Assembly (NCBI GenBank): GCA_016186915.1
Contig: JACPKU010000006.1
Span: 249,619 to 313,618 of the forward strand
Direction of reading: 5' to 3'
Length of the DNA stretch: 64,000 bases
Source of the DNA: Candidatus Doudnabacteria bacterium
Lineage (GTDB): Bacteria > Patescibacteriota > Doudnabacteria > UBA920 > O2-02-FULL-48-8
Shown: piece by piece, positions 1-64,000 of the stretch
How the letters are laid out: each line of letters starts with the position of its first letter
How positions within the stretch are numbered: the first letter of the stretch is position 1
Translations under genes and position numbers: made by a program
Notes under the pieces: generated by a model
What the model was told of the DNA's origin: nothing
The model's input: the letters and a program-made list of their open reading frames with translations, nothing else
The model's database searches: none

Positions 1-28
1 CATTCATACACGACTGTATGAATGTATT
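1..28. repeat. Palindromic repeat family A (CATTCATACA-CGAC-TGTATGAATG), solo copy at the alr stop codon
   Basis: Same sequence as 36753-36782, 37281-37310 and 49565-49596; truncated by the window start. Confidence 0.95.
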
Positions 29-1202
29 ATTTAACTAATACTCTTGGCACGGTGGGATTGATACGCGTGACAATCTCATAATTAATCGTGCCGGCGATTA
101 CGGCTAATTCATCCGCGAAAATTTCTTCACGGCCTTGTTTGCCTAAAAGCACGGCTTCACTCCCCGCTTTGGCATTTTTGACCTTGGTGACATCCGCGCT
201 TAATAAATTCATATAAACGCGCCCTCGCACTTTGCATCGTTTACCGTCGATCAACACTTCTGCCAAATTGGAAAATTTTCTGTCATAGCCCTCATAATAA
301 CCTACAGGCAAGATCGCTAATTTAGTCGGTTTGGGCGCTCTATAATTCCTGCCGTAACCAACTTACGCCCCTTTGGGAATTTCTTTGACTGCTAACACTT
401 TGGCTTTCCATGTCAATGCTGGCTGCAAATTAAATCCGGGATTGGCTTTCTGAATCAAGGAATGAATCGATTTATAAGATTGCAAGCCGTAAAGACCAAT
501 GCCGATTCTTACTAAATCGAAATGACTTTCAGGCACGGACAGCGCAGACGCGGTGCAAGCAATATGCTTAACCGGAATAAAAATCAAATTTTGTTCCAAG
601 GCTTCGATAATGCTTCGGAAATGATTGAGCTGAATGACCGTAAAAGCCGGATCGTCTTCCGAAGAAGCAAAATGACTAAATATACCTTCTATTTCCAGTT
701 GTGAAAATTTGCTGACCTGCTTCACAAATCCCACGGCGTCTTTCGCGTACACGCCCAAACGGGATAATCCCGTGCCGACTTTGATATGCACTTTGGCCTT
801 TTTCTTGAGCTTGCTGGCTGTTTCTGCAATCAACTTGGCCTGTTTGAGATCATAAACCACTAAGGCAATATGGCGCTCAATCAAAGACTTAACTTGATCT
901 GCCCTGTAGTAATTTAAAACCAAGATCGGCTTCTTAATCCCAAATTGTCGCAGCGTCAACGCTTCCGTGCCATTGGCCGTGCCGAACGAATCCACGTAAT
1001 CTTCCAAAGTCGAGCTAACTGCGAACGCGCCGTGGCCATAGGCATTGCTTTTCACCACTGCCATCAAAGAAACCCGCCCACTCTTGGTGGGCGAGGCTCG
1101 TCCCAACTTCGTTGGGGCGGCAATCAACACTTTCCGTAACTGCTTCGCGTTATGAATCAGCGCTGATTTAGAAATTTCAACCCAAGAGAGCGATGCATTC
1201 AT
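27..1202 (-). pseudogene. alr: Alanine racemase interrupted by an in-frame TAA at 363-365
   Basis: AVVKSNAYGHG PLP-lysine motif; ORFs 363..1202 and 27..311 share one frame, reading KEIPKGA*VGYGRNY...LPVGYYEGY; could be a sequencing error. Confidence 0.85.
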
Positions 1203-1608
1203 TTTTTAAAATTCCAGTTACAAGTTCGCAGTCAGCAGGAACCAATTCTTGAATATTTTTATGTCAATGATTCGAATGTTCAAAGTGTCGCAAGGCATCT
1301 TGTCTGTTCATCCCGTAAACAATTTTTCTGATTTTCTCCCACATCGCGGCTCCGGTACACATCATACAGGGCTCACAGGTGGAATATAGTATGCAGCCGG
1401 GTAAATGTTTGGTTCCTAAGACTTTACACGCTTCGCTGATCGCTTTAATTTCCGCATGTCTCGTGCCGTCCTGTTCTTCCTCAGTCGTGGAGTAGGCCTT
1501 GGCGACGACCTCACCATCTTTTACCACCACGGCGCCAAACTTTTTCGGTCCCTTACTTTTCTTTGCTTCCTCAATAGCCAGCTTCATGAACTCTTCATCG
1601 CGGGTCAT
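1177..1608 (-). pseudogene. Zn-dependent nucleoside/tRNA deaminase (TadA/guanine deaminase family) with an in-frame TGA at 1264-1266
   Basis: HAE and EPCMMC motifs; the frame continues past TGA as HKNIQELVPADCELVTGILKNECIALLG*, a typical family C-terminus. Confidence 0.75.
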
Positions 1609-1620
1609 ATCACTTGTCCG

Positions 1621-2928
1621 TTAAGATTTTTTAATCGTGTCAAATCCAATATATTCTTGCAACACTTTTGGCACTTTCACCGAACCGTCTTTTTGCTGGT
1701 TGTTTTCCATAATCGCCACAAGCGTTCTGGGCATTGCAATTGCGGTTGCGTCATTGGTGTGCACATACTCAGTGGTACCATCTTTTTTACGAAAACGAAT
1801 GTTTAGGCTTCGAGCCTGGTAATTCGTAACGTAATCAGCGCTGTGCGTCTCTCGATATCTTCCTTGCGATGGAATCCAGGTTTCCAAATCCATTTGTCTG
1901 GCATCAGGTTTGGCCATATCGCCCGTGCAATTCAAAACCACCTGATAAGCAAGGTCCAGGGACTGCATAATATACTCTTGAGTCGCGACTAAAAATAAAT
2001 GCTCATTCAAACCGTCCTCAGGCTTCGTAAACGACTCCATTTCAATCTTATCAAACTGATGCACCCGAATCATCCCTTTGGTGTCTTTACCGTATGATCC
2101 TGCTTCTCTGCGAAAGGCAGTGCTGATTGCCGCGTAGCGGATAGGCAAACTTTCTTCTTTCAAGGTCTCGTCCATATGCATAGGCACCAGAGTGTGTTCG
2201 GCGCTGCCGATCAAATACTTATCATCTGAATTGATATAAAACTTGTCCTCTTTGTCAGCCTCGGTCAATCGAGTGGTCCTTTTGTATACTTCTGGCTTAA
2301 TCATCACGGGCGGAAAAACAGGGATAAATGGTTTGGGGTTGACCTTCAGTTTGGCAGCACGAGCGATCTTCTCAAGCTCGGAACTGTTGGTCAAAATTTT
2401 AAAAACGTGGTGAGTTAGGGCCAGTTCAATTTGTGCCATGCCACCCTTCCAGTATCCAAACCTGGCTCCTGCTACCTTGCTGGCTCTCTCCATATCCAAA
2501 ACATTTAGGTCAGCGCCCAGCTGCAAGTGATCTTTGATCTCAAAATCAAAATTTTTGGGCTTGCCTACTTTTTTAACAACCTCATTTTCAGTTTCGTCTT
2601 TTCCCACAGGCACATCTGGAAGAGGCACATTCGGAACCTGTCGCATGGTTTCAAGCCATTGATCTTGAATCTCTTTCAATTCCAACTCAAACTTTGCTGA
2701 GCTTTCCTTTAGCTTTTTGCCCTCTTTCACGAGCTTATCGTCCTTGCCTTTTTTCAAGGTTTGGGCAATCTCGTTCCTGCGGGACCGGATAGCTTCTGTT
2801 TCAACAATCAGCTTACGCCGCTGATCGTCTAGACTGATCAGATGATCAAGATTAACATTTAATTGTTTGTCTTGAATGGCTTTTTTTACTACTTCTTGAT
2901 TGTCGCGGATGAATTTGATATCGAGCAT
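1621..2928 (-). CDS. serS: Seryl-tRNA synthetase
   Basis: MLDIKFIR N-terminus, FRREAGSYGKDT.G..RVHQF motif 2. Confidence 0.98.
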   Translation of the reverse strand: MLDIKFIRDNQEVVKKAIQDKQLNVNLDHLISLDDQRRKLIVETEAIRSRRNEIAQTLKKGKDDKLVKEGKKLKESSAKFELELKEIQDQWLETMRQVPNVPLPDVPVGKDETENEVVKKVGKPKNFDFEIKDHLQLGADLNVLDMERASKVAGARFGYWKGGMAQIELALTHHVFKILTNSSELEKIARAAKLKVNPKPFIPVFPPVMIKPEVYKRTTRLTEADKEDKFYINSDDKYLIGSAEHTLVPMHMDETLKEESLPIRYAAISTAFRREAGSYGKDTKGMIRVHQFDKIEMESFTKPEDGLNEHLFLVATQEYIMQSLDLAYQVVLNCTGDMAKPDARQMDLETWIPSQGRYRETHSADYVTNYQARSLNIRFRKKDGTTEYVHTNDATAIAMPRTLVAIMENNQQKDGSVKVPKVLQEYIGFDTIKKS

Positions 2929-2931
2929 AAT

Positions 2932-3528
2932 TTATTTTTTTGCTAATTCTCTTAACACGTCATGTAATTTTTCTAAGGCGTGTTTTCTGTGATCCAAAAC
3001 CCTTTCTTCTTCTTCATTAACTTCGCACCAATACTTATTATAATTCGGAAGGTATGTAACAGATCGATAAGGATAATGAGCCACGACTTTTTCGGAAGGT
3101 CTATCGGCGATTATTCCCTCAACCCCGCCTTGTGAAGTAAATATACCCAATGGAGTGGCCAGTGCAATGGTAATTGTAAATTTACAAGCCCGTCTATCAT
3201 CCGGAACGTCTTTCATTCGCTTCATGACCTCGCCAATAATTTCTTCGTCATTCATTTCATGTCCCAGCCACCGATGGCTTTTGATCCCTGGCTCACCGTT
3301 CAATGCTTCAATCTCCATACCACCGTCATCAACCAGGCTTGGGATCCCTGATTGCTTAAAATAATACTTCGCCTTGTTTACCGCTTCTTCTTCAAACGTG
3401 TCGCCTTTTTCTTCCGGTGGCTGAATATTCAGCTCTTTTGCAGAAACAACTTCCAAATCAAAATCTTTTAAAAGTTTTTGGTATGTGTTCACTTTTGCCG
3501 AATTCCCTGTGCCTATGAGAATCTTCAT
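2932..3528 (-). CDS. Non-canonical purine NTP pyrophosphatase (Ham1/RdgB family)
   Basis: GTGN..K, EE.G.TFEE.A..KA, DDGG..IEALNGEPG..S.RW, HR..AL motifs. Confidence 0.9.
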   Translation of the reverse strand: MKILIGTGNSAKVNTYQKLLKDFDLEVVSAKELNIQPPEEKGDTFEEEAVNKAKYYFKQSGIPSLVDDGGMEIEALNGEPGIKSHRWLGHEMNDEEIIGEVMKRMKDVPDDRRACKFTITIALATPLGIFTSQGGVEGIIADRPSEKVVAHYPYRSVTYLPNYNKYWCEVNEEEERVLDHRKHALEKLHDVLRELAKK

Positions 3529-4079
3529 AACCCAATTTCCTCTGCACTTTCTTTCATCGCGCCGAGCGAAATCTCGACGAGTTCAGGCAGTTCTAAATTA
3601 ATATAGTCTTTGCAAAGCAGGATAATCTCTCTTTTTACCCCGGCGGCGAAACTTTTCTGTTTGAATTTTTTGAGCACCGAATCCGCAGTTACTGATGCTA
3701 ATTTCTTATCCGGCTGTACCAGTGCTACTGCTGTGATCAGCCCTGACAACTCCTCCACACAATATAGGGTTTTTTCTAACAGCGTTTCTGGTTTAATTCC
3801 ATGATCCCAGTTGTGGACGTAAATTGCTTTAATTATTTCTGGCTTCAGATCAGTTTTTTCCAAAATCTCTTTGGTAACCTTAGTATGGTTGTTAAAATCA
3901 TCCTTGGTTTTCTCCCAATCCAAATCGTGCAATAGTCCGGCCAGTCCCCAATCATCCTTATTCCCTCCAAATTTGACGGCCAGCGCTTTCATCATGGCTT
4001 CCACCGCGATCCCGTGCCTGACGAGATTTATATTCTTTATATGTTCGTTTAAAAGATGTAAGGCTTCATTTCTGTTCAT
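3525..4079 (-). CDS. HD-domain phosphohydrolase
   Basis: H...GLLHDLDWE and KKFK.KSFAAGV.RE motifs. Confidence 0.88.
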   Translation of the reverse strand: MNRNEALHLLNEHIKNINLVRHGIAVEAMMKALAVKFGGNKDDWGLAGLLHDLDWEKTKDDFNNHTKVTKEILEKTDLKPEIIKAIYVHNWDHGIKPETLLEKTLYCVEELSGLITAVALVQPDKKLASVTADSVLKKFKQKSFAAGVKREIILLCKDYINLELPELVEISLGAMKESAEEIGL

Positions 4080-4146
4080 ATACTGTTCCTTTTGCTCCCA
4101 ATGGTCCCGTCTAAAAGCGGGAAATCGACCGAAAAAAGTATCCGAG

Positions 4147-5604
4147 CTACCCCTCTTTCATTGGCGGGAAAATTACAGTCTCGCGCATTGCCTTGTTCAT
4201 GAGCACCGCAAACAGCCGCTCGCTTACCCCGAATCCCACAGCTGGTGGCATGCCATATTCCAACGCCTCGACATAATCCTCATCCATCATTTGCGCTTCC
4301 TTGTCTCCTGCTTCGCGCAGTTTCATCTGCTGCTCAAACCTGGCTTTTTGATCCAGAGGATCGTTCAATTCGGAAAATCCATTGCCCAACTCAGTGCCTG
4401 CTGCCAGAGGTTGAAAACGCAAAACTTTGTTTGAACTCTTAGGGTCGCGTTTAGCCAAAGGCGTGGTTTCAATCGGGTGTCCGACTAAGAAACAAGGCTG
4501 AATCAATTTCGGCCGCACAACTTTTTTATAAATCGCATCAATCAACTTGCCCTTGCCAAGTTTGTCAATACCGCCGATTCCTAACTCTCTTGCCTTTTTA
4601 CGAAGATCACCTTCGTCATTTTTATCTAAATCTAAACCAGTATATTTCTTAAATACTGTAAAGTATTGAAGTTTTTGCCACTTGCCGCCCCAATTAATTT
4701 TCTGCCCTTCGTATTCGGTTTCCATACTACCAATCACAGCCATCACCACTTTTTTAAATAATTTCTCCACCAACTTCATGCCATCCTGATAATCAGCGTA
4801 AGCCCAGTAAAATTCCATGTCATCATATTCTTGCAAGTGTTCGCGATCAATACCTTCGTTGCGAAACAGCCTGCCGACTTCAAAAACTTTTTCGAAACCG
4901 CCAACCAGCAATCTTTTAAGCGGCAATTCCAAAGAAATGCGCAAATAAAAATCGCGATCCAATTTATTGTGATGCGTAACAAACGGCTCCGCGTCCGCGC
5001 CTCCAGGGATGTTTTCCAAAACAGGCGTCCAGACTTCCAAGAAGCCTTGCTTGATCATGAAATTTCGGATGGTTTGCCAAAACACGGCCTTCTTTCGAAA
5101 CAACTCTTTCGTTTCCGGATTAACTAATAAATCTAAATATCGTTTGCGCAGCCTGGTTTCCACATCCTTCAAGCCAAAAAAATCCGAAGGGATGGGACGG
5201 ATAGATTTAGTGAGTAGTTTGTAGTTTGTAGTGAGTAGAGACTTTTCTCCGGAATTGGACAAACCAAGCGTACCAGTTGCCTCCAAAAAATCACCGATAT
5301 CCAACAACGACAAATTTTTATACTGGTCCGCACCCAAACCGTCTTCCTTTAAAATCAACTGGATAGCCCCGCTTTCGTCTTCCAAATTTATGAAAGCCAA
5401 CTTGCCATGTTCGCGCAGCGCCCGAATGCGCCCGACTAATGTCACGTGATCCGTGTTACGTGATCCGTGATCAAAAAGTTCTAAGGCTTGTGCAATGGCG
5501 TGCGTTCGTTCAGTCTTAACCGGATAAGGATCAACCCCTTGTTTTTTTAGTTGTCCTAATTTTTGTATCCGAACTTTCCTAAGTTCTTCTATTTTTTCTG
5601 ACAT
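4147..5604 (-). CDS. lysS: Lysyl-tRNA synthetase (class II)
   Basis: YLRISLELPLKRLLVGG, FRNEGID, ALEYGMPP motifs. Confidence 0.98.
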   Translation of the reverse strand: MSEKIEELRKVRIQKLGQLKKQGVDPYPVKTERTHAIAQALELFDHGSRNTDHVTLVGRIRALREHGKLAFINLEDESGAIQLILKEDGLGADQYKNLSLLDIGDFLEATGTLGLSNSGEKSLLTTNYKLLTKSIRPIPSDFFGLKDVETRLRKRYLDLLVNPETKELFRKKAVFWQTIRNFMIKQGFLEVWTPVLENIPGGADAEPFVTHHNKLDRDFYLRISLELPLKRLLVGGFEKVFEVGRLFRNEGIDREHLQEYDDMEFYWAYADYQDGMKLVEKLFKKVVMAVIGSMETEYEGQKINWGGKWQKLQYFTVFKKYTGLDLDKNDEGDLRKKARELGIGGIDKLGKGKLIDAIYKKVVRPKLIQPCFLVGHPIETTPLAKRDPKSSNKVLRFQPLAAGTELGNGFSELNDPLDQKARFEQQMKLREAGDKEAQMMDEDYVEALEYGMPPAVGFGVSERLFAVLMNKAMRETVIFPPMKEG

Positions 5605-5740
5605 AATTCCTGATGCATATTACTTGGCTTTAATTATACCATAAATCTTCAGTATCACCAAAAAAACGAGATAATATTAATATAAAAGATAATAATATGT
5701 GGCGCTATTGATGTTGATGTTAGTTGATGTTATTTTAGAA

Positions 5741-5768
5741 TACAATTATCCCGATCGGGATTTTTATA
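5741..5768. repeat. Palindromic direct repeat B, downstream copy (TACAATTATCCCGATCGGGATTTTTATA)
   Basis: Identical 28-bp copy at 6356-6383; perfect 14-bp core palindrome ATCCCGATCGGGAT. Confidence 0.95.
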
Positions 5769-5774
5769 ATCGGA

Positions 5775-6353
5775 CTAAACCTTTCTGAGGTTAAATTTTT
5801 CTAATAAATCCTTTTGAATATCAATGTTTTCAGCTATAATCATTCTGACAAATGATCTGACTTCATAAATCTCCTTTAAGAAATCGAGCTCGTCTTCGCA
5901 GGGATAAGGGTACACCCAAACACTCTTTTGAATGGAGGTGAATCCAAGTTCTTTCAGCTTACCTCTAAAAAATTTTCTTGCTGCGCTAAATTTCTCTGGA
6001 ACGTCAAAAATAACCACCCTCCACTTACCATCCCATCGCCTTGGCTTACTTATCACCATTTCATCTAAATTATAACTTAAAAGTCTTTGATGACCATTTT
6101 TTGTTACCTCAACTATTGTTTTTCCCGCATGATTGGACACAGAGATCAGATTCTGCTTTTCAAGATTTCGGAAAGATTGTTCAATTTGCCGGCGATTATA
6201 TTTCTTGAGTCTCTGAAATTCAAATTTACCTAAGCCAAGTTCTTCTGAAAAAATCATTACGCCTAAGGGGCCAGCAACCGGAATAGCTAACATCCCGGCC
6301 GTTGCCACTATTTTTAATATCGTCTTGGCGATTTCTGACCTTTTGGCCTTCAT
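5775..6353 (-). CDS. PaaX-like regulator: winged helix plus Cas2-like ferredoxin-fold C-terminal domain
   Basis: WDGKWRVVIFDVPE...R.KLKELGF..IQKSVWVYPY motif; paralog of 13662..14228. Confidence 0.85.
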   Translation of the reverse strand: MKAKRSEIAKTILKIVATAGMLAIPVAGPLGVMIFSEELGLGKFEFQRLKKYNRRQIEQSFRNLEKQNLISVSNHAGKTIVEVTKNGHQRLLSYNLDEMVISKPRRWDGKWRVVIFDVPEKFSAARKFFRGKLKELGFTSIQKSVWVYPYPCEDELDFLKEIYEVRSFVRMIIAENIDIQKDLLEKFNLRKV

Positions 6354-6355
6354 AT

Positions 6356-6383
6356 TACAATTATCCCGATCGGGATTTTTATA
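6356..6383. repeat. Palindromic direct repeat B, upstream copy, 2 bp before the ATG
   Basis: Identical to 5741-5768. Confidence 0.95.
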
Positions 6384-6436
6384 TTATAGATCGCTGTACA
6401 AGCGATCTATAAATCTATAATTTTTTTAAATTCTTT

Positions 6437-6898
6437 TCACTCTATCGACACCACTTCATATTCGGTTTCGCCCATGGGGGTTTTCACGCTGACCTTGCTG
6501 CCATTTTTCGCGCCCAACAAAGATTTGCCAACCAGAGATTCGTTGGAGATGCGCCCCGCCGCGGGATTGGCTTCGTTCGATCCAACGATTGTATATTTTA
6601 CTTTTGTACCGTTGGTCTGTAATACCACCGTACAACCGATGGTGACTTCTTCACGGTTCTTATCGTGAGTAATCAGTTCTGCGTTTTTTATCATTTCCTC
6701 CAGCTCCTTGATTCTGCCCTCGATAAATGACTGCTCTTCCTTCGCCTGCGCGTAGTCCGCATTCTCGGATAAATCTCCATGCGAAACAGCTTCCTGAATT
6801 CTCTCAATCACTTCTTTGCGCCGTTCATCTTTAAGGATGCGCAACTCATCCTTTAATTTTTTTAGCCCGTCTTCGGTTAACAATACTTTTTTTTGCAT
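6437..6898 (-). CDS. greA: Transcription elongation factor GreA
   Basis: HGDLSENADY, IS.ES.VGK.LLG motifs. Confidence 0.97.
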   Translation of the reverse strand: MQKKVLLTEDGLKKLKDELRILKDERRKEVIERIQEAVSHGDLSENADYAQAKEEQSFIEGRIKELEEMIKNAELITHDKNREEVTIGCTVVLQTNGTKVKYTIVGSNEANPAAGRISNESLVGKSLLGAKNGSKVSVKTPMGETEYEVVSIE

Positions 6899-6953
6899 AA
6901 ATATAAACCTTTTTAAAAACCCCTGATCAACGTGGGATTTTTAATGTGCAGCA

Positions 6954-6982
6954 ATATTATGTTAATTCTACTTTTTTGTCAA
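6954..6982 (-). promoter_or_regulatory. Putative sigma70 promoter of greA (TTGACA-17-TAATAT)
   Basis: Consensus -35 directly abutting the hairpin element that starts at 6983. Confidence 0.55.
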
Positions 6983-7126
6983 CCAGGTAGTGAAAATTTG
7001 ATTGGGATAGAAAATCTACACTGACAGCTGAATATAAACCTGGCTGATGATAAAGATTTGATTAGTTGCCTTAAGCTTTAAGTTGTCCCCACTTTGCGGG
7101 ACAACTATCAAATTTCTACTACTTGG
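6983..7126. mobile_element. Miniature inverted-repeat element, family C copy 1 (CCAGGTAGTGAAAATTTG...CAAATTTCTACTACTTGG)
   Basis: ~20-bp imperfect terminal inverted repeats shared with 23084-23187; TCAA on both flanks (possible target duplication). Confidence 0.7.
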
Positions 7127-7514
7127 TCAAGCTCTTCTTTTTCTTATTCTGCAAAAAAGCTTTAATTTCAGCTAAATCTTTTTTAATCTCCACGATTTGG
7201 TGTTCTGCTTTCAAGTCTGTTTCATAATCCAGTTCGGCCCGCAATCGGTCTTTCTTCTCCATTCTGTTCTGACTCATTAAAATTATTGGGGCTTGAACGG
7301 CCGCGGCAACGGAAAGAAATAAGTTGAGCAAGATAAAAGGGTAGGGGTCCCACTTTAGCTCGATAGCAGCCACATTTAGAGCTATCCAAATCAGCATAAA
7401 AAAACCTAACAGCAAAATAAAACGCCAGCTCCCCACAAAAACAGAAAGCGCGTCAGCGGATTTTTCTGCCAAGGACATTTTTTCTTTGTGAAGCTGATTT
7501 AAATTTTTAACCAT
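7119..7514 (-). CDS. DUF1003-family membrane protein
   Basis: GSW.FI, DPYPFILLNLFLS..AA.QAPIILMSQNR; stop codon lies inside the element C end. Confidence 0.9.
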   Translation of the reverse strand: MVKNLNQLHKEKMSLAEKSADALSVFVGSWRFILLLGFFMLIWIALNVAAIELKWDPYPFILLNLFLSVAAAVQAPIILMSQNRMEKKDRLRAELDYETDLKAEHQIVEIKKDLAEIKAFLQNKKKKSLTK

Positions 7515-7567
7515 ATTTTATGCTATTAGCTTATACTCGAAAAAATATTAAGTCAAACCTTTGCCTG

Positions 7568-9490
7568 TTAACGATTTTCTGCCCACCACTGGTAAACCTC
7601 GCGGGCCACTGGCACGGCCGCTGAACCGCCCTCGCCGCCTGCTTCAACTAAAATAGTGAGCGCAATCTGTGGATTGGAGGCTGGCGCATATGAAGTAAAC
7701 CAGGCGTGAGTAAGATTTGAATTTTGAGAACTAAATTGAGCCGTACCGGTTTTCCCCGCCACCTCGATCGGTAAAGAATTTAGAGATGCCGCACTCCCGG
7801 CTGTCACGGTCTGCCTCATGGCCCTTTGGATTGTCTGGACAATTCCCGAATCCAAAAAATTCTCTTTAATCACCTTCGGTTCAACCTCTGCCAAAACGTT
7901 ACCTGCTGAATCAGTCACGCTGTCTAAAATATACGGCTGCATAATCTTCCCTCCGTTGGCTATGGTTGCAGTAAGATTATTCAGCTGAACCGGAGTAATC
8001 AGCAAGTCTCCTTGTCCGATGGCGAAATGGTAGGTGTTGCCCAAAAACCACCGCTCGCCTCGGGTTTGAAGTTTCCACTTAGGATCCGGAACCAGCCCGA
8101 ATCTTTCGTTGGGCAAATCTATTCCGGTTTTTTCGCCGAAATTGAATTTTCGATACCACTCGGCAAGCTTGTCCGGACCTAAACCTGCTATCTCAGTTTT
8201 GGGATTCCCTCCACCAACGGTATAAAAATAAATATCAGAAGATCTGGCGATCGCAGAATAGATGTCCATCAGACCCAAACCTGACCTGTCATAGCCATAA
8301 TAGTTAAAACTGCCAATTTGGATCACGCCATCATCTAAAATTTTCGTGTTGGGCGTAACCACCCCTTCTGTCAGTGCCGCAATGCCAAGCAAGGGTTTGA
8401 CAGTCGATCCAGGCGGGTAGGCCCCGGCAACCGCGCGATTAAGCAAAGGGATATTAGGATCATTAATCAAGTTAACATATTGGTCTTGCGTCAGGCCTTG
8501 GGCAAAAAGATTGCTGTCGAAGGAAGGCAGAGAGACCAAGGCTAAAATTTCGCCAGTGTTCGGGTCTTGCGCCACGGCCGCGGCCTTCCGCGAGCTGGTT
8601 CTTGCTGTGCCCTTAACCAAACTTTCATACAAAACCCTCTGCAGCTCGCCATCGATATTGAGTTTGAGGTTGTTCCCCGGCTCTGCCTCTATCTGGCCTA
8701 AGCCTCGCTTAAAATTCCCGTTGACGTCTATTTCAAACTGATTTCTGCCGGCTGTTCCTCGCAGATAATTTTCGTATTGAGCTTCAATTCCTGTTTTGCC
8801 AATGTAGTCATTAATCAAATAGTTTTGGTCTCTATACCGCGCCAGCTCTTCTGCCGTGATTTTGCCGGTATATCCGACCAGATGAGCGTACATCTCTGCC
8901 TGTTTATAGTCTCTTACTGGATTGTTTTGGACCTCAAACCCGGCCAGTTCATTTTGCTTGCTGATAAGAATCAAGGCTTTGTCTTTCGACACGCTGCTGT
9001 CGATTACCTGCGGCTGAATGTTCGTTTCGTTAATTGCTTTAAATTTTTCCAGCAGTTCTGCTTCGGTTTTTCCCAAAATTGCCGCGATTGTCCTGATGCT
9101 GGCTTCACGCTCTTCCACGCTCAGAGGCAAGTTCGGAGCCACCACGACCAGTTCAAAGCTTGGAATGTTGTTCGCAATGACATTGTTGGAACGGTCAACA
9201 ATCAGGCCTCTGGGCGCTAATATATATTGAGTTCTAAGTTTGTTGCCCTCGGCGAGATCTCGATATTCTTCCCCCTTGACCCCTTGAAGGAAAAAAATAC
9301 GGACGACGATTATCAATAAACTGAAAACCACAATTGCCGAAATTGCAGAGTAATTAAGTTTTAGGCGTTCATCATCCACAGGTTCAACACTATCTTCCAA
9401 TTGCGTATCCAAATAAGCTTCATCAAAGCTCAAATTCTTCTTTCGACGAAGGCTTTTGTTTTCTATCCCTTTGATTTCAAACGGATCCAT
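7568..9490 (-). CDS. mrdA: Penicillin-binding protein 2
   Basis: YPPGSTVKP (SxxK), SSD (SxN variant), KTGTAQ; follows mreBCD. Confidence 0.95.
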   Translation of the reverse strand: MDPFEIKGIENKSLRRKKNLSFDEAYLDTQLEDSVEPVDDERLKLNYSAISAIVVFSLLIIVVRIFFLQGVKGEEYRDLAEGNKLRTQYILAPRGLIVDRSNNVIANNIPSFELVVVAPNLPLSVEEREASIRTIAAILGKTEAELLEKFKAINETNIQPQVIDSSVSKDKALILISKQNELAGFEVQNNPVRDYKQAEMYAHLVGYTGKITAEELARYRDQNYLINDYIGKTGIEAQYENYLRGTAGRNQFEIDVNGNFKRGLGQIEAEPGNNLKLNIDGELQRVLYESLVKGTARTSSRKAAAVAQDPNTGEILALVSLPSFDSNLFAQGLTQDQYVNLINDPNIPLLNRAVAGAYPPGSTVKPLLGIAALTEGVVTPNTKILDDGVIQIGSFNYYGYDRSGLGLMDIYSAIARSSDIYFYTVGGGNPKTEIAGLGPDKLAEWYRKFNFGEKTGIDLPNERFGLVPDPKWKLQTRGERWFLGNTYHFAIGQGDLLITPVQLNNLTATIANGGKIMQPYILDSVTDSAGNVLAEVEPKVIKENFLDSGIVQTIQRAMRQTVTAGSAASLNSLPIEVAGKTGTAQFSSQNSNLTHAWFTSYAPASNPQIALTILVEAGGEGGSAAVPVAREVYQWWAENR

Positions 9491-9995
9491 GTTTTTCTTT
9501 AATTACCTTTTGTAAAAAGAAATAGTAATACATTATCGGATAGGTAAACAGAAGATTAAGCAGCATATCAGCCCAAACCTTTTTTCCCAACAAAAAACCA
9601 AGCTGGAATTCATAAGCTAGATGAAAAATTTGGAAAATCTGATTCACCAGCCAGGTCAATACAACAAAAACAATAGTGGCCGCTCCCACAGAACCAAGCA
9701 TAATTTTGAAGTCGTTTTCTGTGGAAAAAAACCAAGCAACCGACAAACGGACCATTACTATGCTTAATATTAAACTTATTGCCAACAACCCGTCCGGCAA
9801 CCCAGAGGCAAAATCAAGCATTAAGGCGGAGATTATGAGAGTCACGCCAAGCTCTTTTTCCCCGCCGAATATGGCCGTAAGTGTGGCAAAAATTAATAAT
9901 AGGTTGACCGAGCCGAATGTGACTAGCAAGCTATTGAACGCGGCCTGCAGAATAATTAGTAGAAACAGGGCGAGAAAAATGATTAGCCACCTCAT
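9477..9995 (-). CDS. mreD: Rod shape-determining protein MreD (divergent)
   Basis: Multi-TM 172 aa between mreC and pbp2; LMLDFASGLP.G motif. Confidence 0.75.
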   Translation of the reverse strand: MRWLIIFLALFLLIILQAAFNSLLVTFGSVNLLLIFATLTAIFGGEKELGVTLIISALMLDFASGLPDGLLAISLILSIVMVRLSVAWFFSTENDFKIMLGSVGAATIVFVVLTWLVNQIFQIFHLAYEFQLGFLLGKKVWADMLLNLLFTYPIMYYYFFLQKVIKEKHGSV

Positions 9996-10792
9996 TGGAT
10001 TACGAAAAGAAATCTTAAATTTCTTAAATCAGCCGCGGGTGAGACAAAGGCTTTTTGAAACAGTTCTGAAGAAGAAGATTGAATCGAGGTAATTTCGCCA
10101 ATCAAAAGACCGCGGGGAAACTCGTTGGCCAACCCCGAAGTAATCACCTGGTCCTGCGGCTTAATCACTTCGTTTTGGGTAATTAAGTCAAACCCCAAAG
10201 ACAAGCCATGCTCGCCCACGACTAAGCCTCGCGCGCCTGAATCCGCCACCTCGGCATTAATCTTTATAATCGGGTCAGTAATCAAAGTCACCTCGGCGTT
10301 CGTTGGATAGACTTTTGTCACTAACCCGACCAACAAACCAGGCGCTGTTATAACAGAGGTTGCCGGTCTAACCCCGGCATTTTCTCCCTTATCTATGATA
10401 ATGGTCTGGGTAAAGCCGGTGGGATCCAAAGTTTCAACTTCTGCCGCCACAAGATTAAATTCTCGCTGTTCTCTTAAAGCCAGCGCTCTTCTTAGACCCA
10501 AATTTTCCTGCTTTGCCGCGCTTAGCCTTGAATTTTCAAACGACAGTTCGTTTATTCTTTGATTGAGCTCCGCATTTTCCTTTACAATGTCCCTGATGGC
10601 AAAAATTACTCCAAAAAAACTCTTTACTGAATCAGTCCCTTTTACCACCGTCTGAACACTTGGGCCGTAAGCGCGCAAAAAAACGTCTTTGGCAAAATCT
10701 GAATAGCCTTTGGCGTCCGCCATGATCAACAAAGCAATCAAAACGAAGACAACGGACAGCCGAGCAAACGTCTTGGTGTAAATAAATCGCAT
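9992..10792 (-). CDS. mreC: Rod shape-determining protein MreC
   Basis: N-terminal TM plus coiled coil; IDKG...GV, TSGL...FPRGLLIG. Confidence 0.95.
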   Translation of the reverse strand: MRFIYTKTFARLSVVFVLIALLIMADAKGYSDFAKDVFLRAYGPSVQTVVKGTDSVKSFFGVIFAIRDIVKENAELNQRINELSFENSRLSAAKQENLGLRRALALREQREFNLVAAEVETLDPTGFTQTIIIDKGENAGVRPATSVITAPGLLVGLVTKVYPTNAEVTLITDPIIKINAEVADSGARGLVVGEHGLSLGFDLITQNEVIKPQDQVITSGLANEFPRGLLIGEITSIQSSSSELFQKAFVSPAADLRNLRFLFVIQ

Positions 10793-10795
10793 AGG

Positions 10796-10872
10796 TTAGA
10801 ATTTAGAATCTAGAATATAAAATATAGAATATAGCCGGCTCCCAAAAATTCCAAATTCAAAATTCCAAATTC
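10796..10872. repeat. Two opposed degenerate 7-mer tandem arrays, (TAGAATH)n and (AAATTCM)n
   Basis: ttagaatttagaatctagaatataaaatatagaat...aaattccaaattcaaaattccaaatt between mreB and mreC. Confidence 0.8.
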
Positions 10873-11930
10873 TACCTGGGGATTCGCTCAAATTCCGTAG
10901 CTACCAAAACATCTTTCAGCGTTTCCAGGTCTTCCAGCACGATCCCCGCTCCTCTGGCCACAGCGGTTAGTGGATCGTCCGCCACGTATACTGGCATTTG
11001 GGTTTCTTCCGCAACCAGCCGATCCAGTCCTCGAAGCAAGGCGCCGCCACCGGCCAGTGTGATTCCCTGCTCCATGATATCTGCCACGAGCTCTGGCGGG
11101 GTTTCTTCCACAGCCGTTTTGATGCTGTTGACTATCACTCTTACTGATCTCTGGAGCGCCCCTCTGATTTGTTCATCGGTTACAGCCACTTCTTTTGGCA
11201 AGCCAGTAACCAAATCTCTGCCTCGAATTTTGGCCATTAAGGTTTCTTTCATTGGATAAGCCGAGCCGATCTTAATCTTCACATCCTCGGCTGTCCGCTC
11301 ACCCAATAGCAAATTAAACTCGTCTCTGGCAAACTGAATGATGTTTTGATTCATCTCGTCTCCCGCCACGCGGATGCTTCGCGACGTGACAATCCCACCC
11401 AAAGAAATCACTGCAATCTCCGCTGTCCCGCCGCCTATATCTACGATCATTGAACCTGATGCGTCCTGAATCGGCAATCTCGCGCCGATGGCCGCAGCCA
11501 TGGGCTCTTCGATCAAAAAAGCCTGTCTGGCACCCGCGTTGAGAGTAGCGTCCTGAACGGCTCGCCTTTCCACTTCCGTAACCCCCGAGGGAATGCCCAC
11601 CACCACCCGCGGTCTGGATAAAAACCCAAAAGCGGATTGATTAACCTTTTCAATAAAATATCTAAGCATCTGCTCAGTGATTTCAAAATCCGAAATCACG
11701 CCGTCGACAAGCGGCCGGTTTGCCACGATATGGGATGGAGTCCTGCCGACCATCCGCTTGGCTTCTTCGCCGATCGCCAAAATTTGCTTGGTTTTCTGGT
11801 TTACCGCGACAACCGACGGCTCATTAATAACAATGCCCTTGCCGTGAACATAAACAAGGGTGTTGGCTGTTCCCAAATCAATTCCCACATCATTTGAAAA
11901 TTTATCAAAAACGAAATCTAGAAGCGCCAT
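10872..11930 (-). CDS. mreB: Rod shape-determining protein MreB
   Basis: GIDLGTANT, EPSVVA, IEEPMAAAIGA, DIGGGT. Confidence 0.98.
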   Translation of the reverse strand: MALLDFVFDKFSNDVGIDLGTANTLVYVHGKGIVINEPSVVAVNQKTKQILAIGEEAKRMVGRTPSHIVANRPLVDGVISDFEITEQMLRYFIEKVNQSAFGFLSRPRVVVGIPSGVTEVERRAVQDATLNAGARQAFLIEEPMAAAIGARLPIQDASGSMIVDIGGGTAEIAVISLGGIVTSRSIRVAGDEMNQNIIQFARDEFNLLLGERTAEDVKIKIGSAYPMKETLMAKIRGRDLVTGLPKEVAVTDEQIRGALQRSVRVIVNSIKTAVEETPPELVADIMEQGITLAGGGALLRGLDRLVAEETQMPVYVADDPLTAVARGAGIVLEDLETLKDVLVATEFERIPR

Positions 11931-11986
11931 CTTATTCTTTCAACTTAATAGAGAATCGGTTTGTTTTAATTTTTACCTCGTTATTT

Positions 11987-13225
11987 TTATAAGCTCTCGG
12001 AAAGATCCTTTATTTTTACTAATTTTGTTTTATCGCTTCCTCGTTGTTTGGTTTCGACCGAGTCAGACTGCAATGTCTTATCAGAAACCAATACGCGGGT
12101 GGGGATCCCGATCAAATCGCTATCTGCAAATTTACTCCCTGCGCTTACTTCTCTCTCATCGTATAGTACCTGAGTGTTCGTCTCAAGTAAAGCTTTGTAT
12201 ATTTTGTCCGCGGGTGTTTGATTTTTCGAGATATTGATAAGATGGATATCGAAAGGAGCAATGGCCTTCGGCCAGATCATCCCTTGCTCATCATGACTGA
12301 CTTCCACCACCGCTCCCATAAGCCTGCCCAGACCAATACCGTAACTGCCCATAATCACCGGCTGTTCCCTGCCTGTCTCGTCTTTTACTGTAAGACCCAA
12401 GGCTTGGGAATACTTAGTTCCCAGTGGAAAAATATTCCCCACTTCAATGGCTTTCTTTTCTTTAAGCTTGGTTTTATCTAAGCCCAGCTTTTTTAAATTT
12501 TCTTCGGTATAGACTTCTTTATTTATGGCCAGCTTCTTTTTTTCATCGACATAAATTACGTCCTCGCCCGAGTCAGTAACAGTCTGAAACTCGTCGGTAA
12601 GCCCGGTAGTAAAAGATCCGCCCGCGGCGGCGGTGCGAAATGTTCTATCCCCCAAACCCACGCGCTCGAAAATTTTAAGATAGGCGCCGGCGCACAATTC
12701 ATAAAATTCCCTAAATTCTTTTTGGGTTTTACTGAAGGAATAAAGATCCTTCATCAAAAACTCTCGGCCTCTTAAAATCCCGCTTTTGGCGCGCAACTCA
12801 TTTCTAAATTTCGTTTGAAATTGGTAAATATAGATCGGTAAATCTTTATAGGAACTTACATAATGGGTAAGCAAAAAAGTAAGCGGCTCTTCATGCGTAT
12901 TGGCAATGCCGACGTCTGAGCCGTTGGCTAACTTGGTCTTAAACCAATTATCCACCAGCTTGTCGTCCCACCGGTTGGTTTTTCCCCAAACCTCCTTATC
13001 CTGCAGCGTGGTCATGAGAACTTCCTGTCCGCCGATCGCATTCATTTCTTCTCGGATGATCTGTTCAATTTTTTTCAACACCATCAAGCCAAGCGGCAAG
13101 TACTCGTACACGCCAGCCATCACTTTATGGATAAAGCCGGCGCGCGTCAAAAGCCGGGCATTGGTGGCCACTTCGTCCTTTGGCGCTTGTTTTAAAACTT
13201 TGGTAAATAATTGCGACTGCTTCAT
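11987..13225 (-). CDS. proS: Prolyl-tRNA synthetase (short form, no INS editing domain)
   Basis: FRNELRAKSGILRGREFLMKDLYSF, MGSYGIG. Confidence 0.96.
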   Translation of the reverse strand: MKQSQLFTKVLKQAPKDEVATNARLLTRAGFIHKVMAGVYEYLPLGLMVLKKIEQIIREEMNAIGGQEVLMTTLQDKEVWGKTNRWDDKLVDNWFKTKLANGSDVGIANTHEEPLTFLLTHYVSSYKDLPIYIYQFQTKFRNELRAKSGILRGREFLMKDLYSFSKTQKEFREFYELCAGAYLKIFERVGLGDRTFRTAAAGGSFTTGLTDEFQTVTDSGEDVIYVDEKKKLAINKEVYTEENLKKLGLDKTKLKEKKAIEVGNIFPLGTKYSQALGLTVKDETGREQPVIMGSYGIGLGRLMGAVVEVSHDEQGMIWPKAIAPFDIHLINISKNQTPADKIYKALLETNTQVLYDEREVSAGSKFADSDLIGIPTRVLVSDKTLQSDSVETKQRGSDKTKLVKIKDLSESL

Positions 13226-13277
13226 TTGCTTTATTTCAGAGATGAAATATTAATATCTCAATCTATTATACCTTCTC

Positions 13278-13306
13278 TTGACAAAATGCGCAAAAAAAGT
13301 ATTATA
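13278..13306 (+). promoter_or_regulatory. sigma70-like promoter TTGACA-17-TATTAT
   Basis: ttgacaaaatgcgcaaaaaaagttattat, divergent from proS. Confidence 0.65.
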
Positions 13307-13343
13307 TTATTTTAAAGCTGGCACCGACCACCCTACCAGCGAA

Positions 13344-13496
13344 GTGGCAGAGTGCTTTGCTTGCGAAGCGCAGCAAGAGCGCGAGGCAGCGGCCAGATTC
13401 ACTGAGGCGGCATTGGATGTAGACCAAGCTGTTCGGCAACGAGCAGGTGAAATGCCCAGCGATGCAATGGAACGGACGCAAGAGCGCGATCCGTAG
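13344..13496 (+). CDS. Putative 50-aa orphan (GTG start, CxxC, helical) or a structured ncRNA of ~240 nt
   Basis: Lies between a promoter and a terminator; the TTG at 13278 is the -35 box, not a start; no SD sequence; several GNRA-capped stems also possible. Confidence 0.4.
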   Translation: MAECFACEAQQEREAAARFTEAALDVDQAVRQRAGEMPSDAMERTQERDP

Positions 13497-13508
13497 CTAC
13501 GAAAACCC

Positions 13509-13555
13509 GGGGAGCGTAAAGATTTTATATCCTTCGCTCCCCACACCCTTTTTTT
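13509..13555 (+). terminator. Putative intrinsic terminator GGGGAGCG...CGCTCCCC plus T-tract
   Basis: Stem followed by T7 downstream of the orphan unit. Confidence 0.6.
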
Positions 13556-13614
13556 CTAAAGGACTTTTTTTATTTTTTTATTTTAAAGCTCCCCTGCAAC
13601 CACGCTCAGCCCTC

Positions 13615-13648
13615 TTGATCTTTTCACGCGATCGCTGAAAAAGGTCAA
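13615..13648. repeat. Palindromic repeat B2, downstream copy (TTGATCTTTTCACGCGATCGCTGAAAAAGGTCAA)
   Basis: 27/34 identical to 14280-14313; GCGATCGC core. Confidence 0.85.
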
Positions 13649-13661
13649 CAGATCCAGTGAC

Positions 13662-14228
13662 TCAAAGCTCAAATAACCTAACTAAGTCCTTTTGAATATC
13701 AATCTTTTGCACTGTCAATATTCTAATATAGGATCTCACTTCATAAAGCTCACCGATAAAATCAACTTCATCTTCACAGGAATAGGGATAAATCCAAACA
13801 CTTTTCTGCAATTTATAAAACCCTAGCTCTTTTAGTTTATTACGCAGACACTCCCTCCCCATCTTATATTTTTCGGGAATATCAAAAATTACCACACGCC
13901 ATTTACGATCCCATTTCCAGGGCTTTTTGATTCGCATGTCTTCAAGTTTGTATTTCAATACTTTATTTTGTCCGTTCTTTGTAAGTCCTACCACGGTTGT
14001 GTCACCATTTTGTGATACGCCAATCAATCTTTGCTTCTCTATTCTCCTTAAAGAATCATAGACCTTCCGTCTGCCCACTCTTGGGAGACCAAGTTCGTCG
14101 GCAATCACCATAAATGTCAATGGCCCTGCAACAGGAATTGCCAACACTCCGGCTGCGGCGAGAGTTAGCAAGACGGTTTTAGTGATCTTTAGTCTTCGTT
14201 TTGTTTTTTCAGTGTTCAATTTCTTCAT
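13662..14228 (-). CDS. PaaX-like regulator with Cas2-like domain (paralog 2)
   Basis: WDRKWRVVIFDIPE...LKELGF..LQKSVWIYPY; shares AG.LAIPVAGPL with 5775..6353. Confidence 0.85.
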   Translation of the reverse strand: MKKLNTEKTKRRLKITKTVLLTLAAAGVLAIPVAGPLTFMVIADELGLPRVGRRKVYDSLRRIEKQRLIGVSQNGDTTVVGLTKNGQNKVLKYKLEDMRIKKPWKWDRKWRVVIFDIPEKYKMGRECLRNKLKELGFYKLQKSVWIYPYSCEDEVDFIGELYEVRSYIRILTVQKIDIQKDLVRLFEL

Positions 14229-14279
14229 AGTTCAATTTCTTCATAATCTTCGGGTAACTTTATCTCCGGATTACTTTTA

Positions 14280-14313
14280 TTGATCATTTACTGCGATCGC
14301 TTAAAATAGTCAA
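14280..14313. repeat. Palindromic repeat B2, upstream copy (TTGATCATTTACTGCGATCGCTTAAAATAGTCAA)
   Basis: Homologous to 13615-13648. Confidence 0.85.
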
Positions 14314-14355
14314 TTAAAGCAATCAAACACATAACAATTTTTAAATAAATAAATT

Positions 14356-15471
14356 TTAAATAAACAAATTCTTCACTCTTTCTATTATATCAAACCGGCC
14401 GAAGTCTTTGACCGTAACCAAAACCATAAGCAATAACAGCAGGACAAAGCCAACCGTATTGGCCACTTGCTCAATCTTGGCTCTCATTTTCTTGCCTCGA
14501 ACCTTTTCGATTATCAAAAATAAAATTCTTCCGCCGTCCAGGGCTGGAAACGGTATAGCATTAATAATTGCCAAATTCACTGAAAGCACGGCCGTAAATT
14601 GGACTAAATAAATAAATCCAAGTTGCGCCACATCGCGAGTCAGCACGGCAATCCCCACCGGTCCGGCCAAATCAGCGCCCACCCCCTGTCCTGCAAACAA
14701 CCTCGATATGATTACGCCAAAAGCGGAAAGAATGCTCAACAGTAGATTAAACGTTGCCACTAGGCCGCGTGGCAGAGTCTCATACCACGGATAAGCCACT
14801 CTGGCCACTGTGGATACAGTGACGCCAATTGGTCCTTCGTCTTCAGGATGGTCTTCTCTTGGAATCAATGTCCGGTCAAATTCTTCGCCGCCTCGCTTTA
14901 TAGTGTAGAGGGTTTCAAGTCCGGCATTATTTTTAGCTAAAATCGCGGTTTCCTCAAGCGTGTCAATCTCCTCGCCGTTAATTGCCAGCACACTGTCCCC
15001 AACTCGCAGTCCCGCCTGATCAGCAGGTGAATCCGAAGCTATCTCCACCACTGAAACATGAACTTCACGAACCTTAGCAGAATCAGAAAGCTCTGCAGGG
15101 TCTCCGATCACGGTGGGCAGCCCCAGTCCCAGCCCTAAAGAAATTAACACCCAAGCCAGAATAAAATTCATTGTCACGCCAGCAACCAAAACCATAAAAC
15201 GCGAGCCGAATCGTTTATTGCCGAAACTTCTCGGATTATCAGAATCCGAACCGTCCTCACCCACGATTTTTACGAATCCCCCAAGCGGTATCCAGTTAAG
15301 CGAATAAACCGTACCTCCTTTTTTAAATCCAAACAGGCGTGGAGGAAAGCCAAACCCAAACTCCTCTACTTCCATCCCGGCCCGCTTGGCCATGACAAAA
15401 TGTCCCAGCTCGTGCACAAACACGAGCAGGCCTAAAATCAGGATAAAAATTATTATTGTGAGAATAATCAT
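14356..15471 (-). CDS. rseP: RIP metalloprotease RseP
   Basis: HELGH, PDZ domain, N..P.PALDGG. Confidence 0.96.
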   Translation of the reverse strand: MIILTIIIFILILGLLVFVHELGHFVMAKRAGMEVEEFGFGFPPRLFGFKKGGTVYSLNWIPLGGFVKIVGEDGSDSDNPRSFGNKRFGSRFMVLVAGVTMNFILAWVLISLGLGLGLPTVIGDPAELSDSAKVREVHVSVVEIASDSPADQAGLRVGDSVLAINGEEIDTLEETAILAKNNAGLETLYTIKRGGEEFDRTLIPREDHPEDEGPIGVTVSTVARVAYPWYETLPRGLVATFNLLLSILSAFGVIISRLFAGQGVGADLAGPVGIAVLTRDVAQLGFIYLVQFTAVLSVNLAIINAIPFPALDGGRILFLIIEKVRGKKMRAKIEQVANTVGFVLLLLLMVLVTVKDFGRFDIIERVKNLFI

Positions 15472-15540
15472 AAAATAGTTCTAAGTTCCAAGTTCTGATC
15501 CAAGTTCTAAGTAGGAACGTAGGATTATATAAACTTTCTA

Positions 15541-16092
15541 CTAGATAACTAAAACCTCTTTCTCTTTTGCCTCTGTGATTTTCTTAATCTCTTCATTGAA
15601 TTCATCCACAATTTTTTGCAATTCTTCTTTGGCACTTTGTCTGTCATCCTCCGAAATCTTGCCGTCCTTTTCCGATTTCTGAATCTCCTTCCAGATATCT
15701 TCGCGGATGTTGCGGATAGCGACCCTCGTCTTTTCGCTCATCTGCGAAACTGTTTTGACCAAGTCTTTTCTGCGTTCTTCATTCATTGGCGGAATCGTAA
15801 GCCTGATCAAACTTCCTTCATTGCCTGGATTGATCCCAAGATTTGAAGTCTGAATTGCTTTTTCGATCGCGCCAAGTGAGCTCTTGTCATAAGGCTGAAT
15901 GGTGATGCTCCGCGGCTCTGGCACGGTAATTTGGGCAATCTGCAGAAGCGGAGTTTTAACGCCGTAATAGTCAACCAAGAGGTTTTCAACCAGAGCAGAC
16001 TGCGCGCGCCCGGTTCGAAGCGTGCTTAGTTCAGAGCGCAGGTGGTCCACTGCTTTCTCAAATTCCGGTTTTTTTTGCTTGATTAAATCCAT
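15541..16092 (-). CDS. frr: Ribosome recycling factor
   Basis: LRTGRA, VDYYG..TPL.QIA, RVAIRNIR. Confidence 0.98.
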   Translation of the reverse strand: MDLIKQKKPEFEKAVDHLRSELSTLRTGRAQSALVENLLVDYYGVKTPLLQIAQITVPEPRSITIQPYDKSSLGAIEKAIQTSNLGINPGNEGSLIRLTIPPMNEERRKDLVKTVSQMSEKTRVAIRNIREDIWKEIQKSEKDGKISEDDRQSAKEELQKIVDEFNEEIKKITEAKEKEVLVI

Positions 16093-16102
16093 ATTTTTAA
16101 AG

Positions 16103-17128
16103 CTAAATTCTGCCTCCCAACCCCAAATATATCACATTTGAAGTCTGCGGGTTAACCCTTATCAGTCGGACGGCTTGTCCAGTATCGAGTCGTTTGGTCT
16201 CCCAAGTCGAGCCATTGTTTACACTTTTGAACAGAGTTGATCCAATATTGGCAAATACATTGGCGGCATTCATCGGGTTGACTTCCACCGCCTGCACCCG
16301 TCGCTCGGCAGTGTTAGCCGGCAGATTGACCAAATCCCAAGTGCTGCCGTCGTCTTGGGTTCTCACCAGCCCCTGCTCCGTGGCCAAATAAATATTTTGC
16401 GTTGAGTTAGCAGGCGTCGCAAAATCGTAAAACAAACTAATGGCAAGAGCGGGATCGCTAATTTTGTCCGCCCAAGTTTTACCTTGATCAGAACTCATGA
16501 ACAACCCTTTTCGCTGAGTGAGGAGAAACGTCTTGTTCCCCGAGACTGATCTTATCTTGACTATTCGATCGTTGAAATCCTCGCCCGCTTCCCAAGTCGC
16601 TCCTTCGTCGCTTGATCTGATGACCTCGCCAGAAGCAAGACCAGCCACCAGCTGGGAGCGGTTAAGCAGACCGACTGATATAGCAGTCACGGCGTTATTT
16701 TTGTTTGGTTCGGAAAAAATATCCAACCAAGACATGCCGCCGTCCAAAGTTTTGATAATTTTGCCGTTGCTCCCCGAAATGCCGGAAGCATACACCACGC
16801 CCGGCTGAAACGGATCGGCTGTGAGGTCGGAAACATTGATGCCGGTTAGGATAAATTGCCAAGCCTTCCCCCCGTCTTCGGATTTATATATTCCGGAAGG
16901 ACTGCCAAGGTAAACCTTGACTGAATCGAAAGGATCAAACAGCAAACTGGTAACAGTCAGGTTGTCTATACTTCCTCGGCCGGAAACAGCGTTGCTTGGG
17001 CTGAAGCTTTGGCCGCCGTCCTGTGAAAGATACACGCCCTTGCTGCCGGTGTTTAAAGGATCGTTCAACAAATTACAACTCGCCGCTGTGAAAGTAAGAC
17101 CTATCAATAATATGGCTATCTTGCGCAT
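16103..17128 (-). CDS. BNR/Asp-box beta-propeller lipoprotein (YCF48/sortilin-like)
   Basis: Lipobox TAASC; repeated S.DGG.TW Asp-boxes. Confidence 0.8.
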   Translation of the reverse strand: MRKIAILLIGLTFTAASCNLLNDPLNTGSKGVYLSQDGGQSFSPSNAVSGRGSIDNLTVTSLLFDPFDSVKVYLGSPSGIYKSEDGGKAWQFILTGINVSDLTADPFQPGVVYASGISGSNGKIIKTLDGGMSWLDIFSEPNKNNAVTAISVGLLNRSQLVAGLASGEVIRSSDEGATWEAGEDFNDRIVKIRSVSGNKTFLLTQRKGLFMSSDQGKTWADKISDPALAISLFYDFATPANSTQNIYLATEQGLVRTQDDGSTWDLVNLPANTAERRVQAVEVNPMNAANVFANIGSTLFKSVNNGSTWETKRLDTGQAVRLIRVNPQTSNVIYLGLGGRI

Positions 17129-17129
17129 T

Positions 17130-17981
17130 TTAAGTCGCTAATATTAATTCCGACAAAACAAGCTTCGCATTAAGATTCTGTTCAATGAATCTGCGCGCTC
17201 TGCTCACCAGTCTGAGTTTATTGGCCAACTCCGGCTTCCCGGTGAGGTTGAGATCGCGCTCAAGCCGGACCAGCCAAAAATCCAACAACGTTTTGATCTC
17301 GGTCGTTTCCTGTCCCGCAATCTCTTGAGCCAGAAGCAGTCGGTCGATTCTTTCTGCTTGATTAAATGTTTGATAAGACAAGCCCCAGCTTTCAAGTTCT
17401 GTGAAGTTTTCAGGATCCGCCAAAACTTTTTTAACCCAACCAGGACGGCCGGCCGCCACTGACGAAATTAGATCTTTTTGGTCTGCCGAAAGCGTAGCCG
17501 GCACCAAGACCTTGAGCTCATCCTCTCCTACCAGCCCAAAATTAATTTTTTGCGTGCGGCTGATAATTGTTTTAGGCAATCGCTCCACCGAACTAGTAAC
17601 AAGGATGATCACGGTATTGGGTTTTGGCTCTTCCAAAGCTTTGAGCAAAGCATTGCTGGCTTCCAAGGTCATGGTCTCAGCCCGATCTATCAGCGCAACT
17701 TTATATTCAGCCGAATAAGGCTTAAGCGATAATTTGTAAATCAACTCTCGGATCTTTTCTATCTTTATCCCTGCTTCGTCTTCTATCAGTAAAAAGTCTG
17801 GATGAAAATAATTTTCGAATGAAGGAGGATCAATCAGAACTTTCGCCAGCCATATCCCCACCAATTTTTTCCCCACCCCTTCGGGACCTGCAAAAATATA
17901 AGCGTGCGGCACCCTGTCTTTTGCAATAGCACGCGCCAACATATCTATTTGCCTTTTGTGTCCTACAATTCCTTCAAGCAT
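17130..17981 (-). CDS. holB: DNA polymerase III delta' subunit
   Basis: HAYIFAGPEGVGK, HPD, NALLKALEEP, TIISR; probable start MLEGIVGH at 17981. Confidence 0.92.
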   Translation of the reverse strand: MLEGIVGHKRQIDMLARAIAKDRVPHAYIFAGPEGVGKKLVGIWLAKVLIDPPSFENYFHPDFLLIEDEAGIKIEKIRELIYKLSLKPYSAEYKVALIDRAETMTLEASNALLKALEEPKPNTVIILVTSSVERLPKTIISRTQKINFGLVGEDELKVLVPATLSADQKDLISSVAAGRPGWVKKVLADPENFTELESWGLSYQTFNQAERIDRLLLAQEIAGQETTEIKTLLDFWLVRLERDLNLTGKPELANKLRLVSRARRFIEQNLNAKLVLSELILAT

Positions 17982-18084
17982 ATCAGTTATTATACCATTT
18001 TTCAAATAGATAACAAAACTTTTTGGCCCCAATCTAAATAGAATGCTATTATAAATCATCTAGGTCTAGCCACAAGGAGGAAAG

Positions 18085-18369
18085 ATGACTATTTGGGACA
18101 ATGCTACACCCGAACAGATTCTCGACCGAGTCAAGGCAATCGTGGCACCACATGGCTTAAACGCCGAATTTCTCGAAGGGATCCTGTCCGTTGGCGTTCA
18201 AGGGGACGATCGTACCTACACTCCCGTCGTGGTCCTGAACGGGCCGCATCCGGGCTGGGAAATCCTGGAGAGGCTTTCATCACAAATCTCCAACGAAACG
18301 CCCGTGAACCGAGTCACGTTCGAGGTTGCCACTCGGCCCACGACGCTCTCAAACCGGCGAGCGCGATAG
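18085..18369 (+). CDS. Small protein resembling the isolated C-terminal domain of GMP synthase
   Basis: SVGVQGD.RTY and LERLSSQI.NE..VNRVT.EV resemble the GuaA C-terminus; SD AAGGAGG; hairpin CCCGTCGA/TCGACGGG plus T-tract downstream. Confidence 0.75.
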   Translation: MTIWDNATPEQILDRVKAIVAPHGLNAEFLEGILSVGVQGDDRTYTPVVVLNGPHPGWEILERLSSQISNETPVNRVTFEVATRPTTLSNRRAR

Positions 18370-18472
18370 AGACTGAGTAATTGCGCAGGCAGAACTGCCC
18401 CGTCGACACTCGCTATCGACGGGATTTTTTATATTAACAAATTACTACAATACAAAATAAATTCACGCAAAC

Positions 18473-18549
18473 AAAAAAACCAGCCCTGACCTAACGTCGG
18501 GGCTGATTTTTTACGCGTTACATTTCTTGTACAAGATTTAGGCTTAACC
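18473..18549 (-). ncRNA. Putative ~78-nt small RNA (unit 3 of the ncRNA island)
   Basis: TTGACG-17-TATGAT promoter (18584-18556); terminator CAGCCCCGAC/GTCAGGGCTG plus U7; no ORF inside the transcript. Confidence 0.5.
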
Positions 18550-18617
18550 TTAACTATCATAAAATTGCTAAATCTTCACGTCAATAAATTTGTATTTCCT
18601 AAGATTTAGAAGGATTG

Positions 18618-18648
18618 TGTGCATATTCTCTGGAAAACTGCTGGATAA
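18618..18648. promoter_or_regulatory. Three degenerate DnaA-box-like 9-mers at 11-bp period
   Basis: TGTGCATAT, TCTGGAAAA, GCTGGATAA compared with consensus TGTGNATAA. Confidence 0.4.
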
Positions 18649-18695
18649 ATTGTACATTACCAAAATTTTAAGATTTGATTTCTAACTTTTGCATT

Positions 18696-18935
18696 AAAAA
18701 AATCACTAAAAAGTGATTTTTTTATAGACCGGTGTGCTGCTGATTTTGTTCTACCACTCTCTTACGAACCTAGCAGAACCCAGGGACCGGGTCCAAGAGG
18801 TTGCCCTTACTTGTTTTACACCTAAGCCGTTTCTTGCTTAAGCGAACCCTTGATCAAAACCTGCATCTCCTGATCCTCCGAACAGCCTTGCAGCTGCCCG
18901 CTCCGCCTAAGTTGCCTCAAACGGAGACCAATGGT
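18696..18935 (-). ncRNA. Putative ~240-nt multi-stem ncRNA (unit 2)
   Basis: TTGACA-17-TAAAAT promoter (18970-18942); GCAA-capped stems with G-U pairs on the minus strand; terminator 18696-18723. Confidence 0.7.
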
Positions 18936-19013
18936 GAATGTATTTTAGAAATTATTAAAATCAGTGTCAATAAATTTTAAAAACCCAGTTTTTATTAAAC
19001 TTTTGATAAATCC

Positions 19014-19045
19014 TGTGCATAACCTGTGCTTAACCTTGGGGATTA
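19014..19045. promoter_or_regulatory. DnaA-box-like array (TGTGCATAA, TGTGCTTAA, TGGGGATTA)
   Basis: One perfect TGTGNATAA match plus two degenerate boxes at 11-12 bp period. Confidence 0.5.
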
Positions 19046-19062
19046 ATTGTGAGTTTCTTACT

Positions 19063-19542
19063 AAAAAAGAGGCTCGCAAGCAAGGCTTACAAGCCGAAGA
19101 ACGAGGAGGGGAGCAGATCAACCATCCAACCGGTAGCCCTTGTTAAGGCGGCCAGATGGTCAAATCAGTCCCCTCCACCCCGCAGCGCTGACAGCGCTGT
19201 GTTTGCAGCGTGTCTCGTCCGGGCCTTGGGCCTCGGGCAGAGCCAGCCGCTGGGAACTTGTTGTTTCCTCCGAAAAATTGTAGCGGACAGGGAGTTTGGA
19301 TGGTTGAGGCCGGGCCAGCGGAATCAACCAGCCTCCCTCCCCATCCTGTCGGCGCCGAGCGTGTCAACTGGCGCCGAGCTTGTACCGAGGGGATGCGCGC
19401 GCGTAGGGCCAGTAGCAGCCCTTTAGCGTGGCCTTTGTTGCGCACTCACCCCCTCGGACCGCGCTTGTCCAGAAAGGCCCCAGCCCCTCGGACTTGCGCG
19501 ATCTTGAGAAACCCAAACCAAAAAAACTTACCTGTCTTTGGT
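19063..19542 (-). ncRNA. Putative ~480-nt GC-rich, highly structured ncRNA (unit 1)
   Basis: TTGACA-18-TATAAT promoter (19577-19548); consecutive long hairpins with minus-strand G-U pairs; terminator 19063-19095; overlapping ORFs do not look like proteins. Confidence 0.75.
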
Positions 19543-19583
19543 AAGTTATTATATATTTCAAATTACCAAACTGTCAATAGATT

Positions 19584-20600
19584 TTATTTTGTTGCCAAAA
19601 TACTTTTTTTATAGCTGTCCAAATTGTCCAACGCCACCCCTGTGCCGGCAGCCACGCATAAAATAGCGTTTTCAGCCACGTAAGCTGGAACTCCGGTAGT
19701 TTGGCCAATTAACTTGTCGATATTTCGCAAGAGCGCGGTGCCGCCTGTCAAAACCATGCCCTTATCAATTATATCCGCGGCCAGCTCAGGCGGAGTTTCT
19801 TGCAGGACGGTTCGGACTGCCTGGATGATTTCCCGCAGTTCTTCCTGAATCGCTTCCACGATTTCATTGGTGGAAATTTTAATCGTTTTGGGAAGCCCCT
19901 GTATCAAGTCCCTGCCTCGAATTTCAAGCTTGGTCTCTTTCTCCACTGGTATGGCCGAGCCGATCTTAATTTTAATATCTTCCGCAGTCCGGTCTCCCAC
20001 AGCCAAGCCGTGCTTGCGGCGGATATATTCTGCGATGGCCTGATCAATCTTGTTGCCCGCCACCCTCACAGAAGTCTGGGTCACAATCCCGCCAAGTGAA
20101 AGCACTGCCACGTCCGTGGTGCCGCCGCCAATGTCTATGATCATGTTGCCAGAAGGATTCGCGATGTCTATCCCAGCGCCGATAGCGGCGGCCACGGTTT
20201 CTTTGATTATGTAAGCGGCTTTGGCCCCGGCCGCGTGCGCCGCGTCAATCACCGCTCTTCTTTCAGTGGAAGTGATGCCGCCGGGTACGGAGATCATAAC
20301 TTCAGGGCGAAAAAATCGGACATTGCCCGTGGCCTTGTTAATAAAATACCGAAGCATAGCTTCTGTCACCCGGTAATCTGCAATCACCCCGTCCTTCATA
20401 GGTCTGTGCGCCACGATTGTGTCAGGAGTGCGGCCCAACATATCCTTGGCTTCCTGTCCCACGGCCAAAATCTTATTGTCAACTACAGAAATCGCCACCA
20501 CTGTGGGCTCATTAATAATAATGCCCTGCTTGGGCACGAATACTAAGGTGTTGGCAGTTCCTAAATCTATTCCAATTTGCCGTAAAAACAATCGAGCCAT
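19584..20600 (-). CDS. mreB: Second MreB/Mbl-family actin homolog
   Basis: GIDLGTANT, DIGGGTTD, LTGGTALL. Confidence 0.95.
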   Translation of the reverse strand: MARLFLRQIGIDLGTANTLVFVPKQGIIINEPTVVAISVVDNKILAVGQEAKDMLGRTPDTIVAHRPMKDGVIADYRVTEAMLRYFINKATGNVRFFRPEVMISVPGGITSTERRAVIDAAHAAGAKAAYIIKETVAAAIGAGIDIANPSGNMIIDIGGGTTDVAVLSLGGIVTQTSVRVAGNKIDQAIAEYIRRKHGLAVGDRTAEDIKIKIGSAIPVEKETKLEIRGRDLIQGLPKTIKISTNEIVEAIQEELREIIQAVRTVLQETPPELAADIIDKGMVLTGGTALLRNIDKLIGQTTGVPAYVAENAILCVAAGTGVALDNLDSYKKSILATK

Positions 20601-20605
20601 AAATA

Positions 20606-21865
20606 TTAATCAATCCGTTTAATATCCGCGCCAATTTTACTTAACCTCTCCTCAAGATTGGCATAACCGCGGTCAATGTGTTCAATGCCTTCAATTTCCG
20701 ATTGGCCTTTGGCCACCAGTGCCGCAATCACCAAAGTCATGCCCATACGTAGATCATAGCTAGTTATCTTTTTTTGTCCATAAAGAGGGGTTGGACCAAT
20801 AATCCGAACCTGGTGGGAATCCAAAACCTCGGCCTTTGCGCCCATATTCATTAATTCAGCGACGTAGGCGAGACGGTCTTCATACAACCACTCGTAGATT
20901 AAGGTCTCTCCTTTTGCCTGGGTGGCCAGCACAGCCATCGGCGGCACAAAATCAGAGTTTAATTTTGGATACAAGCCGCTCTGCAGCTTTGTGCCGACAT
21001 ATTCTCCGGATGGAGGCAAAACTTGCACAAAGTCCGGACCAACCTTGAAATTGACATTCATCTTTTTCAACCGCAGCAAGTAGTCTTCCAGAAAATCGGG
21101 GTTCAGGTCGGTTATTTTAAGCTTGCCCTTAGCGGCAGCGGCCAAGGTTATCATGCTTGCCGCTTCTTCTGAGTCGGGGATGATATCTATTTTAGCGCCA
21201 TGAAGCTCGTCCACGCCGAACACAGTTAAAGTCGGGCTGCCGATGCCGGAAATTTTTGCCCCCATCTTGTTCAAAAATTCACACAACTGCTGAATGTGGG
21301 GTTCCATGGCAGCTAATTTTATTGTGGTTGTGCCAGCGGCCAACACCGCGGCCAACAAAACATTTTCCGTAGCGGTTACCGAGCTTTCTTCCAAGACAAT
21401 CTTCGAGCCGGTCAGTTTGTCAACAGAAAAACTGATCAGTGAATCTGTTTCGGTTACAGACGCACCCAAAGCTTTAAATGCTTCCACGTGGGCGTCGATC
21501 GAACGCGCCCCTATCTTATCCCCGCCCGGATATGGAATTTTGGCGCTCAAAAGCCTGCCCAGCAAGGCGCCGACCAGCACAATCGATCCCCGAAACTTGG
21601 ACACCAGGTCTGGTTTAGGATCGTCGCGCCGCAGTCCTTGGGCCTGAATTTCTACCCTGCCGCCGCTCGAATTTACATCCACCCCAAGTTCAGAAATAAT
21701 CTCCAGCATAAGCTGGCTGTCTTTAATCTGGGGCACGTTGGTTAAGACGCACTTCTCGTCTGTCAAAAGACAGGCCGCGATTAGCGGAAACGTCGCGTTT
21801 TTTGATCCTGAAATTTTAATATTGCCGGAAAGCGGCTTGCCGCCGTTGATTCTATATTTACTCAT
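20606..21865 (-). CDS. murA: UDP-N-acetylglucosamine 1-carboxyvinyltransferase (Asp at the Cys115 position)
   Basis: SGSKNA, PGGDKIGAR, DLR.G, HIDRGY; probable start MSKYRI. Confidence 0.95.
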   Translation of the reverse strand: MSKYRINGGKPLSGNIKISGSKNATFPLIAACLLTDEKCVLTNVPQIKDSQLMLEIISELGVDVNSSGGRVEIQAQGLRRDDPKPDLVSKFRGSIVLVGALLGRLLSAKIPYPGGDKIGARSIDAHVEAFKALGASVTETDSLISFSVDKLTGSKIVLEESSVTATENVLLAAVLAAGTTTIKLAAMEPHIQQLCEFLNKMGAKISGIGSPTLTVFGVDELHGAKIDIIPDSEEAASMITLAAAAKGKLKITDLNPDFLEDYLLRLKKMNVNFKVGPDFVQVLPPSGEYVGTKLQSGLYPKLNSDFVPPMAVLATQAKGETLIYEWLYEDRLAYVAELMNMGAKAEVLDSHQVRIIGPTPLYGQKKITSYDLRMGMTLVIAALVAKGQSEIEGIEHIDRGYANLEERLSKIGADIKRID

Positions 21866-22922
21866 AGTTAAGTAGCTTAACTTCTGCTTCCAGCTCCACG
21901 CCAAATTTACTCTTAACCGCCTGCTTTATGTTCCAAGAGAGGGCTAGCATCTCCCTGGCGGTGGCCTCTCCAATATTTATCAAGGCCAGCGGATGCTTAG
22001 GAGAGATGCCCACTCGCCCCTGCTTATACCCTTTTCTAAAACCCGCGCTTGCCAACAAACATGCCGCAGCCAGCTTAATCTTACCATCTTCTACCCCCCA
22101 AAACCACGGGTCTTGGCAATCGGACTCGCCACCATTTTTTTTCACCAAAAATTTTATTTTATCAAATTCTTCTCTGCTGACGATCGGATTTTTAAAAAAA
22201 GACCCGGCGGTTTTAAACTTTTCAAACCCAGGCAAAATCACATTGCCTTTTTTGGCGCGAATCTCAATTACCGCCTTTCTGACGTCGCGCAAGCTATGTT
22301 GGTTTTGATTGGAAAAGTATTTAACCAGATCCTGATAGTTCAAAACTGACCGGCCGTGTGGGACCAGCGACAATCTAAACTTAGTAACGATATATTTTCC
22401 CGGATTTTTTTTAAAGTCACTGTCACGATATTCAAAACCGCATTGTTCGCGGTTAAATTTAACAATATTACCGCTCCCACATTCAACTGCTTCGACTTCC
22501 TCAAGAACATCACTGATTGTCTGGCCGTACGCTCCAATATTCTGCACCACCGCTCCTCCCGCTGATCCCGGAATCCCGGACAAACATTCAATTCCAGCAA
22601 GGTCTTGCTCGACACAACGCTTAACCACCTCATCCCAATCTTCCCCCGCCCCTATTGTCACCAATGCCTCATCGTCTTTAATCTTAAAGCTTAAATCTTG
22701 AATCTGATTATGAATTACCAGCCCCGAAAACCCTTCGTCTGAGATCAAAACATTGCTCCCGCCTCCTAAAATAAAAATTTTGAGACTCTTTTGATGCGCA
22801 AACTCCAAAGCCTCTCTGACTTCTTCGAGAGAGGTGACTTGGGTATAAAAAGCAGCAAGACCTCCTATTTCAAAGGTCGTTAACTGTTTCAACGGGTAGT
22901 TTTCTTGGACTTTTAAGGCCAT
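21858..22922 (-). CDS. murB: UDP-N-acetylmuramate dehydrogenase
   Basis: LGGGSNVL, GIPGS.GG...QNIGAYG, AGSFFKNP. Confidence 0.97.
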   Translation of the reverse strand: MALKVQENYPLKQLTTFEIGGLAAFYTQVTSLEEVREALEFAHQKSLKIFILGGGSNVLISDEGFSGLVIHNQIQDLSFKIKDDEALVTIGAGEDWDEVVKRCVEQDLAGIECLSGIPGSAGGAVVQNIGAYGQTISDVLEEVEAVECGSGNIVKFNREQCGFEYRDSDFKKNPGKYIVTKFRLSLVPHGRSVLNYQDLVKYFSNQNQHSLRDVRKAVIEIRAKKGNVILPGFEKFKTAGSFFKNPIVSREEFDKIKFLVKKNGGESDCQDPWFWGVEDGKIKLAAACLLASAGFRKGYKQGRVGISPKHPLALINIGEATAREMLALSWNIKQAVKSKFGVELEAEVKLLNYE

Positions 22923-22964
22923 CGACTGTTATTTTAACAAAAAAAGTAAAGATAGGTAAGGCTT

Positions 22965-23044
22965 GCCAGGAACTAGAAGTTTTTATCTATCAAGCCAAGG
23001 GCTTGATATATTCAGCGAAGCTGATAAAACTTTCAGTTCCCGGC
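22965..23044. mobile_element. Family C hairpin element, copy 3 (reverse orientation, diverged)
   Basis: GCCAGGAACTAGAAGTTTT...AAAACTTTCAGTTCCCGGC; compensatory changes relative to copies 1 and 2. Confidence 0.65.
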
Positions 23045-23073
23045 TTGAAACTCCTCTTGTTTTAGCCTAAAAT
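23045..23073 (+). promoter_or_regulatory. sigma70-like promoter TTGAAA-17-TAAAAT
   Basis: Lies between elements C3 and C2, upstream of the PEGA gene. Confidence 0.55.
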
Positions 23074-23083
23074 AAGAGGGAAG

Positions 23084-23187
23084 CCAGGTAGTGAAAATTT
23101 GCTCGATGCTATCTGACAGCGTGCAAGGAATATTTTTGGTCTTTATATTTGTCGAATTAACAAAGATAGCAAATTTCTACTACCTGG
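23084..23187. mobile_element. Family C hairpin element, copy 2, filling the 5' UTR of the PEGA gene
   Basis: CCAGGTAGTGAAAATTTGCT...AGCAAATTTCTACTACCTGG; internal CTGACAGC shared with copy 1. Confidence 0.75.
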
Positions 23188-23188
23188 T

Positions 23189-24433
23189 ATGACCCTCAAA
23201 ACCCGCTTTACATTAATCGGCATTGGCATCGTTATTTTCTTAATAATTGTGCCGCCTTTAGTTTTGTTCGCCAGTGGTTTCCAAATTGACTGGTCAAATT
23301 TCGCAATCGTAAAAACCGGAACTTTGGTGGTAGAAACCGAGCCCGGCAAAGCGTTGGTCTACCTTAGTGACAAGAAACAAAGAGGAGCAACGCCTTCCAC
23401 GATCCGTTTTTTGCTTCCCAAAGATTATCAAGTCAGGATCGAGAAACCAGGTTACCAGACCTGGACCAAACGGCTGTCTGTCAAATCCCAGCTCGTGACT
23501 TGGGCTAACCTCAACCGCAAATTTATCGCCTTATTTTTATCTGAGCCACTGCCTCTGGTGGATTTTAGCTCTGACCAAACTTTTCTCTCTTCCGACCAGA
23601 GAGAGCTTGTCTTTTCGGTAAACGGCGAGTTTTTTTTCCTCTCTGCAGGCTCTGAAAAACCTGTGAGCTTGGGTCCGGCCACTGCTCTGGCTCCTCCGTT
23701 TGAATTTAATGCCGGACTGGTTTGGGATAACGGACAAAAAGTATACGAAGCGCTAAAAAAATTCTCCGAAATAAATTTGTCGATCTATTCCCCAACGCCA
23801 AAAATATCAACCAACGGCACCTTCACAATTCTGGCTTCCGCTGATCAACTTTGGCTTGTGACTTCTTCAGGCACAGAAGTTATAGCCACTGACATCGATG
23901 CTTATCTATTAGAGAATGACATTTTGTGGTTTATCAAAAATTCCTCGCTGCAAAGCCTAAATCTCACAACCAAGGAATTGCGAACCGTAAAGCAGGACTT
24001 GCCACGCTTTAAAAAAGGCCAAATCATTCGATCGAGCAATTATGTTTTTCTACTCCTCGATGGAGACTTATACTTTGCCAACGAAAGTTTAGATAAAATT
24101 GCCCAAGCCGTTGTGTTCAGTTCATGGAATTACGGCGCGGATAAACTGTTAATTGCCACCAACAACGAAATTAGTCTGTTTGATCCGCAAAACCAAAAAG
24201 TCGACCTCATTCACCGCAGTGTAAGTAATATCAGTAACCCTGTATTCAATGCCGAAACCGGATACGTATTCTTCAGCAATGAGGGCAGAATAAAAGCCAT
24301 CGAACTTGATGGCCGGGACCAAAGAAATATTTTTGAATTTGGAGAAGCGGGATTAGGATTTACCTTGTCAAACAACGGAAAACTGCTATACGTTTTCAGC
24401 GATGAAAACATAAGAATATTGGAAATAAGATAG
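23189..24433 (+). CDS. Membrane-anchored PEGA-domain protein with a beta-rich C-terminus
   Basis: N-terminal TM; TG.L.V.TEP..A.V; Y.VRIEKPGYQTW.K; IELDGRD.RN. Confidence 0.8.
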   Translation: MTLKTRFTLIGIGIVIFLIIVPPLVLFASGFQIDWSNFAIVKTGTLVVETEPGKALVYLSDKKQRGATPSTIRFLLPKDYQVRIEKPGYQTWTKRLSVKSQLVTWANLNRKFIALFLSEPLPLVDFSSDQTFLSSDQRELVFSVNGEFFFLSAGSEKPVSLGPATALAPPFEFNAGLVWDNGQKVYEALKKFSEINLSIYSPTPKISTNGTFTILASADQLWLVTSSGTEVIATDIDAYLLENDILWFIKNSSLQSLNLTTKELRTVKQDLPRFKKGQIIRSSNYVFLLLDGDLYFANESLDKIAQAVVFSSWNYGADKLLIATNNEISLFDPQNQKVDLIHRSVSNISNPVFNAETGYVFFSNEGRIKAIELDGRDQRNIFEFGEAGLGFTLSNNGKLLYVFSDENIRILEIR

Positions 24434-24446
24434 CCCACAAAACTGC

Positions 24447-24476
24447 ACGTAAAATGCGCGGCCGCGCATTTTACGT
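24447..24476. repeat. Perfect 30-bp palindrome between convergent genes
   Basis: ACGTAAAATGCGCGG|CCGCGCATTTTACGT. Confidence 0.9.
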
Positions 24477-24481
24477 TACGA

Positions 24482-24898
24482 TCAAGCAGCCGCTTTGTCC
24501 AACGCTAGGTTGACCAGCTTATCGGCTAGTCTGTTTTCTTCCCTCGAAACATGCCTAAAAACGACTGACTCAAATTTATTGCTTAGTCGCAGCACTTCCT
24601 TGACCCTGCTCTGCAGTCCTTGCTCTTTCACTTTGTATTCGCCTGATAACTGCTTGACCACCAACTCTGAATCCAAAAAACATTTGACTTCCCTCGCTTG
24701 AAGTTCCGCGGCCTTGGCAAGCGCCGTAATCAACGCGGAATATTCCGCTTGGTTATTGGTAGTCTCACCTATATACCGTCCAATTCGATCAATAATTTTT
24801 CCTTTGGCGTCATAAATCACCACCCCGATAGCCGCCGGCCCGGGATTGCCCCTGGCCCCGCCGTCCGTGTAGATTGTTAGTTGCTTATTGTGTGGCAT
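24482..24898 (-). CDS. rnhA: Ribonuclease HI
   Basis: YTDGGARGNPGPA, TNNQAEY, DSELVVKQ, N..AD.L.N.ALD. Confidence 0.94.
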   Translation of the reverse strand: MPHNKQLTIYTDGGARGNPGPAAIGVVIYDAKGKIIDRIGRYIGETTNNQAEYSALITALAKAAELQAREVKCFLDSELVVKQLSGEYKVKEQGLQSRVKEVLRLSNKFESVVFRHVSREENRLADKLVNLALDKAAA

Positions 24899-26684
24899 TC
24901 AGATCGATAATTTTTAATTGCAGCTCTTTGTGGCCGTTCCATTCATTACTTTCCAATTCAAACACCGCGTCGAAAGTCTTGTTTGAATTTAGTATATCAG
25001 TTAAAAATCCTTTCCCAAAAGCAATCGCATTAAATTCTTGCCCATCCAGACTGCAGCGCAGTTTCAGATGTTGATTGTCACTGCCGACTTGCCGCGCTTC
25101 AAGCAACTTAAAATTTTTAGCCAAAAACCGAGGCTTGGGATTGCCAACCCCGAACGGCCCGAATTTAGCTAAATATCCATAAATGTCCCAAGTTAAATCC
25201 TGCGCCGCAACTTCACTATCAATATTGATTTCATACGGCTCAGGCGTGTAGCCCGCTACTTCCGCATACTCTAAAAGCTTCTGATAAAACGCCTCAATGT
25301 TTTTACTCTCCAAAGCGAACCCGGCTGCTTGCGCGTGTCCGCCGTATTTTTGCAGCAAATTCTGACAATAATTCAGGGCTTGCACCATATCATAATCATT
25401 TACCGAACGCGCTGATCCGGTCGCCTTCTCTCCGTCTTTTTCTATCACCAGACTCGGCCGATTATACTCCTCTGTAAGTTTGCCCGCCACCAAACCCACC
25501 ACACCTTTCGGCCAATTATCTGAAGCTACCAACAAAATCTTTTTATCAAGCTTGGTTTCTACTTGCGATTTGGCTTCGCTTAAAATCTGTTGTGTGAGGG
25601 TTTGCCGATGTGAATTTAACTCGTCCAATTCTTTCGCTAGCTGTTTGGCTTCGTTATCGTCTTCGGCAACCAACAGTTGAAAAGCAAGGTTGCCATGCTT
25701 GATTCTGCCCGCCGCGTTGATCCTCGGAGCCAATAAAAACCCCAGGGTATAAGTATCAAAGGGTCTTGATTGAGCATCTAATCCAGCAACTTGGATCAAT
25801 GCCTGCAAACCCAGCCAGCGAGTTTTGTTTAAGACCTGCAAACCGAAATGCACCAGCAGGCGATTCTCAGAAGTGAGCGGCTGTAAATCAGCCACCGTGC
25901 CGATAGCCACCAGATCCAATAGCCACTTTTCCCAACCCACGAGAACGCCCTTTGTTAATAACTCCCCCTCTCCCCCTCTTACTCTAAGAGGGGGTTCCTC
26001 TGCAGTTTCGTCCCCCCTTGGAACAAGGGGGGAATGGGGGGGGTTAGATGTCGAAGAGTTTAGATTTCTAAAAAGTGCCTGGACTAACTTATACGCCACC
26101 CCCGCGCCAGTTAAGTACGGAAAGGGATAATTGTCTTGCCTATTTTTAGGGTTTAACAGCGCCAACGCTTCAGGTAATCCGTCCGTAATCTCGTGGTGGT
26201 CGGTAATAATCATATCCACCCCCAACTCTTGAGCCAGCCTGGCTTCTTCCACTGCATTGGTGCCGCAATCAACGGTAATGATTAATTTATTGCCCTCGCT
26301 GGCTAGCTTTTTGATTGCCTCAATGTTCAATCCGTATCCTTCGCTGAATCTGTCAGGAATGTAATAATTCGCCCTCACGCCCAATTTTTTTAAACCCAAA
26401 TAAACCACGGCGCAGGCAGTGATCGCGTCAGCGTCATAATCGGCATAAATGCAGATTGGTTCCTGTTTTTCCACTGCGCCTTGGATCCGGGCCACCGCCT
26501 TTTTCATGTCAGAAAACAAAAAAGGATCCGACAAATTAGCATAATCAGGATTGAAAAAATTCTTAATCTCCCGAGGCTCGGTCATCCCTCGATTGGCCAG
26601 CAGGCGCAAAATCAAAGCCGGATACTCCGGCAATTTTGGGATCAAACTCTCCTCGATTTGTTTCAACTGCCATTTCTTTTGCAT
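24885..26684 (-). CDS. recJ: ssDNA exonuclease RecJ with an in-frame palindromic insertion
   Basis: DYDADA, TVDCG, TDHH, APRINAAGR, GGH..AAG. Confidence 0.97.
   Translation of the reverse strand: MQKKWQLKQIEESLIPKLPEYPALILRLLANRGMTEPREIKNFFNPDYANLSDPFLFSDMKKAVARIQGAVEKQEPICIYADYDADAITACAVVYLGLKKLGVRANYYIPDRFSEGYGLNIEAIKKLASEGNKLIITVDCGTNAVEEARLAQELGVDMIITDHHEITDGLPEALALLNPKNRQDNYPFPYLTGAGVAYKLVQALFRNLNSSTSNPPHSPLVPRGDETAEEPPLRVRGGEGELLTKGVLVGWEKWLLDLVAIGTVADLQPLTSENRLLVHFGLQVLNKTRWLGLQALIQVAGLDAQSRPFDTYTLGFLLAPRINAAGRIKHGNLAFQLLVAEDDNEAKQLAKELDELNSHRQTLTQQILSEAKSQVETKLDKKILLVASDNWPKGVVGLVAGKLTEEYNRPSLVIEKDGEKATGSARSVNDYDMVQALNYCQNLLQKYGGHAQAAGFALESKNIEAFYQKLLEYAEVAGYTPEPYEINIDSEVAAQDLTWDIYGYLAKFGPFGVGNPKPRFLAKNFKLLEARQVGSDNQHLKLRCSLDGQEFNAIAFGKGFLTDILNSNKTFDAVFELESNEWNGHKELQLKIIDLNATQ
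25959..26046. repeat. Double-hairpin REP-like element translated within RecJ
   Basis: CCCCCTCTTA-CTC-TAAGAGGGGG and TCCCCCCTTG-GAA-CAAGGGGGGA; encodes NPPHSPLVPRGDETAEEPPLRVRGGEGEL. Confidence 0.85.
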
Positions 26685-26744
26685 ACCCGTATTATACCCA
26701 AATACAGCCAAAAACAAAAAAACCTCCTGTTGCTTGCGGAGGTT

Positions 26745-27218
26745 TTAGATATTGGTGTTACCAGGCCTGTCGTCTTCGATCCCGTTCGGCGGAGGTTTAG
26801 GATGAGGAGCATTGTGAGGAACATCGCTCCTGTGAGTTCCTAAAACCGGGTTATCTCCCAACAACTCCTGCACTTGTTTTAAAATCTTCAGAGGATTATC
26901 ATAGCCCTTAATCATAAAATGGGCATTGTACAATTTTTTGGCTTTTTCCCTGTCTTCTTCGCGGCCCAAGTGAGAAAAAATAATTACAGGAATCGCCATC
27001 GTTTCAGTTTTGTCTCGAATCTTTTCGGTTAATTCAAACCCGTCCATCCGGGGCATATCAATGCCGGTAAATACCAAATCAACCGGCTGCTCCTGTAATT
27101 TTTCCCAAGCGTCCTGACCGTCATCAGCAATGATTACCGTAAATCCTGCATCAATAAATACTTGCTGGTAAAGATCACGTTGATAAAAATCATCGTCAAC
27201 TACTAAAATTTTGCTCAT
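26745..27218 (-). CDS. Single-domain response regulator with a Pro-rich tail
   Basis: KILVVDDD, DLVFTGIDMPRMDG (phospho-acceptor Asp position reads Gly), no output domain. Confidence 0.85.
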   Translation of the reverse strand: MSKILVVDDDFYQRDLYQQVFIDAGFTVIIADDGQDAWEKLQEQPVDLVFTGIDMPRMDGFELTEKIRDKTETMAIPVIIFSHLGREEDREKAKKLYNAHFMIKGYDNPLKILKQVQELLGDNPVLGTHRSDVPHNAPHPKPPPNGIEDDRPGNTNI

Positions 27219-27227
27219 GTTGGTAAC

Positions 27228-28829
27228 TTATTGTTTTAGAAGATGAGGAAGTAAACTAATCCCTGTCATTTCCGTGGGTTTCTCAATACCTAATAATTCT
27301 AGCATAGTCGGGGCGACATCTGAAAGCACGCCAACCGGGATCACGCTTGCCAATGAGGAAATGCCCCCTTCTTTTTGCGACTTTAACTTAAACTGATTAG
27401 CCACTAAAAACACGGGCACGGGATCGGTTGAATGTTCTTTGTTGATGCCGCCGGAGTGAATGTCCAACAGCTCTTCGATATTGCCATGATCAGCCGTAAT
27501 CACAAGGCAAATATCCTGCTCCAGACACGCGGCAACAATTTTTTTTATACACTCATCAATCACTTTCACAGCCTCGATGCAGGCTTGTAAATTCCCGGTA
27601 TGACCGACCATGTCCGCGTTGGCAAAGTTGACCAGAATAAAGCTGTAACCCCCTTTGAGTCTGGTCAGAACCACCTCGGTAACCTTGTGTGCCGACATTT
27701 CAGGTACATCCTGATAGTTTTGATAGTTGGAGCTGGGGGAGGTCACGATCTCCCGTTCTTCCCCGGGATACAGGTTGATCGCGCCGCCATTGAAAAACAC
27801 CGACACGTGCGCGTATTTTTCCGATTCCGCCACATGGAACTGGCGGAGTCCTTTTTTGCTGATTACTTCGGCAAATCCATTAACTATTTCCTGCGGCTTG
27901 AAAGCCACTTGGACATTTAGATCCTTCGCAAACTCAGTGAGGGTCACCATATATAAATTCTTAGGCTGGGAAACACTGCTGCCGAACTTATCGAATCCTT
28001 TGTCAGTCAAGGCTCTCGTGATTTGTAGCGCCCGATCCGGCCGGAAATTAAAATGAATTACAGCGTCATTGTCGGAAATTTTGGCGATCCGCCCGCCTTC
28101 CTGTTCAATCAAGGTCGGCGGAATCATCTCATCAGTAATGTCTTTTTTATAGTTCTCTTCAATCGCGTCTTTGGCGGATTTGGCGTGAGGACCGTCCGCC
28201 AAAACTAACACTTTGTAGGTTTGTTCTGTCAGATTCCAATGTTCGGCCCGATCCATCGCGTAAAATCTGCCAGTCACCGAGGCAATGCTGCCGGTGCCCA
28301 AGCTTGCCATTTTTTTATTTAATCTGTCCAGCGTATCTAAGGCAATCTTCGGCGGCGTATCGCGTCCATCTGTAAAAAAATGGATAAACACGTTTTTTAA
28401 ATTATATTCAGCGCACAAGCCCAGCAAAGCGTAAAGGTGCTCATCGTAGCTGTGCACGCCGCCCGGACTGACCAGACCCATCAAATGCAGGCTGGAATTG
28501 TATTTTTTTGTATGCTCTATCGCCTGCAAAAATTTCTCATTTTTGAAAAAACTTCGGTCCTCAATCGCCAGCGTGATACGAGACAAATCCTGACCCACGA
28601 TCCTGCCCGCCCCCAAATTCAAATGCCCGACCTCGGAGTTGCCCATCTCTCCCCACGGCAGGCCCACTGCCGGCCCAGAAGCCTGCAGGGTGGTGGACGG
28701 ATAATTGGCCACGAGGTGATTCACCGTGGTGGGTTCTGCCAATGTTATGGCGTTCCCTTGAGATGCGGTGGCAATGCCAAACCCGTCCAGCACCACCAGC
28801 ACTATTTTTTTGTAAGGCTCAAAATTCAT
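27228..28829 (-). CDS. gpmI: 2,3-BPG-independent phosphoglycerate mutase
   Basis: LDGFG, MGNSEVGH, AESEKYAHV, DMVGHTG, TADHGN. Confidence 0.97.
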   Translation of the reverse strand: MNFEPYKKIVLVVLDGFGIATASQGNAITLAEPTTVNHLVANYPSTTLQASGPAVGLPWGEMGNSEVGHLNLGAGRIVGQDLSRITLAIEDRSFFKNEKFLQAIEHTKKYNSSLHLMGLVSPGGVHSYDEHLYALLGLCAEYNLKNVFIHFFTDGRDTPPKIALDTLDRLNKKMASLGTGSIASVTGRFYAMDRAEHWNLTEQTYKVLVLADGPHAKSAKDAIEENYKKDITDEMIPPTLIEQEGGRIAKISDNDAVIHFNFRPDRALQITRALTDKGFDKFGSSVSQPKNLYMVTLTEFAKDLNVQVAFKPQEIVNGFAEVISKKGLRQFHVAESEKYAHVSVFFNGGAINLYPGEEREIVTSPSSNYQNYQDVPEMSAHKVTEVVLTRLKGGYSFILVNFANADMVGHTGNLQACIEAVKVIDECIKKIVAACLEQDICLVITADHGNIEELLDIHSGGINKEHSTDPVPVFLVANQFKLKSQKEGGISSLASVIPVGVLSDVAPTMLELLGIEKPTEMTGISLLPHLLKQ

Positions 28830-30082
28830 TTTTGTTTCAATTCTTCTTCGATGGCCAGCAGTCGATTATATTTGGCGATCCGCTCACCGCGGGCAACAGA
28901 GCCGAATTTGACATAATCAGCCCCAACCCCAACCGCAAAATCAGCGATAAAATCATCATTGGTTTCTCCAGACCGATGAGAGGGAATAATTTTGAGATTA
29001 TGGTCTTGCGCCAGTTTAACCGTGGCCAGACTTTCCGTAATTGTCCCCACTTGATTGGGTTTAATAATTATAGCGTTGGCCGCGTTTAATTTGATCCCTT
29101 TTTTCAAGCGCTCCGCCTGCGTGACAAACAAATCATCGCCAACTACCAATAAAGAATCAGAAAGGCGCTTTCGCATTGCACTCCAGCCTTCCCAGTCCTC
29201 TTCATCCAGCGGGTCTTCAATAGCAATGATTGAATATTTATCCGCCCACTCTTTGAGTAATGACACTAACCTTTCGGCGCTTAACGATGTCTGGTCAGCA
29301 GAAAGCACGTATTGCTTATCGCGTTCTTCATATAGATCAGAGGCCGCGACATCAAGCGCCAGATTGTAATCCTTCCCTTTCTCATACCCTTTCAGTCCGG
29401 CGGCGGCTGTAATCAACTCTAAAGCTTGTTGGTTGGATTCTACCTCAGGCGAATAGGCGCCTTCGTTCCCCAAATCTGAATCTAACTTTTTTGCCCGCAA
29501 AACTTTCTTTAAGCTGTTAAAAATCTCTGAAGCCACCCTGACGCTTTCGGCTATCGTGCCAGCGGTTGGTACGACCATGAACTCTTGCACGTTTAGATTG
29601 GTGTCTCCGTGCAGGCCGCCCTCAATGGTCACAAACATCGGTTTAGGCAAGCTGAATTTTTTGTTCTTGTTCAGGCTTCCAATGTATTTATACAAAGGCT
29701 GTTTCTTTACTTTGGCCGCTGCCTTGCAGATTGCGCCAGAAACTCCAAGTATAGCATTTGCTCCCAGCTTAGACTTGTTTTTCGTCCCGTCTAAATCAAT
29801 CATTATTTTATCTAGTTTGTCCTGGGCAAATATATCTTTGCCCTTCAGCTTTTTCGCGATGATCTGATTAACGTTCTCCACCGCCTTGCCGACCCCCAGG
29901 CCAGAATATAAATCGCCGCCATCCCGCAGTTCTAGAGCCTCGTGAGAACCTTTAGACGCCCCGGAAGGCACCCCAAACACGCCCCGGGCACTCCCGGCCT
30001 CAACTGCTACTTCTACGGTCGGATCGCCTCGGGAGTCAAGAATCTGACGGGCTGTTATATTTTTAATTACTGTTTTAGGCAT
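28826..30082 (-). CDS. eno: Enolase
   Basis: ILDSRG.PTVE, LGANAILGVS, SHRSGET; probable start MPKTV at 30082. Confidence 0.97.
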   Translation of the reverse strand: MPKTVIKNITARQILDSRGDPTVEVAVEAGSARGVFGVPSGASKGSHEALELRDGGDLYSGLGVGKAVENVNQIIAKKLKGKDIFAQDKLDKIMIDLDGTKNKSKLGANAILGVSGAICKAAAKVKKQPLYKYIGSLNKNKKFSLPKPMFVTIEGGLHGDTNLNVQEFMVVPTAGTIAESVRVASEIFNSLKKVLRAKKLDSDLGNEGAYSPEVESNQQALELITAAAGLKGYEKGKDYNLALDVAASDLYEERDKQYVLSADQTSLSAERLVSLLKEWADKYSIIAIEDPLDEEDWEGWSAMRKRLSDSLLVVGDDLFVTQAERLKKGIKLNAANAIIIKPNQVGTITESLATVKLAQDHNLKIIPSHRSGETNDDFIADFAVGVGADYVKFGSVARGERIAKYNRLLAIEEELKQK

Positions 30083-30089
30083 TGAAAAC

Positions 30090-31316
30090 CTATCTTTCCA
30101 GGACCTTAATACCGGGCAAAGTTTTACCTGATAAGAATTCCAGCATGGCGCCGCCGCCCGATGAAATGTGATCAATAAATTCAGAAACCTTGGCCATCCT
30201 GATCATTTCTTCTGTTTCACCGCCACCCACGACGCCAAAAGCGGTCCCTTTTGACCGCGAGGCAAATATTCTGGCTAAACTTAGGGAACCGAAATCAAAT
30301 GGCTTTTTTTCGATCAATCCAAAAGGGCCGCTCCAAACTAAAGTCCTTGCTGGCTTAATATACTCCGCGTACTTTCTAACTGTCTCTGGGCCAATATCCA
30401 TAATCACGTCAGTGGGCTTAACTAGGTCTACTTTGACCGCCCTGATTCTCCCACCCAAAGCCTTGTCTACCACGACGTCAACAGGCAAAACGATTTTTTC
30501 TTTGTGGTTCCGAAGCAAATCTTGAGCCAAATTTACTTCATTCACTTTTGACTTTCCGATCTCGTATCCCTTGGCTTTAAGAAAAGTATTGCCCACGGCG
30601 CCGCCAACTAAAATATAATCAGCTTTTTTGATAAGGTTGTTGATCGTGCCAATCTTATCAACTATTTTCGCTCCACCGATCAAAACAATAAAAGGCGGTT
30701 CGGGATTGTTGATGATTTTATTTAAAGCCTGCATTTCTTTTACCAGCCCTACTCCGGCATATGATGGGAGCCTGGTGGCAACGCCATAGACTGAAGCCTC
30801 TTTGCGGTGATCCACTGAAAACGCATCATTGACAAATATCTCGGCAAATGCAGCAAGCTTTTCGATAAACTCCTCGCTGTTCGCCATTTCTTCTGTATAG
30901 AAACGCAAGTTCTCCAAAAAAAGAATATCTCCTTCTGCAAGCTGCTGGCTCAAATCAGAATAGTCGCGCATGGTAATGTCCGGCTCCAAAAAATTTATGT
31001 GAGGAACAGGATAGCCAGACAGTTTGTCGCGAATCTTAATCACTTTGTAGCCGATTTTTTCACCCAGCTTCAGCGCCACAGGAAAAAGACTTTCGGCTTT
31101 GTCCCAGCCTTCAGGGCGATCCAGGTGAGCGATAATAATCACCTTCGCGCGGTTCTGAATAAGATAATTAAGCGTGGGCATGATATCAGTAATTCTGGAA
31201 TCGTCAGCCACTTCCCATTCCTCGGTGTGAATGTTTTTCTGAAGCGGCACGTCAAACCCCGCGCGCAGTAACACCCTGCGGCCTTTTACATTTACAGATG
31301 TGATTGATTTGATCAT
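30090..31316 (-). CDS. pgk: Phosphoglycerate kinase (divergent substrate site)
   Basis: LENLRF, GGAKI.DK, DIGPET, GGGET, S.GGGAMLEFL.GK.LPG. Confidence 0.93.
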   Translation of the reverse strand: MIKSITSVNVKGRRVLLRAGFDVPLQKNIHTEEWEVADDSRITDIMPTLNYLIQNRAKVIIIAHLDRPEGWDKAESLFPVALKLGEKIGYKVIKIRDKLSGYPVPHINFLEPDITMRDYSDLSQQLAEGDILFLENLRFYTEEMANSEEFIEKLAAFAEIFVNDAFSVDHRKEASVYGVATRLPSYAGVGLVKEMQALNKIINNPEPPFIVLIGGAKIVDKIGTINNLIKKADYILVGGAVGNTFLKAKGYEIGKSKVNEVNLAQDLLRNHKEKIVLPVDVVVDKALGGRIRAVKVDLVKPTDVIMDIGPETVRKYAEYIKPARTLVWSGPFGLIEKKPFDFGSLSLARIFASRSKGTAFGVVGGGETEEMIRMAKVSEFIDHISSGGGAMLEFLSGKTLPGIKVLER

Positions 31317-31771
31317 AAATTGGTTTTTACTTGCCTGCCTAATTTTTGCGCCCGCGCCACAATTTCAGCTGCTACATTGTCAATGTCTGATACAAACAAC
31401 ATCGTGTATTTTCCTTGCCCGGTTTTAATAATAATATTCCCACCGTTTCTCATAGTTTGCATTTGCATACCATACACTTCTGAGATTTTCTCAATTTCTA
31501 ATTCATCCAAATTTTTCAAAAGAATAACATTGGACTTGACTAGTAAACGATTAATAACCAGACTGTCGTTGCATAAAATGTAATTGATATGCAACTTTCT
31601 AATAAACCAAAACATCGCTATAAGCCAAAATAATAGTAAAGCTAAAATTTTATAGTCATCACCCTCTTGGTTAGCAAACAAATCATAAAATAATAATCCA
31701 ACGCCCATCAAAGGAAGAATTGCAACAATTAAACTAAGGGGCAGTACTTTCGTTTTTATCTGATAGTTCAT
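31313..31771 (-). CDS. Hypothetical 2-TM protein with a possible PH-like domain
   Basis: AT-rich ORF, two N-terminal TM helices, overlaps the pgk start. Confidence 0.7.
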   Translation of the reverse strand: MNYQIKTKVLPLSLIVAILPLMGVGLLFYDLFANQEGDDYKILALLLFWLIAMFWFIRKLHINYILCNDSLVINRLLVKSNVILLKNLDELEIEKISEVYGMQMQTMRNGGNIIIKTGQGKYTMLFVSDIDNVAAEIVARAQKLGRQVKTNL

Positions 31772-31777
31772 TTGCCT

Positions 31778-33193
31778 CTACTCTACATATTCCATTTTAG
31801 ACAACTCAGCTGCTCTAAGATTTTCATAATCTACAATGTCTTCCTCATCTCTTTCATACCCAGGACAAGAACTGTAGTCCGCACTAGCTAATTTTACCAG
31901 TGCATCCTGGGCAAAAGAATAATGGTATAAACTTTTGCCCGAAGTACAAGCATCTCCAGATCCGCCTTCAATCAAAATAACATTACTATTGTAACCTAAA
32001 AGTAAGAACGAATATACGCCTGATTCGGCCAATTGGTAAAAATATTCATACTGCTTTTGATTACTTAGTTTATACAACCTGCAGTCGTCACCGTAAATTC
32101 CACAATCAATCTCGTATAAAGCTTGCGCTCCATTTGGCTCAAAAAATTTAAACGTAGAAAGGATTTGGTCAAAGACAGCAAAATATTTTTCCTTCTGCCC
32201 TTCAGGATACACATATTCTATTTGATAAACAAAACTATCTTTAATCGTCAGCGCGACTGTTTTATAAACCCCCAATTCACCTATCGTGTCTATGCTTACT
32301 GCTTGTCGGCTGTCTATCACAAAAGGGGTCTTATTGGATCGAACTGAATAATCTGACAATAATTGTTCTAAATTATAATTGCTCGTGTTTTGCCATTGAA
32401 ATACGTTTATTTTCGCGCCCGACTCAGGAGGACTGGATTCGCCAAGCAATAAGTCGCTTATCGCGTAATCCGGACTTTTGAAAATAATACTAATGCCCAT
32501 TAGTTGGGTTTCCCAATCATTAGGATACTCCACCTCAAATCCATATTCTTCGTTTCTATAAGTTTGCCAATCGTCGCTATCTTCTATATTTTCCGCCTGC
32601 TTGTTGTTTTGTGGCAGCGCGTTGCTAGAATAATCAGTTTTAGTTTTTTGGTCATACCACCATAGCGCGCTTAACAATGCAACAACAAAAACCAGCAAAA
32701 GCAAATAATTTCTTGTGCTGTGTGTATTCACTGCTTGTGTGGCTTGAACAGCTACTTGCTCTGGCTTTTGCTCTAAGACCGTCTCTGGCTGTTGTGCTGA
32801 AAGCCTTTTAACATTGTGGATTAAATAAAACGGAATGATTATCCAAATCAACAAATAAATAATATTCTGGACACTAACTGTGAAGAATAAAAAGTTATAA
32901 GCAAAACTAATCACTGCTAAAGCCATCATCGCAGTTAGAAACCGGATAATGAAGTTTTGTTTCTCTTGCAAAAACCTATCAAAATTAGAAGCTATATAAA
33001 TAGCAGTGATGGATAGCGCCGCGCCAATGATCGAAAAAATCACGGCGGGAATACTCAAAAGCAGATCAGCGATTTGATCAGATCCTAGTCCAAGATAACT
33101 TGTTAGAATAAAAAGAATGCCTGGAATTTGAATTAATCCAAGAATACCGATAACATACAGATAAATTTTTAGCGACTTGGTTGTTTCTCTCAT
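31778..33193 (-). CDS. Multi-TM protein with an extracellular PsbP-like domain
   Basis: Five TM segments, then WQTYRNEEYGFEVEYPNDW...FDQILSTFKF. Confidence 0.75.
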   Translation of the reverse strand: MRETTKSLKIYLYVIGILGLIQIPGILFILTSYLGLGSDQIADLLLSIPAVIFSIIGAALSITAIYIASNFDRFLQEKQNFIIRFLTAMMALAVISFAYNFLFFTVSVQNIIYLLIWIIIPFYLIHNVKRLSAQQPETVLEQKPEQVAVQATQAVNTHSTRNYLLLLVFVVALLSALWWYDQKTKTDYSSNALPQNNKQAENIEDSDDWQTYRNEEYGFEVEYPNDWETQLMGISIIFKSPDYAISDLLLGESSPPESGAKINVFQWQNTSNYNLEQLLSDYSVRSNKTPFVIDSRQAVSIDTIGELGVYKTVALTIKDSFVYQIEYVYPEGQKEKYFAVFDQILSTFKFFEPNGAQALYEIDCGIYGDDCRLYKLSNQKQYEYFYQLAESGVYSFLLLGYNSNVILIEGGSGDACTSGKSLYHYSFAQDALVKLASADYSSCPGYERDEEDIVDYENLRAAELSKMEYVE

Positions 33194-33200
33194 AATAAAT

Positions 33201-34253
33201 TTATTTCCCCACCAGTACGGCCTGCTCGACTAGCCGGTTTGCGTATCCAAATTCATTGTCATACCAAGCCACGACCTTGACCAAATCGCCATCCACCACT
33301 TGGGTCAAGCTTAAATCAATAATCGAGGAGTGGGGATTGCCGATGATATCCGAAGACACCAAAGGATCCTCGGTCACGCTTAATACGCCTTTCCACAAAG
33401 GTTGTTTGCTGGCATCAATAAATGCTTGATTGACCTGCTCTACTGTGACCTGCTTTTTCAGGAGTGCTGTAAAATCGGACAGTGATCCGACAGGGACCGG
33501 CACTCTAAATGCCATACCGCCAAATATGTCTTTAAGATCCGGTAAAACTTCGGTAGCAGCGATCGTAGCACCTGTGCTGGTGGGGACAATGTTTAACGCA
33601 GCGGCTCGCGCGCGACGCAAATCTTTATGAAGTGGCGGGGGAGGACCGTCCACCAAATTCTGCTCCGCAGTGTAGCCGTGTATCGTGGACATCATCATTT
33701 TTTGAATACCAAACTTGCCCTGCAAAATTGCCACAACTGGCGTAATGCAATTCGTGGTGCAAGAGGCGTTGGAAATGATTTGTTGGTTGCCGTATTTGTC
33801 TGCGTTGACCCCTAAAATAAAAGTTGGAGTAGCTCCTTTGTCTTTGGCCGGCGCAGAGATAATTACTTTTTTTGCTCCAGCTTTCAAATGCGCTCCCGCT
33901 TTCTCAGCTGTTGTAAATCTTCCTGTCGATTCCAGCACCACGTCAATATCCAAATCCTTCCAGGGCAAAGCTGCTGGATCTTTTTCAGCAAAAATAGAAA
34001 ACCTCTTATTATCAACTAATAAGGTTCCCACTGAATACGCCTGGGCATTGGCGCGTTCGTGCTTGGTGTCGAACTTAACCACCTTTGTGTAATTGCCGTA
34101 ATTGGAATCGTATTTCAGAAGATGCGCCAAAACATCCGGCTCGGTAAGGTCATTGATGGCCACCACTTCCAATTCCGGATTGGTCAGAGCAATTTTGAAG
34201 GCTTGGCGCCCTATGCGCCCAAACCCATTTATTGCAATGCGTGTTTTTTCCAT
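33201..34253 (-). CDS. gap: Glyceraldehyde-3-phosphate dehydrogenase
   Basis: INGFGRIGR, SNASCTTNC, WYDNEFGY. Confidence 0.98.
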   Translation of the reverse strand: MEKTRIAINGFGRIGRQAFKIALTNPELEVVAINDLTEPDVLAHLLKYDSNYGNYTKVVKFDTKHERANAQAYSVGTLLVDNKRFSIFAEKDPAALPWKDLDIDVVLESTGRFTTAEKAGAHLKAGAKKVIISAPAKDKGATPTFILGVNADKYGNQQIISNASCTTNCITPVVAILQGKFGIQKMMMSTIHGYTAEQNLVDGPPPPLHKDLRRARAAALNIVPTSTGATIAATEVLPDLKDIFGGMAFRVPVPVGSLSDFTALLKKQVTVEQVNQAFIDASKQPLWKGVLSVTEDPLVSSDIIGNPHSSIIDLSLTQVVDGDLVKVVAWYDNEFGYANRLVEQAVLVGK

Positions 34254-34281
34254 TAAAATTGCTGCTTAACGCTTAATTAGC

Positions 34282-34431
34282 TTAAGCGAAAACTGAAATA
34301 AATGCCGCGGTAAACAAAGCCCAGACCAGAAACAGCGCAAACTCCCTGTCATCTTTGAACAACAGGTGTTTGTGCAGCCACTTTTCCAGCGGGATTTCTT
34401 TGTGCAGCAAACTTTTCTTTTGTTTTGCCAT
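34282..34431 (-). CDS. 49-aa small membrane protein (not in the ORF track)
   Basis: MAKQKKSLLHKEIPLEKWLHKHLLFKDDREFALFLVWALFTAAFISVFA*; ATG start and C-terminal TM. Confidence 0.6.
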   Translation of the reverse strand: MAKQKKSLLHKEIPLEKWLHKHLLFKDDREFALFLVWALFTAAFISVFA

Positions 34432-34470
34432 ATTGTTTTTTCTAGAATCAAGCCTAGCTCTTCATGATAG

Positions 34471-34523
34471 CTCTCTCCCGCAAGCGGGAGGGAGTGTCCC
34501 GCCAAGAGCGGGACGAGAGAGGG
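34471..34523. repeat. REP-like double hairpin
   Basis: CTCCCGC-AA-GCGGGAG and GTCCCGC-CAAGA-GCGGGAC within CTCTCTC...GAGAGAG. Confidence 0.7.
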
Positions 34524-34544
34524 CCAAATTCATGTTAATTATTT

Positions 34545-35447
34545 TTATCTAGTTGATTTAAATTTCCGGGCCTGCTTGTTTGCCTTCAAAAGTTTAATCT
34601 TTTTTTCCGCTTCTTTCTGCAAAGCGTCAGTGGCAGGACCAAGAATTTTTCTGGGATCATAAATTTGCGGATGTTTTTTCAGGTTCTGTATGAGCGCTTG
34701 ATTGAATGCGACGCGCAGGTCAGTGTCTATGTTGAAAATCACCACGCCCAACCTGATTGCTTGTCTGATCTGCTTGTCGGAAACTCCCGAGGCGCCGTGC
34801 AGAACCAGCGGGACCTTGACGGCTTTGCGTATCTGCTTCAGCCTGTCCAAATCAATATGCTCTTTGAGAGTCTTTAAAATTTTCTTGACTTTCGGGTTTA
34901 TCGGGATGCCGTGCCACGAGCCTACTGCCACGGCCAGTGTATCAATTCTTGTCTCGCGCACAAACTCTGCCGCTTGGGCAGGATCTGTCATTAGATCCTC
35001 ACCTGACTTCACATCCTGCCAGTCTTCATTGCCCAAAATCCTTCCCAGCTCTGCCTGCACCCACACGCCTCGTTTGTGCGCATAGCTCACTACCTGCTTG
35101 GTCAACTTTATATTTTCTTTGAAAGGCAAGTGCGAAACATCAATCATCACCGAAGAGTATCCCTGGTTAATCAACTTCTTAATCAAACCAAAGTCTTTGC
35201 AATGATCCTGATGCAGGGCGACTGGCACTTTCGCCTTCCTGGCCTCTGTCTTTATTATACCAGCTAATTCTTCAATCCCCGCATACTCCAACGCCCCTAC
35301 CGAGGTTTGCACTATTATTGGAGCTTTCTGCGCCTCTGCCGCCCTGATAATGCCAAGTGTAACTTCTAGGTCCTGCGTGTTGAAAGCCGGCAGAGCATAT
35401 TTGCCCAGCATCTTGCGATTGATCAGTTTTCCAATGTGTACGAGCAA
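34545..35447 (-). CDS. fba: Class II fructose-bisphosphate aldolase
   Basis: ALHQDH, SSVMID.S, AELG, LVLHGASG, NIDTD. Confidence 0.95.
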   Translation of the reverse strand: MLVHIGKLINRKMLGKYALPAFNTQDLEVTLGIIRAAEAQKAPIIVQTSVGALEYAGIEELAGIIKTEARKAKVPVALHQDHCKDFGLIKKLINQGYSSVMIDVSHLPFKENIKLTKQVVSYAHKRGVWVQAELGRILGNEDWQDVKSGEDLMTDPAQAAEFVRETRIDTLAVAVGSWHGIPINPKVKKILKTLKEHIDLDRLKQIRKAVKVPLVLHGASGVSDKQIRQAIRLGVVIFNIDTDLRVAFNQALIQNLKKHPQIYDPRKILGPATDALQKEAEKKIKLLKANKQARKFKSTR

Positions 35448-35453
35448 TTTTTT

Positions 35454-35483
35454 CCCTGAGCGGAGCGAAACGGAGTCGAAGGG
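35454..35483. repeat. REP-like repeat D abutting the GIY-YIG stop (CCCTGAGC...GTCGAAGGG)
   Basis: Inverted relative to 35758-35776; near-identical reverse complement at 47991-48020. Confidence 0.85.
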
Positions 35484-35750
35484 TTATTCCCATTTACCCC
35501 ACTCGCCAGTGATTAATTTTTTTTTCTTCTTTCTCGTCCAACCTTTTAATTGTTTTTCACGTAAACTTGCCTCTTCAAAACTTTCATATTCTTCTAAATA
35601 AACTAGTCGCTTTGGTTTGTGCTGTTTTGTATATTCTCCCCCTAAACCAGATATATGCTGGATCCATCTCTGATCAGGCTTCCAAGTTCTGCCAACATAA
35701 TAAGACTTGTCTTCGCATTCTATTATATACACATACCATTTCCACTTCAT
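35484..35750 (-). CDS. Small GIY-YIG nuclease (UPF0213/YhbQ-like)
   Basis: YVYII.C.D.SYYVG.T, R..QH..G, YT....P..LVY.E, REKQLKGW.R.KK. Confidence 0.92.
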   Translation of the reverse strand: MKWKWYVYIIECEDKSYYVGRTWKPDQRWIQHISGLGGEYTKQHKPKRLVYLEEYESFEEASLREKQLKGWTRKKKKKLITGEWGKWE

Positions 35751-35757
35751 ACGAAAT

Positions 35758-35776
35758 GCCTTCGACAAGCTCAGGC
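35758..35776. repeat. REP-like repeat D upstream of the GIY-YIG ATG (GCCTTCGACAAGCTCAGGC)
   Basis: 7 bp upstream of the ATG at 35750. Confidence 0.85.
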
Positions 35777-35777
35777 A

Positions 35778-35987
35778 TCAAAAGCTAAATCCTGCTCTCA
35801 TCACCTCCCAAAAACTTGGCAAATTAGTGGATTGCCCAGTCTGCTTGCATACTGCGTAAGCAATGTGATAGTTACACTCCAGATTGGTGTTCTCGGTTAT
35901 TGCCTTGATCCCACGCCAATAGAAAAAGATAAAAGCGATCAGCAGAAGCCAAATCAACCTTGTTCGATTTTTTTTACGTAGAAGCAT
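35778..35987 (-). CDS. Small single-TM hypothetical protein
   Basis: ATG start, TM helix, two Cys; fills the gap between neighbours. Confidence 0.6.
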   Translation of the reverse strand: MLLRKKNRTRLIWLLLIAFIFFYWRGIKAITENTNLECNYHIAYAVCKQTGQSTNLPSFWEVMRAGFSF

Positions 35988-35990
35988 AGG

Positions 35991-36740
35991 TTAATCTATA
36001 AATTTGAAAGTAGAAAGGATTCGGTTAATTACTTTAATATCACTATCGTTAATATCGGCGCTTATAGGGATTTGCAAACCAACTGGCGGGTACTCCTGGA
36101 CATTTTCGGTTCTTGCCTGAGCATAAAGGACACCTGAACTCGTCCATGAAGATGAAACATCATCGAATTTAATTCGATACAAGAATACTTTGCCTTCTCG
36201 GGTGGCAAATTCCTTACCATCAGTGCCAGTTCCTAATACACGAAGTGGCGGAACCTCTGCGCCTTTTGGCAGGACAAATACTTTTCCTTCCTGACCAGAA
36301 AACTCGAACACAGGATCAACCCCGCCTGAAAGTGAAGTTTTAACATTCCATCCGGCCGGATATTTTAACTCAAACCCATATTCTTCATTGCGGTAGGTTT
36401 GCCAGTTGGCAGTCTCGTCAACTTCGTCCGGCTCAATCACTTCCCAACCTTCCGGCACATCGCACGGGGTGGGGAATTCTTTTACTTCGCCAGTTTGAGG
36501 GTTGCGAGCCGGGGTAACCACCTGAATGCAGACCCCTGACATATTATTCTTATTATCCTTATCAGACCTATTATCCCTATCGTTCCTATTTTCAATCCAA
36601 TACACACCAGCCACAACCACGGCAAAGATCAACACTAAAAACACATAACCCCATATTCTATGTCTGCTAAGCCAGCTCGGCTGAGGTTCTGGTTCTTGTT
36701 GGTGATTTGTGGAGTTAAACGAATTTATATTATTTTCCAT
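35991..36740 (-). CDS. Membrane-anchored PsbP-like-domain protein
   Basis: TM, N/D/R low-complexity linker, CIQVVTPARNP.TGE...FPTPCDVPEGW module, WQTYRNEEYGFELKYP..W...ILSTFKF. Confidence 0.8.
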   Translation of the reverse strand: MENNINSFNSTNHQQEPEPQPSWLSRHRIWGYVFLVLIFAVVVAGVYWIENRNDRDNRSDKDNKNNMSGVCIQVVTPARNPQTGEVKEFPTPCDVPEGWEVIEPDEVDETANWQTYRNEEYGFELKYPAGWNVKTSLSGGVDPVFEFSGQEGKVFVLPKGAEVPPLRVLGTGTDGKEFATREGKVFLYRIKFDDVSSSWTSSGVLYAQARTENVQEYPPVGLQIPISADINDSDIKVINRILSTFKFID

Positions 36741-36752
36741 ATCCCTTTTCTC

Positions 36753-36782
36753 CACATTCATACACGACTGTATGAATGTATT
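36753..36782. repeat. Palindromic repeat A, downstream of the TrpR-like gene
   Basis: CACATTCATACACGACTGTATGAATGTATT, identical to 37281-37310. Confidence 0.97.
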
Positions 36783-37272
36783 AACCTTCTAAGGTTCTTT
36801 TTGCAGAACGTTGTTTCAGTTTCTTTCTGATAAAACGGTTTGCCGCTGGAACTCCTTCGGTGACTAAATTTGCCAAAAATGTTTCGGCCGGAGCTTTTCG
36901 GCGCACCCTTCTTTCTAAAATTGCTTGTCTTTCTTCGCGCTTCCCTTGGTATTTATGTTCCAGATCTTGTAACTTAGAGTGTACCTTTCTCAATCCATCG
37001 CCATGAATCACGAGAATATTACTGACATTATTAATAGTTCTGGAAGTAACCCTCAAAGCATTTATTATTTCTTCATAGGTTTGACCTTGAAGTAGTCGTC
37101 GCGCAATTTCTAATCTTTTAGCGAACATTTTGTATTCCGTATGTGTAAACAAATCTTTAAACAGCAACCTGATATCCTCCTTAGAATCCATCAGAGTAAA
37201 TGCGGCCCATAAATTGTTCACATAGTGACCAAAATGCTCGGGATCTAAATGTAGTCTTGAAAGTTTTGTCAT
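36781..37272 (-). CDS. TrpR/YerC-YecD-like HTH protein
   Basis: LFKDLFT.TE..M.AKRLEIARRLLQGQTYEEI...L.VTS.TI..VS; probable start MTKLSR at 37272. Confidence 0.88.
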   Translation of the reverse strand: MTKLSRLHLDPEHFGHYVNNLWAAFTLMDSKEDIRLLFKDLFTHTEYKMFAKRLEIARRLLQGQTYEEIINALRVTSRTINNVSNILVIHGDGLRKVHSKLQDLEHKYQGKREERQAILERRVRRKAPAETFLANLVTEGVPAANRFIRKKLKQRSAKRTLEG

Positions 37273-37280
37273 TTTTTTTT

Positions 37281-37310
37281 CACATTCATACACGACTGTA
37301 TGAATGTATT
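37281..37310. repeat. Palindromic repeat A, upstream of the TrpR-like gene
   Basis: 8 bp before the ATG; identical to 36753-36782. Confidence 0.97.
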
Positions 37311-37323
37311 GTATCAATAAACT

Positions 37324-38289
37324 TTACGACTTCACAAGGTTTGGCGGGGTTTGGCCTTTCAGCGCAGCGTTAATATTCTCTGCCGCCACGCGGCTCATAT
37401 TATCTCTGGTTTCAATGGTGGCGGAAGCAGTGTGCGGCGTGATGACAATGTTTTCAAGCTCTGCCAGACCCGGAGTGAGTTCTGGCTCGTGCTCCCAAAC
37501 ATCGATGCCAGCGCCGAATATATCCTGCTTCTGCAAGGCTTCCAGCAAGGCTTGTTCATCCACCACTGGACCGCGTGATGTGTTGATTAAAACAGCGGTT
37601 TTTTTCATCAGCTCGAATTGCGGCGTGGAAATCAAATGTTTAGTTTCTGGAGTCAACGGGACGTGAACGGATATAAAATCTGAAGTCTTGAGCAACTCCT
37701 CCATGCTCACGGCCCTCGCCCCTATCTCTTGATCCAAATCTTTATTTACACTGTCACGATCATAATAAACCACCTTCATCCCAAATCCTTTGCTTGCTCG
37801 CCGAGCTAAAGTGGAGCCGATTTTTCCAAGACCAATAATACCCAATGTTTTCTCGCTCACATCCTGACCCAAAAGCAGAAACGGCTGCCAGCCTTGATAC
37901 TTCCCCGCTCTAGAAAATCGGTCTGATTCTACGATCCGCCGCCCCACAGCGAGTATCAGACCAAATGCATGATCAGCCACCGAACCAGTCAGAATGTCCG
38001 GGGTATTGGTCACTAATACATTGCGAACTTGGGCGTCCTTAATATTGATATTATCAAAACCCACAGCATAGTTAGCCACGATCTTAAGCTGTTTGCCGGC
38101 CGCATCCAATATTTCACCATCAATCTGGTCCACCAGCTGCGACAATATGCCGTCTGCGCCAGCGACCGCGTCTTTCAACTCTTCCCGACTTAAGGGTCGA
38201 TCAAGAGGCGAGACTTCCACTTCGTGTCCGGCTTTTTCCAAAACATCAATTCCGATTTGGGGAATTTTACGGGTAACGTATATTTTCAA
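37324..38289 (-). CDS. D-2-hydroxyacid dehydrogenase (glyoxylate reductase/D-glycerate dehydrogenase)
   Basis: AVGFDNI, GLGKIG, INTSRGPVVDE, TPHTAS. Confidence 0.93.
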   Translation of the reverse strand: MKIYVTRKIPQIGIDVLEKAGHEVEVSPLDRPLSREELKDAVAGADGILSQLVDQIDGEILDAAGKQLKIVANYAVGFDNINIKDAQVRNVLVTNTPDILTGSVADHAFGLILAVGRRIVESDRFSRAGKYQGWQPFLLLGQDVSEKTLGIIGLGKIGSTLARRASKGFGMKVVYYDRDSVNKDLDQEIGARAVSMEELLKTSDFISVHVPLTPETKHLISTPQFELMKKTAVLINTSRGPVVDEQALLEALQKQDIFGAGIDVWEHEPELTPGLAELENIVITPHTASATIETRDNMSRVAAENINAALKGQTPPNLVKS

Positions 38290-38290
38290 A

Positions 38291-39268
38291 TTATATCTCC
38301 TTCGCTCTGAATTTTTTATTTTTTCTCAAGTAGCTTTCGATTTGTTTCTTGGTTTGCAGTCCTTCGTGCGGGCCAATGTGCAAAACCACGTTGCCCCCAT
38401 TGATCGTTCCCCAAGCCATAGCCTCGGGAACTGATTTGCCATAGTAGATAGCAGAAGTAAAAGCCGTGCCGAAACTGTCCCCTGCGCCCGTGGCTTCGAT
38501 CTTGGGGCCTGGGTATTCCATCATATACCACACCTTATTAGCGTCAGAAGCATAAGAACCATCTCTGCCATCTGTGATCACTGCGATCTTGGCTCCCAGC
38601 TTGTGCATCCCCTTAAGTAAAATTTTGACATTTCTGGTTTGCTGTTTCAAAACCAACTGCGCCTCTTCTCGATTGAGCGCCAAGATTTCGGTATGTTTAT
38701 AAATCTCTTTCAGCTTAGTCGTGCCCATCCGCATCTGAAAAGTGCCGGGATTGAAAGAAAGTTTTATTTTGGGATGGCGATTTAAAAACTGAGCAAACTG
38801 TTTATGGAACTTTTCTGTCCCTTGAGCCATGGAAGAAAAATAAATCCATTTGGTGTCCAAACTTTTGGGAAGTTTATAGTCAAGCTTATTGTGCTTGATG
38901 AGGATAGTGCGCTCACCTTTAAAGTTCAGGACGAAATGAAAATTCGTCTGCCTGCCCTTGTTCACTTGGATATAGCGGGTGTCCACTTTTTCTTTTTTTA
39001 GCTTATCTATAATGCTCTGGCCCTGGAGATCATCGCCGATTCCCGTTATAAACGCCGGTTTCATGCCGAGCCGGGAAGAACCCACAGCATTATTAGTGGA
39101 GTTGCCTGCCGGCAAAATAGTCAGTTTCTCGTAAGGAATTTTGTCTGCATAGCTCATGCACAGCTGGCAGTCAGTATGATCCACTTTGCAGTTAACTGAA
39201 GCCTCGTGCAGTTCTATGAAGGCGTCTATAGTTGTATCACCAATTGATACAATGTCATATTTAGGCAT
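38291..39268 (-). CDS. PfkB-family carbohydrate kinase
   Basis: N.AVG.SRLG, N.EEA, ATGAGDSFG. Confidence 0.92.
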   Translation of the reverse strand: MPKYDIVSIGDTTIDAFIELHEASVNCKVDHTDCQLCMSYADKIPYEKLTILPAGNSTNNAVGSSRLGMKPAFITGIGDDLQGQSIIDKLKKEKVDTRYIQVNKGRQTNFHFVLNFKGERTILIKHNKLDYKLPKSLDTKWIYFSSMAQGTEKFHKQFAQFLNRHPKIKLSFNPGTFQMRMGTTKLKEIYKHTEILALNREEAQLVLKQQTRNVKILLKGMHKLGAKIAVITDGRDGSYASDANKVWYMMEYPGPKIEATGAGDSFGTAFTSAIYYGKSVPEAMAWGTINGGNVVLHIGPHEGLQTKKQIESYLRKNKKFRAKEI

Positions 39269-39386
39269 TTTGTTTCGAAAAGATAATTTTCTTCGTCCTT
39301 ATTATAATGAATTTAAATTGTTTTGTAAACCTATTCTCCCATAAGTAACAACCCAGGTTCGATAAATCCCTAGTTGTTACAAATAA

Positions 39387-40358
39387 CTATTTTCGTTTTA
39401 CTACTGCTTGAACTGCTTTAATAATCGCCTTGCTGTCCATGCCCCATTTAGCAATCAATTCATTGGGTTCGCCTGATTCGCCAAATTGGTCTGGCATGCC
39501 CACAAATTCCTGCGGCACGGGATAATTTTTAGCAAGTGCTTCCGCAACTGCGCTGCCTACGCCGCCTGTTACTTGATGTTCTTCTGCACTAACCACACAC
39601 CCGGTTTTTTTCACAGAAGCAATCAGGGCCTGTTCGTCAAGTGGCTTAACTGAAACCAAATTAATCACTTCGCACTCAATTCCTTCTTTGGAAAGTTCAT
39701 TGGCAGCCTGCAGGCTGTAATAAACTTGCGGCCCAGCGGCGGCAATGGTGCAATGCTTGCCTTCACGATAGATAAAGGCCTTGCCGATCTCAAACGGGGT
39801 ATCTTCTGTCGTGAATTTTGGGGTCTTTTCACGGGCCAATCTAATATACACCGGCCCCTTATGATTTGCAGCCGCAATTGTAACCTTGCGCGCTTCAATA
39901 GCGTCACATGGCACCAACACGGTCATGCGCGGCAACACCCTCGTAATTGCAATGTCCTCCAAGGCCTGATGAGTAGCACCATCCGGACCCACTGAAATAC
40001 CTGCGTGTGAACCGATGATTTTCACATTATTTCCTGAATAGCAAATTGCCACGCGAATCTGATCCCAATTGCGGCCAGGAGAAAATACGGCATAAGAAGT
40101 GACAAAAGGAATTTTTCCTTCGTGAGCCATACCAGCGCCGAGGCCTGCCAAGTTTTGCTCGGCCACACCCACTTCCACGTACCTTTCTGGAAACTGCTTG
40201 GCAAACTCCAAGGTCCTGGTGGACTCCACCAGATCGCAACACAGCGCCACCACATTCGGGTTTTCCTTGCCCAAAATCACCAAGCCTTCCCCATAGCCAT
40301 TCCGGATCGGAGCTTGTTCGATGTCAGGAGAAAATAAATTGTCAGCTAATTTAACCAT
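39387..40358 (-). CDS. Transketolase, C-terminal subunit
   Basis: GVAEQN, GPDGATHQALED, EEHQ..GG.GSAVAE. Confidence 0.95.
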   Translation of the reverse strand: MVKLADNLFSPDIEQAPIRNGYGEGLVILGKENPNVVALCCDLVESTRTLEFAKQFPERYVEVGVAEQNLAGLGAGMAHEGKIPFVTSYAVFSPGRNWDQIRVAICYSGNNVKIIGSHAGISVGPDGATHQALEDIAITRVLPRMTVLVPCDAIEARKVTIAAANHKGPVYIRLAREKTPKFTTEDTPFEIGKAFIYREGKHCTIAAAGPQVYYSLQAANELSKEGIECEVINLVSVKPLDEQALIASVKKTGCVVSAEEHQVTGGVGSAVAEALAKNYPVPQEFVGMPDQFGESGEPNELIAKWGMDSKAIIKAVQAVVKRK

Positions 40359-40367
40359 AAATATAGT

Positions 40368-40643
40368 TCAATTCTCTTTCGGCGTAAGATTTTTCCTATT
40401 CTCGGTATCTGCTATATCTGCCATAATCACATCCAACTCTTCTGGAGAAAGATGGAGTAGGTTTGCGGAGCCAGGTTCAAGCTCCAATATTTGTCTGGCC
40501 AAGGTTAAGGCCTCTCCACCTAATTCCGCCACAGATCCCCAATCGTCCTGTCTTTTAGCTGTCTCCATGGCGGTTCTCACCTCCCGGTATCCCATCATTA
40601 ACTCTTCCAGCGCCACTCTTTTTTCCACTTCTGGATTATTCAT
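40368..40643 (-). CDS. Hypothetical helical protein between the transketolase subunit genes
   Basis: 91-aa ORF overlapping the upstream stop codon. Confidence 0.65.
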   Translation of the reverse strand: MNNPEVEKRVALEELMMGYREVRTAMETAKRQDDWGSVAELGGEALTLARQILELEPGSANLLHLSPEELDVIMADIADTENRKNLTPKEN

Positions 40644-41487
40644 GTTCGCTCCTGATCCTCCCTCCCAAAGTCCGTAGTTCTTTCAACGCCTGCCTCGCCT
40701 CCTCCTCTTTCGGCGGTTTGCCGTGCCACTCATAGCGGTATTCCATAAAGTCCACGCCTTTGCCAGGAATTGTGTGGCAAATAATCAAAGTCGGATTTTC
40801 CGCAATCGCTTTGGCCCTGTTGCAAGCATCAATGATTTCTTGAATATTATGTCCGTCTACCTCCACCACGGTCCAGTTCATAGCTTCATATTTGGCACGC
40901 AGTGGCTCAAGCGGCATTACTTCTTCCGTATAGCCGTCAATCTGGATGTTGTTGCGGTCCATCAAAGCCGTGAGGTTTCGTAAATTATATTTGCCGGCAA
41001 ACATCGCGGCTTCCCAGGTTTGGCCTTCTTGCTGTTCGCCATCAGACATTACGCAATAAACCCGCCAAGGTTTTTTGTCCCAATAAAGCCCGCTATAAGC
41101 CATACCCGCGGCCTGGGATAAGCCTTGGCCCAAAGGCCCAGAGGAATTTTCAGCTCCCGGCAGGACTTCGTTGTGCGGGTGCCCGTGCAGACGGGTACCG
41201 AGTTTACGCAATGTAGCCAGCTCTGAGTGCGGAAAAAAACCCGCATGCGCCAAAGTGGCATACCATACAGGACAGATGTGGCCGCATGATAAAACAAACC
41301 GATCCCTTTCAGGCAGTTTGGGATTTTGCGGATCATAATTCATCACGCCAAAATAAAGCGCAGTAAATACATCGGCCATACCCAAAGGGCCGGCGCTATG
41401 TCCAGACCCGGCATGCACCAGCATCTTGATAATATCCTGCCTTATTTCATTGGCTTTGTCTTCAAGTTGTCTAATGTTCGCTCCCAT
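40636..41487 (-). CDS. Transketolase, N-terminal (TPP-binding) subunit
   Basis: GSGH, DRFVLS.GH, GPLGQGL, SDGE.QEG..WEA. Confidence 0.95.
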   Translation of the reverse strand: MGANIRQLEDKANEIRQDIIKMLVHAGSGHSAGPLGMADVFTALYFGVMNYDPQNPKLPERDRFVLSCGHICPVWYATLAHAGFFPHSELATLRKLGTRLHGHPHNEVLPGAENSSGPLGQGLSQAAGMAYSGLYWDKKPWRVYCVMSDGEQQEGQTWEAAMFAGKYNLRNLTALMDRNNIQIDGYTEEVMPLEPLRAKYEAMNWTVVEVDGHNIQEIIDACNRAKAIAENPTLIICHTIPGKGVDFMEYRYEWHGKPPKEEEARQALKELRTLGGRIRSEHE

Positions 41488-42137
41488 CAAGAAATGTCCT
41501 TGATTAATTCCTCAATTGTTTGTTTCTTATTTGCCGACTTGGCGATTGCTGAGCCGGCCACAATAATGTCTGCGCCGGCTTCCACGCATTTGCGGGCGAT
41601 GCCGACTTTCACGCCGCCGTCCACTGCAATTATCGCATTCTTTTTTAGTTTTTTCAACTCTTTTATCTTTTCGATTGTCTCCTTCTTAAACTCTCGTCCT
41701 TGTGCCCCAGGATGAATCCCCATCAACTGCACCAGATTCACTTTGTCCAAATATTTAGCGGCTTCAAATAGCTTTACTTCCGGATTAATTACCAATCCGA
41801 TATGCAAGTTCAATTTGTGCGCTTCGACAATGCTGGCGTTGACTTCCTCCTCGTTTTCAAAAGCGTCAAACTGCACGAGCACTGTGCCAAAACCCACGCG
41901 CTTGGCCGCGGCAAAGTACTGCTTCGGGTCAAAAGTCATAAAATGGGCGGTCAAGGAAAAAGGGGACTGAAAAAAATCCAAACTTCCGACCTCTAAAGTT
42001 TTATGCGGCAAATATTCGCCGTCGATAAAATCTATGTGAAGTTGTTTGAAGTGATGACTCAATGCAAAAAGTTCCGAATACTGCTTTCGGAAATCGGATA
42101 AATCACCAGTCAAAATTGCGGGTGCTAATTCAGCCAT
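41487..42137 (-). CDS. rpe: Ribulose-phosphate 3-epimerase
   Basis: HIDFIDG, M.IHPG.QG, AVDGGV, VAGSAI. Confidence 0.9.
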   Translation of the reverse strand: MAELAPAILTGDLSDFRKQYSELFALSHHFKQLHIDFIDGEYLPHKTLEVGSLDFFQSPFSLTAHFMTFDPKQYFAAAKRVGFGTVLVQFDAFENEEEVNASIVEAHKLNLHIGLVINPEVKLFEAAKYLDKVNLVQLMGIHPGAQGREFKKETIEKIKELKKLKKNAIIAVDGGVKVGIARKCVEAGADIIVAGSAIAKSANKKQTIEELIKDIS

Positions 42138-42589
42138 CAAAGATTCTCGTCAATCTTTTTAACTTTGTTAAGCCTGCGGACATAGCGCTCGGTGTTTTTA
42201 TCAAACGGCGTGTTTAAAAAAGTATGCACGATTTTTCTGGCATTTTCCAGAGTTAAATAGTCAGCTGGCAAGCATAAGACATTGGCGTCGTCGTCATTTC
42301 TGACTTTGTAAGCCGACTTTTCCGTCCAAGCCAACCCCGCCCGAACTCCTTTGACCTTATTCGCCACAATGCACTCCCCTTGGCCGCTGCGACAAGCCAA
42401 AATTCCAAGCGAATCAGGATCATTGCCCACTTTTAGTCCCAAGTCCCAAGCATAGTCTGGATAATCATCTTCCGGTACAAAGGTAAAAGCGCCCAAGTCT
42501 TTGTACTCGACATGCCACTCGTCAAGCCACTCCTTGATTTCCTCTTTGAGTTTGAACCCGCCGTGGTCAGCCCCTAGATAAACTTTCAT
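42137..42589 (-). CDS. rpiB: Ribose-5-phosphate isomerase B
   Basis: GADHGGF.LK, DDYPD, C.SG.G..I.ANK..GVRA, DANVL. Confidence 0.93.
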   Translation of the reverse strand: MKVYLGADHGGFKLKEEIKEWLDEWHVEYKDLGAFTFVPEDDYPDYAWDLGLKVGNDPDSLGILACRSGQGECIVANKVKGVRAGLAWTEKSAYKVRNDDDANVLCLPADYLTLENARKIVHTFLNTPFDKNTERYVRRLNKVKKIDENL

Positions 42590-42605
42590 AGCCTCTCTTC
42601 TCCCG

Positions 42606-42656
42606 TTCCCGCGAAGGCGGGAATCTAATTACTGGATCCCGGATCGGAGTCCGGGG
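42606..42656. repeat. REP/dRS3-like double hairpin
   Basis: TTCCCGC-GAAG-GCGGGAA followed by CCCGGA-TCGGAG-TCCGGG. Confidence 0.7.
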
Positions 42657-42660
42657 TGGT

Positions 42661-43437
42661 TCATGAATGAATGCTTTCCCTATAGAATTCATGAACCACC
42701 TCCCAAAAATCTCCCGGGTCGAGACTGGCCGCCCCGACCAAGGCGCCATCAATTTCTGGATACTTGGTGTATTCATGGACATTATTTTTGTTCACTGTCC
42801 CGCCATACAGAATCAACATATTTTTCGCCCTTGCCTCTCCCACTTCGTGCGACAACAACTCTTGAATATGTAAGATTAACTCTCTGGCATGCTCGCCGCT
42901 GGCGTGTTCTGAATTTTTCACAGTGGAAATCGCCCAGGTGGGTTCGTAGGCAAACACTATTTTCTCTATCTGTTTTCTGTCCAGATTCTTAATGGCGGCG
43001 TGGAATTGTCTGGTCACCAGAGGCTTCATTTCGTCTTTTTTGGCTGCTTTGTCTCCTCCTAAACATACCACAGGCACGAGTCTGGTCTTTAACACTTGGA
43101 CTATCTTTTTGCTAATCATTTCTTCTGTCTCACCAAGATAAATCCGTCTTTCAGAATGCCCTAAGATGACATATTTTACTTTCCATTGTTTAAGCTGACT
43201 GCCGGAAACCTCACCAGTCAAAGGGCCGCCATCCAGCCAGCTGACGTTTTGCGCGCCCAACACCACGTTGTGGCTGGTATGATTAAGGGGTGCTAAAAAC
43301 ACTGCCGGCGGACACACACAAACTTCCAGGTTTTCTTGCACCAGATGCATTTTGTGCTCTATGGGCAAAAGAATGCCCCGCGCCTGCTCAATAGTTTCAG
43401 GGTTCATCTTCCAGTTGCCGATAATAAGCTTTGTCAT
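42661..43437 (-). CDS. tpiA: Triosephosphate isomerase
   Basis: GNWKMN, GHSERR, AYEP.WAI, LYGG.V, LVGAASL. Confidence 0.95.
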   Translation of the reverse strand: MTKLIIGNWKMNPETIEQARGILLPIEHKMHLVQENLEVCVCPPAVFLAPLNHTSHNVVLGAQNVSWLDGGPLTGEVSGSQLKQWKVKYVILGHSERRIYLGETEEMISKKIVQVLKTRLVPVVCLGGDKAAKKDEMKPLVTRQFHAAIKNLDRKQIEKIVFAYEPTWAISTVKNSEHASGEHARELILHIQELLSHEVGEARAKNMLILYGGTVNKNNVHEYTKYPEIDGALVGAASLDPGDFWEVVHEFYRESIHS

Positions 43438-43439
43438 AA

Positions 43440-44438
43440 CTAAGGCTGTCTTAACGTGTCCGCGGCTACTTCGGGGGTTATAGTATTCACATACACATCC
43501 GAGCCAAGCTCAAACCCTCCCCAAACTTTTAATCTCGGCAAAACCTCCAAGTGCCAATGATAGCTATCATAGCTATAGCGCGTAAGTAAATTGTGGCTGA
43601 CTGGCATGGTGTGAATGTAATAATTGTAAGCGGGATTGCCCAGTTTGTAATAAAGCTTTTGCAGGACGTATTTCAAAACCAGGGCCAGGGAGTGGCGTTC
43701 TTGGGTGGAAATTTCCATAAAACTTGCGCGGTGGGTTTTGGAAATGATTCGAAGCGCATACGGCACGCGCGAGGCGAAAGGCGCGAACACCAAAAAATCT
43801 TTGTGATCCAGCACAATTCTGTCTTTATGTTCCAATTCTTTGAGTATAGTCTCGCAGTAAACACAAGCGCCATGATCCTGATAAAATAAATAACTGCCTG
43901 TAACTTCTTGATGCAGATGCTCAGGCACAAACGGCGTGGCAAAGATCTGCGAGTGAGGATGGATCAAGGTGGCGCCGGCATCGCGGCCATGATTTTGCAC
44001 CACGTGCACGTACTGGATTTCCGGATGCTGGGAAAGTTCGCGCATCCTTTCTTGATATACCCTCAGGTTCAGATCCATCAAATCATCCGGCAAAAAAGCC
44101 GTCATAATATTGTGCTGGCGCGTGACCAAAACCTCGTGGTCTCCTATTCCTTCGCGGACAACATAAAAATCCGACCGGCTGCGGCCACCTCTGTGTCCCA
44201 AGGCTTCGAATTTGTTGGGAATCACCCTGACCTTCCAATCCTTGCCTTTGGGATACGAGGCAATCTCCTGATTATATCCCTCATTTCCCGGACAAAAAAC
44301 GCAAGTCTTTTCCACGGCGGGCAGGGTTTTGGGATCAGGAGTAGCCGGTGGGGTTTTAAAATCTTCCGGCCGGCCTTCGCGGTTAGGCGCAAACAACACC
44401 CACTGCTTGGAAACTATATCTTGTCGAAATTCACTCAT
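43440..44438 (-). CDS. galT: Galactose-1-phosphate uridylyltransferase family (HIT)
   Basis: C.FCPGNE, NHG..AGATL.HPHSQ, HWHLE..PRL. Confidence 0.9.
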   Translation of the reverse strand: MSEFRQDIVSKQWVLFAPNREGRPEDFKTPPATPDPKTLPAVEKTCVFCPGNEGYNQEIASYPKGKDWKVRVIPNKFEALGHRGGRSRSDFYVVREGIGDHEVLVTRQHNIMTAFLPDDLMDLNLRVYQERMRELSQHPEIQYVHVVQNHGRDAGATLIHPHSQIFATPFVPEHLHQEVTGSYLFYQDHGACVYCETILKELEHKDRIVLDHKDFLVFAPFASRVPYALRIISKTHRASFMEISTQERHSLALVLKYVLQKLYYKLGNPAYNYYIHTMPVSHNLLTRYSYDSYHWHLEVLPRLKVWGGFELGSDVYVNTITPEVAADTLRQP

Positions 44439-44967
44439 TAATAAATTTTACCGTGCTGATAATGTCGTCGATTATTGAGCTTGTGCCGCGAATCACAAAC
44501 AGCCGGCTATCCGGCCTTACCAGCACAACAATTTCTTCCTGGCCAGTGCTTAGTTGATTGACAATCCTTGGCCCGTCTATGCCGCCAATTGGCACTCGCA
44601 CTTCGCTGACATTATCCAAGGCCGCGCGGATAGCTGTTTCGTCGCTCGCCCGCTGAACAGACACGCTTACCTGCTCATTGGCGATACTGTCTGACTCAAA
44701 CAAGATGATGTTATCAGCTGGAGATTCCAATACCCAGTCATTGGGGTAGCGCAAAGAAAAACCCAAGTTCTTGCTTTGGTATGTGCGCCAGGCATTGACC
44801 TCATTGAGATTACCCACCACTTCGCGATCAAAATTCTCATTAGTAACCACGATATAGCCGACTAATCCGATGGCAATAAACACTGCAATCGACAAGGTCC
44901 AAATCAGCCATCGGTGCGGGCTCAAGCTGTGGGTTTTCTTTTTTCGACTGGTTGTTTGTTTTGGCAT
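44431..44967 (-). CDS. Membrane-anchored PsbP-like-domain protein
   Basis: TM then WRTYQSKNLGFSLRYPNDW...IISTVKF. Confidence 0.75.
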   Translation of the reverse strand: MPKQTTSRKKKTHSLSPHRWLIWTLSIAVFIAIGLVGYIVVTNENFDREVVGNLNEVNAWRTYQSKNLGFSLRYPNDWVLESPADNIILFESDSIANEQVSVSVQRASDETAIRAALDNVSEVRVPIGGIDGPRIVNQLSTGQEEIVVLVRPDSRLFVIRGTSSIIDDIISTVKFINE

Positions 44968-44995
44968 ATTTTTTTAGTTTTAAATTTGATGTACG

Positions 44996-45403
44996 CTAGC
45001 CTGCTCGATAGTCGAGATACGCCTGCAGGATGATTTGCGCCGCGATGTTGTCTTTAATCTCCTTTTGTTTCTTTTCACTTAAGCCTTGCTGGTCCAATAA
45101 TTTTCCGGCCTCGATGGTAGTAAATCTTTCATCCAAATATTCAAGAGGAATTTTTAATTTTTTTTTCAGCTGTGAAAAAAATTTGTCCACTTTGCTTGCC
45201 GATTCAGCTTCTTCGCCAGCGAGATTCAAGGGCTTACCAATGACTATTTTCTCAATTTTTAATCTGTCAACCAACTTTACGATTTGATCAACCGCCTTTT
45301 TGTTATCCAAAATCTTTTCAAAAGGGAAAGCGATTCTGCCTTCCTCGTCCGAGATCGCGGCTCCTATTCTGACTTCCCCCCAATCCAAAGCCATGATGCG
45401 CAT
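44996..45403 (-). CDS. yqgF: YqgF/RuvX pre-16S rRNA nuclease
   Basis: ALDWGEVRIG.AISD, DERFTT, D..AA..ILQ.YLD. Confidence 0.95.
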   Translation of the reverse strand: MRIMALDWGEVRIGAAISDEEGRIAFPFEKILDNKKAVDQIVKLVDRLKIEKIVIGKPLNLAGEEAESASKVDKFFSQLKKKLKIPLEYLDERFTTIEAGKLLDQQGLSEKKQKEIKDNIAAQIILQAYLDYRAG

Positions 45404-45409
45404 AAGAAT

Positions 45410-46651
45410 TTATTTCGTTTCGCCCAAAATCACGGTTATTTCTTTTTCTTCTCCTTCGGACAAAACCCTCATCTTGACTGTGTCTCCGGGATCAAAATTT
45501 TTCAAAGCGCCCGCGAGACTGTGATCGCGATCGATCCGCTGAGAACTGACCTGTAAAATTATGTCTCCTTCTTTCAAACCGGCCTTATCCGCCGCCGAAC
45601 CCTCCACCACAGCCGCTGCCCCGGCACCGCCCACAATCAACGCCCCATAATCCACTTTCAAGTCGTTTTCCTTCTGGATCGTTTCATTGACCAAAACATA
45701 TCTCACGCCCAAAAACGGCTTAACAATTCGGCCAAATTTTTCAAAGCTTTCAATGTCCTTCTTTATATCCTCGGAAGGAATCGCAAAGCCGATTAGCTGG
45801 CCTTGAGAATCAATGGCAGTGTTTATGCCAATCACCGAGCCGCCGATGTCTAAAAGCGGTCCGCCGGAATTTCCCGGATTAATGGCGGCGTCGGTCTGCA
45901 CTACTCCTTCTAACTGTTCGGAGCCGCCGTGGCCAGAGGCGGTAATGGTTCGCCCAATCCCCGAAACCACGCCGGTGGTTACGGTATTTCTGTGGCCCAG
46001 GGAATTGCCAATCGCAATTACTTTTTGTCCGATTTCAAGGTCAGTGGAATCGCCCAGTGGAATGGTCGGCAAATCCTTGGCTTCGATTTTTACCAATGCC
46101 AAATCATTAACCGGGTCAATCGATAAGACCTTTGCGTCAAAACTTTTCCCGTCATTAGTCAGCACCGTGTAGCTGGCAGCAGAATCGATGACCACGTGCT
46201 TGTTGGTGACAATCAGACCGTCACTGGTAACAATAAATCCGCTTCCGCCGCCGACCACTTGGACGTTCGGCTCGCTTTGCTCACCGGGATTCCGGAATTG
46301 AAAGAAGGGATCAAAGCTAAACGGGCCGAGATCAAACGGTGAAGAGCTAAATCCCGGTACCTTGTTCAAGTCCTTGGAAATGATGATGGAAACCACTGCC
46401 GGAGCGGCTCTTTTCACCACGTCCACCACTGCTGATTGCTCGTTGACCTGAACAAAATTCACCCCTCCAGAATTGACGTTGTCCAATCCCCGCTTCTGGT
46501 AAAAAGGGACAATGTAAAAGGAAGCGAAAACTGACCCAGCCACGCCGAATAAGAAACTGATCAAAATTACTGCAGGAATTAGCCTGCTTTCAGTTTTTTT
46601 TGGTGTCTTGGAAGGTAAATCCGAGGTTAAACTGGTATTTTTCGACAGCAT
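45410..46651 (-). CDS. htrA: HtrA/DegP-family serine protease with a PDZ domain
   Basis: GSGFIV, TNKHVV, QTDAAINPGNSGGPL. Confidence 0.95.
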   Translation of the reverse strand: MLSKNTSLTSDLPSKTPKKTESRLIPAVILISFLFGVAGSVFASFYIVPFYQKRGLDNVNSGGVNFVQVNEQSAVVDVVKRAAPAVVSIIISKDLNKVPGFSSSPFDLGPFSFDPFFQFRNPGEQSEPNVQVVGGGSGFIVTSDGLIVTNKHVVIDSAASYTVLTNDGKSFDAKVLSIDPVNDLALVKIEAKDLPTIPLGDSTDLEIGQKVIAIGNSLGHRNTVTTGVVSGIGRTITASGHGGSEQLEGVVQTDAAINPGNSGGPLLDIGGSVIGINTAIDSQGQLIGFAIPSEDIKKDIESFEKFGRIVKPFLGVRYVLVNETIQKENDLKVDYGALIVGGAGAAAVVEGSAADKAGLKEGDIILQVSSQRIDRDHSLAGALKNFDPGDTVKMRVLSEGEEKEITVILGETK

Positions 46652-46684
46652 ATGGTAATTTATTATAACAAACTTATTAAATAT

Positions 46685-47455
46685 TTACAATTTAGCTTTG
46701 GTGAGGACCTCAAAACCGGTTTTTGTCACCAGTATAGTGTGCTCAAAATGCGCGGCTGGCTGGCCATCATAAGTTGTCACGGTCCAACCGTCTTGGGAAA
46801 ATTTGATCCTGGGATCTTTCATGTTCAGCATGGGCTCAACAGCCAAAACCATGCCCTCTCTAAGCTCCAGGCCTTCGCCTCGTTTGCCGAAACACGGAAC
46901 TTCCGGCTCTTCCCAGACTGATCTGCCCACTCCATGCCCGACTAGCTCTCGAACCACGACAAATCCCGCGTCTATGGCGGTTTTCTCGATAGCATAACCA
47001 ATGTCCCCGATGTGGTTTCCTGATTTTATCTGATTTAAACCATTTGCCAAGCTGTGCTTGGCCGCCGCGATTAAATCCAGCAACTTCGAATTCACTTGTC
47101 CGATGGGCACAGTAATCGCCGCATCAGTAAAAAAGCCTTGATAATTCACTCCTAAATCCAGACCAACTACATCGCCAGCTCTTAAAATTTTGTCTTTGTG
47201 CGGAATACCGTGCACCACCTCTTCGTTGATCGATACGCACAGAGAAGCGGGAAACGGCCTCTCCTGCGGATTCGACTGGTGCCCCTTGAATGCCGGCTTG
47301 CCGCCGCGGGCCAGAATCTCTGACTCCGCTAAACGATCGAGCTCTTCAGCCGAAATCCCAGGGACGGCTTTCTCGGCCACCAACGCCAAAACTTCAGCGA
47401 GCATCTGCCCGCTTCTTCTTAGCTTTTCAATCTCTTTTGGATCGCTGATAACCAT
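46685..47455 (-). CDS. map: Methionine aminopeptidase type I
   Basis: S.NEEVVHGIP, GHGVG, EPM, AHFEHT. Confidence 0.97.
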   Translation of the reverse strand: MVISDPKEIEKLRRSGQMLAEVLALVAEKAVPGISAEELDRLAESEILARGGKPAFKGHQSNPQERPFPASLCVSINEEVVHGIPHKDKILRAGDVVGLDLGVNYQGFFTDAAITVPIGQVNSKLLDLIAAAKHSLANGLNQIKSGNHIGDIGYAIEKTAIDAGFVVVRELVGHGVGRSVWEEPEVPCFGKRGEGLELREGMVLAVEPMLNMKDPRIKFSQDGWTVTTYDGQPAAHFEHTILVTKTGFEVLTKAKL

Positions 47456-47987
47456 TTATTGCTTTCTGAATATCCAAAGATACCTTCTTAATGCTTTGAT
47501 TGCCGTTAATGAGTCTTAATTTCTTTAAGCCTTGATAGTATTTAACCGTTCTACTAACCTCTTTGTTATAATAAGCAATTCTACTCTTTATCAACCTTAC
47601 ATCAACATCTTCCAATCTCGCGGCACGGAGTTTAGAACGCTTGATGATTTCTCTCTTTGGAATTTTTATATAAATCGCAAAAAAATTCCTATGTCTTTTC
47701 TTAAGTTGCCTTACCAAATATTCTGCTTCGTGCCTGAGCCTAGCGGCCCCGACAAATATGATATTGCCTCGCTTTAAATCCTTCAAATAGTGGTTCAGGA
47801 ACGGGATAATTAAATTAGTCGGGGCTGGAACGCCATGCCGATATTTATAGCCTTTTAAATTTCGAAGATATTCACCGGAGCGGGCAAGTTTAACCTTGTA
47901 TTTCTTTGCCAACAATAAGGCCTGGGTATCTTTTCCAGAGGTAGAGTCTCCTAATAAAATTAAATCAAAACCCAATCTTTTTTTCAT
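47427..47987 (-). CDS. Divergent adenylate/NMP kinase paralog
   Basis: GDSTSGKDTQA P-loop variant; VGAAR in place of DGFPR; INGNQSI..V. Confidence 0.75.
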   Translation of the reverse strand: MKKRLGFDLILLGDSTSGKDTQALLLAKKYKVKLARSGEYLRNLKGYKYRHGVPAPTNLIIPFLNHYLKDLKRGNIIFVGAARLRHEAEYLVRQLKKRHRNFFAIYIKIPKREIIKRSKLRAARLEDVDVRLIKSRIAYYNKEVSRTVKYYQGLKKLRLINGNQSIKKVSLDIQKAINGYQRSKRD

Positions 47988-47990
47988 AAA

Positions 47991-48071
47991 GCCTTCGACT
48001 CCGCTTCGCTTCGCTCAGGCAAAAAAATAATCCCTGAGCTTGCCTGCCTCGCCGGCAAGCGGGTCGAAGCG
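47991..48071. repeat. Back-to-back pair of repeat D units between the two adk-like genes
   Basis: GCCTTCGAC...GCTCAGGC, spacer, CCCTGAGC...GTCGAAGC; the second unit carries a nested CCTGCC...GGCA palindrome. Confidence 0.85.
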
Positions 48072-48665
48072 TCATTTATTTATTCCTAATTTCTCTAATA
48101 TCTCCTGGTGCACTGCTTCGATCGGCTGATCGCCATTGATGATTATTAGTTTACCGTTTTTTTGATAATAGTCTTTTACAGGAGCGGTTTTTTTCTGATA
48201 CTCATCAAATCGGGTCATTATTATCTTTGGATCGTCGTCTGCTCTTCGTCCATGAGCGCCTTCTCCTTCTATCCGCTTGGACAAACGTTTATGTAATTGA
48301 TCTCGGTCAACATTCAAAAACAAAACCACGATATCCATAACCGTATATTTACTCATCAACTCATTCAGAAGCTCAACTTGATCCAAAGTCCTTGGATATC
48401 CATCCAGAATCAAACCTTCTTCAGAGGTTAAGCTCTCTAACTTTTTGACAAAAATTTGTCGGATTATATCAATGGGTAAAATAACACCTTTATCGACAAT
48501 TACTTTAATCTCTCGACCCAAGCGATTGTCTTGTTTGGCATACTCTCTCGATAATTCTCCTGTGCTAAAATAGCCAAACCCCAAAACTTTGCTCAAAAGT
48601 TTACTCTGAGTACCTTTACCGCTGCCGGGCGCCCCCATTAATAAGATTATCTTTTTTAACTTCAT
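48072..48665 (-). CDS. adk: Adenylate kinase (short LID)
   Basis: GAPGSGKGTQ, STGEL.R, LDGYPRT..Q, R.DD. Confidence 0.93.
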   Translation of the reverse strand: MKLKKIILLMGAPGSGKGTQSKLLSKVLGFGYFSTGELSREYAKQDNRLGREIKVIVDKGVILPIDIIRQIFVKKLESLTSEEGLILDGYPRTLDQVELLNELMSKYTVMDIVVLFLNVDRDQLHKRLSKRIEGEGAHGRRADDDPKIIMTRFDEYQKKTAPVKDYYQKNGKLIIINGDQPIEAVHQEILEKLGINK

Positions 48666-49042
48666 TTTTTTTCCAACATTAAACATGCAGAATTAATGCA
48701 ATATCGTTTGCCGCCTCGCTCCTGCGGGCCGTCGTCAAACACATGGCCCAAATGCGAGCCACAGTTTTTGCAAACCACTTCAGTGCGACGCACGCCATGA
48801 TCATTATCTTCCCGAAGCTCCACATGCTCCAGGTTGGCCGGTTCAGTAAAAGACGGCCAACCAGTACCGGAATCAAACTTGGCGTCAGAAGAAAACAATT
48901 CCTGTCCGCAAGCAGCGCATTTGTACATCCCCTTATCTTTGGTGTTTACATACTTGCCTGAAAACGGCGCTTCTGTGCCTTTCTTGCGCATTATATGATA
49001 CTGTTCAGGGGTCAATTTTTCCTTCAATTCCTCATCTGTCAT
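48662..49042 (-). CDS. msrB: Methionine-R-sulfoxide reductase
   Basis: KGTE.PF, KFDSGTGWPSF, HLGHVF.DGP, RYCINS. Confidence 0.97.
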   Translation of the reverse strand: MTDEELKEKLTPEQYHIMRKKGTEAPFSGKYVNTKDKGMYKCAACGQELFSSDAKFDSGTGWPSFTEPANLEHVELREDNDHGVRRTEVVCKNCGSHLGHVFDDGPQERGGKRYCINSACLMLEKK

Positions 49043-49175
49043 ACTCGCATTATATCAAAAAACACCTTTGTTTCCAAAGATGCTCACGTATAAACATTGA
49101 CAATTAAACCGTTTCAACCTATGCTGGTGGCGAAGTAATTCCGCTTCTCCAAACAACCCTTAGGAGGATCTGATC

Positions 49176-49397
49176 ATGGGCAAGGGAAGATTTGCGGAAG
49201 AGATCGAGCACAAGCCGTCATCGCCCGGCCAAGAAATGGTGGATCTCGTGCTCACCTGCGGCATCTCGGCCCTCGCCGGATCTCAGGATACGGTCGAATG
49301 CCGCATCACGGACCACGAGCTTGGCAAGACCTACACCGGCACGGGGAGCACGGAGTCCGAGGCCCGCGATGACGCGCTCGGCAAACTGAATCGCTGA
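49176..49397 (+). CDS. 73-aa orphan protein with its own promoter, SD and terminator
   Basis: TTGACA-17-TATGCT (49097-49125), AGGAGG SD, hairpin GAGTGAG/CTCACTC plus T-tract. Confidence 0.75.
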   Translation: MGKGRFAEEIEHKPSSPGQEMVDLVLTCGISALAGSQDTVECRITDHELGKTYTGTGSTESEARDDALGKLNR

Positions 49398-49464
49398 CCG
49401 ACGGGTGGTCTTCGGCGGTGAGTGAGGTTCTGACAAAGAATCTCACTCATTTTTTTTAAAATAT

Positions 49465-49635
49465 ATCTCCTTACAACCCCCAGCGAGGGTTTTGGTTTAC
49501 CCGCCGGACTTTCGGGTGCCGATCATTCGACCGGACAAGTGTCTCGAAACGAGACTCGGACTTACATACATTCATACACGACTGTATGAATGTATGGCAA
49601 ATCCCAACCCCCATATTTGCAGGCAACACAAGCAA
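49465..49635 (-). ncRNA. Putative structured RNA containing repeat A as an internal hairpin
   Basis: TTGACA-17-TATTGT (49670-49642); closing stem GGGGGUU..UUUGCC/GGUAAA..AACCCUC; inner hairpins. Confidence 0.4.
49565..49596. repeat. Palindromic repeat A, solo copy with 14-bp perfect arms
   Basis: CATACATTCATACA-CGAC-TGTATGAATGTATG. Confidence 0.97.
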
Positions 49636-49689
49636 CAATACACAATACTTCTTTTTGACAAAATTGTCAATGCAAAGTAAAAATTAATC

Positions 49690-49933
49690 ATGCTCAATAA
49701 CGAGGATATCCAAAAATTATCTGCGGTGTTAGCCACAAAGGAAGACTTGAAGGATTTTTATACAAAGTCCGATATGGATGAAAGATTTGGCTCATTGCAG
49801 ACTGCTATTGACGGCTTGGCGAAACTGGTCACAGATTTTCGTAATGAACATGTCATCATTCATAAACGCCTGAAGTTTTAGAAGATTGGGCAAAACAAGT
49901 ATCAAAAAATTGGGTATCTCTTTGCCGTTTTAA
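49690..49933 (+). pseudogene. Small coiled-coil protein with two apparent 1-nt deletions
   Basis: ATKEDLK..TK.D repeat; shifting frame twice restores ...KRLEVLEDWAKQVSKKLGISLPF*. Confidence 0.55.
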
Positions 49934-49943
49934 TATTTAAATA

Positions 49944-49975
49944 TAAAACACCCGGCAGTTCGCTGGGTGTTTTAT
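49944..49975. terminator. Bidirectional terminator between secY and the 49690 gene
   Basis: TAAAACACCCGGC-AGTTC-GCTGGGTGTTTTA. Confidence 0.75.
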
Positions 49976-49998
49976 ATATATCATCCACAAACGATCAG

Positions 49999-51297
49999 CT
50001 AAAAGTCTTCGTAGTCGCGCATCACCATCTGGCTCTGCACCTGCTTCATCACTTCAATCACCACGGCCACAGCTATCAAAATCCCAGTACCGCCCAAGGT
50101 CAAAGCCTGGGTTTGGGTAAATCCTTGGATGATAAACGGCAAAACCGCAATTAGCCCCAAGAATATCGCGCCGGCCAAGGTTATTCGATTTAAAACCTTG
50201 TAAAGAAACTCGGCAGTCTGTCGCCCTGGGCGCAAGCCCGGTATAAACCCGCCCTGCTTTTGGATGTTGTCGGATATTTCATCCGGGTTGAATACAATCG
50301 CTGTGTAAAAATAAGTAAAAGCCACGACCAAGAGAAAATAAATAATCCCATAATAAGTCTGGTTTTGAAAAAAATTATTTACGGCACTGGCAATATTGGC
50401 AACCACTTCGGTTTTGGCACTGGAGAAAAAATTGGCGATCAGGCCCGGAAACAGCAGAATTGAAATAGCGAAAATGATTGGGATCACGCCGGCTTGATTA
50501 ACGCGCAAGGGCAGATGCGTACTCACCCCGCCATAGAGTTTGTTCCCCCTGACTCTTTTGGCGTAAGACACCGGGATGTTTCTCTGCGCTTCAGTGATCA
50601 TCACTATCCCAGCCACCACCAGCAAGGCTACGGCCATAAAAGACGCGGCAGTAACCAGCCCGGAAGTCGAAATCCCACCAGTCGCCGTGGTAATAGTAGA
50701 GAACCCTTGTTGCACAGCCGCGGGCAATTGCGCCACGATTCCCGCAAAAATGATCAAAGAAATTCCGTTGCCAAGCTTATATTCGCTGATCGTCTCTCCA
50801 ATCCACATCAGCAAAGCGGTTCCGGCAGTTACGGAAAGCAGGGCCACGAACCATTGGAAGCCGGTGAATCCGGAAATCACGGTTGCTCCGCTGCTGCGTG
50901 AGAGCAAAACGATTGTCCCGTAAGCCTGCAGAGCGGTCAGCGGCACAGTGAGCAGTCGTGTGTACTGGTTTATTTTCGCGCGTCCCGCATCCCCGCCTTC
51001 CTTAGCCAGCTCTCCCAGACTAGGAATGATGATGGTCAATAACTGCATAATAATCGAAGCGGTAATATACGGGCCGACTCCAAGCATGGCCACAGAAAAA
51101 TTGCTCAAGCCTCCTCCTGAAAATATATTAAATAGGCCAAACAACTGGTTTGAGTTAAAAAGATTTTGGAGGCTTGAAAGATCAACTCCGGGAATCGGGA
51201 CGTGAGCCAAAATCCTGGTCACCACTAAAAGCATGGCCACAATCAAGATGTTATGGCGCAGTTCCTTAACTTTCCAGATTTGAGAAATTCTCGACAT
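49999..51297 (-). CDS. secY: Preprotein translocase SecY
   Basis: LGVGPYITASIIMQLL, GNGISLIIFAGI, AGVIPIIFA, FIPGLRPG. Confidence 0.98.
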   Translation of the reverse strand: MSRISQIWKVKELRHNILIVAMLLVVTRILAHVPIPGVDLSSLQNLFNSNQLFGLFNIFSGGGLSNFSVAMLGVGPYITASIIMQLLTIIIPSLGELAKEGGDAGRAKINQYTRLLTVPLTALQAYGTIVLLSRSSGATVISGFTGFQWFVALLSVTAGTALLMWIGETISEYKLGNGISLIIFAGIVAQLPAAVQQGFSTITTATGGISTSGLVTAASFMAVALLVVAGIVMITEAQRNIPVSYAKRVRGNKLYGGVSTHLPLRVNQAGVIPIIFAISILLFPGLIANFFSSAKTEVVANIASAVNNFFQNQTYYGIIYFLLVVAFTYFYTAIVFNPDEISDNIQKQGGFIPGLRPGRQTAEFLYKVLNRITLAGAIFLGLIAVLPFIIQGFTQTQALTLGGTGILIAVAVVIEVMKQVQSQMVMRDYEDF

Positions 51298-51402
51298 AAG
51301 TATGTGATCCGAATCTACGAATATTATGCTAATCAACCAATATGCGAATTAGGGGCTATTAGCATATTCGCTGAATTCGCATAGCAACTCGCATCATTCG
51401 GA

Positions 51403-51846
51403 TCATGTTAATATCTTCCCACCCGCCTTCTCTATTTTAGCACGGACCGGTCCGGACACAAGCACCTTTTCAAAAATCAGCTCTTTTTTGAGGTCCCCGT
51501 CTCCGACAATTTTAATTGGCATAAGCGCGGATTTTACCAAGCCTTTCTGCGCTAAAATCCTGGGATTTACCGTTTCTTTAGCTTCAAATTTATTTACAAT
51601 CTGCCGAAGGCTTACCACACTGACTGGCGGCCGGCGGGAAACAAAGCCGCGCTTTTTGGGAAGCTGGCGGTGTAGCGGCATTCTGCCCCCTTCAAAACCA
51701 GCGGGAATTGATCCGCCAGAGCGGGCTTTTTGTCCTTTGGCCCCGCGTCCGGAAAAAGTACCGTGCCCGGATCCCAAGCCCCGTCCCACTCTTTTGCGGC
51801 GCTGAACAGATTTTCTATATGGTTTTAAGTTATGTAAAGTCAGCAT
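51403..51846 (-). CDS. rplO: 50S ribosomal protein L15
   Basis: RVGRG.GSG.G, GFEGG.MPL.R.LPK. Confidence 0.97.
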   Translation of the reverse strand: MLTLHNLKPYRKSVQRRKRVGRGLGSGHGTFSGRGAKGQKARSGGSIPAGFEGGRMPLHRQLPKKRGFVSRRPPVSVVSLRQIVNKFEAKETVNPRILAQKGLVKSALMPIKIVGDGDLKKELIFEKVLVSGPVRAKIEKAGGKILT

Positions 51847-51848
51847 AA

Positions 51849-52373
51849 TTAACTGATTACAGACTCCTGCTTTGGGAGTGGCTGGACTTGCGCCTTGCCG
51901 CCTTTCGGCCTCATGCTGGCCAAGGCCAAATAGGTTGCCGTGACATTGTTAATTTTATTGGCTGAGCCTAACATTTTGGATAAAATATTTTTTACTCCGG
52001 CCATTTCCAACACCGCCCGGATCGCGCCGCCGGCAATCAAGCCGGTTCCTGGCAGCGCTGGTTTGAGAAACACTAACGAAGATTTGTATTTGAACCTGAT
52101 TTCGTGCGGAATCGTATCGTTAACCAGATTTACGGTTGTCATGCCCTTCTTGGCGGCGCTCACTGCTTTGTTCACTGCTTCGCTCACGTCCGCACCTTTT
52201 CTAGCTCCAATGCCAACCCTGCCCTTCATGTCTCCGACCACAACAAGCGCCCGGAAACGCATACGTTTTCCTCCGGCCACAACTCTAGTCACACGCTTAA
52301 CCTCCACCACCTTCTGCTGGAATTCTTTTTTGATCTGATCTCTCTGTCTGGTTGTTCTAGCTTTTTTCATCAT
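51849..52373 (-). CDS. rpsE: 30S ribosomal protein S5
   Basis: RVTRVVAGGKRMRFRALVVVGD, GTG.IAGG. Confidence 0.98.
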   Translation of the reverse strand: MMKKARTTRQRDQIKKEFQQKVVEVKRVTRVVAGGKRMRFRALVVVGDMKGRVGIGARKGADVSEAVNKAVSAAKKGMTTVNLVNDTIPHEIRFKYKSSLVFLKPALPGTGLIAGGAIRAVLEMAGVKNILSKMLGSANKINNVTATYLALASMRPKGGKAQVQPLPKQESVIS

Positions 52374-52382
52374 AAATTATCT

Positions 52383-52727
52383 TTAAAACTTAAGTCCCGC
52401 GGTCCGGGCGGCTTCTGCCAAACTTTGGACCCTGCCGTGGTACTTGTAACCCCCGCGGTCAAACACCACTTCTTTAATCCCCGCTGCCAGCGCTTTATTA
52501 GCAACAAGCTTTCCAACTTCAGCGGCAATTTCTTTCTTCTTTAGCTTCCTATCTGTCACTTCTTTGCTGGAGGTAGAAACCAAAGTATTGCCCTTTTGAT
52601 CGTCAATCAACTGAACGTAAATATGATTCAGGGAACGAAAAACACACAACCTGGGCTTGGACTCCGTGCCTTTTACTTTCGCTCTTACTCTCTTGTGCCT
52701 TATTTTTCTAGACTCACGTTTATTCAT
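52383..52727 (-). CDS. rplR: 50S ribosomal protein L18
   Basis: [24 protein letters not shown]. Confidence 0.98.
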
Positions 52728-53281
52728 TATGCTCCTCCTCCGACAGCCTTAACTACCTTGCCGGCTTTTCGCCTAATTACTTCATCGATGTATTTGATGC
52801 CCTTGCCTTTATAAGGTTCTGGCGCGCGCTTTTGTCTGATCACTGCCGCAAATTCGCCGACAGCCTGCTTGTCCGCTCCGGTAACAACAATAATATTCTT
52901 CTCGACTTTAACTTCCAGCCCTGCGGGGACTTCCATTTCGATTGTGTGAGAATAGCCCAAATTCAAAACCAGTTTTTTTCCTGAAACCTGTGCCTTGTAT
53001 CCCACGCCATTAACCTCCAATGATTTACTGAATCCTTCCGTTACGCCCAGAACCATATTATTGACCAAGGAGCGGGACAACCCCCAAAGCGATCTTTCCA
53101 ACTTATTGTTACTGCGCTGAACGTTTAAGACAATTTCGCCTGCTTCCTGATTAAGCTTGACTTTTGGGTGCACATCCAAAGACAGCTCGCCTTTCGGTCC
53201 TTTGATCTTCAACCTATTTCCTTTGAGGTCGACGGTTACGCCATTTGGAATGCTTACCGCCTTTTTTCCTACTCTGCTCAT
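52727..53281 (-). CDS. rplF: 50S ribosomal protein L6
   Basis: [15 protein letters not shown]. Confidence 0.98.
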
Positions 53282-53289
53282 AAAAATTA

Positions 53290-53682
53290 TTACCAAATCT
53301 GACAGATTATCTCGCCGCCAATTTTTTGTTGGCGGGCCAGTTTGTCTGTCATTATACCTTTTGACGTTGACACGATGGTGCTGCCCATCCCCCCCAAAGC
53401 GCGTGGGATATTCATATTCTTAACATAAATGCGCTGTCCGGGCTTGCTAATCCGCTTAATTTCCGAAATGGCCGGCTGTCCGTCCACCTCATACCTTAGC
53501 TCCATAAACAAATTTTTAATTCCGCCGGCCTCTTTCACATCCAAAGACTTGATCCATCCTTCATCCAAAAGCACCTTGCCTAGATTGTGCTTAAATTTAG
53601 AATACGGAACTAAGACATCAGTCTTTTTGGCTGCTGTGGCATTTCTTATTCTAGTTAACATGTCTGAAATTGCGTCCATCAT
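53290..53682 (-). CDS. rpsH: 30S ribosomal protein S8
   Basis: D.ISDMLTRIRNA, RISKPG.RIY. Confidence 0.98.
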   Translation of the reverse strand: MMDAISDMLTRIRNATAAKKTDVLVPYSKFKHNLGKVLLDEGWIKSLDVKEAGGIKNLFMELRYEVDGQPAISEIKRISKPGQRIYVKNMNIPRALGGMGSTIVSTSKGIMTDKLARQQKIGGEIICQIW

Positions 53683-53692
53683 ATATTTTTCA

Positions 53693-53884
53693 CTAAGATG
53701 ATTTTACTATTCCAGGGATTTCACCGTTGGATGCTAATTCTCTAAAACAAATTCGACACAAGTCAAAATCCCGCATGTAGCCGGCATTCCGCCCGCAGCG
53801 CCAGCAGCGCCTCACCACCCGGGTCTTAAACTTGGGCTTAATTCTCGATCTTTCTGATTTGATTATCTGGGCTTTAGTGGCCAT
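53693..53884 (-). CDS. rpsN: 30S ribosomal protein S14 (zinc-binding type)
   Basis: RC..CGR...F.LCRICFRE. Confidence 0.97.
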
Positions 53885-53889
53885 AGTTA

Positions 53890-54441
53890 TTATTTACCTT
53901 CTTCGTTCTGGAAAGGAAATCCAAAAGATTTTAATAAAGCAAAAGCTTTCGCGTCATCACCGGCATTGGTTCGGATATTAACCTCTAAACTAAAGGTCTG
54001 ATCCGCCCCTTCCCGCAAGGCTTCCGGAAAAACTATCTGCTCTCTAATCCCAATATTGTAATTCCCCTTGCCGTCAAAACTTTTTCTGCTCAATCCTTTA
54101 AAGTCCCGAACACGCGGCAGGGCGACATTGACTAACTTTTCCAAAAAATCATACATTCTTTTTCCTCGCAGTGTAACCATTAGCCCAACCACTTGGTTCT
54201 CTCTAATCTTAAATCCGGCTATGGCTTTTTTGGCCAAGGTTTTAACTGGCGCTTGGCCGGTGATTCGGCGCAGATCTTCGATTATTAACTCCAAGAGCTT
54301 CTGATCTTTCAAGGTTCTGCCGACTCCGGCATTAACCACCACCTTCTCAATCTTCGGCACTTCCAAATCAGATTTGAGAACAAATAACTTCTTCAAATCC
54401 GGCAGAACTTTCTCTTTATAAATTAACTTAAAGTTAGACAT
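53890..54441 (-). CDS. rplE: 50S ribosomal protein L5
   Basis: [24 protein letters not shown]. Confidence 0.98.
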
Positions 54442-54448
54442 GGATCAG

Positions 54449-54763
54449 CTAAATCCTCCTACCGCACTTTTTACACTGGCGGTAACTATTATTCTCGGTT
54501 TTTTCATGGCCAATTCTGGTCGTCTTGCCGCAAGCAGGACAAATAAGCATCACTTTAGAAACCCAGATTGGCGCTGAGAGTTCAAGCCGCTGGCCTTTCT
54601 CGCCTTTTCTGCGAGCGCGGGCAAATCGAACATGAATATTCAAGCCCTCAACAATAACCTTGCCGTCTTTCGGCAGAACTTCCAAAACTTTTCCCGATCG
54701 GCCCTTGTCCTTGCCGGAAATAATTTTCACCTGATCATCTTTTTTTATCCTGAGCATCTTCAT
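54449..54763 (-). CDS. rplX: 50S ribosomal protein L24
   Basis: D.V.IISGKDKG..G.V. Confidence 0.97.
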   Translation of the reverse strand: MKMLRIKKDDQVKIISGKDKGRSGKVLEVLPKDGKVIVEGLNIHVRFARARRKGEKGQRLELSAPIWVSKVMLICPACGKTTRIGHEKTENNSYRQCKKCGRRI

Positions 54764-54774
54764 AACTTTTTAAC

Positions 54775-55146
54775 TTAAATTACCTCTGGGGCTAACGAAA
54801 TAATTTTGGTAAAACCCAAATCTCTTAATTCCCGGGGGATAGGGCCAAAAATACGAGTTCCTCTAGGTTCTTTGTTGTCCTTGTTTACTATCACCGCGGC
54901 ATTGTCATCAAACCGGATGTAGGAACCGTCGGCTCTTCTGACTTCTTTGCGGGTTCTCACAATTACAGCGTAAACCTTTTCTCCCTTTTTTACCTGGCCT
55001 CTCGGCGCTGCTTCTTTGACGGATGCCGCGATCACATCTCCCAATCTAGCCACCCGTCGCTGGTTTTTTCCGCGCACGCTGAAAGCCGCTATCATCTTAG
55101 CTCCCGTGTTGTCCGCTACTTTTAATCGGCTTCGCAGTTGGATCAT
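54775..55146 (-). CDS. rplN: 50S ribosomal protein L14
   Basis: [30 protein letters not shown]. Confidence 0.98.
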
Positions 55147-55397
55147 AAAATCTTGGTTACTTGCCAGTGCTTGGTTTTACTCATTGGTCTGGTCTCTTCA
55201 ATTTCCACCTTGCTTCCTAGTTTAACATCGTTATTCTCATTATGCGCCGCAAATTTTTTAACCACGTTATAGCGCTTCTTGTATTTCGGATGGACCTTCA
55301 CACTCTTCACTCCCACGACCACAGTGTTTTTCATCTTATCCGATAATACTTGGCCAACTAATTTTCTTCTGATCTTTTCAGTCATATTATTGTTCAT
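55143..55397 (-). CDS. rpsQ: 30S ribosomal protein S17
   Basis: SDKM..TVVV, HPKYKK, ETRP.SKTK.W. Confidence 0.97.
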
Positions 55398-55578
55398 TTA
55401 AAAATGTTAAGATCCTGGCAATATCCTTCTTTACTGATTTCAGCCTGTGACTATCCTTAATTTCCTTGCTTCTGATTTTGAATCGCAAATCACGCACCTG
55501 CTCACGCAAAGCGGTCAGTGTCTTCTTCCTCTCTTCGGGTTTTAAGCCTCGAACTTCCTGCATTTTCATTAGCTTCAA
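55387..55578 (-). CDS. rpmC: 50S ribosomal protein L29
   Basis: [14 protein letters not shown]; position in operon. Confidence 0.93.
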
Positions 55579-55982
55579 TCCTTGATAATAAATTTAGTTT
55601 TAATCGGCAACTTGTGGGAAGCAAGACGCATCGCTTCTGCTGCTTGCTCCGCGGTAACCCCGTCCATTTCAAACATTATTCGCCCTTTTTTGACAACCGC
55701 CACAAAATGATCCACCTGCCCCTTCCCGCTGCCCATGGGACTTTCGTTACCATGCGCCGTGATCGGTTTATCAGGAAAAATCCGAATCCAAATCTTACCG
55801 CCTCGGGCCACATACCTCGTCATGGCCCGCCTCGCCGCTTCGATTTGCCGAGAACTCACCCAGCTGTTCTCCACTGCTTTTAAGGCATAATTGCCAAAAG
55901 CAACAGTGTTGCCGGATGTGGCTTTGCCTGTGGATTTCCCTCGATGATGCTTTCTGTGCTTTACTTTCTTTGGTACCAACAT
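55575..55982 (-). CDS. rplP: 50S ribosomal protein L16
   Basis: [24 protein letters not shown]. Confidence 0.98.
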
Positions 55983-56032
55983 ATATTTATAATTCAAAAG
56001 TCAAAAATCAAAAGTCAAAATATTAGAATTCA

Positions 56033-56698
56033 TTAATTTTGCATTTTAAATTTTGCATTTTGATTTTCCTTGAACACCTCTCCTTTATTGATCCAGACCT
56101 TAACTCCGATTGTGCCATAGGTGGTAAACGCCGTGACTTTCGCAAAATCAATATTGGCCCGCAGGGTATGCAGCGGGAGTTTGCCTTTAAACAATCGCTC
56201 GGTTCTGGCTATGTCCGCCCCGCCCAAACGGCCTGCGACCTCGACTTTTACTCCCAAGGCCCCTGCTTCCATCACTTGATCGATCGCCTGCTTCATAGCC
56301 CGCCGGAACGAAATTCGTTTCTCCACCTGATCAGCAATGTTCTGCGCAATCACCGGAGCCTGCAAATTAATATCTCTCGCCTCTTCAATGTTAATCTTCA
56401 AATCCAGCTTAGTCTTCAGATGTTTGAGAATCTTCTTTTTTAAATCTTCTACGCCACCGCCGCCTTTGCCGATAATCATGCCGGGTTTAGTGGTCTTGAT
56501 GGCGATAGTCATGGTTGGACCAAACCGTTCGATGTCCACCCTGACCAATCCGGCCTTTTTTAAAATTTGGGTCAAAAAAGCCCGCACCTTCGTGTCTTCA
56601 CGCAGGTACTTGGAAAAATTACTTTTCGTCAACCAGCGTGACTTCCAAGTATCAGTGATGTTTAATCTAAAACTTGTGGCGTTGATCTTTTGTCCCAT
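56033..56698 (-). CDS. rpsC: 30S ribosomal protein S3
   Basis: MGQK.N, PG..IGK.G, PLHTLRANID, YG.IGVKVWI. Confidence 0.98.
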   Translation of the reverse strand: MGQKINATSFRLNITDTWKSRWLTKSNFSKYLREDTKVRAFLTQILKKAGLVRVDIERFGPTMTIAIKTTKPGMIIGKGGGGVEDLKKKILKHLKTKLDLKINIEEARDINLQAPVIAQNIADQVEKRISFRRAMKQAIDQVMEAGALGVKVEVAGRLGGADIARTERLFKGKLPLHTLRANIDFAKVTAFTTYGTIGVKVWINKGEVFKENQNAKFKMQN

Positions 56699-56699
56699 A

Positions 56700-57281
56700 T
56701 TAAGTGCTGCTCTTTCGATTAAATAATCTTCGCTTCAGGTCCACTAATTGCTTTTTTATCTTTTCGCGAGGTTTGACTTGGAATTTTGGCTTCTGAATCT
56801 CGGCCGCAGATTCTTCCAGCTTGCTGGTCTGTTCTTGAGGCTTTAGCTTGTTCTCGTTCGGCTGTTCAGTCACCAGGGCTTTCGGCTTTTGGAAAATCTT
56901 CCTCTTTGAATGGATTTTACGTTCTCTTTCTTCCAAGGTCACGTTGATGTGACTGGTCCGTCTTCTGATCATAAAAGCCCGGCCCTGGGCTCTGGGAGTA
57001 TATCGTTTAAACATAGGCCCTGAATCTATAGTGATCGACTTGACAAACAAATTTTCCTGCTTGAAATCGTGATTGTGAACCGCGTTAGCCACTGCCGAAT
57101 TAATCGCCTTGGCAATAGGGAGCGCGGCTTTTTTGGAAGAAAATCTTAGCTGTTCCAAAGCCTGGTCCACTGGCGCCTTTTTAATCAAGTTGGAAACCAG
57201 CCGCAGTTTTTGCGGGGAAACATGGATATAACGAGCATGCGCCCTTACTTCTTTAATTGTCGCGATTTTCTCTTTGGCCAT
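56700..57281 (-). CDS. rplV: 50S ribosomal protein L22 with a C-terminal extension
   Basis: SPQK.RLV, SAVANA, PRAQGRA..I..RTSHI. Confidence 0.97.
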   Translation of the reverse strand: MAKEKIATIKEVRAHARYIHVSPQKLRLVSNLIKKAPVDQALEQLRFSSKKAALPIAKAINSAVANAVHNHDFKQENLFVKSITIDSGPMFKRYTPRAQGRAFMIRRRTSHINVTLEERERKIHSKRKIFQKPKALVTEQPNENKLKPQEQTSKLEESAAEIQKPKFQVKPREKIKKQLVDLKRRLFNRKSST

Positions 57282-57616
57282 TATTTAGCTCCTTCTGCTT
57301 TCGGGCTTACTGCCTGCGGTTTGTCTGACTCCGCGGCGGCGATTGCCTCTTCTTTCGCCATTCTGCCTCCGTGCCTGGTAAACTTTCTGGTTGGCGCAAA
57401 CTCTCCCAGCTTGTGCCCGACCATATTTTCCATTGCCTTCACATCAATAAAATTCTTCCCGTTGTGCACTTGAAAAGTCAGCCCGATCATTTCTGGAAAA
57501 ATCACCGAATCACGAGACCAGGTTTTGATCGGCTGAGTTTTGCCAGCCTTTGCCTGCTCCACTTTCTTCCATAATTTAGGATCCACAAACGGTCCTTTTT
57601 TTAGTGATCTGGACAT
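57281..57616 (-). CDS. rpsS: 30S ribosomal protein S19
   Basis: [23 protein letters not shown]. Confidence 0.98.
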
Positions 57617-57617
57617 A

Positions 57618-58448
57618 TTATTTGCGTCGCTGAACAATTAATTTGCTGGAAGCCTTCTTCTTGTTCCTTGTCCTAACTCCTAAAGCATGCTTGCCCCATG
57701 GGGTCTTGGGGTATTTAAGTCCAATCGGGTTCACTCCTTCTCCGCCGCCGTGCGGATGGTCCACAGGATTCATGGCCTTGCCTCTAACTGAAGGCCGAAT
57801 TCCCATGTGTCGTTTCCTGCCGGCCTTGCCAATTCTAACATACATCCAATCCGTATTGGAAACCTGGCCAATAGTGGCAAAGGCATGAGAGGACACCTTC
57901 CGGATCTCACCAGACGGCATCTTCAACAGAATCTGATCACCTTCCACTGCTTGAATCACCGCATAACTGCCAGCTGAACGAGCGATCTGGCCGCCCGAGG
58001 TCCGCTCCAGCTGGACGTTGTGAACATAAGTTCCGACCGGGATATTTTTCAACATCATATGGTTACCGGGCTTCACCTCTGTGCGTTCGCCCGCCAATAA
58101 AGTCTGGCCTATTTTTAATCTGTCTGGGGCCAAGATATATTTTTTCTCGCCGTCTTTATAAGCCAAAAGAGAAATAAACGCGCTTCGTCTGGGATCATAT
58201 TCCAAAGTCTGCACCTTCGCCGGAATGTTCATCTTGTCCCGCTTAAAGTCGATCAGGCGAATCTTATGTTTATGCCCGCCTCCTTTATGCCGCACTGAGA
58301 TGCTGCCGCGGTTATTCCGACCAGCCTGTTTCTTTACGGAGATAATCAAACCCGCCGGTGTTTTTACCTGCTTTTTTAGTACCGAATAATCAGTGACCGA
58401 ATGCAATCTCCTGCCCGGTGAAGTTGGTTTGTACTTTTTCACTGCCAT
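57618..58448 (-). CDS. rplB: 50S ribosomal protein L2
   Basis: [24 protein letters not shown]. Confidence 0.98.
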
Positions 58449-58451
58449 ATC

Positions 58452-58865
58452 TTATACTCCTTCAGCCAGACCGGTGATCTTCTCGCCGGCTTTTAAGGTC
58501 ACGACTGCCTTCTTCCAATCCTGAGTCCGGCCGCTGACTCTTCCGGTTCTTCTTTGTTTTCCAGCGACAACCACCATATTCACGGACACAACATGCACCC
58601 CATAAACCGCTTCCACTGCCTTCCTCACTTCAATCTTGTTCGCGTTGATCGACACTTTAAAGACGTAACGGCCGGAACTGGATAACAAATTGCTCTTCTC
58701 TGATAAATGATAGCTGTCAAGTATCCTGTGGGCGCTCTTCGTGTCTTCCTTCAGCTCAACTGGGACATTGGTAACCGGCTTTGGTTCTTTGACCATACCT
58801 AAAACATCCTCATCTTTGTGAGTCTCTTGCCTTTTCTTGCTTTTGAACTTATCAAAAATTCCCAT
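58452..58865 (-). CDS. rplW: 50S ribosomal protein L23 with an N-terminal extension
   Basis: SEKS, YVF.V...ANK.E...AVE, WKKAVVTL. Confidence 0.95.
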   Translation of the reverse strand: MGIFDKFKSKKRQETHKDEDVLGMVKEPKPVTNVPVELKEDTKSAHRILDSYHLSEKSNLLSSSGRYVFKVSINANKIEVRKAVEAVYGVHVVSVNMVVVAGKQRRTGRVSGRTQDWKKAVVTLKAGEKITGLAEGV

Positions 58866-58866
58866 A

Positions 58867-59526
58867 TTATTTCAGGCCTGTCTGCCGACGAGGCAGGTAA
58901 GTTTTCTCGATTACTGGCAATGCTTCTTTCAAAACGATTGGATCGTATTTTAACAAATCAAAAATATTCAAATTATTCGCCACTAAAATTTTTGCAAACG
59001 GTAAATTGCCGGCAGCCCGATCTAATTCTTTGTTGTACTTATCCAGTATTAACATAACTTTCTTTCCCAAACCCGCTTTTTGGGACAACTCTCTTAATTG
59101 CCTGGCCAAGTCTTTGGTCTTGTCTGTGGCCGGGAAACTATCTATAACTATTGCCTTTTTGTCGTTTAATTTATCTGAAAGCACTGTAAACAAAGCCTGG
59201 CGAAAAGCAGAGCGATTCATCTTCTGGGAAAAATTTCTTGCATTGGTTGGGCCAAAGGTAACGCCGCCGCCTTTCCACAATGGAGATCGGATAGAGCCGG
59301 CGCGGGCATTTCCTGTGCCTTTCTGTCGCCACGGCTTTTTGCCGCCTCCAGAGACCTGGCCTCGATTTTTGGTGTGTGCGATGGCTTTGCGGGCGTTGTT
59401 GCGCTGACTTCTAAGCGCCTGATGCACTAGGCCAACATCAATCTTTTCCACGCCGAAAATCCTCGGATTCAAATCCGTCTCCGAAACTTTTTCACCAATT
59501 TGATTGTAGACTGATGTTTTAATCAT
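58867..59526 (-). CDS. rplD: 50S ribosomal protein L4
   Basis: GGGKKPWRQKGTG.ARAGSIRSP.W.GGG. Confidence 0.98.
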   Translation of the reverse strand: MIKTSVYNQIGEKVSETDLNPRIFGVEKIDVGLVHQALRSQRNNARKAIAHTKNRGQVSGGGKKPWRQKGTGNARAGSIRSPLWKGGGVTFGPTNARNFSQKMNRSAFRQALFTVLSDKLNDKKAIVIDSFPATDKTKDLARQLRELSQKAGLGKKVMLILDKYNKELDRAAGNLPFAKILVANNLNIFDLLKYDPIVLKEALPVIEKTYLPRRQTGLK

Positions 59527-59560
59527 AACTTTTAATTAAATCTGGCCGATCACCAGCATA

Positions 59561-60163
59561 CTAAACCGATTCAATCATGACGAAGCCGCCATTGGGACCC
59601 GGCACCGCTCCCTTAACCGCAATCAAATTTCTTTTTAGATCAACGTCCACGACTTCCAAGTTCTTAACCGTTGCGGTCCCGCCCATCCTGCCGGCCATTC
59701 TAGTGCCTTTCAACACGTGCTGCGGGTAAGTACTGCCGATGGATCCCACTGCGCGGGGGTGATCATGGCCGTGGGTTTTGGGAGCGCCCTTAAATCGGTA
59801 TTTCTTTACTGGGCCAGCGAATCCCCGGCCTTTCATTTGGGCCGTTACTTTCACCTTGTCGCCAGCTACAAAAGTATCGAGTTTAATCTCGTCGCCTCTC
59901 TTAAACTTAGCTGAATCTTCAACTCTAAATTCTTTCAAAACTTGAAAATTGCCCAGGTCCTTCAAATGCCCGCCCATGGCTTTGTTGAGCTTTTTTCTCT
60001 TGCCCGCTCCCACTTGAACTGCGCTATACTTATCCTTCTCTGGTCCTTTCACTTGCGTAACTTTAACACCGGGACTTTTAAGAATAGTAACGGGAATAAC
60101 CCTGCCGTCAGCGGCAAAGATCTGGGACATATGAAGTTTTTCAGCAATCAGGAACTTGGACAT
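59561..60163 (-). CDS. rplC: 50S ribosomal protein L3
   Basis: KG.GF.G, THG, MAGRMG, KGAVPG; probable start MSKFLI. Confidence 0.97.
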   Translation of the reverse strand: MSKFLIAEKLHMSQIFAADGRVIPVTILKSPGVKVTQVKGPEKDKYSAVQVGAGKRKKLNKAMGGHLKDLGNFQVLKEFRVEDSAKFKRGDEIKLDTFVAGDKVKVTAQMKGRGFAGPVKKYRFKGAPKTHGHDHPRAVGSIGSTYPQHVLKGTRMAGRMGGTATVKNLEVVDVDLKRNLIAVKGAVPGPNGGFVMIESV

Positions 60164-60179
60164 ATTTTTGGCTTTAAAA

Positions 60180-60275
60180 AAACCGGCCAGATCCTTTTCC
60201 GAACACAGTGTATGTGTTCGGAACAAAACCTAAACGGTTTTTCTAACAGGATTCAGTTAATGTTGTGTAAAAATT
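60180..60275 (-). promoter_or_regulatory. Structured leader upstream of rplC (possible r-protein autoregulatory leader)
   Basis: Hairpin TTCCGAACA...TGTTCGGAA and further stems in the long rpsJ-rplC spacer. Confidence 0.35.
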
Positions 60276-60381
60276 TTTAACCTCTTTATGAGAACTAATT
60301 TGATCTTTCGCCGATCTCCTTGTGCCAGGATCAGCACGATCGAATTACTTTTAGCTCTTTCTTCTACTCTCCGCTCTATCT

Positions 60382-60514
60382 AGCGAGGGTTTTGCTGTAA
60401 AAAACAATCTCGCAGGCCGAAGTCGTAATGTCACGACGAGGCCGAGAGCTTAGGTGCGAATTTTACGTCTAGCGAAATTCGACACCGTGTTTTTTTCAGC
60501 GAAACACGAGCGCT
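60382..60514. mobile_element. Family E branched hairpin element (AGCGAGGG-stem...stem-CGAGCG)
   Basis: Outer stem GTTTTGCTGTAAAAAAC/GTTTTTTTCAGCGAAAC enclosing two hairpins; same ends as 62811-62936. Confidence 0.6.
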
Positions 60515-60517
60515 CCT

Positions 60518-60847
60518 TCACATCTTTATCTCAATATCCACACCAGCCGGCAGATTAAGATTGGACAAAGCGTCTATTGCTTTCGGAGTGGAGTTGCCGA
60601 TATCAATCAGTCTTTTATGGATGCGCATCTCAAACTGTTCTTTCGCCTTCTTGTGAACAAAGGTGGAACGGTTCACTGTATAGCGGGACTTTTCAGTTGG
60701 CAGGGGGACCGGACCCACCACGGTAGCACCCGATCTTTTCGCGGTCTCCACTATCTGTCTTGCTGATTGATCAATAAGCTTATGATCATAAGCCCTGATC
60801 TTGATCCGAATTCTTCCAACCTCTTCTTTATCTTGTTTGTCCTGCAT
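60518..60847 (-). CDS. rpsJ: 30S ribosomal protein S10
   Basis: [29 protein letters not shown]. Confidence 0.98.
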
Positions 60848-60914
60848 TTACGATCTTATTCTAAATATTTCATCCAAAAGGACTACCCTGGTAAAGGATA
60901 GTCCTTTGCATTTT

Positions 60915-62096
60915 TTATTTATTAATCTTCGTAACCACTCCCGCGCCCACAGTGTGTCCGCCTTCTCGAATGGCAAATCTTTGCTTTTCTTCCAAGGCCA
61001 CTGGGTTAATCAATTTAACCTTCAAGGTCACGGTGTCGCCCGGCATAACCATTTCTTGTCCCTCTGGCAGCTCAACCTCGCCGGTAACATCCGTGGTTCG
61101 AATATAGAACTGGGGCTTATAACCTTTGAAGAACGGAGTGTGTCGGCCGCCCTCTTCTTTGGTCAAAATGTAAATCTCTGCGTCAAACTCGGTATGAGGT
61201 GTGACTGATCCTGGTTTGGCCAAAACCTGCCCTCGTTCCACTTCTTCTTTTTTGGTTCCTCGAAGCAAGACGCCTGCGTTGTCTCCGGCTCTTCCGCTAT
61301 CCAGTTGCTTGTTGAACATTTCAATTCCAGTAACCACGGTTTTTTGAGTTGGTTTCAACCCTACAATTTCCACTTCTTCATTTAGCTTTACTTCACCGCG
61401 CTCGATTCTGCCAGTGACCACCGTGCCTCGGCCTTCAATGGTGAAGATGTCTTCGATCGGCATCAGGTAAGGCTTGTCAGTTTCTCTGACTGGTTCCGGA
61501 ATATAGGTGTCGACAGCTTCCAACAGTTTTTCAATTGAAGCAGCCCCTTCCGGGTCATCTTCCAAAGCCTTCAAAGCGGAGCCGCGAATGATTGGCGTAT
61601 CTTTTCCAGGAAACTGATATTTATTCAAAAGTTCTCGCACTTCTTCTTCCACCAAATCCACCAATTCCTTGTCATCCACCATATCCACCTTGTTCAAAAA
61701 CACGACAATGTAAGGAACACCGACTTGTTTAGCCAAGAGAATGTGTTCCCTGGTTTGAGGCATCGGACCATCCGCGGCAGACACCACCAAGATCGCGCCG
61801 TCCATCTGCGCCGCTCCAGTAATCATGTTTTTGATGTAGTCAGCGTGTCCCGGAGCATCGACGTGTGCGTAGTGGCGCTTTTCCGTCTCATACTCCACGT
61901 GCGAGGTGTTGATAGTAATACCTCTTTCTTTCTCTTCTGGAGCATTGTCAATCGAACTAAAATCTCGCTCTTTCGCCAAACCCTTTTTAGCCAAGACGTG
62001 GGTTATAGCAGCAGTCAGAGTGGTTTTGCCGTGGTCAACGTGACCGATTGTTCCAATGTTTACGTGTGGTTTGGAACGATTAAATTGTTCAGCCAT
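60915..62096 (-). CDS. tuf: Elongation factor Tu
   Basis: [31 protein letters not shown]. Confidence 0.99.
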
Positions 62097-62308
62097 ATTA
62101 ATTCCTTAATTAATTACTTATTAATGCTTAATAGATTATAAAGGATTTTTGTCTACCTGTAAAGCTTAAGACAAATAAAAAACCTTGATCTTGGATTTTT
62201 CTCGATCTTCCCCACTATACCAGAAACCCCCAGGCTTGTAAAGAAATGGTAGCCAAATTGCAAAAAGATCCAATAAATACTATACTTTTAGGCAACAAGG
62301 AGGATCTC

Positions 62309-62686
62309 ATGGCAATTGCTTTTACTGTCGTTGCGATCGCTGTTCCCCTGATCGCGTTTGTCCTTGGTGTGTACTTCTACCGAACGCGTCCGAACAGAAG
62401 GTCTGGCGGAGATATCGTCTCCTCTAGAGATCACATCACGGAAGAAAAGGTCCACCGTGCGATGCAGGCTCAGTCCGACCCAGTGGAATGGGAGAGACTG
62501 CTCTCTGAGCTCGAACTACACATCCGGGAATGCAGACAGTGCCACAAGCAATTCCTTCCTTCGGTTCGCGCTGTGCGCCTCTTGCCACCAGGCGAGGTGC
62601 TCCTCAATCTCTCGCCCGAAAACGACCGATGGAACAAGATGGCGCTGGGACTCAACGCCTCTGCCGACGATCGAGCGAACGACTAA
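62309..62686 (+). CDS. Orphan single-TM protein with an H...CxxC motif
   Basis: TTGCAA-17-TATACT promoter, AAGGAGG SD, start MAIAFTVV, LHIRECRQC (anti-sigma zinc-finger-like), T-tract after the stop. Confidence 0.75.
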   Translation: MAIAFTVVAIAVPLIAFVLGVYFYRTRPNRRSGGDIVSSRDHITEEKVHRAMQAQSDPVEWERLLSELELHIRECRQCHKQFLPSVRAVRLLPPGEVLLNLSPENDRWNKMALGLNASADDRAND

Positions 62687-62810
62687 CCCCGTCCCTCGGC
62701 CGTCTTTTTTTTATCCTTCCGCCCTTCCTTCTTTTCCACTCCGCGGATCAGGAGAAAAGCGAGGCGTGGATTTTCAGCAGCCTTCGGAGGCCAACACCAA
62801 CTATTTCTGT

Positions 62811-62936
62811 AGCGAGGGATTGTTGCAAAATTAACCTTCGGAAGCCGGTTCGTCCGGCTGAGAAAGTAGGCTGCATCCCGCCGAAGTTCCCACGAGGCGG
62901 GATGACAGCCGATATTTTTGCAACAATCCCGAGCGA
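62811..62936. mobile_element. Family E branched hairpin element, second copy
   Basis: GGGATTGTTGCAAAA/TTTTGCAACAATCCC perfect stem enclosing AGCCGG/CCGGCT and CATCCCGCC/GGCGGGATG hairpins. Confidence 0.6.
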
Positions 62937-62970
62937 TGACGACCGGTAATTTACAGTCAGCTCGAGCGAT

Positions 62971-64000
62971 TTATTTTCCTGTTTGTCCTACTCTTATCTT
63001 CCCTGATTCGCCCACTATCTTCTCTGCCACGTTTTTCGGCACCTCTTCGTAATGGTCAAATTCCATGCTGTAAGAAGCCTGGCCTTGCGACATTGACCGG
63101 ATCTGAGTGGCGTAGCCAAACATCTCAGCCAGAGGCACCAGCGCGTCGATCACCTTGAGATTTCCGCGGTCTGTCATTTCCAGTATCTTGCCGCGCTTGG
63201 CGTTGAGATCGCCAATCACGTCGCCCATGGCGGTTTCCGGAGTAGTGACCTCGACTTTCATTATCGGCTCAAGCAAAATTGGTTTGGCTTTTTTAAAAGC
63301 ATCCTGAAACGCCAAGGATCCTGCTATTTTAAAAGCGATCTCAGAAGAATCAACTTCATGATAACTGCCGTCAAACAAAGTGACTTTCGTATCAATCACG
63401 GGATAACCGGCAATTACACCCCTGTCCGCGGCTTCCTTGATGCCCTTATCCACTGCCGGGATATATTCACGCGGGATATCTCCGCCCACCACTTCATTGA
63501 TAAACTCATTGCCCTTGCCTGGGTCGTTTGGTTCAATCCTGATCAAAACATGGCCGTACTGCCCGCGCCCACCAGTTTGTCTGATGTATTTGCTTTCTGC
63601 TTCTGCCTTGCCCTTAATCGTTTCTTTGTAGGCCACCTGCGGGCGCCCGACATTGGCTTCCACTTTGAACTCGCGCTTCATTCTGTCCACCAAAATTTCC
63701 AAATGCAGCTCACCCATCCCGCTGATCAAAGTTTGGTTGGTCTCTTCTTCGGCGCGGACTTTGAAAGTCGGATCTTCTTCCGCCAACTTCTGCAAAGCCA
63801 ATCCCATTTTTTCTTGATCGGCCTTGGTCTTCGGCTCAATTGCCACGGAAATCACCGGTTCGGGGAAAGTAATCCTTTCCAGAATCAGCGGGTTGTCCGC
63901 GTCACACAAAGTATCCCCGGTGAAGGTATCTTTCGGGCCGACCAATGCGGCAATCTCACCGGCAAAAACCTCTTTCACTTCTTCTCGGGAATCAGCGTGC
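62971..64000 (-). CDS. fusA: Elongation factor G (3' part; continues beyond the window)
   Basis: [40 protein letters not shown]. Confidence 0.99.

Follow-up and report, generated by a model that had tools for sequence, protein, structure and literature searches.

A TrpR/YerC-fold gene between two copies of its predicted operator in a Doudnabacteria genome: a cassette whose site may be copied as a whole unit

Introduction

The locus described here raises the question why a gene for a TrpR-like protein lies between two identical palindromes, and why the same palindrome is also found without the gene. It is located in a stretch of 64,000 nucleotides from Candidatus Doudnabacteria bacterium, one of the tiny bacteria of groundwater (C4:249619-313618, here called the window), which belongs to a genome of 728 kb in 7 contigs (G000, here called the source genome). 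The original prediction, made from the letters of the window, had assumed that a conserved asymmetric loop points to something other than an operator, that the repeats propagate in one orientation through a single-stranded or replication-linked step and that excision between them would release 528 bp. We compared the palindrome, the gene and their surroundings among related genomes. Binding, tandem geometry, autorepression, copying and loss between direct repeats are inferred from evidence that is comparative throughout. The features of the window that are referred to below are:

1..26 (the first two bases precede the window): solo copy of the palindrome in the spacer that separates the stop of alr from the start of ddl
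35991..36740, minus strand: PsbP-like surface protein, downstream neighbour, weak match to PF18933
36753..36780: downstream 28-bp site, identical to the upstream site and direct, directly after the stop codon and 12 bases ahead of the next ATG
36781..37272, minus strand: predicted DNA-binding protein of 163 aa with TrpR/YerC fold; TrpR core residues 11-90, long helix 92-120, helix 128-158
37281..37308 (30-mer to 37310): upstream 28-bp site, YAC-N5-TAC-N6-GTA-N5-GTR, predicted autoregulatory operator over the predicted transcription start
37308..37337, minus strand: predicted sigma-70-type promoter, TTGTGA, 18 nt, extended -10 TGnTACAAT ending at 37308
37324..38289, minus strand: D-2-hydroxyacid dehydrogenase, upstream neighbour
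49567..49594: solo copy in the secY/msrB spacer, arms extended to 14 bp

Copies of the palindrome in the source genome

The 30-mer CACATTCATACACGACTGTATGAATGTATT is present in identical form at 36753-36782 and 37281-37310, with a spacing of 528 bp. The first of these copies shares two bases with the TAA of the gene (36781-36783), an overlap that the original prediction had described. No match occurred in 100 shuffles. The two predicted solo copies were found at 1-26 and 49567-49594, and the TAA of the downstream alr fragment (27-29) adjoins the first of them in the same register as at the TrpR-like gene. A genome-wide count, which had been proposed as a check, was carried out on all 7 contigs with up to 7 mismatches. 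It revealed nine matches, every one on C4: seven exact 26-mers, one copy with a single mismatch, which lies in frame within a CYTH gene, and one with six mismatches. Eight near-exact copies are thus present, and exact 26-mers are expected by chance at about 6e-10 genome-wide. The information per site amounts to 51 bits, while 17.5 bits would be enough to find eight sites. The palindrome folds as a stable DNA hairpin (-9.5 kcal/mol), and an Rfam search around the solo at 49567 gave no family near the gathering threshold.

Several other repeats and bracketed genes were observed in the same genome. The alr gene (27-1202, minus strand) has a TAA in frame at 363-365, which divides it, and carries about 15 extra residues near its N-terminus, which look hairpin-derived. 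Two PaaX-like genes (5775-6353 and 13662-14228, minus strand) have a fold unlike TrpR in the same bracketed layout; identical copies of a palindromic repeat enclose the first, and related palindromes the second. A GIY-YIG gene (35484-35768, minus strand) is flanked by hairpin repeats at 35453-35501 and 35758-35782 which are common to other contigs, and a back-going joint from 35777 to 35453 with 8 letters between was seen there in all four runs. Outside the window, identical 28-bp palindromes without the TAC skeleton lie 472 bp apart around ORFs (C4:134333 and 134805, locus L113).

The TrpR/YerC-fold protein and its predicted operator

The gene starts at ATG 37272, and an upstream TTG is not the start. 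The 163-aa protein matches PF01371 (E 1.4e-9, 38.3 bits against a cut-off of 27) and stays below the cut-off of the HisR/YerC equivalog family TIGR02531 (37.6 against 42.2 bits), which has a length limit under about 100 aa. Profile matches were obtained to 3FRW (E 3.2e-10), 3G1C and 3KOR. The predicted model has a pLDDT of 81, and 3FRW and 3KOR were also the top results of the fold search (best E 1.4e-3). The promoter was called by consensus match only, with three found against 1.6 expected in shuffles; the upstream site adjoins the end of its predicted extended -10 box. Five PF01371 genes are present in the source genome, and three of them are bracketed, each by a different site. The two further bracketed paralogues are located at C4:47418-47869 and C4:104299-104885. 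The site type of the first has four solos, one of them 46 bp from a copy of the 36753/37281 site; for the second no solos were found in the source genome.

Homologues in other genomes are bracketed by palindromes of their own, which have the skeleton YAC-N5-TAC-N6-GTA-N5-GTR in common. The 28-bp skeleton consists of two YAC-N14-GTR 20-mers with an offset of 8 bp. Tandem TrpR dimers are also offset by 8 bp, and the geometry of the site suits such tandem dimers, to which the TrpR structure 1TRR refers by its title. The 20-bp unit resembles the HisR motif cacTTTAnnnnnnTAAAgtg as given in the accessible part of PMC9413887. Close homologues are bracketed in 35 of 40 cases, the others being cut by contig ends (two) or having the downstream site only (three). 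The same is true for 17 of 24 more distant long forms and for none of 14 short canonical YerC genes, and brackets were also found around some short forms that lack the C-terminal helices. Among 146 genomes of the order, 100 have no homologue match at E 1e-9. Among the 46 genomes in which a homologue reaches this threshold, 41 have two or more skeleton sites, against 17 of the 100 others (hand count), and the control with the reversed pattern gave 0-1 site per genome. Two of these 17 genomes contain another repeat family, and three that were checked have distant bracketed homologues. Since kin are not independent, such counts overstate significance. Beyond the host order, several sites were seen in only a few of the sampled genomes of the phylum. 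A separate repeat family with an 8-bp period of TACGAAT units, seen in host family f4 (G052, G049, G045, G055, G041), also fits the skeleton pattern.

Co-variation between protein and site was analyzed for 43 bracketed genes, which remained from 59 loci after removal of 6 that did not align to the query, 1 duplicate and 9 without a pair. The top co-varying columns are 78, 81 and 77, with partial r values of 0.47, 0.24 and 0.20 after removal of overall identity. Column 78 correlates with the 6-bp centre at r 0.33, and the maximum in 500 label permutations was 0.12. Through alignment to HisR structures, these three columns correspond to Ala80, Thr83 and Ile79 of TrpR, which are among the DNA contacts of TrpR in the part of PMC9413887 that describes them. 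The correspondence is readable: Ser/Ala-Arg at residues 77-78 pairs with AGTCGT, His mostly with TTTCTC or TTCCCC, and Pro-Val with TATATC. Arg78 is found with AGTCGT in three host families, except after Glu or Asp. The protein tree roughly tracks the host families with weak support, and this pairing recurs in three of them; same-type sites are therefore not confined to close kin. An exact 26-mer is retained among proteins which are only 56-63% identical, which argues for strong selection on every base.

The double 20-mer of HisR type, the adjoining -10 box and the co-variation with TrpR contact residues together indicate that the 28-bp palindrome, loop included, is very probably the cognate operator of the 163-aa protein. 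Most likely the protein would recognise the central 6 bp in the duplex, and binding as two tandem dimers with repression of the own promoter is likely. A conserved asymmetric loop is expected if the protein reads it. The original prediction had taken the loop as a sign of a non-operator function; instead, co-variation links these 6 bp to the recognition helix. The equivalent of Arg84 is Asn in the 163-aa protein, which is suggestive only with regard to a possible dependence on an amino-acid corepressor.

Occurrence at gene junctions and in coding regions

The cassette of site, gene and second site occupies different junctions in related genomes. Between purF and purN of one genus it was identified in 2 of 10 genomes, and the other 8 have neither gene nor site. 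At the junction of the window it is present in two of six informative genomes, and four have neither gene nor site; in kin without the cassette, the PsbP-like gene directly follows the dehydrogenase gene. The empty alleles that the original prediction had suggested to look for thus exist at both places. In one operon region, cassettes occur at three different junctions, and one site type brackets genes in four contexts. Viral contigs contained no site and no homologue, and wide horizontal spread left no apparent sign, since the protein tree roughly follows the host families.

Solo copies were observed next to many different genes. The thyA solo of the source genome fills a junction of 38 bp, which measures 1-3 bp in seven of nine relatives with the same gene order, none of them with a site. 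Eight family loci with alr before ddl have no site at any, and the ddl of the source genome is of another clade. Elsewhere, solos neighbour rplA, rplT, recR, purH, murI, metK, glpX and mnmA, and in-frame solos were found in prmC and in glycosyltransferases. Some genomes have solos and apparently no cassette: G116 (2 contigs, 99% complete) has three exact solos, and its only YerC is a short one without flanking sites; for the 10 sites of G031, exact solos among them, no bracketed gene was found. Some solos of the source genome belong to types that occur as cassettes in G012 or G006. At intervals with a G012 cassette, the source genome twice has solos of other types.

Further loci show other arrangements. 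In lysS, a degenerate in-frame site lies at 4646-4673; the cassette of this type is present in G012 and was not found in the source genome. At L049 (G111:C17), three tandem paralogous lipoprotein genes each have a site copy ahead of them, which resembles a cassette array. L012 (G008:C7:36362-36838) is a bracketed homologue with two internal TAA stops and looks like a decaying cassette. At G000:C5:17819-20183 (L112) and at L219, several skeleton types occupy the same spot in another hairpin repeat near groEL in the source genome and in G012.

In tsaC, the gene of an essential enzyme, 10 of the 23 family genomes with a match have a site in frame within one loop, as nine different 28-mers. The loop exceeds its native length by 9-10 residues in three of these genomes and by 5-6 in four, has about the native length in the other three, and is native in the remaining 13. 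Clean insertions of about 30 bp are seen here. Five of the versions agree in 26-28 of 28 bases with the site of a bracketed gene from their own genome. The G024 copy in tsaC is identical over all 28 bases to the imperfect downstream site of the cassette and has unrelated flanks. Some arm asymmetries are common to the source genome and G007 and to the source genome and G006; they may be selected, which weakens the argument from G024. The tsaC tree has one starred branch of 20, so that one insertion and several are not separable. In the CYTH gene, two codon positions are occupied in 3 of 16 genomes each, and both match cassettes of G017 itself. These copies are without indels, and those in slot 1 keep a conserved Arg codon; they could fit stepwise selection from a near match.

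An ordinary regulon would explain part of these findings. The protein would be an autoregulated repressor with strict tandem operators, and the solos would arise by mutation and palindrome correction and be selected for repression of neighbours or as operon roadblocks. The upstream site next to the -10 box, the HisR geometry and the indel-free CYTH sites that spare a conserved codon fit well, and so do the many junction solos which lie 7-13 bases ahead of a start codon and the cluster of two sites and one of another type at thyA. However, the targets are unrelated among genomes (thyA, ddl, tRNA-Arg, rplA, recR, purH, murI, metK, prmC), and judged by these neighbours, which are not conserved, the sites are not a conserved regulon of amino-acid genes. 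In G012, which has a 78% identical protein at the same junction, exact solos are absent and the thyA junction is empty. Nor does it fit that tsaC has clean insertions of some 30 bp, with nine versions in one slot, or that exact solos occur in genomes without the gene, and the arrival of both sites together with the gene is left unexplained. Overall, a regulon of this kind appears unlikely.

Orientation of the sites and excision

All four copies in the window read CGAC on the plus strand, as originally described; this uniform orientation has a p of 0.125 and is weak alone. It did not extend to the whole source genome, where AGTCGT lies on the coding strand in 6 of 8 copies (p 0.29), nor to the count across genomes, in which 23 versus 20 orientations were assigned automatically (7 without assignment) and 24 versus 19 after hand correction. 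G048 and G116 lean to the opposite orientation from the source genome, and at a locus upstream of rplA the loop is flipped between two relatives. Among the 43 genes, 34 flanking pairs are direct, 3 inverted and 6 uninformative. Solos match the strand orientation of the local cassette at 10 of 13 loci, which is a weak post hoc hand count. From these counts and flips, the direction looks inherited from copying and able to flip rather than required. Of the orientation-specific propagation that had been proposed, the signs of unit-like copying and insertion and the direct flanks (34 of 37) remain, and the fixed orientation does not. The single-stranded or replication-linked step that had been proposed with it may be involved. 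Random orientation of ordinary promoter-overlapping operators at conserved positions had been named as the finding that would speak against it. Orientation is indeed about even across genomes and the upstream copy is an ordinary predicted operator abutting a promoter, but the positions are not conserved.

Direct repeats also raise the possibility of site-specific recombination, in which the palindrome would be the substrate of a host Xer-like tyrosine recombinase with the TrpR-like protein as accessory, and a circle of 528 bp would be excised and integrated elsewhere. The site has an 11-6-11 layout with an asymmetric centre, which we take to be comparable to dif and lox. The high share of direct pairs, some flanks that look hybrid with one arm of another type, and a single Xer-like gene in the source genome and in four of five relatives would be in line with this. 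A search with a short dif core motif, a weak test, gave three unconvincing matches near the skew peak. The arms, however, vary with the TrpR-like helix over dozens of types and not with one recombinase, and G006 (94% complete) has 20 sites and no PF00589 match. Three inverted pairs persist, and recombination among so many direct copies in a single chromosome would remove essential DNA. The predicted excision was not borne out: no clean 528-bp deletion joint or circle was detected in the contigs of 7 runs, of which four may be the source of this DNA and which as contigs drop rare forms. Site-specific recombination therefore seems quite improbable. A lone joint near the repeats (36779 to 37288) was rejected as a repeat-to-repeat deletion; it occurs in one contig, with 21 letters on the short side and 25 foreign letters between. 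Among RNA runs, none was listed with this DNA.

Chromosomal position of the sites

None of the 8 copies in the source genome is farther than about 131 kb from the GC-skew peak (C4:168 kb). The 26 skeleton matches of this genome are restricted to C4 and C5 (1-4 matches genome-wide in the shuffle control), and C1, C2, C3, C6 and C7, which comprise 262 kb including dnaA, contain none. The clustering of sites in the terminus half of the source genome is real; the comparison of terminus confinement with other genomes includes few closed ones. The strand of the copies flips near the peak, at C4:177-193 kb, and beyond the skew peak this flip depends on two copies at one locus.

Such a distribution could be expected of chromosome-organising or fork-trap sites (matS, Ter or NBS-like), with C-terminal helices that bridge or tether DNA. 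Sites within coding regions and a gene beside its own sites would also agree with this function, and tus and rtp genes lie beside their own sites as well. Several findings speak against it. G116 has the reverse polarity, and polarity also flips within a locus; the strand flip depends on one locus; and the cassette of G048 is located 89 kb from dnaA. Moreover, only the flanking pair of this site type was found in G012, most genomes of the order (100 of 146) have no homologue match at E 1e-9, and the bracketed genes include short forms that lack the C-terminal helices. An organising role is therefore very improbable. A polar fork trap (Ter) in particular was rejected by the opposite leading-strand polarity in the source genome and G116, the flips in place and the position of the G048 cassette. 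A further possibility is that an HUH (RAYT/IS200) transposase moves the palindromes in single-stranded form, as hairpins of REP type, and that the TrpR-like gene is carried along as a passenger. This can hardly be right: the stable hairpin and the REPtron-like architecture with a palindrome-flanked gene and solos at stop codons and in genes (PMC3733652) are set against the lack of a PF01797 match in the source genome, the absence of a GTAG or CGTC tag or any common tag in the flanks of all 8 copies, and a site sequence that tracks the TrpR-like reading head.

Proposed mechanism

The best explanation seems to be a cassette in which the operator serves autoregulation and the site is copied as an entire unit, a reading to which we incline with some reserve. 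Copying of the palindrome as a whole site, taken by itself, is rather probable; strict recognition alone could also keep copies identical without copying. The cassette of site, gene and site is likely to move between gene junctions and to be lost at times, leaving solos. The tightly bound protein would stall the replication fork at its own and at near-cognate sites and might keep two sites close together. Host replication or repair could then switch template and thereby transfer the cognate 28-mer, and at times the complete cassette, to the other location. Specificity would come from the protein and catalysis from the host; no linked catalytic partner of the cassette was found. The gene may be lost by slippage or recombination between the direct repeats, which would give a solo site, and a leftover solo could serve again as a landing slot. 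Repression of genes behind solos would be a by-product which differs per lineage. Covalent protein blocks were shown to stimulate template switching in E. coli (PMC6357072, accessible part). This precedent, as described there, concerns covalent crosslinks and local quasipalindromes, whereas the copying proposed here would take place between distant sites.

A step further, and only tentatively, the cassette might be a transposase-free selfish element, a possibility that we consider doubtful. A protein of repressor fold would drive copying of its operator and of the bracketed gene through site pairing, the host would overwrite near-cognate slots even in essential genes, and paralogues of different specificity would compete for slots. 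If this were true, the PaaX-like bracketed genes would have come to the same lifestyle independently within CPR genomes.

The pairs of protein and site are of interest beyond this locus. Dozens of natural pairs with a readable code of two to three residues on a TrpR fold come from a host clade (CPR) with almost no known regulators, so that E. coli could serve to test both gene control in CPR and orthogonal repressors. If copying is real, operators would be mobile units which alter a loop in an essential enzyme and rearrange possible points of control, and this would be a transposase-free route for regulon turnover and repeat spread.

Comparison with known systems

A literature search, which did not extend to subscription journals, found no description of the bracketed layout. 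Highly conserved dispersed sites with a gene next to its own sites are known from Tus-Ter, RTP-Ter and MatP-matS. The cassette resembles these systems in its dispersed conserved sites, in the gene beside them and in the terminus-half clustering in the source genome; in contrast to them, polarity and position are not conserved and the system is not universal in the clade. Palindromic in-frame insertions in housekeeping genes are also shared with Rickettsia palindromic elements and other in-frame intragenic repeats, as described in the accessible part of PMC3733652. Here, however, they are only 28-30 bp long, are tied to a cognate predicted DNA-binding protein and are exchanged as different versions at one slot.

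REP/RAYT REPtrons and TIRtrons, according to the available text of the same source (PMC3733652), have in common with the cassette a gene with cognate flanking palindromes, family-specific sequences, dispersed copies at stop codons or in ORFs and a patchy distribution. The flanked gene here encodes a non-catalytic repressor fold (PF01371 only) and not an HUH transposase. The flanks are single direct copies, the GTAG/CGTC tag is absent, and no Y1 transposase was found in the source genome.

With HisR (B. subtilis YerC) and E. coli TrpR (PF01371; 3FRW, 3G1C, 3KOR, 1TRR), the 163-aa protein shares the fold, the DNA-contact positions, the 20-bp unit, the predicted autoregulation and the probable tandem binding, as far as these are covered by the sources available in part. 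It differs by about 65 extra C-terminal residues. The residues of the reading head vary here and are fixed there, and the equivalent of Arg84 is Arg in just 24 of 76 homologues. Sites lie on both sides of the gene, and several bracketed paralogues per genome each have their own site. A his or trp regulon is absent here, and sites lie in frame in genes and persist without the gene. Judged by analogy with these partly available descriptions, the cassette would work like a TrpR/HisR pair in its recognition and like a REPtron in its architecture.
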